IMG/VR virus record: IMGVR_UViG_3300030102_001931
Location: 1 to 34,842 of that record
Length of the DNA stretch: 34,842 nt
Source of the DNA: a virus
Lineage: Duplodnaviria > Caudoviricetes
Reading direction: 5' to 3' (one strand)
Part shown: piece after piece, positions 1 to 34,842 of the stretch
How positions within the stretch are numbered: the stretch's first letter is position 1
Layout: every line of letters starts with the position of its first letter
Notes under the pieces: generated by a model
What the model was told of the DNA's origin: nothing
Databases searched by the model: none
The model's input: the letters and a program-made list of their open reading frames with translations, nothing else
Program-made: the position numbers and the translations under genes

Positions 1-590
1 GGGTTCGGTCCCTGCAAAATGTTGTTCCGTTTTTGCAGCAGTAACCCCTATTGCCTGTAGTTTACAAAGGCATCTTGCTGTCTCAGTCCTATGTCCTGAG
101 CAAGCTGTTTCTATACCCCCGGGGTGTCTAGGATTATTCAGAAAAGTTTTGGTTTTGACCTTTTGTTTTTCTGGGCGTCCGAGTCGGCTGTCGTAAATCG
201 AGCCTGTAGTCTCGACCCTTCGGGCTTCCATCCTGACGCAACGGTCCTTCGGCCCGTGTCTGTATTCCAACAGACAATGGACCAACGGAGACATCCGTTG
301 GATCGATGTTTACTGAACGGCGAATCATGCCACACCTGACGCCGTCGGGTGGAACGTGGCGCACTCGACGAGCTTACAGGCGGACAGGATTCGCCGTGTC
401 GATGCGTCGTTGTTCACTTCCTTACTCCAGAAATCTCCCTGCATGAACCGTTTCATCGTCTTTCGCGACGCTCACAGGGGGGTACAAGCAGTATTGTTTG
501 AGAAGTTGTACCCCGACTGCACCGCCACTCAGACGATGAAGCACCCCAACGACGCTCCCGCTTTTGTCGTTTAAAATCCTTTTAGGATAA
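1..590 (+). ncRNA. Candidate large structured non-coding RNA (or ssDNA structure); may be truncated at window start
   Basis: No credible CDS. Nested helices: 121-126/542-547, 168-174/427-433, 188-192/383-387, 202-208/375-381, 452-461/531-540, 479-487/506-514. Hairpins: 12-19/31-38, 257-263/270-276, 282-289/294-301, 333-340/344-351. U-G pairs favour the + strand. Confidence 0.5.
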
Positions 591-635
591 CCAGAATAGA
601 GAATTACAAGAATTTGGGTGCATTGCCCTTGCGCC

Positions 636-915
636 ACACCTTACCAAATATCGCGGAATAGATTTCGGGTCGGGGGAACACCCCGACTGTTAACCGAAAT
701 CACTCGGACTCAAGCATCTTCAAAATGTCGTAACGTAACCGCACTCGGTGTAGTGCCGACCAAAGAGGGTCGGCGCATTTTTATTGTTCCGAGATGACTT
801 GGTAACGTAACGCCATTTTGAATCCCGCGTGGCGGTTCTTTCAGAATCCTTGAGTCCGAGTCCGCGATATGGACTCCTGTAAGTGTATCAAGAGATACGA
901 AATGAAAACACTTAA
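636..915 (+). ncRNA. Candidate multibranch structured RNA / 5' leader of first early gene
   Basis: Helices 648-657/861-870 (10 bp), 661-668/694-701, 669-675/681-687, 702-714/849-861 (13 bp), 719-740/801-822, 753-761/768-776; 880-886/908-914 next to the SD. Confidence 0.6.
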
Positions 916-927
916 AAGGAGGCCATC

Positions 928-1179
928 ATGGCAAAACTATCTTACACTAACACCCAGATCACAGGTGAATTTGCTTTCGGACAAGAGGATCTTGATATCT
1001 GTATCGAGGCTATCATGAAGACTGGTCCACATAGTGAATACTCAGCAGAGCGTAAGTTGTTGAACCAACTGATCACAGGGCGACGGGTCATGATCCAAGA
1101 AAGCCTGAACCGTGTTGAGAATCGTTCAACGTACACGGATGACACGATCAGGTATCCAGAAGTGAAGGAGGCTTCTTGA
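928..1179 (+). CDS. Hypothetical early phage protein
   Basis: 83 aa ORF with strong SD (AAGGAGG). Confidence 0.75.
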   Translation: MAKLSYTNTQITGEFAFGQEDLDICIEAIMKTGPHSEYSAERKLLNQLITGRRVMIQESLNRVENRSTYTDDTIRYPEVKEAS

Positions 1180-1329
1180 AGTATATCAAAACATTTCCAA
1201 TACCCAAGTCTTGGGATGAGTTGCGAACGTGGATCACTCGCCACAAGGAGAGTGACAGACCACGGTTACGCGAAGCGGCTGCTAGGGGTTTCAACCTAGC
1301 AGTCAAACAGTCAACAGAGGAGAAATCAA

Positions 1330-1683
1330 ATGACTGACATTATCGAACGTTCACCAATGCACACTGAAGATCAACTGCTCAAGGTTGCAGATGTAATCAT
1401 GGCTCTTATCGAACCACGCCTCAAGGAAAGGATGAAACAAATGATTGAGGAACACTCGGACGATATCGGCACCAGTGCGGATATCGACGAGCAGGTCACA
1501 GACTGGATGCGGCTCAACTTCGATATATCAGACTACTACGAGTTCGATATTTACGAACACGAATATGAGATCGGCAACATGGTTGACGGACGTATAGAAG
1601 AAAAGGAGGAGGATGACGGCAAGTTCAGAGAACGTGTCACCGATGTACTCAAAGACATCACCGTCGGTTTCGACATCAAGTAA
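1330..1683 (+). CDS. Acidic hypothetical protein
   Basis: GAGGAG SD; 117 aa, D/E-rich. Confidence 0.8.
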   Translation: MTDIIERSPMHTEDQLLKVADVIMALIEPRLKERMKQMIEEHSDDIGTSADIDEQVTDWMRLNFDISDYYEFDIYEHEYEIGNMVDGRIEEKEEDDGKFRERVTDVLKDITVGFDIK

Positions 1684-1690
1684 CTCAACC

Positions 1691-1710
1691 GAGGGGGCTT
1701 CGGCTCCCTC
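1691..1710 (+). promoter_or_regulatory. Intergenic C(UUCG)G hairpin (near-identical copy at ~2495-2512)
   Basis: GAGGGGGC-TTCG-GCTCCCTC immediately after a stop codon; no U-tract. Confidence 0.5.
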
Positions 1711-1730
1711 ACCAACTCTCGGAGGATAAC

Positions 1731-1907
1731 ATGACAAAGACAGTTGAAATGGTAGCAGTAGAGACTGATCAACCATCTGATACGACGCTCGGTAACAAGC
1801 TGAGGTTCAAACTAGAGTACATGATAATGATGATACACTCAGGCAGAAACGAAACAGCAGGTAAACTATACGATCAACTGATAGAGGAGTTTGATAAATT
1901 AAAATGA
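1731..1907 (+). CDS. Hypothetical protein (58 aa, not in ORF track)
   Basis: GGAGG SD; MTKTVEMVAVETDQ...FDKLK; ATGA overlap with next gene. Confidence 0.7.
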   Translation: MTKTVEMVAVETDQPSDTTLGNKLRFKLEYMIMMIHSGRNETAGKLYDQLIEEFDKLK

Positions 1908-2296
1908 GAAAAGAAACATATAAAATCGCAAAGGCTTTTTACAACAGACGACCCGCTTCGGCTGCTCGTACCAGAACCAACGGTGAAGTTGTTTGGCTAC
2001 ATGACAACTGTATCGCATGGCGCACACTCGATGGCGACATTGGCTTCAGCTTGAAAGGTTGGCCCACCGTCACCACACGAGATCGTATCAACGGTATCCT
2101 ATCAGTCTTTGGATACGGACGATGGGGCGTGGCACAACGGAAAGGAGAACAGTATCTCGTGCAAGGTGCAGAAAAGATGACAACTATTGGCGATCATGAA
2201 CACTTTTATATTAGCGACTTGAAAGGAATGGAGAATACAGAAGATCCATATCACACATTCCGTAATAGTGGTTATGCAAGATGGAGGACTACATAA
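1904..2296 (+). CDS. Hypothetical phage early protein
   Basis: GAGGAG SD, coupled start; GWPTVTTRDRINGIL segment resembles other phage early proteins. Confidence 0.8.
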   Translation: MRKETYKIAKAFYNRRPASAARTRTNGEVVWLHDNCIAWRTLDGDIGFSLKGWPTVTTRDRINGILSVFGYGRWGVAQRKGEQYLVQGAEKMTTIGDHEHFYISDLKGMENTEDPYHTFRNSGYARWRTT

Positions 2297-2490
2297 TGAC
2301 GATAGGTGGTTATACAATGAAAGATCTTGGTTGGGCACTTGAAGTTCACGAGTACGAAGCAGGTTGGTCATTCGCCCTACAGGGAGATGATGCTCAACAG
2401 TTTCGTGACGAATGGAAACTCGCACAAGAACACGACATACCTTTTGGTACGTTCCTACGCGACCATGAATACAACACATTGTTTCAATAA
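2296..2490 (+). CDS. Hypothetical protein
   Basis: ATG at 2296 after GGAGG; TAATG coupling. Confidence 0.7.
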   Translation: MTIGGYTMKDLGWALEVHEYEAGWSFALQGDDAQQFRDEWKLAQEHDIPFGTFLRDHEYNTLFQ

Positions 2491-2532
2491 GGAGAGGGGG
2501 CTTCGGCTCCCTACTTCACTACTATCATAATG

Positions 2533-2597
2533 TGCGTCCGCCATAGCGGATCGCATTCCGCGTAATGACGCGGTAAAAAAATTGTGTCGCAAGCGAC
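2533..2597. terminator. Hairpin cluster between convergent genes (probable terminator region)
   Basis: Stems 2537-41/2546-50, 2558-63/2568-73, 2586-90/2593-97, with an A-run at 2575-2581. Confidence 0.5.
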
Positions 2598-2603
2598 CCA
2601 GTT

Positions 2604-3083
2604 TTATTGTAGCTCGGCTCCCTCGTTCCTCGGTCGCCTCGCCTGGGAAAAAGCGCCGCGTGGGGCCGCAGGGCTTGGCTCGAGCTTCAAGATACGCGCC
2701 GCGTGGGGCCGCAGGGCTTCGAACAATGACCCAAGATCCTTGAACCTATGACCCTCCGCTCCCTTGATCCCATGCTCCGCTAAACTCGGTCCTTGGTTGC
2801 CTTCAAACAAAAGTATGTCTCTTGTAGAGAGGCACTTAACTAAGTAAAAATTTGCGCCACCTCGTGCCCAATATGCCATATTCCAAGCGATTTGATGAGG
2901 CGAGAGATTTAACTTATTGCTTTTGGTTGCCTTCAGTTCGCACCAGAACGGAACACCATCAGCGACTATGTGAACGTCTGGGACACCGCCCCCATGCTTG
3001 TTTTCAATCCGCGTTGCGAACCACTTCTTCGGTAGGTTCTGACGTATCGAGTTCCAAAAGTTCGCCTCTGGTCCCTTGCTCAT
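2604..3083 (-). CDS. PD-(D/E)XK nuclease, VRR-NUC / Holliday junction resolvase-like
   Basis: E..FW, RIEN..GGGVPD, WCELK, LSPHQIAW motifs. Confidence 0.8.
   Translation of the reverse strand: MSKGPEANFWNSIRQNLPKKWFATRIENKHGGGVPDVHIVADGVPFWCELKATKSNKLNLSPHQIAWNMAYWARGGANFYLVKCLSTRDILLFEGNQGPSLAEHGIKGAEGHRFKDLGSLFEALRPHAARILKLEPSPAAPRGAFSQARRPRNEGAELQ
2653..2719 (+). repeat. 24-bp perfect direct repeat GCGCCGCGTGGGGCCGCAGGGCTT x2
   Basis: Copies at 2653-2676 and 2696-2719. Confidence 0.9.
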
Positions 3084-3573
3084 TGGTTATGTCCTTGTAC
3101 TCGCCCTCGATCTGAAAAGCCTGTGGGTATTGTTTTTGTAATGCTGCCAAACGTGCTGTAATCTCGTCCCTCGATAGTTGGTCGATTGTATTTATCGTCT
3201 CCCTCCTATCGATGGTCAATCCGCCAAGGGCTGACCGTATCTTCTCCGCGTTGATTGCTGCTGAAAAATGCCCTGCTTCCTCGGCCCCCTTCGATAGCTC
3301 GTACAATCTTTCAAGCTGACCAATAGTTGTAACTCCGTACCGCCTTTCGCGTTCTTCTCTCAACTCCTCGATGTACTCAACAACGTGTGGATAGTCTCTT
3401 CCATTAAGCAGACGAGAAGCGTGTTCAACAGCCAGATCAGACTTAAACCCTGCCTTACGAGCGCACTCCGCGTTGCTGTAAATACCTTCAACAACGTATC
3501 TTGCAAAACTCATCTGTCTGTTTGTTAATTTACGGTCATGTTTGTCTTCGACCTCTGCCTTGATACTGGGCAT
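3004..3573 (-). CDS. terS: Terminase small subunit
   Basis: N-terminal KLTNRQMSFARY...NAECARKAGF...ASRLL HTH, then coiled coil and AAINAEKIR motif. Confidence 0.8.
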   Translation of the reverse strand: MPSIKAEVEDKHDRKLTNRQMSFARYVVEGIYSNAECARKAGFKSDLAVEHASRLLNGRDYPHVVEYIEELREERERRYGVTTIGQLERLYELSKGAEEAGHFSAAINAEKIRSALGGLTIDRRETINTIDQLSRDEITARLAALQKQYPQAFQIEGEYKDITNEQGTRGELLELDTSEPTEEVVRNAD

Positions 3574-3639
3574 ACGTTTCTCTCCGTTGTTTTTTCCGAC
3601 AATACACCGAATATTTTTGATTTGTCTATAAACAGAAAA

Positions 3640-3856
3640 TGCCCCCTCCTTACCGAAAAAGTTTATTTTTTATTTTTATTGATGGCTTGATCGAGGCAAA
3701 TAGGGCTCTTGAGTACGGTCAAGTGTACTCTGAGTACATCAGTGAGTACGGTGCAAAACTACCTTATCTTATTGTATACAAACACTTTTTCAGGATTGAG
3801 TACGTTGAGTACGGTCAAAACGTGTTTTTGAAAAAAAAAAAAACAAAGAGGGGGCA
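3640..3856. repeat. AT-rich TGAGTAC repeat/palindrome cluster (candidate origin, pac or operator region)
   Basis: TGAGTAC at 3710, 3731, 3743, 3797, 3806; palindrome TGTACTC-T-GAGTACA at 3724-3738; bounded by inverted TGCCCCCTC (3640-48) / GAGGGGGCA (3848-56); T-rich and A13 tracts. Confidence 0.65.
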
Positions 3857-3899
3857 AATCCCTTTTTAAGAAAAAATTAAATTATTTTCGTTCTGCCTC

Positions 3900-3940
3900 T
3901 TGTAATGATGCTATCTGATATTATATGGTACTTTATAAGA
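3900..3940 (+). promoter_or_regulatory. Putative sigma70-type early promoter
   Basis: TTGTAA followed by AT-rich -10-like hexamers upstream of the early operon. Confidence 0.35.
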
Positions 3941-3959
3941 CAACATGAGGAGATTTAGA

Positions 3960-4298
3960 ATGTCTTACAATTTATCAGAAGAAGCCTACGAAATCGCTGA
4001 TGAGGCGTGGCAAGAAACCAAGGACCGAGATGCGGCAATCGAGTTTATTTATGAAACGTGTGACGGTCATGAGCTATCGATCTACTACGGCAAGGCGATA
4101 GATTTCTGTGCCAACAACGACACCACTTGTGGCGAGGAATATCTAGAGGAGCTTGGTGGTATCTCACAAGAGGTCAACGATACGTTTGGAGCTATTGCTT
4201 GTCGTATTGCATACGCTTGTTTGTTGTCTGCATCGATGGCTTGTCTTGATGGGATCATTGACGAGGATGAAGAAGAGGAGGAGTTAGAAGATGCTTGA
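3960..4298 (+). CDS. Ocr (T7 gp0.3)-like acidic DNA-mimic anti-restriction protein
   Basis: 112 aa, very acidic. AYEIA...IYETCDGHELSIYY resembles Ocr AYEML...IHMAADNAVPHYY; poly-E tail; first gene of the operon; start reassigned using the GAGGAG SD. Confidence 0.65.
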   Translation: MSYNLSEEAYEIADEAWQETKDRDAAIEFIYETCDGHELSIYYGKAIDFCANNDTTCGEEYLEELGGISQEVNDTFGAIACRIAYACLLSASMACLDGIIDEDEEEEELEDA

Positions 4299-4497
4299 AG
4301 GATGGTTTGAAACGGACAGCGGCATGGAGCCGTTTATAATCGAGGAGGCAACTTCTTTTGTCGAGGCGGTGAAAGAGATGGTTGCATATGACCCAGAGAA
4401 CTTTGGCTTCACGGACATGGAGATCGAATGGAATGGCGAGGACGTAACCAAGTTGGCTTATGACACAGTAGAGGAGATACATAATCAAGATGGGTAA
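4291..4497 (+). CDS. Small acidic hypothetical protein
   Basis: Coupled ORF with SD. Confidence 0.75.
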   Translation: MLEGWFETDSGMEPFIIEEATSFVEAVKEMVAYDPENFGFTDMEIEWNGEDVTKLAYDTVEEIHNQDG

Positions 4498-4816
4498 AAA
4501 GCTTATCATAAATTGTTGGGAAGAGGGATCGATGGTCTTGGACTGGGATCCCAAGGCATACAAGACCAAGGCAGGGGCGGCAAAGTCTTTGCACAAGGCG
4601 CTATGCAAGTGGTGCGAACAGATAGGAATGGACCCTAAAACTGAGTGTCATATTTGGACACCAGAAGAAACAGACAACAGAGGATACGGCAAGTACTGGT
4701 CTGTGAGTTTAGAGGGAGGGCCGTTTGAATGGGCCATTCGTGCCTCTGATGTTATCGACAATCCTAATTGGTATGTCGAACCGTATTATTCTTTTAATTT
4801 ACATTTTGTCGAGTGA
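4490..4816 (+). CDS. Hypothetical protein
   Basis: Coupled ORF; W-rich (SLEGGPFEWA). Confidence 0.8.
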   Translation: MGKKLIINCWEEGSMVLDWDPKAYKTKAGAAKSLHKALCKWCEQIGMDPKTECHIWTPEETDNRGYGKYWSVSLEGGPFEWAIRASDVIDNPNWYVEPYYSFNLHFVE

Positions 4817-4825
4817 GGAGGGATC

Positions 4826-5188
4826 ATGAGATTATATACAAACAACCAAGGTTCGTGGGTCGGGACGCAAGCAGATGCGAAGCGTGAGTTCGGGAAGGAC
4901 TGGAGCGAGGTCGGAGTACCAACGAGCAAGGACGAGCTACTAGAGTTTTTAAACTTTAATTCAGTGGGTGGAGAGAAGGTTGAACCTATTGTGGCTGACA
5001 CGCCACGCACTGCCCCTCGAGCACATGGACAGAGTTGTTCGGGAAACAGGGATGTTCGTGAGGCCGCAGCACTCAATCGATATGATGTGAGGGATGTAGT
5101 GTTGAACTGTCCGAAGGAATATTTAGGGGGCGCATTGAGCGCGATAACAACAAGAATTTATGACATGGAGGATGAACTAAATGCCTAA
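4826..5188 (+). CDS. Hypothetical protein
   Basis: GAGGAGG SD. Confidence 0.8.
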   Translation: MRLYTNNQGSWVGTQADAKREFGKDWSEVGVPTSKDELLEFLNFNSVGGEKVEPIVADTPRTAPRAHGQSCSGNRDVREAAALNRYDVRDVVLNCPKEYLGGALSAITTRIYDMEDELNA

Positions 5189-5666
5189 TCATTGCTATCA
5201 ACAAGTATCTATCAAGGGGCCGAGCAAACTGGTCCGACACCTGTACGCAGAACTAAAAGAGAATAGCCGTTTCTGTGATGTGGTTGTGCCTATGCCATTT
5301 GAGTTGTGGATCGCGCCGGACATAGAGGTCAACAAGTATGGTTTCGAGAGCACAAGTCCGCAGTGGTATGAATGGCGGTATGACAATTGGGACACCAAGT
5401 GGGATGTCTGTGATGTCGATGTGCATGGGGATCTCGAGACGGATGGGAAACACGCATACGACAACGATTGCACTGCATGGTTTAGTTTCAATTGTTGGAC
5501 CGCATGGGGGCCACCGTTGAACGTGTGGAACAAGTTGGTTGATCTGGGCGTTGAGGTAAACGCTGACTACCAAGACGAGTGCGGCAACTTTGAGGGCGAG
5601 TATCGCAATGGTGACAACGAGAGTTGGGAGCCAGAGGACGAAGAGGAGGAGGAAGAGAATGCGTGA
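5181..5666 (+). CDS. DUF1281/YubB-like ferredoxin-fold protein
   Basis: MPNHC N-terminus; WYEWRYDNWDTKWD and F.CWTAWGPP motifs. Confidence 0.75.
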   Translation: MPNHCYQQVSIKGPSKLVRHLYAELKENSRFCDVVVPMPFELWIAPDIEVNKYGFESTSPQWYEWRYDNWDTKWDVCDVDVHGDLETDGKHAYDNDCTAWFSFNCWTAWGPPLNVWNKLVDLGVEVNADYQDECGNFEGEYRNGDNESWEPEDEEEEEENA

Positions 5667-5856
5667 GGGACTTAGACGAGACATAAAGACAATGCTGTCT
5701 GCTTACTATGGCGATGTGGATTATTGGCTTCAGACGATGGAGGCCAACAACATCAACATGATTACCGCAGGGACACCGACTTTCGAATCGTATGAAGATG
5801 CGAGGGCATGGCGGACAAGGATCAAGTCAATACTGAGGGAGTTCGAAAATGACTGA
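5659..5856 (+). CDS. Hypothetical protein
   Basis: Start reassigned to ATG 5659 (GGAGG SD). Confidence 0.65.
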   Translation: MREGLRRDIKTMLSAYYGDVDYWLQTMEANNINMITAGTPTFESYEDARAWRTRIKSILREFEND

Positions 5857-6082
5857 GGTAAGTATAGATACGATTGCCTACGTGGAAGAAGAAGGTAAAT
5901 GGGCACACGTTATCGCTACGTTTGAAGATGACAGACTGTTTGCTCTGTGTGTACCCATGATAAAGAAGTACATCGACAAATACTACAACGAGGATGCGCA
6001 ACGTGCTGATCAATACATACTCACCGAAAGTTGTGGGTTAGGCATAACAATACCTGACGTGGAGGAGTTCGAGAATGACTAG
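5849..6082 (+). CDS. Hypothetical protein
   Basis: Coupled ORF. Confidence 0.7.
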   Translation: MTEVSIDTIAYVEEEGKWAHVIATFEDDRLFALCVPMIKKYIDKYYNEDAQRADQYILTESCGLGITIPDVEEFEND

Positions 6083-6314
6083 CGTTGATCCGATGGAGAT
6101 TATGTTGAGCGATATCTTTAACAAGGTATTCTACAACGAGGACCGAGAACCGAGCCGCAAGGTTTGCGAAGACTGCGACGGAGTTGGGTGGGTTGAGGCG
6201 GAGTACGCTCGACCACAAAACTTTGACAGGGACGTTGGATATCTGGATACTAAACGAGTGGATTGTGAGGAGTGCGGTGGCACTGGAGTTATGGAGGTTG
6301 AAGATGAAGACTAA
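6075..6314 (+). CDS. DnaJ-type zinc-finger small protein
   Basis: CEDCDGVG and CEECGGTG motifs. Confidence 0.75.
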   Translation: MTSVDPMEIMLSDIFNKVFYNEDREPSRKVCEDCDGVGWVEAEYARPQNFDRDVGYLDTKRVDCEECGGTGVMEVEDED

Positions 6315-6510
6315 AGTTTACGAATGCTTGAATACGTTCAACGAGCGTGAGTGGAACGTGTTGCATGTAGCGTTGGATCATATGATCGAACGCCTACGAG
6401 ATTGCATCCGAGATGAGAGTGATGTCTGTGATGACGATGGCGAGTATTTATTAGAACAGTGTGAGAGACTTGTGTCTGCAAACAAACTGAGGAACAGATT
6501 AAATGACTGA
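6304..6510 (+). CDS. Hypothetical protein
   Basis: Start reassigned to ATG 6304 (GGAGG SD). Confidence 0.65.
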   Translation: MKTKVYECLNTFNEREWNVLHVALDHMIERLRDCIRDESDVCDDDGEYLLEQCERLVSANKLRNRLND

Positions 6511-6691
6511 CGTTTATTTTCAAGAAGAGTTAGCCTTGGACCACGAGCCTAGTCTAAATCATTGGGCGCATCTTCTTGCTGAAGATGAGATGGAAAATGG
6601 CGGAACAAATTACGATTATGAATATGAACAGGCGTGGCATTATTTAGATGCTGAGTTCAATTACACTTATGAGTATCGAGAGGTGGCGTGA
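6503..6691 (+). CDS. Small acidic, Tyr-rich hypothetical protein
   Basis: Coupled ORF. Confidence 0.7.
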   Translation: MTDVYFQEELALDHEPSLNHWAHLLAEDEMENGGTNYDYEYEQAWHYLDAEFNYTYEYREVA

Positions 6692-6969
6692 TGAGTGACG
6701 AGAGGATACCCGAGGGGGCCAAGATTATTTCGAGGAAGGAACTGAGGAGGGCAATCAACTCTGTTTGTATTGTGTACAAGGATGGTGAGCACCAAGTTAA
6801 ATGCCACCTGCCTGACTTGGACAAGATCGTAATCAAGAACAAAGACTTGGATATGTTGTACTTACTGACCGAGGCACTGTCGGATGCAGCAAACGAGGCC
6901 GAGCACCTAGAGACGAAGGGAGAACTTAAATTCTCGATTACAGACTTGAAGGGATCGAGCGATGGATAA
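6688..6969 (+). CDS. Hypothetical protein
   Basis: GAGG SD, coupled. Confidence 0.7.
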   Translation: MMSDERIPEGAKIISRKELRRAINSVCIVYKDGEHQVKCHLPDLDKIVIKNKDLDMLYLLTEALSDAANEAEHLETKGELKFSITDLKGSSDG

Positions 6970-7144
6970 CAGGGTATGTATGCACTACGTCTTGGATCGG
7001 TTGGAAGATATCATCGAGACCTATGAGAACAAGGATGTAACGGACGCCATCAGACGGGTCGAAGAGTTCAAACGGGAATGTATCTACAACTTGGGCGTCA
7101 ATCTACGCATCGATTACAAGGAGGTGCGTGATGAAAGCCTATGA
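6962..7144 (+). CDS. Hypothetical protein
   Basis: Coupled ORF. Confidence 0.7.
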   Translation: MDNRVCMHYVLDRLEDIIETYENKDVTDAIRRVEEFKRECIYNLGVNLRIDYKEVRDESL

Positions 7145-7334
7145 AATAACGTGTGAGGGCATGGTCAGCAGGACCATTTATGTTGATGACGCTTCTAGTT
7201 TAGAGGACGCAATCAACTATGCTCGAAGAGAGTTTTCGCTCCTTGTGGGTGCGAGAGAAGAGGATGTCGAAATAGCTGACATCTATAGTGAACCAGTAAA
7301 ATTAAAGGAGGTGAGTAATGAACCAGAAAGTTAG
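7128..7334 (+). CDS. Hypothetical protein
   Basis: AAGGAGG SD. Confidence 0.7.
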   Translation: MMKAYEITCEGMVSRTIYVDDASSLEDAINYARREFSLLVGAREEDVEIADIYSEPVKLKEVSNEPES

Positions 7335-7830
7335 TCTAGTAAGTTTAGCGGTGGAGAAAGCGTGGTCAAATGCTGCCAATGCAACCGAAGCCAAGGACAG
7401 GTATCTCGAGATGTTGAAGACGGATGAAGCATTGCGGACGGAGGCAACGGCTCGATACCTAGAGAAGATCGCACGTTGGGATACAGTTGTACGTCCTAAA
7501 TTAGATCGTGCCATGTTCAAGAGGCACGTTCTGAGCAAGGGTCAGACATCGACACCGAATGTATCGCGCAAGAATACGATGAAGATGTACGCGAAAGATT
7601 TGTTTGAGACACTCAGGTTGCCGGAGACAGGTGTTAAACTTGGGCAAGCAACGCGTCAGGACTTGGACAAGGCTATCTCGTTTGAGAAGTCTAGGGCGCA
7701 GCACCACACGCACCAACAGAGTTTTTGGTCTTCAATACAGAAGCGTCTTAAAAAAGACGATGCAATGGTCAAGGATGTTTGGACACCAGTAGAGATAGAG
7801 CAGACATACGAGGAGATATTGAACAAATGA
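7318..7830 (+). CDS. Basic 170-aa hypothetical protein abutting the TIGR array
   Basis: AAGGAGG SD; stop codon 8 nt before the first array unit. Confidence 0.8.
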   Translation: MNQKVSLVSLAVEKAWSNAANATEAKDRYLEMLKTDEALRTEATARYLEKIARWDTVVRPKLDRAMFKRHVLSKGQTSTPNVSRKNTMKMYAKDLFETLRLPETGVKLGQATRQDLDKAISFEKSRAQHHTHQQSFWSSIQKRLKKDDAMVKDVWTPVEIEQTYEEILNK

Positions 7831-7838
7831 TTAGTTAT

Positions 7839-8453
7839 GGGAGCCGTCATGACTGCGCAGTAATGCCTATGGAGGACCGCTCCCACCAGTTAGGGGAGGG
7901 TCATCAATGCGGCGCAGCAATGCCCCCTTTCGGGCACCCTTCCCGATCAGTTTATGGAGGCCAAAAATCCGCCACAGGAACGTCACCCCGACACCGCCTC
8001 CACCAGTTAGGGGAGGGTCAAGCTATCGGCGCAGCAATGCCATTAGAGATCTGCCCTTCCCGATCAGTTTATGGGAGCCAGTCGCGTTACGCAGCAATGC
8101 CCTGCAACCAATTGCTCCCACCAGTTAGGGGAGGGTCACGAAGCCGTCGCAGCAATGCCCCTGTGAACACACCCTCCTCGATTAGTTTTACGGAGGCCAA
8201 AAATCCTCCACAGGATCGTCACACCGACACCGCCTCCACCAATTTACGAGAGGTCAGCTTCGATTCGCAGAAATGCCATTTATCGAACGCCTCTCAAGGG
8301 AAGGGTCAATTAACCATCACAGGAATGTCATAAGGAGAACACCCTTCCACCAGTTTTGGGCCACTCTTCTAACTCCGAAAGGACAAGACGCCGCCGCCCA
8401 ATTTCACCAGAGGCCAACATAAAAACGCAGCAATGCCAAAAGGAACCCGCCTC
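7839..8453 (+). ncRNA. Stem-loop TIGR array (tandem interspaced guide RNA), 11 dual-spacer units
   Basis: Each unit = stem-CA-9 nt spacer A-13 nt loop repeat (CGCAGCAATGCCA type)-9 nt spacer B-Y-stem. Units at 7839-7884, 7893-7944, 7956-8001, 8010-8061, 8073-8119, 8128-8179, 8192-8237, 8248-8295, 8299-8348, 8356-8401, 8410-8453. Confidence 0.88.
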
Positions 8454-8472
8454 GCAACCAAGGAGATCCAAT

Positions 8473-9210
8473 ATGGATACAAGATATGAAGACCCGACTA
8501 TCGCACAAATAAACTACTACTGGCGTGACCGCCAGAACATGGTACGAGCCGACACCAAACTGGTGTTGCAGATTAAAGCCATGTGCCGATCTTTACGAGA
8601 CGGTGACAAGAAAGAAGGTGATAAGTTCTACAAAGAACTAAGCACTGGTCAGGCTACACTGATCGAATACTCACAGTTCAATGCGTTGTTCGAGGCACGT
8701 AAGCCAATACTGCAAGAGCGTAAGCGTCTTGAAAAACAACTAGCCAACTATGCCAAGATACTGCCTGTCTCAACTTTTGTAGACAAGGTAAAAGGTTTCG
8801 GGCATCTTGGTCTTGCAGCCACTGTTGGAGAGATAGGCGACTTCATGGCCTATGACAAAGAACTTGACGGAATATACAAACGTGCAGGACTTGCCGTTAT
8901 TGAAGGTGAGCGTCAACGCAAACACTCCAACAAAGACATGGCTATACTGCATGGCTACAGTCCATCAAGACACGCTGTATTCTGGACAATCGGAGACAGT
9001 TTGTTGAAAGCCCAAGGAAAAGAAGAGAACGCAGGTCCATACAGACAAATCTATGACACTCGAAAGTTGATGGAACGTGAGAGAGTTGAGACGGACGGAC
9101 ACGCCCACAACAGGGCACTGCGGTACATGACTAAACGACTGATTAAAGATCTATACATAGAATGGAAAGGAGTATCTGATGATCAAGGAGTTCTGGAAAC
9201 GATTAACTAG
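8473..9210 (+). CDS. tasA: TasA-like RNA-guided DNA-binding protein (Nop/IS110 C-terminal domain, no RuvC/HNH)
   Basis: 245 aa from ATG 8473 (AAGGAG SD at 8460-65). Coiled coil, then VKGFGHLGLAATVGEIGDF, YKRAGL and HAHNRALRYMTKRLIKDLY motifs; no DEDD RuvC domain; directly follows the array. Confidence 0.85.
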   Translation: MDTRYEDPTIAQINYYWRDRQNMVRADTKLVLQIKAMCRSLRDGDKKEGDKFYKELSTGQATLIEYSQFNALFEARKPILQERKRLEKQLANYAKILPVSTFVDKVKGFGHLGLAATVGEIGDFMAYDKELDGIYKRAGLAVIEGERQRKHSNKDMAILHGYSPSRHAVFWTIGDSLLKAQGKEENAGPYRQIYDTRKLMERERVETDGHAHNRALRYMTKRLIKDLYIEWKGVSDDQGVLETIN

Positions 9211-9421
9211 CAAGCAGCAAACTAATCAGAAGCTGTCACGCAAGGAGCAGATCCTTGCTGAGTTGGAGAGAGGTCAGGGAACCGCGAGGCAACTATCGGA
9301 TCGCATGGGTTTGAAGCTCTCGATCATTCGACCACAACTATCGGCGCTGCACAACAAAGGATTAATTCGTGACACGAATGTAGATGCAGGGGCCGAGGGC
9401 GTATGGGAGGTGGTCAAATAG
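9179..9421 (+). CDS. Winged-HTH DNA-binding protein
   Basis: EQILAEL...TARQLSDRMGLKLSIIRPQLSALHNKGLI. Confidence 0.8.
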   Translation: MIKEFWKRLTSKQQTNQKLSRKEQILAELERGQGTARQLSDRMGLKLSIIRPQLSALHNKGLIRDTNVDAGAEGVWEVVK

Positions 9422-9627
9422 CTGCGAAGTTCTTAGGCGTGAGGCCGCAGGGCGAGAGGCGAGTAAGTCAACTTAACCTGCACTGCGGTCTATGTGGATG
9501 GATGTGGAGTCCGGCTCGATATCCAATGTCACTGGATCAATTAGAAGAAAGAAAAAATCAACCATGCGTTAAGTGCGGGAGTGCGGACGTAATGATATTT
9601 GAAGAGAGGATAGGATTGGATGATTAG
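9403..9627 (+). CDS. Zinc-ribbon protein (start uncertain)
   Basis: CGLC...CVKC. Confidence 0.55.
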   Translation: MGGGQIAAKFLGVRPQGERRVSQLNLHCGLCGWMWSPARYPMSLDQLEERKNQPCVKCGSADVMIFEERIGLDD

Positions 9628-9838
9628 AGAAACTAGAAAACTTACATTAAGGGAGCATATAACTCTTGTTTACGATGAGGACATACCGATGCACTTAGGT
9701 ATTCAACTTGGAGACTATACAGAAAACTTTACTTTAGAGGAGGCTGAAAGAATTAAAAGTTTTGTAACCACGGCTTGTACTAAAATAAAAACTGAGGCGA
9801 CAAAGCCAATCCCGAAACGATTAGAAAGTATTAAGTGA
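9620..9838 (+). CDS. Hypothetical protein
   Basis: Coupled ORF. Confidence 0.65.
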   Translation: MIRETRKLTLREHITLVYDEDIPMHLGIQLGDYTENFTLEEAERIKSFVTTACTKIKTEATKPIPKRLESIK

Positions 9839-10071
9839 TGTTTAAATTATTTTACACGTTATTGATTATTGAATACGTGGTCGAGGACCAAGACGTATCG
9901 ACCTCTGTTATTTTTCCTAGTGAAGAGGCTTGTTATGATGCTTTTGGTGATGGAGTTCTCGACAATCTGTACGATGTGCTTGCCGACACATATGGCAAGG
10001 AGATCATGATGTACTGTAAGAAGACACCCTTCCCATCAAGCGAACCTACTAAACCACAGCCACGACCATGA
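9835..10071 (+). CDS. Hypothetical protein
   Basis: Hydrophobic N-terminus; FPSEEAC motif. Confidence 0.65.
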   Translation: MMFKLFYTLLIIEYVVEDQDVSTSVIFPSEEACYDAFGDGVLDNLYDVLADTYGKEIMMYCKKTPFPSSEPTKPQPRP

Positions 10072-10229
10072 AGAAGCCTAAACCAAGGATGAACAGATGG
10101 ACCGAGGCACAAAAGGAATGGCTAGGGTACAAACGAAGGATGGCTACGCTTGACAAGAAAGACGTAAGCCTGTCCGAAGCTCCTTGGGAAGAGGAGCCAG
10201 AAGAGGAGGATGTAGACAATGGGGGATGA
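10068..10229 (+). CDS. Hypothetical protein (53 aa, not in ORF track)
   Basis: ATGA-coupled; MKKPKPRMNRWTEAQKEW... Confidence 0.6.
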   Translation: MKKPKPRMNRWTEAQKEWLGYKRRMATLDKKDVSLSEAPWEEEPEEEDVDNGG

Positions 10230-10407
10230 GTCACTAAGCCCTGCACATAAGTTTGAGTATAGATTTCTGAAGCAACAGGTAGATAACCTTGAGGCGGAAC
10301 AATATCGATATGATGCTCGACCTAACGTGCAACAAGATTTGTTTCATGCTCGAAGGGATTTAAAAGAATTTGTTTCTAAACTTAGAATGAACGGAGTTAA
10401 GATATAA
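10219..10407 (+). CDS. Hypothetical protein
   Basis: GGAGG SD; last gene of the early operon. Confidence 0.7.
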   Translation: MGDESLSPAHKFEYRFLKQQVDNLEAEQYRYDARPNVQQDLFHARRDLKEFVSKLRMNGVKI

Positions 10408-10440
10408 AAAATGGGGACCATTCTTTGGTCCCCTTAGTTT
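10406..10440. terminator. Probable bidirectional intrinsic terminator
   Basis: A-run, GGGGACCA-TTCTT-TGGTCCCC, T-rich tail, between convergent genes. Confidence 0.65.
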
Positions 10441-10503
10441 GCCGAGGCATCGAGTGGATAGGTATGGAGCAGAAACCCACCACAGGCAAGTACAGTCTAT
10501 CGA

Positions 10504-10719
10504 CTATTTCTTTTCGGTCAACTTTTTTCGAGGGTTTTCTTTTTTATATCCTCGAACCTCGTGGGGCCGCAGGGTTGACCATCCCCGGGCGAACGCCCTG
10601 GCAACATCCAGGTCAAGTCCAGTTAGCTCTGCTATTTCTTTTGCAGCAGTGGTTTCAGATGCGTACCCAACGCAACGCTCTTCGAGCAGCTTAGTTATTT
10701 TGGGGTCAAAGTTAGCCAT
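10504..10719 (-). CDS. Hypothetical protein
   Basis: GAGG SD; overlaps helicase stop. Confidence 0.6.
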   Translation of the reverse strand: MANFDPKITKLLEERCVGYASETTAAKEIAELTGLDLDVARAFARGWSTLRPHEVRGYKKENPRKKLTEKK

Positions 10720-12158
10720 TGTTTTACTTCCTCACCAAGAACCTTTGCACCTAGTTCGATCTTGGCTTGCAAGGATCTCACAATCTTCTCGTCGATAGTG
10801 CCATCCGTTATTAGATCAATGTATGTCACGTTACTCTTCTGTCCAATCCTGTGCGCTCGATCTTCAGACTGCATCCGAGTTTCGAGGTTAAAGTCATTAG
10901 CATAGTACACCACGAGATTTGCCTCGGTCAACGTCAGACCATAGCCTGCGGTTGCAGGGTTGCCGACAAAGAACCGAAGGTTCGAGGACGGATCTTGAAA
11001 CCTATCGATGATCGATTGTCGAAGATCATCCGAGGTGTCACCATAGTAAGCAGCAGCGGATCCTTCTCCGAACTCTTTGTTCAGTGCGTCTGTGATTGTC
11101 TGGATGTCATGACGGAAGCGGCTCCAGATTAGAGCTTTGCCATCATGCTCCTCGAGAATATCCGTAAGCGCGTTGGGCCGCAGGGAAGGAAACGTTACCA
11201 TCTCTCCGTCGTCTGTCTTCAGGTGGCCCGATAGGATTTGCTGCAAGCGCAAAAGCTGTGTGATTACAGCAGGGGCCGTGGTCATCTCTCCATCCTCGAG
11301 CATGACGAGTGCATACTTACGGATGGATTCGTACATAGCTTTCTGTTCTTTGGTCATCTCGACGTATCGAACAGAGTAAACTTTTTCTGGGAGATCGAGG
11401 CATTCTTTCTTGAGCACTCGATAGCTGAACCCGTCGATCTTTTTCGTAAGCTCTTCTATGTTTCGATAGCCTACGATCTGATTGAAAGACTTGGCTCCCA
11501 TCTTTTGTTTGATCATGACTGCATATCGGTGTTGAAAAGCATAGAACGAATCGTAACCAAGGATGCCATGTTGTAGAAAGTCAGCCTGTGCATATATATC
11601 GAGCGGACTTTTTGTTATCGGAGATCCAGTAAGCAGCCGTTTGAACTTGAAGCCCTGAGATATTTTGCATAAGTTCTTTGTGCGTTTGGCTGTATGGTTC
11701 TTTATAGTGGTCGCTTCATCGATAGCAATCAGGCCATTGGCCCCAAACGCACGACCCAACCACTCTCCTGCCTGCTTGCCTTTCACTGTAGAGAAAGCCT
11801 CGACGTTCATGACAAAGATGGTAAGCCCATCGAACTTGTCTTTCACGGAGCGCATTTCCTCCTGTTGTTTCTTGTTGGGTCCACTGACCCACCGAATCAC
11901 TCGATGTGGCACATCACCCGACATATGTTCGGGGATTTCTTTGGCTACCCAGTTTCGATACACACCTTTTGGTGCGATGATCAGAGCGAAGTTAATCAAT
12001 CCGGCGGCGTAAAGCATACCCATGTTGTCGATCAACACTTTCGATTTGCCTGTGCCCATCTCCATAAAAAAACCAAACGACGGTCTCTGTCCCGCTAGGT
12101 CCAAAGCAGTATTTTGATGTTTATATGGTTTTGTTTTAAATTTATACTTGTAATTCAT
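10695..12158 (-). CDS. SNF2-family (SF2) DNA helicase
   Basis: MEMGTGKS, IDEAT, LTGSP, GLTL, QSEDRAHRIGQ; start at 12158 with AAGGAG SD. Confidence 0.92.
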   Translation of the reverse strand: MNYKYKFKTKPYKHQNTALDLAGQRPSFGFFMEMGTGKSKVLIDNMGMLYAAGLINFALIIAPKGVYRNWVAKEIPEHMSGDVPHRVIRWVSGPNKKQQEEMRSVKDKFDGLTIFVMNVEAFSTVKGKQAGEWLGRAFGANGLIAIDEATTIKNHTAKRTKNLCKISQGFKFKRLLTGSPITKSPLDIYAQADFLQHGILGYDSFYAFQHRYAVMIKQKMGAKSFNQIVGYRNIEELTKKIDGFSYRVLKKECLDLPEKVYSVRYVEMTKEQKAMYESIRKYALVMLEDGEMTTAPAVITQLLRLQQILSGHLKTDDGEMVTFPSLRPNALTDILEEHDGKALIWSRFRHDIQTITDALNKEFGEGSAAAYYGDTSDDLRQSIIDRFQDPSSNLRFFVGNPATAGYGLTLTEANLVVYYANDFNLETRMQSEDRAHRIGQKSNVTYIDLITDGTIDEKIVRSLQAKIELGAKVLGEEVKQWLTLTPK

Positions 12159-12231
12159 CTCACGCTCCTTATATAGTCTTATATGTGGACCATGGTGGTT
12201 CACATTTCAACCCTGAAGAGGAAAAAAACTT

Positions 12232-12792
12232 ATGAGTGATTTATTTGAAGACTACTTCGATGATGGTGAGGCACTTGCCAAAGTCGATAGCGATACAGGA
12301 AAACAACTAAGTGATCTTGTTCGCTCACTTCGTAACGTCGAAAAGCAAATCGAGGACGCGGAGATTCATCTGAAAAGTTTGAAAGCCGAGAAGCACAAGC
12401 TATCAGTTGAGAACATCCCTGCTCTTATGGATGAGATGGGTATGGAACGGATTGACGTGGACGGGTTGACCGTCGAGCGTAAGATGATGGTCCATGCTTC
12501 TATTCCACAGGATCGCAAGGAAGAAGCTTTCGCATGGTTGCGTGATAAGGGATTGGACGACATCATAAAGAACGATGTCACTTGTTCGTTTGGCAAAGGC
12601 GAAGACAACATGGCAGGAGATGTAGTTGGCATGTTGAAAGAACGTGGGTTTGATCCAAAGACCAAGACCCATGTACATCCATCGACACTCAAGGCGTTCG
12701 TCAAAGAACGTGTCACGGATGGCAAACCAATCGACCTCGATATGTTCGGGGCATTTATCGCAAACGCAGCACAGATACGGAGGAAAGCATAA
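12232..12792 (+). CDS. Phage replication-region protein of unknown function
   Basis: Coiled coil; AFAWLRDKGLDDIIK and VHPSTLKAFVKE motifs; upstream of SSB. Confidence 0.8.
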   Translation: MSDLFEDYFDDGEALAKVDSDTGKQLSDLVRSLRNVEKQIEDAEIHLKSLKAEKHKLSVENIPALMDEMGMERIDVDGLTVERKMMVHASIPQDRKEEAFAWLRDKGLDDIIKNDVTCSFGKGEDNMAGDVVGMLKERGFDPKTKTHVHPSTLKAFVKERVTDGKPIDLDMFGAFIANAAQIRRKA

Positions 12793-13595
12793 TGGCTAAC
12801 GCAGTTGCAAAAGCAAAAGGTGTGGAAGTAAGCACAAACGTAATGGATGATATCCTAGATTTCGCAGGGGAGGGCGCAGTATTTGACAGCAGTGAAATGC
12901 AGATACCGTTCTTGCGTATCGCACAGGCATTGTCGCCACAGCTTAACAAAAAGAAACCAGAGCATATCGAAGGTATTTCTTCTGGTGACATGTACAATAC
13001 GGTGACGAACGAATACTTTGATGGCGAAGAGGGCGTTACTCTCGTCCCTTGTTATCAGACTACAAAGTATCTTGCGTTTATCCCTCGTGAACAGGGCGGT
13101 GGCTTTCAGGGTGAGATACCTGCTAACGATCCAATCCTTACACGAACGGAGAGACAAGGTTCAAAGGAGATCCTACCAACAGGCAACGAGTTGGTTAAGT
13201 CTGACCAACATTATTGTCTGCTGCTTAGTTCCGATGGTTCGTTCCAACCAGTTGTCGTGGACATGAAGTCTACACAACTCAAGGTCAGCCGTAGATGGAA
13301 GACACAGATTGCGATGCAGAAGATACCGCATCCAAAGACAGAGAAGCTTATTACTCCTCCTGTGTTTGCCACCTCTTGGAAGTTAACAACTACCGAAGAA
13401 AGCAATGACCAAGGTACATGGGCCAACTACCAAATTGCAAAGGTAGGTCTACTAGACAACAGAGATGTGTTGCTTGAAGCCAAAGCCTTCCGTGACAGTG
13501 TCGCGGCGGGTGAAGTCAAAGCGGTTAAAGATCCCGACCACGATCAAAGCGAGTCCCAATCCTCGATTGATCCAGAGAACGAAATACCGTTTTAG
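12792..13595 (+). CDS. Putative single-stranded DNA-binding protein
   Basis: IPFLRIAQALSPQ motif; acidic tail ending EIPF; position in the replication module. Confidence 0.6.
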   Translation: MANAVAKAKGVEVSTNVMDDILDFAGEGAVFDSSEMQIPFLRIAQALSPQLNKKKPEHIEGISSGDMYNTVTNEYFDGEEGVTLVPCYQTTKYLAFIPREQGGGFQGEIPANDPILTRTERQGSKEILPTGNELVKSDQHYCLLLSSDGSFQPVVVDMKSTQLKVSRRWKTQIAMQKIPHPKTEKLITPPVFATSWKLTTTEESNDQGTWANYQIAKVGLLDNRDVLLEAKAFRDSVAAGEVKAVKDPDHDQSESQSSIDPENEIPF

Positions 13596-13602
13596 TAACA
13601 CG

Positions 13603-13640
13603 AGGGTGGCGGTTTCTCCTATGATCGCCACCCTTTTTTG
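13603..13640 (+). terminator. Intrinsic terminator
   Basis: AGGGTGGCGGT...ATCGCCACCCT followed by a T-run. Confidence 0.75.
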
Positions 13641-13651
13641 ATTGGGAGTTT

Positions 13652-15193
13652 ATGATGTCAGTAGCTAAAAGAATGATGTCCATTTTTGAGGGATCGAAGA
13701 CTGGGTATCTTGTTACTAGGGTCAAGGGCAAAGGTCACAAGGGCAAGACTGAAGCAGAGTACAGAACTGTGCATGGTCAAGTTACAGAGAACATATTGCA
13801 GCAACATCTAGATGGAGACAGTGGTGTCGGTATTGTACCCATTGCTTCTGGGAATGTTTGTAAGTTCGGTGTCATCGACATCGATGTGTACGACCTAGAC
13901 CACAAGACCTTGCAGGCCAACATACGGCGGTTGAAGTTACCGCTTGTTCATTGCCGATCTAAATCAGGCGGTGCACATTTGTATTTGTTTTTGGATGACT
14001 GGGAATCCTGTGCATTGGTTCGAGAATCTTTGACAGAGATGCGGTCAGCGTTGGGCTTCAGCGGATCAGGAGAGTTGTTTCCTGCGCAGGAGATAATAAA
14101 CGACAAGGATGGAGAAGTGGGCAATGGGATTAACATCCCATACTTTAACTCGGAGATGCCTACTCGATATGCGTATAACGAACGCATGGAGGCTCTCGAG
14201 GTAGAAGAGTTTCTTAGTGTGGCGGAGAAGATCAAAGTTTCTATGGCTGCTGTTCAAGAGATTGATTTCAGTGGGTCTCGAGAATACTTTGAGGATGGCC
14301 CCATTTGTTTGCAGATCCTTGCATCGATGGGCAAGGTTACAGAGAACAGAAACATCGTGATGTTCAATGTGGGTGTGTACTGTAAGAACAAGTGGCCCGA
14401 CGATTGGGAAGAGCACCACGAAGAATACAACAGGCTGCTCTGTGATCCACCGTTGGGATCGAAGGAGATCGTCGATCAACAAAAGTCTCTGAAGAAAAAG
14501 GAAGGGTACTTCTACCAGTGCAATCAAACTCCTCTGAGGGACTACTGCAACAAGGCCAAGTGCAAGATGCAGAAGTTTGGCATAGGTTCGAGCACTGAGG
14601 ATCAAGCGCAGATCAGTGGTATTACTATCATGCTCTCCGAACCGCGACTTTATTTCATGAGCGTAGAAGGGAAGAGCCTGACGCTTTCGACGGATCAACT
14701 ACAGAACCCAACGCTATGGCAAAAGGCATGTATGGAGCAATTAGATATGATGCCTCCAGTTCCAAAGCGTGGAGACTGGCAACAGTTAATCAACAGTATG
14801 TTGAATACAGCAACGAAACAGGAAGTGGCACCAGAGCTTACAAGGGCAGGGCAGTTTCAAAACCTGCTGCGTAAATTCTGCACAAGCCATATCAGAGCCG
14901 TGGCACCAGAAGAAGTTTTGTCTGGAAAACCATGGACGGACAAGGGGAAAACAATGTTTCGTATCGATGCATTGGAGAAGTTCTTACGCAACAATGATTT
15001 CACTCACTTCACAACTGGGCGAATACAAGAACACATTCAGCGTTTGAACGAGGGGCAGGAGTGTCATGGGAAACTTAACTACACCAAAGAAGATGGTAAG
15101 CGTAGCACCACAAGGGTGTGGTGGGTTCCTGTGTTTGAAAACTTAGACGTAGATATCGATATCAAAGGAGAAAAATATGATATCCCATTCTGA
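13652..15193 (+). CDS. AEP-superfamily primase
   Basis: IDID (motif I), RSKSGGAHLYLF (motif II), Cys-containing helical domain. Confidence 0.8.
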   Translation: MMSVAKRMMSIFEGSKTGYLVTRVKGKGHKGKTEAEYRTVHGQVTENILQQHLDGDSGVGIVPIASGNVCKFGVIDIDVYDLDHKTLQANIRRLKLPLVHCRSKSGGAHLYLFLDDWESCALVRESLTEMRSALGFSGSGELFPAQEIINDKDGEVGNGINIPYFNSEMPTRYAYNERMEALEVEEFLSVAEKIKVSMAAVQEIDFSGSREYFEDGPICLQILASMGKVTENRNIVMFNVGVYCKNKWPDDWEEHHEEYNRLLCDPPLGSKEIVDQQKSLKKKEGYFYQCNQTPLRDYCNKAKCKMQKFGIGSSTEDQAQISGITIMLSEPRLYFMSVEGKSLTLSTDQLQNPTLWQKACMEQLDMMPPVPKRGDWQQLINSMLNTATKQEVAPELTRAGQFQNLLRKFCTSHIRAVAPEEVLSGKPWTDKGKTMFRIDALEKFLRNNDFTHFTTGRIQEHIQRLNEGQECHGKLNYTKEDGKRSTTRVWWVPVFENLDVDIDIKGEKYDIPF

Positions 15194-15410
15194 TGCGGAT
15201 AGTCCGCAGTTAATGAGGCTCAAGGACGTATGTTCGTTGTTGAGTATCTCAAAGGCCACTGTGTACAGGTGGGTCGATGAAGGAAAGTTTCCAGAGCCTG
15301 TGGTTCTGGGACAAGAAGAAGGAAAGCGTAGTGCTGTCCGTTGGTACATGACCGACGTGTTGAACTGGCTCGAGGCTCGTCCGAAGGGTGTGCAAAAAGA
15401 TGATTCCTAA
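15177..15410 (+). CDS. AlpA/excisionase-family HTH protein
   Basis: LMRLKDVCSLLSISKATVYRWVDEGKFPEP...VRW. Confidence 0.85.
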   Translation: MISHSDADSPQLMRLKDVCSLLSISKATVYRWVDEGKFPEPVVLGQEEGKRSAVRWYMTDVLNWLEARPKGVQKDDS

Positions 15411-16941
15411 CTCGGAGTTGATCTTTGGTCCCCCGGGAACAGGTAAGACCTACACTCTGATCAAGGAAGTCGAGGAAGCCCTTGCAAAGGGGATAGCACC
15501 TGACCGCATTGGTTATGTGTCCTTTACCAAAAAGGCTATCCATGAGGCCATAGAACGAGCCTGCTCACAGTTCGGACTAGACCAGAAGCAACTGCCATGG
15601 TTTCGCACTCTACACTCGTGGGGCTTCAACGGTATAGGAGCAAGTTCCGAGGACATGATGGCTGCTGAAGACTGGGGCGTTCTCGGTAGAGAGGTGGGCA
15701 TGACATTCTCTGGAGCTACTCGCGTCAATCCTGACGACGGTGTTTTACTTCCTCCAGAACAAGAGTTCCAAAAGGGAGACGCTTACATTCGCATGATTGA
15801 TCGAGCGAGGTATCGCATGGTCCCTGTCGAGACAGAGTTCAATGAGACAGAAGACTGGAGCAAGGACTTCAATATCCTGCGTCGGATCCAGAAGGAGTTT
15901 TCTTTGTACAAGTCGAAGATGAACAAGATCGACTTTGTAGATCAGATCGAGGTGTACATACAATCAGGCAACCCTCCACATCTGGATCTGTTGATTATCG
16001 ACGAGGCACAAGACCTCACGCCGTTGCAATGGGAGATGGTCAGGACAATCGCACCGAATGCGGATCGTGTGATTATCGCAGGGGATGACGATCAGGCCAT
16101 ACACAGATGGACAGGCGTAGACATTCGATACTTCTTGGAATCCTCGAGCAATGTTCGGGTGCTATCCCAGAGCTTTCGTATGCCACAGAAAGTACACACG
16201 TTATCACAGGATATCGTCAAGCGTATCGGGCTTCGGAGAGACAAGTTGTTCCATCCTACAGAAGAAGAGGGCGAGGTAGGTTGGCATTATCACCCAGACG
16301 AACTGGACTTGGACCATGGTTCGTGGACCTTGATGGCTCGAACAAACAACTTGGTTCGACAATGGGGAGATCGTCTCCGAGAACAAGGCTACCTGTATTC
16401 TTTCAAGGGCAACAGCAGCGTGAACCAAAAGGCTGCACAGGCTATGGAAGTATGGAACAGGCTACAGGGTGGTGAGGGCGTTGAGATAGGTTTGGTTCGA
16501 GAACTGTACAAGCATGTCAAGAAACGTGGAGATGACAAGGTCGTAAAGCATGGGGCTGCAAAGCTCCTCGATGCTGCTGCACCTGATGCGTGTCTGACAT
16601 GGGATAATCTAATGGATCAGTATGGCATGGTGGCAGAGAAGGGCAGAGATGCGTTCGATGTTGCAAGGTTCGGGGACGAAGAAAGATTGTATATAGAATC
16701 GTTGGTCCGCAGGGGCGAGGATGTTACTTCAAATCCTCGTATTAAGTTATCGACATTTCACAGCATGAAGGGTGGAGAAGATGATAACTGTGCGGTATAT
16801 ACTTCTGTGCCTCCAATCTGTGATCTTAGTAATACTAAGACTCCTGATGACGAGCACCGTTGCATGTATGTAGGGATAACAAGATCAAAACAAAGTCTAC
16901 ATATTATCGACCCACCGGGGAGACATAAGTATGAGTTCTAA
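15400..16941 (+). CDS. UvrD/Rep-like SF1 helicase
   Basis: GPPGTGKT, DEAQD, GDDDQAI, LSQSFR, STFHSMKGGE, YVGITR. Confidence 0.92.
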   Translation: MIPNSELIFGPPGTGKTYTLIKEVEEALAKGIAPDRIGYVSFTKKAIHEAIERACSQFGLDQKQLPWFRTLHSWGFNGIGASSEDMMAAEDWGVLGREVGMTFSGATRVNPDDGVLLPPEQEFQKGDAYIRMIDRARYRMVPVETEFNETEDWSKDFNILRRIQKEFSLYKSKMNKIDFVDQIEVYIQSGNPPHLDLLIIDEAQDLTPLQWEMVRTIAPNADRVIIAGDDDQAIHRWTGVDIRYFLESSSNVRVLSQSFRMPQKVHTLSQDIVKRIGLRRDKLFHPTEEEGEVGWHYHPDELDLDHGSWTLMARTNNLVRQWGDRLREQGYLYSFKGNSSVNQKAAQAMEVWNRLQGGEGVEIGLVRELYKHVKKRGDDKVVKHGAAKLLDAAAPDACLTWDNLMDQYGMVAEKGRDAFDVARFGDEERLYIESLVRRGEDVTSNPRIKLSTFHSMKGGEDDNCAVYTSVPPICDLSNTKTPDDEHRCMYVGITRSKQSLHIIDPPGRHKYEF

Positions 16942-17098
16942 GTGGGATTTTTATTGGGCAGTAAGAGACGATGGACTGTATGTCTGGGACAAGGGAGAGC
17001 TAGTAGCAAAGATCCACCCAGATCATTACACAGCACTAATCGCAGAACTAGCGGAGCATGTTAGATGGCAAGAAACAAAGCAGACAAAAAAACCATAG
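16931..17098 (+). CDS. Hypothetical protein (55 aa, not in ORF track)
   Basis: Fills the helicase-polymerase gap with overlaps on both sides; MSSKWDFYWAVRDDGLYVWD... Confidence 0.55.
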   Translation: MSSKWDFYWAVRDDGLYVWDKGELVAKIHPDHYTALIAELAEHVRWQETKQTKKP

Positions 17099-18990
17099 CG
17101 TTCTTGGAGCGCATGGAAATGGACAATCCAGAACCAGATTGGAGTTGTCCTGCGGAGTATCCAGACCTGACGCAATACAAAACTATTGCTGTAGATCTGG
17201 AGACAAGAGACCCGAACCTTATGACCATGGGTCCAGGGTGGCCTCGCAAGGATGGTTTTATCGTGGGGATTGCAGTCGCTGCGGGGGATCAGACTTGGTA
17301 CTTCCCTATTCGCCACGAGCATGGGCAGAATATGGACCCGAAGTTTACTCTCAAGTGGCTCAAGAAACAGATGGCAACGCCACACATCGACAAGTTGTTT
17401 CACAACGCCACGTATGATGTCGGTTGGTTGTTGGCAGAGGGGATCGAGGTGCAAGGACGGATCATCGATACGATGGTGGCTGCGCCTCTCGTGGACGAGA
17501 ACAGGTTTTCGTATAGCTTGAACAACTTGGGCAAGGATTATGTAGGAGAGCGCAAGAGTGAGAGGGTGCTACGTGCAGCAGCCAAAGACTGGGGCATCGA
17601 TCCAAAGGGTGAGATGTGGCGGCTCCCTGCAAAATATGTAGGTGACTACGCAGAACAGGATGCTTCGTTAACATTACGATTGTGGGATCGTATGAGGAGC
17701 GAAATCAACGAACAAGATCTGCACCACATCTTCAATCTAGAGACTAGCTTGATACCCTTGATGGTCAAGATGCGCAGCAATGGGGTCCGTGTGGATCTGG
17801 ACAAGGCGGATCGTGTAAAGAAAGAGCTAGGGATCAAGGTCCAAGAACTGAAGGACGAGATCAAACGTCGTACCAGTGTGGACCTAGAACCATGGGCCAG
17901 TGCGTCTGTGGCGAAAGTCTTTGAAGCTTTGGATCTAAGCTACCCAATGACAGATGCAGAGAAGCCTGTGCCATCCTTTACCAAACAGTATTTGAGTTCA
18001 CACCCACATGAAGTTGCACAGATGATTGTGAAGTTGCGCGAGTTTGACAAAGCCAGTGGGACATTTGTGGACTCGATCCTACGACACGAGCACAAGGGAC
18101 GTATCTATACAGAGTTTCACCAGTTGCGGAACGATGATGGCGGTACGGTTACAGGACGGTTTTCATCCTCGAACCCGAACCTACAGCAGATTCCTGCACG
18201 AGATCCAGACATCAAGACCATGATCCGTGGACTGTTTCTGCCAGAAGAAGGGACCAAGTGGGGATCGTTTGATTACTCGAGCCAAGAACCAAGGCTCTTG
18301 GTGCACTTCGCCTCGTCCATGCCTGATGCTATGCGACACCCGATTGTCGATACGATTGTCGAGGAGTATCACAAAGGAGACGTTGATCTACACCAGATGG
18401 TGGCTGACATTGCAGGAATCAATCGTAAGGAAGCCAAAGTGGTAAACCTTGGGATTATGTATGGAATGGGCAAAGGTAAACTAGCCGCGCAGCTAGGGAT
18501 TTCTGAGAGCGAAGCCGCAATGCTGCTGACAACGCACGAGCAGAAGGTTCCGTTCGTTCGACAACTGGCAAAGGTTGCTAGTCAAAGAGCCGAGGAGTTT
18601 GGACAGATACGAACACTGCTCGGAAGGGTGTGTCGGTTTGATAAGTGGGAGCCAAAAGGTTTTGGTTACAACCAACCGTTGACGTTGGAAGAGGCCAACA
18701 AAAAGTATGGAGGTGTTAATCGATTGAAAAGAGCGTTTACTTACAAGGCGTTAAACAAACTGATCCAAGGTTCAGCAGCCGACCAGACCAAGAAAGCTAT
18801 GCTCGATTGCTACAACGATGGATTAATTCCCTTGCTTACTGTTCACGATGAGTTATGCTTTTCAGTAGAGGGCGACGATCAAGCGCGACGCATCAAGGAC
18901 ATAATGGAAAACGGGTTGTCGGATGTCTTGAAAGTCCCCTCTAAGGTAGACGAAGAATACGCGGATGACTGGGGCGGTATCAAAGGATGA
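17065..18990 (+). CDS. polA: Family A DNA polymerase with 3'-5' exonuclease
   Basis: DLET, HNATYD, YAEQDA exonuclease motifs; TGRFSSSNPNLQQIP, DYSSQEPR, RKEAKVVNLGIMYG, IQGSAAD, VHDEL. Confidence 0.95.
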   Translation: MARNKADKKTIAFLERMEMDNPEPDWSCPAEYPDLTQYKTIAVDLETRDPNLMTMGPGWPRKDGFIVGIAVAAGDQTWYFPIRHEHGQNMDPKFTLKWLKKQMATPHIDKLFHNATYDVGWLLAEGIEVQGRIIDTMVAAPLVDENRFSYSLNNLGKDYVGERKSERVLRAAAKDWGIDPKGEMWRLPAKYVGDYAEQDASLTLRLWDRMRSEINEQDLHHIFNLETSLIPLMVKMRSNGVRVDLDKADRVKKELGIKVQELKDEIKRRTSVDLEPWASASVAKVFEALDLSYPMTDAEKPVPSFTKQYLSSHPHEVAQMIVKLREFDKASGTFVDSILRHEHKGRIYTEFHQLRNDDGGTVTGRFSSSNPNLQQIPARDPDIKTMIRGLFLPEEGTKWGSFDYSSQEPRLLVHFASSMPDAMRHPIVDTIVEEYHKGDVDLHQMVADIAGINRKEAKVVNLGIMYGMGKGKLAAQLGISESEAAMLLTTHEQKVPFVRQLAKVASQRAEEFGQIRTLLGRVCRFDKWEPKGFGYNQPLTLEEANKKYGGVNRLKRAFTYKALNKLIQGSAADQTKKAMLDCYNDGLIPLLTVHDELCFSVEGDDQARRIKDIMENGLSDVLKVPSKVDEEYADDWGGIKG

Positions 18991-19160
18991 ATTGTTGGCA
19001 CTGTAATGCTTCTCTCATATGGGGAGGAGACCATGATATTGAAGACGATAACTACATGTCTGAAGAATATCTTATGGAGACAAATCTTTCCTGCCCAGAC
19101 TGCGGATCTTTTGTTCTAGTTTATTATCCGAAACAAGAAGAAGATCTATACTCTTCCTAA
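18987..19160 (+). CDS. Small zinc-binding protein (57 aa, not in ORF track)
   Basis: ATGA-coupled; MNCWHC...LIWGGDHD...CPDC. Confidence 0.7.
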   Translation: MNCWHCNASLIWGGDHDIEDDNYMSEEYLMETNLSCPDCGSFVLVYYPKQEEDLYSS

Positions 19161-22100
19161 AGACTTAGCCAAAGCTTGTGTTGCGGGATCCCCACCTAGA
19201 AGAGTGGGATCTACTTGTGTGTTGGAAGCTGTAATAGTCGGGGCCGTTGGCACTGTAGGAGGAGCTATAGGCACGGAGAGAGAACTCTCATCCAAAGTTG
19301 GAATAAGATCATCAAACGATGGGATGTTAGAGGGAATAAGATCATCAAACGATGGGATCTTAGAAGGAACCGTGGCCCGAGGTGCGTCACCTGGGGAATC
19401 AAGAGACAAAGGCTGACGCTTACGATCCCTTGACCGTTGATTAAAAGGAGAGAAGTCAGACATGTCTGTTATAAACGTGCGACCTTCTGCTTTTCTTGCA
19501 GCAATAAGATCTTTCCACAACTCTTTACTTGCGTCCGTGGGCCAGAACTCACCGTTCATTATAGCGTTAGCTTCTGCTTTACCTAACTTTGCGCCCTTTG
19601 TTAAATTTTGACGGATTATTGTGTCTTGTCTAGACTTACTCAATCCGGGCATTAACTTTCTGGCAGCTTCGATGTCTTGATACAGATTACTTTGTTCACG
19701 ATACAGATTGTCTAGGTAAGTGTCCCAAGAGGTAAGCATATCCTCCATTGTGAGATTGCCTTTTTTCATATCCCTTTGAGCAGCACTCTTTGCTTCTGTA
19801 CGACGGGGTGTATAAGCTTTTCCTGCAAAAGCGAAATCATTACGAATGTCCAAGGTCATAGGTGTAAAACCCGTGACTAATCGTGCACCTTCTTTAAAGG
19901 GTTTGTACTCTTCTCCTCGACCCCCAGGTGCACCTGTGATTGATCGAAGTACACGACCTTGGTTGAATGTTTCTCTAACAGCTTTACGCAAGTTTCCTGT
20001 TTTTGGTACGTCTAACGCAGAAAAAGGTCTGTCAACTTCACCAATTAATTGAGAGTATGCAGGTATGACACCGTTTAATAAATGGCCCGTAGCTTTATCG
20101 ATTTTATCTCCAATAGAATCGGTGCTGTTATATACAGGCACACCATTTTCTGTTTTGCCACCACGACCAACAATCGATAGAAGTGGAGCATCTTTGGATG
20201 GAAGCACATCTCTCAGTCGTTCATAAATTAAAGATTCTTCACCAAATGGTTCCGCAAACATAGTCAATCCACGCAAGGCTCCTGAACCAATGCGTTCAAC
20301 CTGACTTTTATCTAACTTACCCTCTCGTTTGTATATCTCCAAGGCTGCTCTCGCAGGATCAAGAACAAAAGCATAAGGACTTACATAGCTCAAATCAATG
20401 TAGTCCACCTTACCTTTTTGATCATTAGACAAGATTAGTAATTGATGTCCATCCATGTAACGAGGAAGTTGACTTTTTAGGGCATCGTATTGTTCTTGTG
20501 TTGTGCCAGTTGCATACATTGTAGCCTTTACAGCTTGACTAGGACCAATAGTTGCCACTGCTGTGTAAGACATCAATCGTTGTGCACCCTCACCTCTTAT
20601 CTGCCTTTCAAATGCAGAGGCTGCTTCTTCCCCAATCTGCTGTCTAAGTTCTGGCGGGATTGTAAAAGACATTTCTTTCAGACCACGTCCCAAGATGTTT
20701 GCTGAATTACGAATGTTTTCTGAGGCAAAAGATGTAAAGTTACCGATCAAAGGAAAGACATCTAGTGCTCTTACTGCTTTACCAATACGAGGATATATTG
20801 GCATCGTGTCTTTTACTGCGTCTGCTGCCATAACCTCGTAAGGCAGTAGGTCTGAGGACGCATCTCCAAACTCCGTGACTGCACTTTTGTATCGTTTCGC
20901 AAGACCTGCGTCCATTAATGCTTGATATATACGCTCATCATCAGGCTCTAAACCTGCTGCTTTGAATGCGTTTAAGATCTTTTTCTCTTCTCCGAGAAGG
21001 GCAAGACCTTTAAAGAAGGTGTCTGATTCACCGTATACTTTCTCAAAAGTCTGCATAAAAGGAATCTTATCCGTCCACATATCAATAGTTTTAGCAACCT
21101 TCGCAGTGTTACTTGTGAGATCTTCTCCTGCTTTTCCAAAGTCTCTTAAAGCCCGAACAACTAAACTGGTGTCCTCAACACCAGACAAAGATATTTTCTT
21201 TGCTAAACGAGTGAGTCCTGCTTCGTCTAAGTCTGCAACACTAGCAGTAAGAACCTTAAACATGTCGCTGAAATCTGTTTGCCGACCCAGATTAGCATTG
21301 GCTCCAAGCATCAAAAAGTTACCTGCAATGTTCCTAACCTGTGCTCCGGGATTTGGTACGATTGTCATCTTTTGAGACAAAGAACGAAGTTGAGACAATA
21401 CCCCTGCGGCCTCACCCAATACAGTGTTGCTTCCAAACTTCAAAGGGGCAGTAATAGCACCATATGTTTCTGGAGAAACCAATCTACCTGTGAGATCACC
21501 ATAGGCACCACCAAACACATGTTGGATGTCTCGATTATCTCCAAGAGCTTTGTAGCCTTTCAGGTTTATTAGATCTGCACGATATTGTTCAAGTAACTCT
21601 TCCGCAGGTTCTTTCGGAGAGACGGTTACGTTTCCTGCGTCATCTACCACTTCTCCCCTTTTTATGCCTCGTTGTCTAACAATCTCTCTGAAAGGCTCCA
21701 TGGCATTCTGGTATTGTTCATCCGTCATACGAAGTTTATCAGGTATATCTATGATTGCAGGGCGACCACCTTGGTTCAGTAGTTTCATCCCCTCGACTGC
21801 ATCCACAGCAAGACCTTGATCAATCATCCCCCGATACATGTCTGCTGCTGCATTTGCTTGAGCCATGTCGGATATAGTTTTTTTGTATACCTCTTTTGGA
21901 TCTGTCATTAGCCCTTTTAGTCTTTGGAGTTTGGGACTCTTATCAACCAAAGGTTCACGAGCTATAAACAGATCATCCATGGCAGTTAAAACAGGACGAT
22001 CTCTTGCAACAAGACCTGTTTTACCCCCTTTAGCTTCTCTGGTGACTTGTTTTATTTTATCCTTCAACACAACTTCTGGGGAAACACCTGTTGTTGTGTA

Positions 22101-23618
22101 CAAGCCTAATGTATCCAAAACTCTTTCTTTGGCTAGTGCACGAATGTTGTCATCAACACCCTGACCTGAAGGAACAATAATATTTGCGACTTCATCAACT
22201 GCTTCGTCAAATTCTTTGGAGGAAAGATCTAGCCCTTTGTAAAAGTTTATCGGATTGATGTATTGATTGAACTGACGACGTAAGTAACCAACCTGATTCT
22301 TTTGGTTTTGCAACATCTCTTCTAAGGCTTTAGCTGCTTTTTGTTTTGCAGGAGTATCAGGAGTAAGTAGTTTACCGTCAGCGTCAACACCAACTTCTGT
22401 TTGTAGTTGTCGGATTAAATCATCTTCAAGATTAGCACGAACATCGATCATAGCGTCCGCAGCCTTTATCATTTGTTCAGAGCCAATCGCTTCAAGCTGT
22501 TTGCGGTCTCCTAAAAGAAACTTGTTGAGTGCTGCTTCTACTCTCTGTGCGTCTACGGGAGTTTCATCTTTTAACTTTGAGGCTTTCAAAAACTTCTTGG
22601 TTGCTTTATCAAAGTCCTCTGCTGCTTTCACGCCCATGCGTTCTGACATGTCAGCTACGGCACGAGCATCTTGAACTGTTTCATACAGTTTAACATCTGC
22701 TCCACCAGACGCTGTAAAGTATTCTCTAAACAAATCTCTTGCACCTTTGGCCTTGTCGTTAACTGCGCCCATGCCAATAGCATCGAAACCTTTAGCCATA
22801 CCTTCTGCAACTTTGCTAGGAGCCTTTATTACGGCCTGTGCTGCTTTCGCTCCTCGGTCAGTTCGACCAACGGCTCGTATTCCTGCCCCTCCAACAGTGA
22901 GAGCGGTATCAACTGCACCACTCAAAAACATATCTTCTACACCAGAACGAAGTTTATTACGAAACCTACGCGCTGCTTCTTGACGACCTGTTAGACCTGC
23001 GTCTTCTTCTGTCTCTAAAGCATCAGGAAGAATTTCAAAGTTGTCCGATAAGGTTGTTCGACCATCACTAGCAACGGCTGTGCTATAACCCAATGCTCCT
23101 ACAGCAGTAGATCCGATCATCCCAGGACGAGAACCCACAAGAGTCTGACCAACCTTTGACGATCCAAAATCTATCGCTGATCTACCAAACTTTGTTCTAC
23201 CCGCTTTGGATAATTTCTTACCTGCCTGCACCGCTTTTGCTGCTTGACCCGCTCGACCAAGCCACCCAACGACGGGTACGAACCCCACGCCAAAGGCTAC
23301 AAGATCTTCGGTTACATCTCCTGCTGTGCCCATTTCTGGTTTAATGTATTCAAAAGCGTCAGTAACAGCAGACGCAGTGTTCGTGTTTAAAGCACCGTCT
23401 ACAAAAATTGCACCAAGTTCCAAGATTCCTTGTGGAACAGATATGACGCCAGAATATATACCTTTGCCTATATCTTCTGCTACATCAGGCACGAGTCCTT
23501 GATCGCCAGAAAGATAAGATCCTTTTTCTTTTTTTTCTGGAGTCAAATCGTCAAAAGAAACTTCGTCAGACTTGGAATCACTTTTTGGAATCAAGTCATC
23601 GAACGAAATATCAACCAT
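19146..23618 (-). CDS. Large internal virion / DNA ejection protein
   Basis: 1490 aa, last gene of the structural operon, Ala/Gly-rich and helical-looking. Confidence 0.7.
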   Translation of the reverse strand: MVDISFDDLIPKSDSKSDEVSFDDLTPEKKEKGSYLSGDQGLVPDVAEDIGKGIYSGVISVPQGILELGAIFVDGALNTNTASAVTDAFEYIKPEMGTAGDVTEDLVAFGVGFVPVVGWLGRAGQAAKAVQAGKKLSKAGRTKFGRSAIDFGSSKVGQTLVGSRPGMIGSTAVGALGYSTAVASDGRTTLSDNFEILPDALETEEDAGLTGRQEAARRFRNKLRSGVEDMFLSGAVDTALTVGGAGIRAVGRTDRGAKAAQAVIKAPSKVAEGMAKGFDAIGMGAVNDKAKGARDLFREYFTASGGADVKLYETVQDARAVADMSERMGVKAAEDFDKATKKFLKASKLKDETPVDAQRVEAALNKFLLGDRKQLEAIGSEQMIKAADAMIDVRANLEDDLIRQLQTEVGVDADGKLLTPDTPAKQKAAKALEEMLQNQKNQVGYLRRQFNQYINPINFYKGLDLSSKEFDEAVDEVANIIVPSGQGVDDNIRALAKERVLDTLGLYTTTGVSPEVVLKDKIKQVTREAKGGKTGLVARDRPVLTAMDDLFIAREPLVDKSPKLQRLKGLMTDPKEVYKKTISDMAQANAAADMYRGMIDQGLAVDAVEGMKLLNQGGRPAIIDIPDKLRMTDEQYQNAMEPFREIVRQRGIKRGEVVDDAGNVTVSPKEPAEELLEQYRADLINLKGYKALGDNRDIQHVFGGAYGDLTGRLVSPETYGAITAPLKFGSNTVLGEAAGVLSQLRSLSQKMTIVPNPGAQVRNIAGNFLMLGANANLGRQTDFSDMFKVLTASVADLDEAGLTRLAKKISLSGVEDTSLVVRALRDFGKAGEDLTSNTAKVAKTIDMWTDKIPFMQTFEKVYGESDTFFKGLALLGEEKKILNAFKAAGLEPDDERIYQALMDAGLAKRYKSAVTEFGDASSDLLPYEVMAADAVKDTMPIYPRIGKAVRALDVFPLIGNFTSFASENIRNSANILGRGLKEMSFTIPPELRQQIGEEAASAFERQIRGEGAQRLMSYTAVATIGPSQAVKATMYATGTTQEQYDALKSQLPRYMDGHQLLILSNDQKGKVDYIDLSYVSPYAFVLDPARAALEIYKREGKLDKSQVERIGSGALRGLTMFAEPFGEESLIYERLRDVLPSKDAPLLSIVGRGGKTENGVPVYNSTDSIGDKIDKATGHLLNGVIPAYSQLIGEVDRPFSALDVPKTGNLRKAVRETFNQGRVLRSITGAPGGRGEEYKPFKEGARLVTGFTPMTLDIRNDFAFAGKAYTPRRTEAKSAAQRDMKKGNLTMEDMLTSWDTYLDNLYREQSNLYQDIEAARKLMPGLSKSRQDTIIRQNLTKGAKLGKAEANAIMNGEFWPTDASKELWKDLIAARKAEGRTFITDMSDFSPFNQRSRDRKRQPLSLDSPGDAPRATVPSKIPSFDDLIPSNIPSFDDLIPTLDESSLSVPIAPPTVPTAPTITASNTQVDPTLLGGDPATQALAKSLGRV
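19300..19358. repeat. 26-bp direct repeat (period 33) encoding IPSFDDLIP x2
   Basis: GGAATAAGATCATCAAACGATGGGAT at 19300 and 19333. Confidence 0.85.
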
Positions 23619-24820
23619 TATAACCCTCCCGGGTCGATCCCTGCTTGTTCTAAACGTTCTATAACTTTATCTCGTGGTGCACCTTGTTCAATCGCTTTTC
23701 TAGCTTTATCTAATGCTGTCATGGGAGCAGGATCCCCTGTAGGAGCATCAAAGCTACCGCTTCTCAAGAACTGTAGTATTTGAGTGCCTGTGTTGTCTCC
23801 GTATTGTTCATTAAAATTCTCAGCAACTTTAGACATATCTTCGGTCTCTGCTCTTTTTGCAAAGATTTTAACAAGTGTATCTAAGTTTGGTGGTAGCTTC
23901 GTTGTCTTAGCCCTAGCTGCAATATTAGCCTTTGCTAACTCTGCTTCTTGCTTCGCCCTACGTGTTTCTGTGTCACGAGAAACCATCAAGCTATCTGCTA
24001 CTGCGGAGGATATACGTGCCCCTGCTGTCGGCCTGATTGCCTGCCCTGTGTTTGGATTGACATAGTTCCCTGCCAAGGCAGCACCTAGCTTCGCTCCTGC
24101 AATAGCTTTGTTTATCTCATCTATCTCAGCTTCTGCGGGAACACTCTCTATACCAAGGTTTGTGGCAGCAGCTATAAGATCTTTCTTTGTATCTCCTGTT
24201 TGATCTTTTTCAGGAAGTTCAGATTTAATGATTTTTTTAGAAACATCTTTTTGGTCTCCCTCTAAATCTTTTTTAGTGAGTTCTGCTGCCTCTACCGGGA
24301 TTCCAAGTTCTGCTGCCCCTTTTGAAGTCAAAGCTTTTTGCCCTAACTTAAAAGCTTCATTAAACAAAAACGCCGGACCCATGGGTGTTGCTACGTTAAG
24401 AGGAAGATCTCTAGGAAGACCACCATCTCTAAGTTTTTTAACAGGAGGCTTTTGAGCCATGGGTTTAGCCATGGGCCGAGGTACTTGAGCCATAGGTTTA
24501 GCCATGGGCTGATTCATCTGTTGTATCCCTGCAATATTAGGGATGGGCTGTGATGGAGGGAGCATGGGTCGCTGATCTTGGGCCGCAGGCATTGGCAAAG
24601 ACTGATTAGTTTTTGGAAGTACAACAGGACGTGGTAGTGCAGCAGCTTTCATAAGATCTTGAGAAGAGGCCATAATACCGCCTGCCATAGGTTGTTTGGG
24701 TGCCTGAGTCATAACTTGAGGTTGTGGCATTGTTGCAATACCGCCCATCTGTCGTAGTTTGTCTCGTGCTTCCGTGGCTTTCTTAAACAACCGCCTGTTA
24801 TTAACGTTTTTGTTTTCCAT
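23618..24820 (-). CDS. Putative internal virion protein
   Basis: P/Q/M-rich N-terminus; structural operon position. Confidence 0.6.
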   Translation of the reverse strand: MENKNVNNRRLFKKATEARDKLRQMGGIATMPQPQVMTQAPKQPMAGGIMASSQDLMKAAALPRPVVLPKTNQSLPMPAAQDQRPMLPPSQPIPNIAGIQQMNQPMAKPMAQVPRPMAKPMAQKPPVKKLRDGGLPRDLPLNVATPMGPAFLFNEAFKLGQKALTSKGAAELGIPVEAAELTKKDLEGDQKDVSKKIIKSELPEKDQTGDTKKDLIAAATNLGIESVPAEAEIDEINKAIAGAKLGAALAGNYVNPNTGQAIRPTAGARISSAVADSLMVSRDTETRRAKQEAELAKANIAARAKTTKLPPNLDTLVKIFAKRAETEDMSKVAENFNEQYGDNTGTQILQFLRSGSFDAPTGDPAPMTALDKARKAIEQGAPRDKVIERLEQAGIDPGGL

Positions 24821-24826
24821 GCTTAC

Positions 24827-26029
24827 CTACCTGTTAAACATACTACCGAGGATCGATTGTCCTCCGCCATACTGTTGCTGATATGAACCAAGTCCCATGG
24901 CTGTACCAATGGTGCTTCCTAAAACATTCTGTCGTGGCGCAGATCCTATCGATAGAGATTGCTGTGTAGATGGAACTCCACGGAAGATATCTCCCATGTA
25001 ACTAAATCGTTGGAACGGCTCATATGCGGTTTCGATAGCAGACTGACGTTGTACATCATACTCAGCTTGTCTTTGTTGCTGCTCAATGCCACCGACGTTC
25101 ATCAGGTTCTGCACGTCTTGATAGCCAAGATTCTGGGCCAACTGACCAAGTCCTGCCTGTGCAGTTCCCAACCCTTGGAAAACTTGTGCTCCCGACTGAC
25201 CGCGTTTCATCTGGTTCTCAAACGCAGATTGAGCTTGTTGTTGTGCACCAGTAAACGCTTGTGATCGCAACTGTGCCCCTGTTCTGGCCTTTCGGTCATC
25301 TGCTGCACGTTGTATTTCTTGTTCTGCTATTTCAGCACGAGATCCGCCAAAGGCTCCTGCGCCAACGGCTCTAGCTGCTTGTCTTGCTCTTTCTTGTGTA
25401 GCCTGTCTCTGTATATCCTGTTCAGTGGTATCTATAACCTGCTCTACAAATGGATCGTAGAAGTCTTTGTATCCACCAACCCTGCGCACTGTAGATGCTC
25501 CTGTCTCTGGATCAACGTCCATAATAGGTTCGCCATCATACCCATAAACAATTTGACCACGAGGATCGAACCTACCTAGAGAACCCTCGAGGGTTCCAAC
25601 ACCAGATTCGTAAGTTCCTTTTGCCTCTTCCATCAAAGGGGCATATGCGCCTATACCCTGTATACCAAGCTGTATTGCCTGCTGTTGTGCGGGAGTAAGA
25701 GGCATAACATCAGGTCGAGGAACGCCACCTTTGACTTCTTGTATTGGTTGACCACGAACATCAAGGATCAAGTTTCCTGATTGGTCCCTTCGATAGATAG
25801 GGTTTCCCTCTTCATCAAACTGAGGCTGTCCAAGGAGCGGGGACATAGATGCAATCCCTCGCGGGACTGATTTCATGACAGGATTACCCTCTGCATCTAA
25901 AACAGGGTTTCCTTCTTCGTCTAACTCAGGGACTTGCTCCGTGCGATAAACATTAGCAAGAAGGTCTTTTAGGTATCGCTCCTGATACTCAGGAAGAAGG
26001 GTTAACCCTTGTTGTTGGATTACGTCCAT
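24827..26029 (-). CDS. Putative internal virion/ejection protein (Q/G-rich)
   Basis: GAGAFGGSRA and Q-rich helices typical of podoviral ejection proteins. Confidence 0.65.
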   Translation of the reverse strand: MDVIQQQGLTLLPEYQERYLKDLLANVYRTEQVPELDEEGNPVLDAEGNPVMKSVPRGIASMSPLLGQPQFDEEGNPIYRRDQSGNLILDVRGQPIQEVKGGVPRPDVMPLTPAQQQAIQLGIQGIGAYAPLMEEAKGTYESGVGTLEGSLGRFDPRGQIVYGYDGEPIMDVDPETGASTVRRVGGYKDFYDPFVEQVIDTTEQDIQRQATQERARQAARAVGAGAFGGSRAEIAEQEIQRAADDRKARTGAQLRSQAFTGAQQQAQSAFENQMKRGQSGAQVFQGLGTAQAGLGQLAQNLGYQDVQNLMNVGGIEQQQRQAEYDVQRQSAIETAYEPFQRFSYMGDIFRGVPSTQQSLSIGSAPRQNVLGSTIGTAMGLGSYQQQYGGGQSILGSMFNR

Positions 26030-26790
26030 TACGCCATCCTCTCAAACCTGTTCATCATCTTATACATTTCCGCAGCCCCCTTCGCTCGATTGCCGCCTCC
26101 TGCACCTTTGACCGCATCCGCCGTCATAACAAACTCACCATCCGAGAGCCGTGCTTCTTGGACCCTACCACCGTTTTGATAGATCGCTGCGGGTATAGAA
26201 TCGCTCTTGCCTGTTCCAGGACCAGAGATCATACCACCGACGTTCATGAATCTTGTGTCCGCAGCAGCAATCCCTTGATAGTCAGGGGCTCTTTCTCCTG
26301 TGTCTCGTTGTCTTTGTTGCAGTGGTGTCAACGGTATTGGTTTTGGCTCTCCTGCTTGGATCAATCCTGCTAGGATTAGGTTGTCCATCATGCCACCACC
26401 GAACAATCCCGATCCTACTGTTGCATTTGCAGTTGGAGCACCACCTGCGCCTGCTGTCACACCTGTTCCGATCTTAGAAATAGCGTCTCCAATTGGGGCA
26501 GTAGCTTTCATTAGGCCAGGAGCCACCTTACTCAACGCTGCTTGTTGTGCGGTTTGTTGTGCTGCATATTGACCTGCGAGACCCTCAAGCCCTAATGCAC
26601 CCGCGCCTTTTGCTGCTAAACCAGAAACTCCTGGGAGAGAACCAATTCCGTATCCCATTATACCAGATTTCAATGCGTCCCCTATATCGCCACCAGATGC
26701 AAGAGTCCCGATCCCAGAACCAAGGGCCGCGCCCATTGGACCGCCAAACGCTAGTCCTACTAAACCTCCGATTGCAGATAATAAACTCAT
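26029..26790 (-). CDS. Gly-rich pilot/DNA-transfer-like virion protein
   Basis: Hydrophobic Gly-rich N-terminus; GPGTGKSDSIPA...LSDGEFVMTADAV. Confidence 0.65.
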   Translation of the reverse strand: MSLLSAIGGLVGLAFGGPMGAALGSGIGTLASGGDIGDALKSGIMGYGIGSLPGVSGLAAKGAGALGLEGLAGQYAAQQTAQQAALSKVAPGLMKATAPIGDAISKIGTGVTAGAGGAPTANATVGSGLFGGGMMDNLILAGLIQAGEPKPIPLTPLQQRQRDTGERAPDYQGIAAADTRFMNVGGMISGPGTGKSDSIPAAIYQNGGRVQEARLSDGEFVMTADAVKGAGGGNRAKGAAEMYKMMNRFERMA

Positions 26791-27017
26791 TATGCTTCTC
26801 CTGAAATAGCTTCTGGGGCCGTTACACTAATACTTGTGCTGCGTTTTTCTTTTCCTGTCCAAGGTTTCCCACAATCAGGGCAATTCCCATCGGGGTAACT
26901 CGCAATCTCTTCGGGTGTGTCAACTGCGTTTTCACAGTTTACACAATGCACTGTATCAGAACTTGTTGAAGGTTTCCACTTCGATCCGTCCCGCATTGTA
27001 ATAATAGTATCACTCAT
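26790..27017 (-). CDS. Small zinc-finger protein
   Basis: CVNC...CPDC. Confidence 0.7.
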   Translation of the reverse strand: MSDTIITMRDGSKWKPSTSSDTVHCVNCENAVDTPEEIASYPDGNCPDCGKPWTGKEKRSTSISVTAPEAISGEA

Positions 27018-27310
27018 GATGTTGTCACCGTTACTGTGCCCACTGTGCCTGTTCCTACGGAACCACGGACGTGTGGGGAGTTAATTAAAGTTATCTTAAC
27101 AAAACCTGACTGTTGAAACAATGCCCCTGTTTCAAGGCCACTGTCGTCTGTTTGTAGGTTCGTTAAAACAAGTTCAGTATTACGTCCTTGTCCAGGGTTT
27201 TGTTGCTGCGTTAAATATACCGCAAAAGAACGAACCAACTCTGCAAAGTATTGTTGGCTGTATTCCCCCGGAGGAACAGCAAAAAAAGGAAGAGTTAGAT
27301 TTCGGGACAT
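27014..27310 (-). CDS. Small structural/hypothetical protein
   Basis: Coupled ORF. Confidence 0.7.
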   Translation of the reverse strand: MSRNLTLPFFAVPPGEYSQQYFAELVRSFAVYLTQQQNPGQGRNTELVLTNLQTDDSGLETGALFQQSGFVKITLINSPHVRGSVGTGTVGTVTVTTS

Positions 27311-29226
27311 CAGCGCCTCCCGTCAGGTCGTATGTCCACTCTGGGGGAACCTAGTCGCCATGTCACTCCGGCGGCGTCTGACTCAACTCTAAAAGCAAAG
27401 CTGCGCCCACGTAATCGTACATGTGCATCTTGTGTAAACTGCTCTACAGGAACTGTGGCAGTCTTTGTCACCGTAGAATTGGTTGTTTGTAGATAGTTGC
27501 CACCAGGGAAGTTCCTTGCTTTTAGCGTCATAGTGGCAGTAGGGTTGTCTGCGGTGGAATCTCTAAAGGTAAGATCTGGGATCAAACGACGGATAAACGC
27601 AAAGTTATCGCCATCTCCTATATCAATCTGACTAGATTCAATGTGCGCGGTAAGAGCACTTGCAGGCGTAGTCTCACCGTTATCAAATCCATTTTCGTGA
27701 CGATACAGATAGTTACCTGGACCCGCAGCCAAAGGAAACTCTCTAATTCCTTGATCGAGCCACGCTGAACGGGTCAAGTTTCCATAGTACCAAAGTTTTT
27801 GAACATAGTTGTATACAACATACCGATCATTTTCATTACTGTTTGCAGAAGGATAGAACCACCAGATCTCTCCAAACAATGTATTCACACCCGCAGTGAC
27901 TTTTTCTGCTTGTGCTTCATTAAAATCAGAAAACACATAATCCCGAACAGAGCACTGAATACGTTGCACTGTACCTGCATAAGCATAGAACTCACGTTTG
28001 CCCATCCAAAATACGGTGTCTTCCACAGCAACCGCAGCCATTGGACCCCTTATAGTAAGGTTTTCAGAGATAAGATTTGCACCAAAAGTAAACGGTGGGC
28101 CAAGAAACTGCATCGAATACAAGCTAACATCTGTAAATACTACGATCTCTTGCCGAGTTTCTACGGCTGTAATGATCTCTGATCCAGAACCGAGACGCAA
28201 CTCTCCTGCTGTGTTGGTCGCTGTGGATGCCCAGTCGGTTAAAGATTCTTGATCCGAGAACCGAATAAGCAATGGATCCTGAGTACCAAGGCTATCTTCA
28301 CCGTCACATCCAAACGCAAGAACGTGGCGGTCTCGATCAGATACAAGAACCTGTTTTGCAACAGTCGGAGTTTTATCTGCATTTGCTAATCCAGATAGTT
28401 CTACCGCTCGTGTGCCTACACCATTTGTTGCGTCCCAATAATAAATCCCACCGTCGCGTACATTTATTAAAAGATCTTCGCCAAAGTTATCGTGAGACCA
28501 AATACGCAAGGTATCAGTAAGAACCGTAATTGTAGCTGCTTCGCCCCAACCATTTCTTCCCCAAGTACCTGCGCCCCAACCATTACCAAGAACAGTGGTA
28601 TTTAGCCCTACGTTGATTTGATACACGCCTACAACAGAGGAACCACCGTTACCTGTATCAGAAGAATTTGCAGTTACAGTCGTTGGAGTATAGACCCCAT
28701 CCACTGTGATGTTTTCTAAAACAGCAACTTCTCTTGCAAGAATGATGTAGTTGTTGTCGTCTACAAGTCTATTTATCTGATACTCTTGATTCAAAACAGC
28801 GGCGGTAATGTTACCGCCCAGTGTCGCTGCACCAGAGAAAGTAACAAAGTCGTTTTCCACTGCGCCGTGAGCGGCATCTGTTACTTGTATTTCGTTTGAA
28901 CCGTTTGTTGCAGTAAAAGTAACGTCTCCCGCAGCAGTTGTTACACGAATCGGAGTGATGTCGTTATACCCACCGCCCTGATTTATGTAATATTTAAACG
29001 CGGTTCCTACACCTAAAAACTCATCTAGATTCAAACTAACCCAAGGATGCAATGCACGGGCAGTGCCAAGAAACGAAATATCTGAATCTTTAATCCATCC
29101 GCCTATTTTTTCAGCATATCCAAATCGAAACCTGACTTTGTCCATATCAAACCAACCGCCCTCATTGGAGTATGAAGTAGTTTCTTTGTTGATCCCTGGT
29201 TTAAACTGAAGCTTGGTTAAGGGCAT
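27310..29226 (-). CDS. Tail nozzle / P22 gp10-like DNA stabilization protein
   Basis: 638 aa, beta-propeller-like W/D motifs; PGINKETT N-terminus and D.RPDGRR C-terminus. Confidence 0.7.
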   Translation of the reverse strand: MPLTKLQFKPGINKETTSYSNEGGWFDMDKVRFRFGYAEKIGGWIKDSDISFLGTARALHPWVSLNLDEFLGVGTAFKYYINQGGGYNDITPIRVTTAAGDVTFTATNGSNEIQVTDAAHGAVENDFVTFSGAATLGGNITAAVLNQEYQINRLVDDNNYIILAREVAVLENITVDGVYTPTTVTANSSDTGNGGSSVVGVYQINVGLNTTVLGNGWGAGTWGRNGWGEAATITVLTDTLRIWSHDNFGEDLLINVRDGGIYYWDATNGVGTRAVELSGLANADKTPTVAKQVLVSDRDRHVLAFGCDGEDSLGTQDPLLIRFSDQESLTDWASTATNTAGELRLGSGSEIITAVETRQEIVVFTDVSLYSMQFLGPPFTFGANLISENLTIRGPMAAVAVEDTVFWMGKREFYAYAGTVQRIQCSVRDYVFSDFNEAQAEKVTAGVNTLFGEIWWFYPSANSNENDRYVVYNYVQKLWYYGNLTRSAWLDQGIREFPLAAGPGNYLYRHENGFDNGETTPASALTAHIESSQIDIGDGDNFAFIRRLIPDLTFRDSTADNPTATMTLKARNFPGGNYLQTTNSTVTKTATVPVEQFTQDAHVRLRGRSFAFRVESDAAGVTWRLGSPRVDIRPDGRR

Positions 29227-29235
29227 GTTTAACCT

Positions 29236-30300
29236 TTAATTTAATGTGTAACTACCAACACCACTGAATCCTACATCCGTGGATGGAAAGGCTCTTCCTG
29301 CCCCCCAAAGGATTCGAACAACACCTTGACCGCCGCCTCCTCCATAGTTGGCGGCACCACCGTTCCAGTAATTAGCTCCGGCACCGCCGCCAAAGGCACC
29401 GCCGCCTCCGCCAGAACCATAGCCGCTACCAGTGTATGTACCACCTAGACCACCAGCTACTGTGACGCCACTTGTAATAGTAAAGGCACCACCGTTATCA
29501 GCTTGACCGCTGTTAGTACGACCGCCATCACCACCATTTGACCCGCCGCCTCCGCCGCCTCGACCATCGGGAGAAGTAACATTTACACCTGCGGCACCAT
29601 TACTACCTTGACCAAAAATACCAGTACCGCCGCCGCCTGCGGCACCTTGACCGCTACCATTATCAAACATGCCGCCGCCACCGCCTCCGGCAGATCCCGC
29701 TGTCGGGTTATTAACTGTAACTCCGTCAGACGACATGTACCCTGCGTCTCCTCCTGCGCCGCCATATCCTCCGGCTCCACCACCTGCGCCTGGTCTCGCA
29801 GCATCTAGAGAACGACTTACACCACCTGCTCCGCCGCCAGTGCCATTGTAACCGCCGCCGGAAGAGGTTCCAGATGACCCACCGCCGCCACCACCGCCGC
29901 CATAGACAACACCCGTGCCAACAAAACTAGAATTACCACCATCATTATTTGTGTTTCTAGCACCTCCCGCACCAACGGTTACAGCATAAGTATTACCTGG
30001 AGTAACAGAATAAGCGTTTAGGTAACCTAAACCGCCGCCTCCGCCGCCACGTTTCTTGTTTGATTGTGTGTTATTACCTCCGGCTCCACCACCACCAATA
30101 CAAAGAACGCAAACTTCTGTTACTCCATCAGGACATGTCCATGTATGACCTCCTGTGTTTGTGTAGATGTGTTCTCCTGGCGCAGCGCTGCCGCCGCCAG
30201 GGTTAAATCCCCGAGCGGAGCCGCCACCAAATGTAGCAAGCATTGGGGCAAACAAACGTTGTTTAGGTACTAAAACACCATTCTTCTTCGTATAATCCAT
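29236..30300 (-). CDS. Glycine-rich tail fibre / receptor-binding protein
   Basis: WTCPDGVTEVCVLCIGGGG, poly-Gly repeats, GVVRILWG. Confidence 0.75.
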   Translation of the reverse strand: MDYTKKNGVLVPKQRLFAPMLATFGGGSARGFNPGGGSAAPGEHIYTNTGGHTWTCPDGVTEVCVLCIGGGGAGGNNTQSNKKRGGGGGGLGYLNAYSVTPGNTYAVTVGAGGARNTNNDGGNSSFVGTGVVYGGGGGGGGSSGTSSGGGYNGTGGGAGGVSRSLDAARPGAGGGAGGYGGAGGDAGYMSSDGVTVNNPTAGSAGGGGGGMFDNGSGQGAAGGGGTGIFGQGSNGAAGVNVTSPDGRGGGGGGSNGGDGGRTNSGQADNGGAFTITSGVTVAGGLGGTYTGSGYGSGGGGGAFGGGAGANYWNGGAANYGGGGGQGVVRILWGAGRAFPSTDVGFSGVGSYTLN

Positions 30301-30316
30301 CTGTTTACCCCTTTAA

Positions 30317-31579
30317 TTATGCGAACTGCGTCTGACTAGCTAGAACTGTGAAGGTTGCATCCGCTGTTTTAATGATCGTAAACGTATATACATCTAAGCT
30401 TGATGCGTTACCCGCGCTTGGCGCTGTTCCACCAGACCACTTAGGCGTGACCGTCGAACCATCGACTTGATAAGCATTCAGGTAATAAGCTGAACCACCT
30501 TGAGCCATTACAAGAGTACAAGTCATACTTTGACCTGTGTCCATGGTGTTGTTTAGCGTAGTAGAACTATCCCCACGGAAGTTAATTGTACGGTTTGCTG
30601 ACTGGTTTGCCGTGTAGTTTTGAATTGCTTGTTCCGCCATGTTAAAGTTAATCGTGCCAGTTGTAGAAGTAGCTGCGGATACTTTTTCTTTAACTTCCTC
30701 AATGTCCAACGGACCATCAACAGTAACGCCGTCAGTGAGTGCAACGCCTGTTATGTCTACACCTGTTGCGCTTGTGGCAATTTTAGCAGAGTTATCGTGG
30801 TACAAAGTTACTGCGCCGTCAGGTATAGCAACAGCCATATCTTCACCAGTAGATTTTTGAATTTTAATAGCAGCGCCATTTGATTGTATCAATAAATCAC
30901 CAGTACCACCCTCATAAATCTTACTATCTGATCCATCATGATAAATTTGTAGATCAGAATCCGCACCAAACCTAAGTATTTCACTATCAGGGAACTTAAC
31001 ATCGCCATTCGCATCAGCCGTAACTGTCTTAGATGCCTGAACAGTACCCAACGTCGTAACGTCGTTGTAGTTCAACTCAGCCGCTGTTGCCGTTACACCA
31101 AGGTTTGTCAACGCTGTCGCTGCACTTGCCAAATCAGATAAGTTGTTTGATGCTATTAGTGCGCCAAAGTTAGATGAAATATCTATCACAGCGGCACCAG
31201 ATCCGGCACCATCACAGTAAATCATAGCTGTTTTGCCATTCAATACACTTACATTGGCACCAGAACCTTGTGAAAAGGTTGCAGTCTGACCAGAAGCATT
31301 TCTAACAACATACATTCTTTTCGCGTCATTAGGCGCAATCGTAATAGTATTTGTTCCAGAAGGAGAACCTCCCAGATTTAAAACATGAAACTGACCATCA
31401 GAAGCAGAACCATCTGAGGTTGTTAATGTGTGCGTCGTACCTGAAAGAGTAATATCTCCCACACCCACTGCTAAACGGTCAATAATATCAAAGTTAGTAT
31501 TTGTGGACGTGCCCCATGTACCAGACTCGTCTCCTGTGGCGATCTTTTTAATACCGCCGTTTGTTGTATAAGTAGCCAT
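30317..31579 (-). CDS. Tail fibre protein
   Basis: GDESGTWGTSTNTN, NNLSDL, FGADSDLQIYHDGS, DVYTFT motifs. Confidence 0.75.
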   Translation of the reverse strand: MATYTTNGGIKKIATGDESGTWGTSTNTNFDIIDRLAVGVGDITLSGTTHTLTTSDGSASDGQFHVLNLGGSPSGTNTITIAPNDAKRMYVVRNASGQTATFSQGSGANVSVLNGKTAMIYCDGAGSGAAVIDISSNFGALIASNNLSDLASAATALTNLGVTATAAELNYNDVTTLGTVQASKTVTADANGDVKFPDSEILRFGADSDLQIYHDGSDSKIYEGGTGDLLIQSNGAAIKIQKSTGEDMAVAIPDGAVTLYHDNSAKIATSATGVDITGVALTDGVTVDGPLDIEEVKEKVSAATSTTGTINFNMAEQAIQNYTANQSANRTINFRGDSSTTLNNTMDTGQSMTCTLVMAQGGSAYYLNAYQVDGSTVTPKWSGGTAPSAGNASSLDVYTFTIIKTADATFTVLASQTQFA

Positions 31580-31589
31580 ATCGTTTCCT

Positions 31590-32465
31590 TTACGCTGCTA
31601 TTTCTGTCCAAACGACGGTTGCGTCTGGATCGATCCTATCCCAAACTAACACAGAACCGACTTCTCCGCTAGTCCCTAGTCCAGTGACGCTTACACTCGC
31701 ATCACCACTCACCGCAGGCACCGTAACTTGGCCTGTTGCGGAAAGCCCAGTCAAGTTTACTTTTGCAATACCCTTGGCTGTAACTGTTCCGACTTGTCCT
31801 ACTGGAGCAATGCCTGTCACATTGACATTGGCATCACCCGTCATTGTTATAGAGCCTACAGAGGCTGTGACCCCAGGACCTGTAACATTCGCATCAACAC
31901 CTGTTCCAGTCGTTATAGAAACAGTGCCAACATTTCCAGTAGCTGCAATACCTGTTGTTGGTACGTCAACACCACCAACATAACTAAGTTGACCAACTTG
32001 CCCTGTCGCAGCAAGGCTTTGACTTACGCCCCAACCTGCTTCGCCCCAACCTGCACGACCCCAACCATCAAACCTAACAATGGTTCCAGAACCAACACCT
32101 GGAGTAAGAGTGCCAACCTGACCTGTGGCTTCTAAACCTGTTGGCGGAACATCGGCTCCTGCTTCCGCTGTAACTGAACCAACACTTGCCGTAGCCGAAA
32201 CACCCGTGACTGAATATTTCACAACTACGTTTACTGTGCCTACATTACTTGTAAGTTCTGGTGAAACAGAATTTCCCCATGAACCTGTACCCCAAGTGCC
32301 GCCACCCCAGTAACCTGCGACTGAAGCCGTTGCACCTTGACCTTCGACTACAGTAACTGAGCCAACTTGCCCTGTCGCAGATGGAACAGAGTTAGCTACT
32401 CCAAAACTGCCACTACTCCACGTTCCTCGGCCCCAACCTTCAAAGATTACTGTGACGTTGGTCAT
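31590..32465 (-). CDS. Virion structural protein with V/T/G repeats and WG motifs
   Basis: ATGQVG repeats; GWGRGTW. Confidence 0.7.
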   Translation of the reverse strand: MTNVTVIFEGWGRGTWSSGSFGVANSVPSATGQVGSVTVVEGQGATASVAGYWGGGTWGTGSWGNSVSPELTSNVGTVNVVVKYSVTGVSATASVGSVTAEAGADVPPTGLEATGQVGTLTPGVGSGTIVRFDGWGRAGWGEAGWGVSQSLAATGQVGQLSYVGGVDVPTTGIAATGNVGTVSITTGTGVDANVTGPGVTASVGSITMTGDANVNVTGIAPVGQVGTVTAKGIAKVNLTGLSATGQVTVPAVSGDASVSVTGLGTSGEVGSVLVWDRIDPDATVVWTEIAA

Positions 32466-32480
32466 AAAATTGTCCTAGCT

Positions 32481-32654
32481 CTATTCTGGACGAGGTTCAC
32501 CTCGATACCCTGCATTATAGGCGTCTAGTTGAGCTTCCGTAGTTATGTTAGTCCATGGAAGTAGATCATATGGACCTATAGGGTTACCATTAGCCGCGTC
32601 ATATACCCCTTGATCGTAGGGATCTGTAGGAAGTGTTTCATCTGATTCCGACAT
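32481..32654 (-). CDS. Hypothetical protein (57 aa, not in ORF track)
   Basis: AAGAGG SD; MSESDETLPTDPYDQG... Confidence 0.55.
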   Translation of the reverse strand: MSESDETLPTDPYDQGVYDAANGNPIGPYDLLPWTNITTEAQLDAYNAGYRGEPRPE

Positions 32655-32668
32655 GTGAACCTCTTTAT

Positions 32669-33115
32669 TTAGGCGATACGAATAATTGCGTTGGAGGCGT
32701 CCGCAGCGGGAAATACGATTTGAAAGTCGCCAGATGTTGAGGTTTTGTTAGAACCAAAATCTAAGACAACAACCGTATCTGTTGTTCCAGAACCACCTGC
32801 TGTTTGCGTGTTATAAATTAATGCACCACGAGCAGTAATTGTTGCCGATGTAAACGTAATGTCATCAAAGTCTGTAAACGCTGTGGTTCCAGAGGTTGAT
32901 GGAGTCACGTTTGTTAATACACCGCCTCCCGCAGAATACGAACCAGACGCCGAAACTTCGTTAGAAGTCGTATACGCCGTTGTCGCCGCAGTAAATGTAG
33001 CACTGTTGTCGTACAACGCGATCTTAAATTGATCGTTTCCGTTTGTAAAATCGTGACTTCCTGTAAGCAATTCCTGCTTAAAAGACGTACACATGAAGTT
33101 TCCGCTGAAAGCCAT
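32669..33115 (-). CDS. Virion structural protein
   Basis: CTSFKQELL...FKIALY...ARGALIYN...VLDFG motifs. Confidence 0.75.
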   Translation of the reverse strand: MAFSGNFMCTSFKQELLTGSHDFTNGNDQFKIALYDNSATFTAATTAYTTSNEVSASGSYSAGGGVLTNVTPSTSGTTAFTDFDDITFTSATITARGALIYNTQTAGGSGTTDTVVVLDFGSNKTSTSGDFQIVFPAADASNAIIRIA

Positions 33116-33116
33116 T

Positions 33117-33416
33117 TTAAAGTCTCCTTATAAGTTCAGCCAGTTGAGGATGTCCCGCATCTTTTAGTGCATTATACACAGTTGTGCGGTCACTGTGAAT
33201 AGCCTGTCTCATGTAAAATGCAACGAGCTTTTCGATGTGCTTTGAGTAAGCACGAGCTTGGTCCCTAATACCTGGATGAGTATTATCGGAGACCGATACT
33301 AATTTTTCTACACAACGCTCTGCAAGTTCATCAGGAGTAAAACCTCGATTCTCTGTTGTGTTTACCTCTACCACTGATTCATGTTGTGGTACACTTACAT
33401 CTATTTTAAACATCAT
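33117..33416 (-). CDS. Hypothetical protein
   Basis: Coupled ORF. Confidence 0.7.
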   Translation of the reverse strand: MMFKIDVSVPQHESVVEVNTTENRGFTPDELAERCVEKLVSVSDNTHPGIRDQARAYSKHIEKLVAFYMRQAIHSDRTTVYNALKDAGHPQLAELIRRL

Positions 33417-34063
33417 GTTTTCTCCCTAAGAACTTTACCACGTCTATATTCATCAGTGGTTTCTTTTGCTTCACCCAATTGTTTTAGGCCAAGTAAAGAT
33501 TCTTGAAATCGTTTATTATACATTGTCATAACGTCCTGTTCACCCTTCATATAGATGTACGACTCTACTAACGCCCCATAAAGAAGAGTCATTTCGGCGT
33601 TTTCACTCAACCATGTTATTCCGCTATCGGACAACTCTGTCAAACTTTGAGGTCTATAATAATAATGAAGTTCAGAAGCGTAGGCACTGTTAGGCGTAGG
33701 CGCAACTATGAAATTATCTACATCAAATATAGCATAGTATTGAGGTTCTCCTGTCGTGGTTTCATCAGGAGTATACATCTGCAAAAAACTTACATCTTTA
33801 AACTCCATGAACTCTTTGTCTCCATTAGTTTTAATAAAGGCCATAGAAAACGGAGCAAGAAAGTCGGAAGGACATGGTAAATACTTTTTACCAGAAATAA
33901 AATTTGTGGTCGCATTTTTACGAAATAAACTTAATTGCACATTTTTTAAAATACGTTCCTCTGCTATCCGTATAAACAATGGAATATTCGTCACAAAAGA
34001 CGTTTCGTCATTTTCTGTATAGTCTTGTATAGCTGTTTTTAATTGTCCGTATGTAAAGCTCAT
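33413..34063 (-). CDS. Head-tail adaptor / tail tubular protein A-like
   Basis: TYGQLKTAIQDY, FIRIAEERI, APTP, LLYGALVE. Confidence 0.75.
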   Translation of the reverse strand: MSFTYGQLKTAIQDYTENDETSFVTNIPLFIRIAEERILKNVQLSLFRKNATTNFISGKKYLPCPSDFLAPFSMAFIKTNGDKEFMEFKDVSFLQMYTPDETTTGEPQYYAIFDVDNFIVAPTPNSAYASELHYYYRPQSLTELSDSGITWLSENAEMTLLYGALVESYIYMKGEQDVMTMYNKRFQESLLGLKQLGEAKETTDEYRRGKVLREKT

Positions 34064-34067
34064 TTCG

Positions 34068-34718
34068 TCACACTATTGTTATGTTTCCTACCATAGCACT
34101 ATGATTGGTGCATTGATACACTAGAGATGTGTCACTAGGTTCATGTGGCACAATAAACTGTGTCAATCCTGTTGTTGAGTTATAATTTTCTGTCACACCT
34201 GTCGTAAAAGCAGAGCCGCCATTAGATGTTCTAATCTGCAAAGGATGACTTCCTACGTTTGCTGTGTTGTCTATAAGATAAGTATGACCTTTATAGAAAG
34301 TAAAGTTTGGGTTGTTTCCAGAAGTAGCGCCAGGGCCAGTAAAAGTGTACGCCGAAGAACCATTTGTTCCCGCTGTATACTTTGTTACAGGGCCAGTTGT
34401 TTCATCATTAAGTCGAATCCACACTCCTCCGTGCGCAAAATACAAACCCCCAGTTGCATGAACGTGGGCTACCGCACCATGATATGTAGAAGCACTTGGA
34501 AGATCACTTAAAGCTGCGTAGTAAAAAACAATTTTGTTTGCACCAGAACTAACGTCCAGTAGTCCATTTGAGTCTATGATATCTGTTAAGGTTGTACCAT
34601 TACCTAAAGCTGCATAAACTTCATTAAAGTTGTCGTTAATCTTATCGGCACCTACACGAAGAGTATCACCAGTTCCGTCATTTGCAGAAGAACCTATACC
34701 TACTGTTTGTTTTGCCAT
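34068..34718 (-). CDS. Fibre/baseplate-like protein with T4 gp9/gp10-type N-terminus and cupredoxin-like C-terminus
   Basis: MAKQTVGIGSSANDGTGDTLR; HPLQI...YQCTNHSAMVG. Confidence 0.7.
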   Translation of the reverse strand: MAKQTVGIGSSANDGTGDTLRVGADKINDNFNEVYAALGNGTTLTDIIDSNGLLDVSSGANKIVFYYAALSDLPSASTYHGAVAHVHATGGLYFAHGGVWIRLNDETTGPVTKYTAGTNGSSAYTFTGPGATSGNNPNFTFYKGHTYLIDNTANVGSHPLQIRTSNGGSAFTTGVTENYNSTTGLTQFIVPHEPSDTSLVYQCTNHSAMVGNITIV

Positions 34719-34721
34719 GTC

Positions 34722-34842
34722 TTATCCCTCATCGAATGTATCTGTTGTTGAGTCTAAAGTAATAGACGTGCTATCAAATCTCGGTGCTTGTGTAGTTGGT
34801 GTAGAAATAACTATAGAAACTGTTCCAACTCCACTTTCTGCA
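34722..34842 (-). CDS. 3' end of a virion protein gene (partial)
   Basis: Open frame ...RFDSTSITLDSTTDTFDEG*. Confidence 0.65.
   Translation of the reverse strand, partial: AESGVGTVSIVISTPTTQAPRFDSTSITLDSTTDTFDEG

Follow-up and report, generated by a model that had tools for sequence, protein, structure and literature searches.

The described systems closest to the one analyzed here are the stem-loop TIGR-TasA systems represented by PlTasA, MbTasA, and BlTasA. In the accessible parts of their descriptions, a solo Nop protein adjoins stem-loop units with two 9-nt spacers and box C/D pairing, and an 18-bp target is addressed on two strands. MbTasA and PlTasA bind DNA tightly in a guide-dependent manner and repress without cutting, as far as the available text of the two reports goes (bioRxiv 10.64898/2026.09.09.750476; bioRxiv 10.64898/2026.08.11.744272), and TasR opens 18 bp of its target, which becomes sharply bent. 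Genuine TIGR targets are hard to identify according to the accessible sections of PMC12045711, in which a role of TasA as integrase aid was a matter of speculation.

The locus studied here lies in a stretch of 34,842 nt of viral DNA, called the window below, and shares with these systems the solo Nop protein, the adjoining stem-loop units, the two 9-nt spacers, the box C/D pairing, and a putative two-strand target of 18 bp. Its units also have a loop hairpin, as described for some TasA clades in the available text, whereas box D, which starts with U in the accessible descriptions of PlTasA, MbTasA, and BlTasA, mostly starts with C in the window. A further difference is that a natural target was identified for the window TasA, whereas the available parts of PMC12045711 and of the two preprints leave theirs mostly undetermined. 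tRNA targets are not mentioned in the main text of both preprints; PMC12045711 mentions tRNA twice, in its references, and the accessible part of its supplements has no tRNA target among the matches listed. The literature searched, which covered few subscription journals, described no Tas guide directed at a tRNA or att site, and the available parts of PMC9599517, PMC9618062, PMC11288001, and 10.64898/2026.09.22.753630 contained nothing deciding host or target.

Several other RNA-guided systems share single traits with the window system, as judged from the accessible parts of the reports cited. Cas12r-CRISPR of Thermus Lalka phages (bioRxiv 10.64898/2026.04.20.719267) is likewise phage-borne, RNA-guided, aimed at tRNA-integrating elements, and involved in conflict between elements, but it uses a CRISPR effector, its protospacers lie between two att copies and not in them, and Lalka phages carry integrases. 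VIPR (bioRxiv 10.64898/2026.04.26.720920), whose targets include a satellite and prophages, and Cas12m or type IV CRISPR (PMC11656645), directed against rival mobile elements, share the non-cutting guided repression; they differ in protein and guide code, and their targets are genes of the elements rather than a shared att core. CAST homing guides (I-F, V-K; PMC11656645) recognize conserved sites at tRNA genes, but direct insertion by a Tn7-like transposase, whereas the window TasA is accompanied by neither transposase nor integrase. The IS110 bridge-RNA recombinases have an RNA-binding domain related to the window TasA; in contrast to it, they possess an N-terminal DEDD domain and a single bridge RNA instead of a many-guide array.

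TIGR array and TasA protein of a marine phage

The window belongs to an HTVC023P-like marine phage. It encodes a family A polymerase, an AEP primase, a UvrD helicase, and podovirus-like virion genes, and its polymerase is 48-52% identical to those of HTVC023P-type phages. The nearest cultured phages (polA 48-52%, TerL 52-60% identity) have SAR11, a gammaproteobacterium, or no identified organism as host. One further record (G311) contains the whole window at 99.97% identity plus 13 kb of extra sequence, in which an ORF of 1555 aa without PHROG match (L277:4601-9265) adjoins the terminase just beyond the window. The sequencing runs with the array stretch were marine or aquatic metagenomes and one run labelled as organism. 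The features relevant here are the following:

7838..8453, plus strand: stem-loop TIGR array of 11 units (unit parsing, folds)
7838..7885, plus strand: unit 1, target like a ribosome-binding site plus start codon
7956..8001, plus strand: unit 3 guide, spacer A 7964-7972, spacer B 7986-7994; target tRNA-Phe(GAA) 35-52, rarer allele
8073..8119, plus strand: unit 5, one-base bulge after spacer B; no target found
8192..8237, plus strand: unit 7 guide, spacer A 8200-8208, spacer B 8222-8230; target tRNA-Phe(GAA) 35-52
8299..8348, plus strand: unit 9, exact target absent from viral_contigs
8410-8453, plus strand: unit 11, reads like a ribosome-binding site plus start codon
8473..9210, plus strand: tasA, 245 aa, coiled coil and Nop domain, no nuclease domain (sequence, profile, and structure-model searches)
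9179..9421, plus strand: small helix-turn-helix gene overlapping the end (stop) of tasA (ORF search)

All 11 units have palindromic stems, two spacers within 8-12 nt, and paired box C and box D flanks. Within its outer stem, each unit carries two 9-nt spacers, first A and then B, both preceded by a box C and followed by a box D, and a 10-nt hairpin separates the two halves; box D of window-type units is mostly the C-initial variant. The edge pair of box C and box D covaries across units and was C-G, T-A, or T-G in 259 of 274 distinct units, a count obtained with a parser that favors pairing. The array ends 20 nt before the start of tasA. In the RNA run X15, two pieces of tasA were covered and the array was not; RNA runs contained small shares only. 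A frame of 184 codons crosses the array (window 7779-8333), tasA itself has an in-frame upstream extension (8356-9210), and in record G315 (L289:1656-2786) the tasA frame begins about 140 codons farther upstream (377 aa) and spans the array region.

TasA matched the TasR protein of TIGR-TasR 9MTY with an E-value of 1e-11 in phmmer and of 1.4e-21 in a profile search, and the alignment was confined to TasR residues 131-296. The structure model (pLDDT 94) is nearly all helical from residue 8, and TasR and TasH were its best Foldseek matches (TM 0.61-0.66). Neither the model nor the profile match revealed an HNH or RuvC domain in the 245-aa protein, so the effector is predicted to be of the non-cutting type, in line with an earlier reading made from the sequence alone. 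With a Nop-domain Tas protein adjoining the array, the system fits the nuclease-less, stem-loop TasA class in the accessible text of PMC12045711. A likeness to IS110-related proteins was also seen (Foldseek match to 8wt9, E 7.6e-3; PHROG label 'transposase'), but the N-terminal DEDD catalytic domain of IS110 recombinases is absent, and TasA offers neither room nor fold for one.

Phages whose backbones differ in replication genes and range from 41 to 56% GC (L001-L053, G311-G315) share this array scaffold and a TasA of one clade (66-100% identity), and the module therefore appears to move between phages. More distant relatives with 39-49% identity (L320, L323, L328, L332-L334, L339, L342) have stem-loop arrays with 6-nt loops; some of their arrays flank the gene on both sides, and some come from isolate-genome records.

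Match of units 3 and 7 to tRNA-Phe

When spacer A is joined to the reverse complement of spacer B, units 3 and 7 each rebuild a segment of tRNA-Phe with 18 of 18 matches over positions 35-52 of tRNA-Phe(GAA). Relative to the tRNA, spacer A is in sense and spacer B in antisense orientation; the target is therefore duplex DNA, and the two spacers would address opposite strands of one 18-bp site. The gap-free join speaks for this targeting rule, as the sequence-only reading had argued: the real join matched with gap 0 only, and other joins of the same spacers had no exact match in 1.1 Mb, a control that is lenient in that these loci had been fetched with the real join.

In a search for exact matches of both 18-mers, all 62 viral matches were tRNA-Phe genes or att-like halves: both halves of the tRNA were present in 33, the 3′ half only in 28, and the 5′ part only in one, which makes 29 partial copies. 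The unit 7 target accounted for 57 loci on 51 viral contigs, with an ARAGORN-called tRNA-Phe at the match in 24. For unit 3 there were five loci in viral_contigs, four in the ARAGORN-called tRNA-Phe(GAA) gene of one phage population and one in an att-like 3′ half. In genome_contigs the unit 3 target had at least 134 matches at no fewer than 130 loci; among the 134 matches listed, 124 stood in strict tRNA-Phe context, seven were degenerate att-like copies, and three were unrelated. A pattern covering four tRNA-Phe alleles was found in 83 of 301 Alphaproteobacteria-class and 29 of 301 Gammaproteobacteria-class genomes, and the same pattern read backward, which served as control, in none of either set. 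The unit 3 allele occurred in no Alpha- or Gammaproteobacteria genome sampled besides the two search centers.

The earlier suggestion that the 18-mers predict the host was rejected, the alleles being spread over Alphaproteobacteria, Gammaproteobacteria, and other phyla. The argument of the same reading that the two guides differ as natural alleles do is weaker than it seemed: in our own count over 201 genomes, 13 of the 54 single-base neighbors of the middle allele, roughly a quarter, occur naturally, and target positions 8 and 17 vary family-wide, being among those that vary most between related guides.

For the recurrence of the guide, 53 related loci from the first search and five metagenome loci were combined, which gave 226 distinct guides from 55 arrays. 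A tRNA-Phe guide was present in six distinct arrays and in three alleles, and two arrays hold two copies. Three of the six (window/L001, L002, L003) were found by protein search and are all three records whose TasA is ≥97% identical; the other three were found with the tRNA-guide pattern itself. The tRNA-Phe guide was kept across the six arrays while other guides turned over: of the window's guides, L002 has one in exact form and L291 has none, and both still target the tRNA-Phe site, whereas L295 has kept both window alleles in an array of three guides in total. In a 2023 contig from another study (run X5), units 1 and 10 differ from the window, and all nine listed substitutions lie outside the tRNA spacers. 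The units with tRNA guides have a common outer stem and related hairpins and look like one lineage, and their carriers have near-identical TasA proteins (≥97% where measured). Some non-tRNA guides are more widespread than the tRNA-Phe guides.

A recognizable target was found for 3 of the 226 guides. Against att-bearing elements, the approximately 223 other guides gave no matches above control joins, and co-targeting of att-bearing phages and satellites was likewise at control level; hence no particular rival can be linked to the array. Two non-tRNA guides had no viral matches at all. No tRNA other than tRNA-Phe was within three mismatches of a guide in a small library of 129 tRNAs, 52 of them Phe. 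The unit 1 target had five viral loci for two alleles and one for the window allele, numbers that may be due to chance. Guides resembling a Shine-Dalgarno sequence plus start codon numbered 7 of 226 compared to 2.1 in shuffles, but the excess does not establish mimicry of such sites (units 1, 9, 11), with 3.8 in re-paired halves (64 of 1000 reaching 7) and 6 with the wrong join. The idea that guides of related arrays mimic T7-like promoters was dropped, since 127 kb of T7-like loci showed no enrichment and there was no exact viral match. A codon-type periodicity was not supported, the guide variants being split 40/46/44 by distance mod 3. Targeting of the phage itself (no window guide within three mismatches of the window) and of its kin (five carrier records at control level) was discarded as well. 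A palindrome of a C-run and a G-run is rebuilt by several guides (last units of L010, L043, L053, L316), and copies of the motif with two and three mismatches lie near 26-29 kb in G314; it is possibly a cis element of rival phages.

Elements bearing the target

The proposal that the target is a common att core agreed with the matches of the guides: the site lies within att repeats, an integrase is nearby at many loci, and the unit 7 allele is found in the att sites of phages and satellites that encode an integrase. An integrase lies close to no fewer than 30 of the 57 unit 7 loci. From 39 loci, made up of L056 and 38 unit 7 loci, 40 ORFs were picked by hand; 30 of them matched Phage_integrase or Arm-DNA-bind, and PF00589 was found in 17 of 20 chosen target-bearing records. 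An annotated attP showed that tRNA-Phe is a real attB. In the accessible text of PMC4383910, anticodon-centered att sites make up 2083 of 3919 islands, with about half of the tRNA-island crossovers in the anticodon loop.

Six elements of 10.1-10.6 kb carry two att copies. The repeat begins at tRNA position 29 and extends to position 76 or beyond in five of them, and the repeat therefore contains the 35-52 target; in the sixth it is cut by the contig end. Five of the six were scanned, and terminase and capsid genes were detected in all five and a portal gene in four. These elements of approximately 10 kb presumably resemble capsid-forming PICIs. Among L300, L302, L304, L305, and L315, all of about 10 kb with tRNA-Phe att repeats, most have an integrase and a portal gene too, and the scanned ORFs included no tail gene. 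Many of the matching satellites have a GC content of 55-65%. In a group of phages with 30-32% GC, an att site consisting of the 3′ half adjoins the integrase; the integrase of an att-bearing 32%-GC phage had low-depth coverage in one of four runs containing the array, and one att-like contig was found in X1, an overlap too slight to indicate co-occurrence. A complete T7-like phage with an integrase (L255:7816-7867, G004) carries the 5′ two-thirds of tRNA-Phe, a piece whose end coincides with the end of the guide target and which is missing from the close relatives fetched.

Possible roles of the tRNA-Phe guides

Among the readings considered, blocking of the integration or excision of rival elements is the best fit. 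We see about an even chance that the ribonucleoprotein occupies the att core in tRNA-Phe and thereby blocks excision or integration of rivals. By analogy with other TIGR systems, the array units would be processed into guides, spacers A and B would pair with opposite DNA strands, and guide-loaded TasA would bind tightly and repress without cutting, possibly with the 18-bp unwinding and sharp DNA bend known from TasR. The 18 bp would start in the 3′ part of the anticodon loop and span the adjoining arm, where anticodon-type crossovers occur, and recombination by a tyrosine integrase should be impossible at an occupied core. During infection, resident satellites would thus be kept from excising and rival phages from integrating, which would protect the lytic phage from satellites excising on infection and from temperate competitors. 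A single guide could cover unrelated elements sharing the tRNA-Phe site, and binding would extend to the tRNA-Phe gene of the host if its allele matches. The more general idea that lytic marine phages clamp the tRNA att core without cutting, and so lock all site-sharing satellites and temperate phages in or out of the chromosome, with guide alleles following att variants, is held more tentatively; it would make anti-recombination a new activity of RNA-guided systems.

For the blocking of att sites count the 62 of 62 viral matches to tRNA-Phe or att-like sequences, the retention of the guide in six arrays, and the lack of an integrase in the carriers. Since att cores consist of host tRNA gene sequence, however, the sequence cannot separate an att site from the host gene. 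Against it count chiefly the failure of the other guides to match these elements above control, and further the 55-65% GC of many matching satellites, which may not be marine, and the viral matches of unit 3, which mostly (four of five) lie in a phage tRNA gene and not in an att site. As these four are the tRNA-Phe of a large phage's tRNA cluster, approximately 9 of the 57 unit 7 loci are tRNA clusters of phages as well, and TasA represses transcription in other systems, the guides might instead repress tRNA-Phe genes of large co-infecting phages, where a roadblock in the cluster would silence downstream tRNAs too. We consider this unlikely, given that the 86-kb contig of the large phage was not matched by other guides above controls and that the unit 7 matches include more att-type copies than phage tRNA genes.

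Silencing of the host tRNA-Phe gene or operon for host takeover would account for the exact matches to chromosomal tRNA-Phe genes, and several alleles could serve several hosts; in the available text of bioRxiv 10.64898/2026.09.09.750476, a native chromosomal gene was silenced by TasA in E. coli. Yet the five TasA-carrying phage records contain no tRNA gene, and with 166 Phe codons among 4464 sampled they need the tRNA-Phe of the host. tRNAs are long-lived, so that blocked synthesis would do little within one lytic cycle, and a guide serving only for repression need not sit on the anticodon loop. The probability of this explanation is likewise low.

A guide captured by chance from host or element DNA, then duplicated and drifted, may have been noticed only because a tRNA is conserved enough to be recognized. 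The single unit lineage with its same outer stem and related hairpins, the variation at positions that vary family-wide, the 3 of 226 guides with recognizable target, and the natural occurrence of about a quarter of the single-base neighbors are what such a history would leave. On the other hand, each of the three alleles is a genuine tRNA-Phe sequence, the target was kept while its neighbors were replaced, two arrays hold two copies, and binding to an essential host gene should be costly; we therefore regard chance capture as rather improbable.

That TasA brings the phage DNA to tRNA-Phe so that it integrates there, comparable to CAST homing guides and as the earlier idea of a guide to the phage's own attachment site implied, would agree with tRNA-Phe being a real attB and with the integrase-aid role proposed in the accessible part of PMC12045711. 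However, PF00589 was found in none of the five carrier records, two of which are 99-100% complete and the closest only 84% complete, and all five also lack tRNA genes, which makes self-integration unlikely. These records have no tRNA-Phe-like piece within three mismatches, the window ORFs include no transposase or recombinase, and the window, as previously noted, has no tRNA gene (none by tRNA search, no Rfam family), so that we give this possibility very little weight. Pairing of the guide with tRNA-Phe RNA in the manner of snoRNAs is hardly credible, for although the Nop domain, the box C/D layout, and a spacer B complementary to the variable loop and T stem would suit it, spacer A is sense to tRNA-Phe, unlike a box C/D sRNA guide antisense to its RNA target, and fits a duplex target only, TasR is inactive on RNA, and there is no methyltransferase partner among the neighboring window ORFs.

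Natural TIGR targets were named an open question in the accessible parts of PMC12045711 and bioRxiv 10.64898/2026.09.09.750476. The target described here, exact, gap-free, and recurring, belongs to a natural TasA guide and, at the sequence level, supports the rule that a wild stem-loop system also addresses two strands. It opens a simple assay, TasA with one guide versus a tRNA-Phe integrase. On the sequence data, an anti-recombination role of the window TasA is plausible; if att sites are indeed blocked, the system would represent a new phage counter to satellites and could serve as a programmable means of keeping islands where they are.

Follow-up and report, generated by a model that had tools for sequence, protein, structure and literature searches.

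A marine podovirus carries a stem-loop TIGR array next to a nuclease-free TasA, and we think it probable that this locus serves phage-versus-phage interference in which TasA binds the DNA of rival phages without cutting it. The window (the whole stretch of DNA that we analyzed, 34,842 bases) had been said in a preliminary description to hold three guides, in units 1, 9, and 11, that reconstruct Shine-Dalgarno (SD)/start codon regions, and gene starts were proposed to be selected for CRISPRi-like repression of chosen host, defense, or competitor phage genes. Targeting of gene starts is probably not a rule.

The window, a linear virus record, is 62% complete and encodes a DNA polymerase A, an AEP primase, UvrD and SNF2 helicases, a small terminase, and an SU10-type adaptor; HTVC023P-type marine podoviruses are nearest for its polymerase (50%), small terminase, and adaptor, and the sequencing runs with the window are marine or aquatic. 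By these genes, the window is a marine podovirus. The carriers of TasA comprise three podovirus types: one is HTVC023P-like, one has an HTVC010P-like capsid, and one is nearest to an Octadecabacter phage. Their spacers have a GC content of 44 to 46% throughout, although carrier GC content spans 42 to 54%. GTDB genomes were searched for TasA to find the host, and none carried it; the hosts are presumed to belong to the Roseobacter group and to be the same for carriers and targets. Two other stretches of the window were noted. About 900 bases at the left end of the record (positions 1 to 900) have no clear gene, and the noncoding positions 3700 to 3870, 5′ of terS, hold recurring 7-base words together with a short G-run/C-run pair, are matched by L089 and L095 guides at three mismatches, and are a possible origin or packaging signal.

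The locus has the following features:

7318..7830, plus strand: gene for a 170-aa protein, a candidate accessory gene that co-travels with the array and tasA
7839..8453, plus strand: TIGR array of 11 stem-flanked units (unit calls, stem covariation, folds)
7847..7877, plus strand: unit 1, with spacers A (7847-7855) and B (7869-7877) around the loop; as a target it reads SD, 7 nt, ATG, with a stop/start overlap
7904..8287, plus strand: units 2 to 8; spacer A starts at 7904, 7964, 8021, 8081, 8139, 8200, and 8257; no SD-ATG reading
8309..8339, plus strand: unit 9; spacer A 8309-8317, spacer B 8331-8339; B half SD-like, start position ambiguous
8364..8394, plus strand: unit 10, with spacer A starting at 8364; divergent loop
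8417..8447, plus strand: unit 11; spacer A 8417-8425, spacer B 8439-8447; target reads SD, 8 nt, ATG
8473..9210, plus strand: tasA, encoding a 245-aa solo Nop-domain protein (phmmer, structure model, Foldseek, alignment)

In each unit, two stem halves enclose box C, a spacer A of 9 nt, a 13-nt loop that is conserved, spacer B, and box D, in that order. Spacer B is 9 nt long except in unit 5, where it has 10 nt, and units 3 and 7 hold variants of one guide. We assembled 133 related loci (53 viral and 80 metagenomic), which together with the window gave 129 arrays and 1,274 units; these yielded 558 unique guides and, after variants were merged, 340 guide families. The 9-13-9 layout was found in 1,233 of the 1,274 units. 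Across 676 unique units, stem pairs 1 to 4 were retained in 98 to 99%, with compensatory changes on both sides, and covariation was also seen for the box C/D edge pair (C-G, 382; T-A, 133; T-G, 125) and the box C/D loop pair (G-C, 501; A-T, 79; G-T, 64). Stem covariation and folds showed that variable palindromic stems replace the edge repeats. By its anatomy, the locus is thus a stem-loop TIGR array with TasA. The assembled RNA contig of one relative spans array units and the 5′ end of tasA; the RNA contigs, all of them assembled, otherwise leave the array mostly uncovered, an absence that proves nothing, and together those of relatives give a weak hint of expression in relatives.

An open frame through the entire array was seen in the window (7779-8333) and in a relative (L025:9311-9973) and is probably a by-product of the repeats. 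Some spacers in the arrays of L017, L021, L024, L026, L030, and L031 are identical or similar to stem or box C sequence of the same array, as if they were aimed at other TIGR arrays or were array-derived copies. Arrays were masked during target searches.

TasA matched the Nop domain of TaTasR (PDB 9MTY) by phmmer (E = 1e-11). Its model (pLDDT 92.9) is helical from residue 8, and all ten Foldseek hits at E <= 0.001 were TasR/TasH chains (TM, 0.59 to 0.68), with which it shares a coiled coil and the Nop fold (9MTY, 9W04). In contrast to TasR and TasH, the 245-aa TasA has neither an HNH nor a RuvC domain, judged by the model and the lack of a Pfam hit, and its array is of the stem-loop rather than the dual-repeat type. 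Its homologues stop a few residues past the last helix, as read from an alignment of homologues. PHROG labels TasA a "transposase," and weaker fold hits led to IS110 recombinases, which work with a bridge RNA and have a Nop-like RNA-binding domain; TasA differs from these in its multi-unit array, its 245-aa length, the absence from its model of the N-terminal DEDD RuvC-like domain of IS110 transposases, and the absence of a Pfam IS110 hit (E <= 0.01). CRISPR systems of types IV and V-M and TldR proteins are of CRISPR or TnpB origin, use a single contiguous spacer, and require a PAM or TAM. They share with the present locus that they are non-cutting, RNA-guided DNA binders on mobile elements; the discussion of PMC12045711 names the two CRISPR types. 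VIPR systems, as presented in 10.64898/2026.10.15.759431, are likewise phage encoded and silence a competing viral element by RNA guidance, but their protein is unrelated, their guide code is noncontiguous, and they target a satellite recombinase, whereas the sites found here are spread over a tailed phage.

The system is of a known kind, stem-loop TIGR-TasA, and likely natural targets were found for the family. With the systems described in the main texts of PMC12045711, 10.64898/2026.09.09.750476 (MbTasA, BlTasA), and 10.64898/2026.08.11.744272 (PlTasA), it shares a solo Nop protein adjoining the array; units that combine a pair of 9-nt spacers with anchors resembling box C/D, palindromic stems that vary, and a loop that is conserved (called "intermediate" in PMC12045711); the tandem A + rc(B) target rule; and, it appears, a short C terminus. 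It differs in a 13-nt loop with its own consensus, in a cassette with a 5′ gene for a 170-aa protein that is common to three podovirus types, and in the natural targets mapped for its relatives. Both main TIGR papers, PMC12045711 among them, state in their main texts that natural targets are largely unknown and that the role of TasA and the origin of spacers are open; a literature search comprising little subscription content, and main texts without supplements, found no published natural TIGR targets. CRISPRi-like repression, as proposed in the preliminary description, is a likely action for this nuclease-free protein because it is a solo Nop-fold TasA and because other TasA proteins repress transcription: repression is reported for TasA and dead TasR, with MbTasA as the example shown, in the main text of 10.64898/2026.09.09.750476.

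Guides were read against targets as B + revcomp(A), that is, the other strand of A + rc(B). The preliminary description had used the same geometry, and it holds up in two ways. It fits what the main text of PMC12045711 gives for the 3′ overhang (8 nt) and for swapping A and B, an agreement that is our own deduction, and the same text reports tandem 18-bp binding without a PAM. Furthermore, motifs that span the junction and target matches occurred here in no other geometry. One such motif, picked post hoc from the data, is a palindrome made of a C run, an A+T core, and a G run across the A/B junction. It was present in the correct geometry in 11 of 558 guides and 7 of 340 families, compared with 0 to 1 when the geometry was wrong and 1.1 families after re-pairing (none of 5,000 rounds reached 7), and 9 of the 11 palindrome guides lie in the three tasA-proximal units. 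A seed pattern of 18 bases, merged from the palindromic guides of L010 and L098, led to six viral loci. One of them, L167, contains the L098 target exactly and, inside the large terminase gene, is also matched exactly by a guide of an unrelated family; this terL match is common to the relatives L167, L168, and L170, was unseeded, and has a chance probability of about 0.001. The other three of the six seed loci gave nothing further, and the palindrome guide of L053/L081 had zero exact matches in IMG/VR.

The target pool, gathered as relatives by terL likeness plus ten whole records, amounted to 133 loci, 1.43 Mb, and 975,792 distinct 18-mers; a second terL scan mostly duplicated the first, and terL in 301 family genomes gave four distant matches and little gain. 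At zero to one mismatch, 16 of 558 guides (3%) matched the pool in the proven geometry, three of them exactly. Wrong geometries gave 2, 1, and 0 matches, and 200 re-pairings gave a mean of 1.0 and a maximum of 5. Because the peptides used for gathering the pool included the terL site, we repeated the count without it: with the seed and the terL site left out, 13 guides matched at 10 sites (Poisson P ~ 1e-7). About a quarter of substitutions are synonymous by chance. At gene-body sites, 12 of 15 single mismatches were synonymous in the target frame (from 21 single-mismatch rows, we excluded 3 palindrome, 1 gene-start, and 2 unassigned rows). Two-mismatch matches, of which 2 of 39 were synonymous, were near the control level and mostly noise. 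Another 59,686 unseen bases from ten target contigs contained nothing within one mismatch, and two-mismatch matches numbered 4 versus 2, 0, and 1.

A matching guide was found in 28 of 129 arrays, including L069-L071, L072, and L077, whose TasA proteins are 92 to 94% identical to that of the window. Three guides of these close kin match the pool; none of the window's own 11 guides has a match there within two mismatches. Its own guides being unmatched, we infer that they aim at the same kind of phage because close kin match it and guides are shared among carriers. The sites number 12, 1 seeded and 11 unseeded, as follows:

L167:4044: seeded palindrome
L209:3180: second palindrome, in the same region, 3′ of the primase-helicase gene; a putative origin
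L170:5783 and L201:1652: large terminase
L204:484: small terminase
L187:2649: portal
L279:11088 and L279:10872: two tail-region genes
L204:4804: gene for a 114-aa protein adjoining an endolysin-like gene
L181:4473: body of a conserved gene for a 184-aa protein
L189:5403: start of a homologue of the 184-aa gene; SD, then GTG (L181 has ATG at the same place)
L183:9295 and L260:9944: noncoding site, no assignment

The 11 unseeded sites thus comprise eight inside genes, one gene start, one origin-like palindrome, and one unassigned site, and matched sites lie on both strands.

By gene content, the targets are HK97-like marine siphoviruses and provirus remnants. The phages, of about 33 to 37 kb, have an HK97-type terminase, portal, protease, capsid, tape measure, tail fiber, and primase-helicase, together with a long tail, and a gene that we read as encoding an AlpA-like DNA-binding protein (PHROG, "DNA binding protein"). 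An integrase is encoded in one locus, L211, which is classed as a provirus; none was found among the G016 proteins scanned. The target phages are likely temperate. Five of 11 GTDB terL loci are titled Paracoccaceae/Rhodobacteraceae, and 6 of 11 bear other names. There was no close cultured relative of the targets among the matches listed (best, ~56%), and tasA and the loop motif were absent from all 152 target loci. The idea that the targets are capsid-forming satellites was dropped, as G016 and G024 encode full tails. In L179, L211, L251, and L170, many small host-like cargo genes are interspersed, in the opposite orientation, among those for terminase, portal, and capsid; L211 and L204 look reduced, with no capsid or tail in the available stretch.

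Carrier phages were also searched as targets. Searching 706 kb of carrier loci with 276 guides, or 958 kb with 558 guides, gave no excess beyond the palindrome class, and eight whole carrier records plus the first 50 kb of CRP-901 gave no excess over wrong geometries beyond that class. Self- or kin-targeting was rejected on these counts, which, the palindrome class aside, were no higher than those in wrong geometries; the bins L011:5300, L024:3200, and L160:400 are heaps of three- to four-mismatch hits that we read as chance. Within the palindrome class, one guide matched the palindrome at L041:651 in a TasA-carrying podovirus with one mismatch, and because of this match other target groups may exist; targeting of podovirus by podovirus may also occur. 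C-run/A+T core/G-run palindromes with short repeats (L025:5766, L025:2844, L032:2087, L036:5934, L041:654, and L140:1746) lie 5′ of terS in one carrier clade and are found in CRP-901 as well, and guides from other carriers come within one to two mismatches.

In the mechanism that we propose, processed guides would load a TasA dimer. In rival HK97-like phages, which are likely temperate and share the presumed hosts, this dimer would clamp sites of 18 bp. During infection, these complexes would form roadblocks at packaging, tail, regulatory, and origin-like sites of a resident or coinfecting temperate phage, and its transcription or replication would be blocked with no cut made. The guides appear to be drawn from places all along a rival's genome (terminases, portal, tail, a gene of the lysis region, one gene start, and origin-like palindromes), so that SD-ATG guides such as those of units 1, 9, and 11 would be expected occasionally and no gene-start rule would be needed; since TasA binds DNA, the SD would matter merely as a location. 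Binding might instead aid recombination with, or parasitism of, the siphovirus through DNA bending or module exchange, given that the main text of PMC12045711 proposes RNA-guided aid to an integrase for TasA and that the 170-aa gene travels with the cassette; we find this very improbable, for the sites lie on both strands, scattered over packaging and tail genes that are essential, as interference predicts, and the carriers' scanned proteins (a subset) included no integrase.

The SD-to-ATG readings of units 1 and 11 are as originally claimed. For unit 9, the SD-like B half stands and the start is ambiguous: its ATG lies just 2 nt past the SD, and at the canonical 9-nt spacing an ATG would begin at target position 17 and overrun the 18-mer. 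The statement that 3 of 11 exceeds random sampling is correct for the window alone (strict definition, 2 of 11, P ~ 0.005 to 0.012; loose definition, 3 of 11, P ~ 0.002 to 0.005); among about 100 distinct arrays, the probability of at least one with at least two strict guides is 0.37, and of at least one with at least three loose guides, 0.16. Strict SD+ATG guides made up 6 of 340 families versus 5.1 in re-pairings (P = 0.41) and 4.2 from genomic sequence (P = 0.24), and 4 of 330 versus 3.1 expected when the window's families were left out (P = 0.38). Before variants were merged, the count was 17 of 558 unique guides versus 9.1 (P = 0.003), and in the close clade, with the window's own families included, it was 4 of 97 versus 1.2 to 1.9 (P = 0.03 to 0.11). 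Promoter words (-35/-10) were not enriched among guides. On the target side, starts accounted for 1 of 11 unseeded sites versus 5% of random positions by our own ORF caller (P = 0.43), a sample that, at 11 sites, is still compatible with starts truly making up 3 in 11 (P = 0.15). Selection of gene starts is thus not supported and, by the preliminary description's own two criteria, largely contradicted, with no family-level enrichment across the 129 homologous arrays and with most unseeded matches inside genes, and the gene-start guides are probably ordinary samples of rival DNA, taken with no preference for gene starts.

The 18-mers of the three units were searched as the preliminary description had advised, with a result for one of them. 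Two variants of unit 1 had exact matches at five IMG/VR loci, four of them independent, all at stop/start gene junctions in unrelated phages of 43 to 59% GC; units 9 and 11 had zero exact matches there. Unit 1 thus shows a resemblance to a phage gene junction, without indicating which one. Two of the matched phages, G009 and G010, were rejected as true targets when their whole records contained no other guide match within one mismatch. Among whole target records, unit 1 had nothing within two mismatches in ten others, unit 11 had nothing within three mismatches in G016-G020, and unit 9 had none in G021-G025; unit 9 has a three-mismatch likeness to a gene start in the carrier phage L033.

Could guides nevertheless be selected for the ribosome binding sites and start codons of chosen genes, in the close clade or with B on the SD side? 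The window and close-clade counts lean that way, but the other families, at 4 of 330, do not, and the one true start among the unseeded sites (L189:5403, with B on the SD side, the same polarity) stands against a background of 5%. The SD is on the B side in 6 of 6 strict families, and variants of units 1 and 11 retain SD and ATG, as does, with GTG for ATG, a one-base variant of unit 9 in L074/L075; the SD half of unit 11, however, recurs with an unrelated A half in L005/L082. That all four independent unit 1 matches are gene junctions is circular, as chance matches to an SD-ATG word always land on gene starts. Moreover, Tas proteins bind DNA, and dead SpTasH, according to the main text of 10.64898/2026.08.11.744272, represses from promoter or ORF sites alike, so there is no clear gain from an SD as such. 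We regard a gene-start rule as unlikely.

Repression of host genes by the SD-like guides is, in our judgment, quite unlikely. Its best case is unit 1, which agrees at 16 of 18 bases with an ATPase/permease junction of a taurine-type ABC transporter in HIMB11-like Roseobacters (L261:1501-1518 in G015, also G014 and five close relatives); all seven genomes retain the match, and the two bases that disagree lie at the 3′ end of spacer B. Yet 151 candidate-host-related genomes held no exact match to unit 1, the host base at position 9 is absent from all three guide variants, and four other genomes gave unrelated one-mismatch matches. The transporter label was read from the translation, and the host is putative. 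Units 9 and 11 each had 1 one-mismatch match in the 151 genomes, compared with 5 and 10 control matches, and none in further candidate hosts. Of the target classes named at the outset, competitor phages are thus indicated by the family matches, and host or defense gene targets were found for none of units 1, 9, and 11.

Guides also change by recombination. Half-swaps between units gave 33 pairs (19 sharing A and 14 sharing B) versus 0.55 by chance, with exchange of A and B halves seen in the arrays of L005/L082, L002/L003, L012/L020/L015, and others, and these swaps show later recombination of guides. Neither seed protection nor codon periodicity was seen among guide variants, the substitution profile being flat along the spacers (P = 0.43), and for these reasons many guides may be drifted or chimeric. 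Taken further, this would make most guides, including those of the window, decayed or recombined relics, with SD-ATG an accident of half-swapping and drift, and 97% of guides do lack a match. Unmatched guides are, however, expected under sparse target sampling, stems and boxes are intact, matched guides differ from their targets at synonymous positions, and the unit 1 family, kept as 11 copies in as many arrays from two carrier clades, varies at target position 9 alone; we rate the relic account as unlikely.

Under the interference that we favor, how guides are acquired may be linked to the upstream gene. Of 91 loci that could be evaluated, 83, belonging to three podovirus types, have a homologue of the 170-aa gene that ends directly 5′ of the array. 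The protein matched no Pfam or PHROG family and has 127 distant relatives at E <= 0.001; its model is all helical with no clear fold match, and fold and Atlas searches returned nothing usable (best Z, 4.5), which shows neither novelty nor absence. It is a candidate accessory or acquisition factor. The contiguous 18-bp matches span the A/B junction, which suggests a single fragment of the target as the source of both spacers. A more ambitious reading, which we put forward tentatively and think less likely true than false, is that the 170-aa gene, TIGR array, and TasA form a mobile cassette, common to several marine podovirus families, for adaptive, nuclease-free immunity of lytic phages against resident or coinfecting temperate ones, which would split contiguous 18-bp pieces of rivals into two spacers and favor origin-like palindromes in tasA-proximal units, with the 170-aa protein as its accessory or acquisition factor. 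The cultured Rhizobium phage RHph_X2_25 (L334:535-2601, MW960032.1) encodes a Tas homologue (31%) with apparent stem-loop TIGR units at about 1140-1530, judged by eye, and an upstream gene of 199 aa faintly resembles the 170-aa family (E = 0.023, probability 2%).

This phage would be a tractable model for such a locus. For one TasA family, guides are now paired with targets on solid statistical grounds within a defined group of rival phages, which makes binding, repression, and competition testable on natural sites. In addition, an origin of both spacers from one fragment would constrain models of acquisition, and the tightly linked 170-aa gene is a candidate partner.
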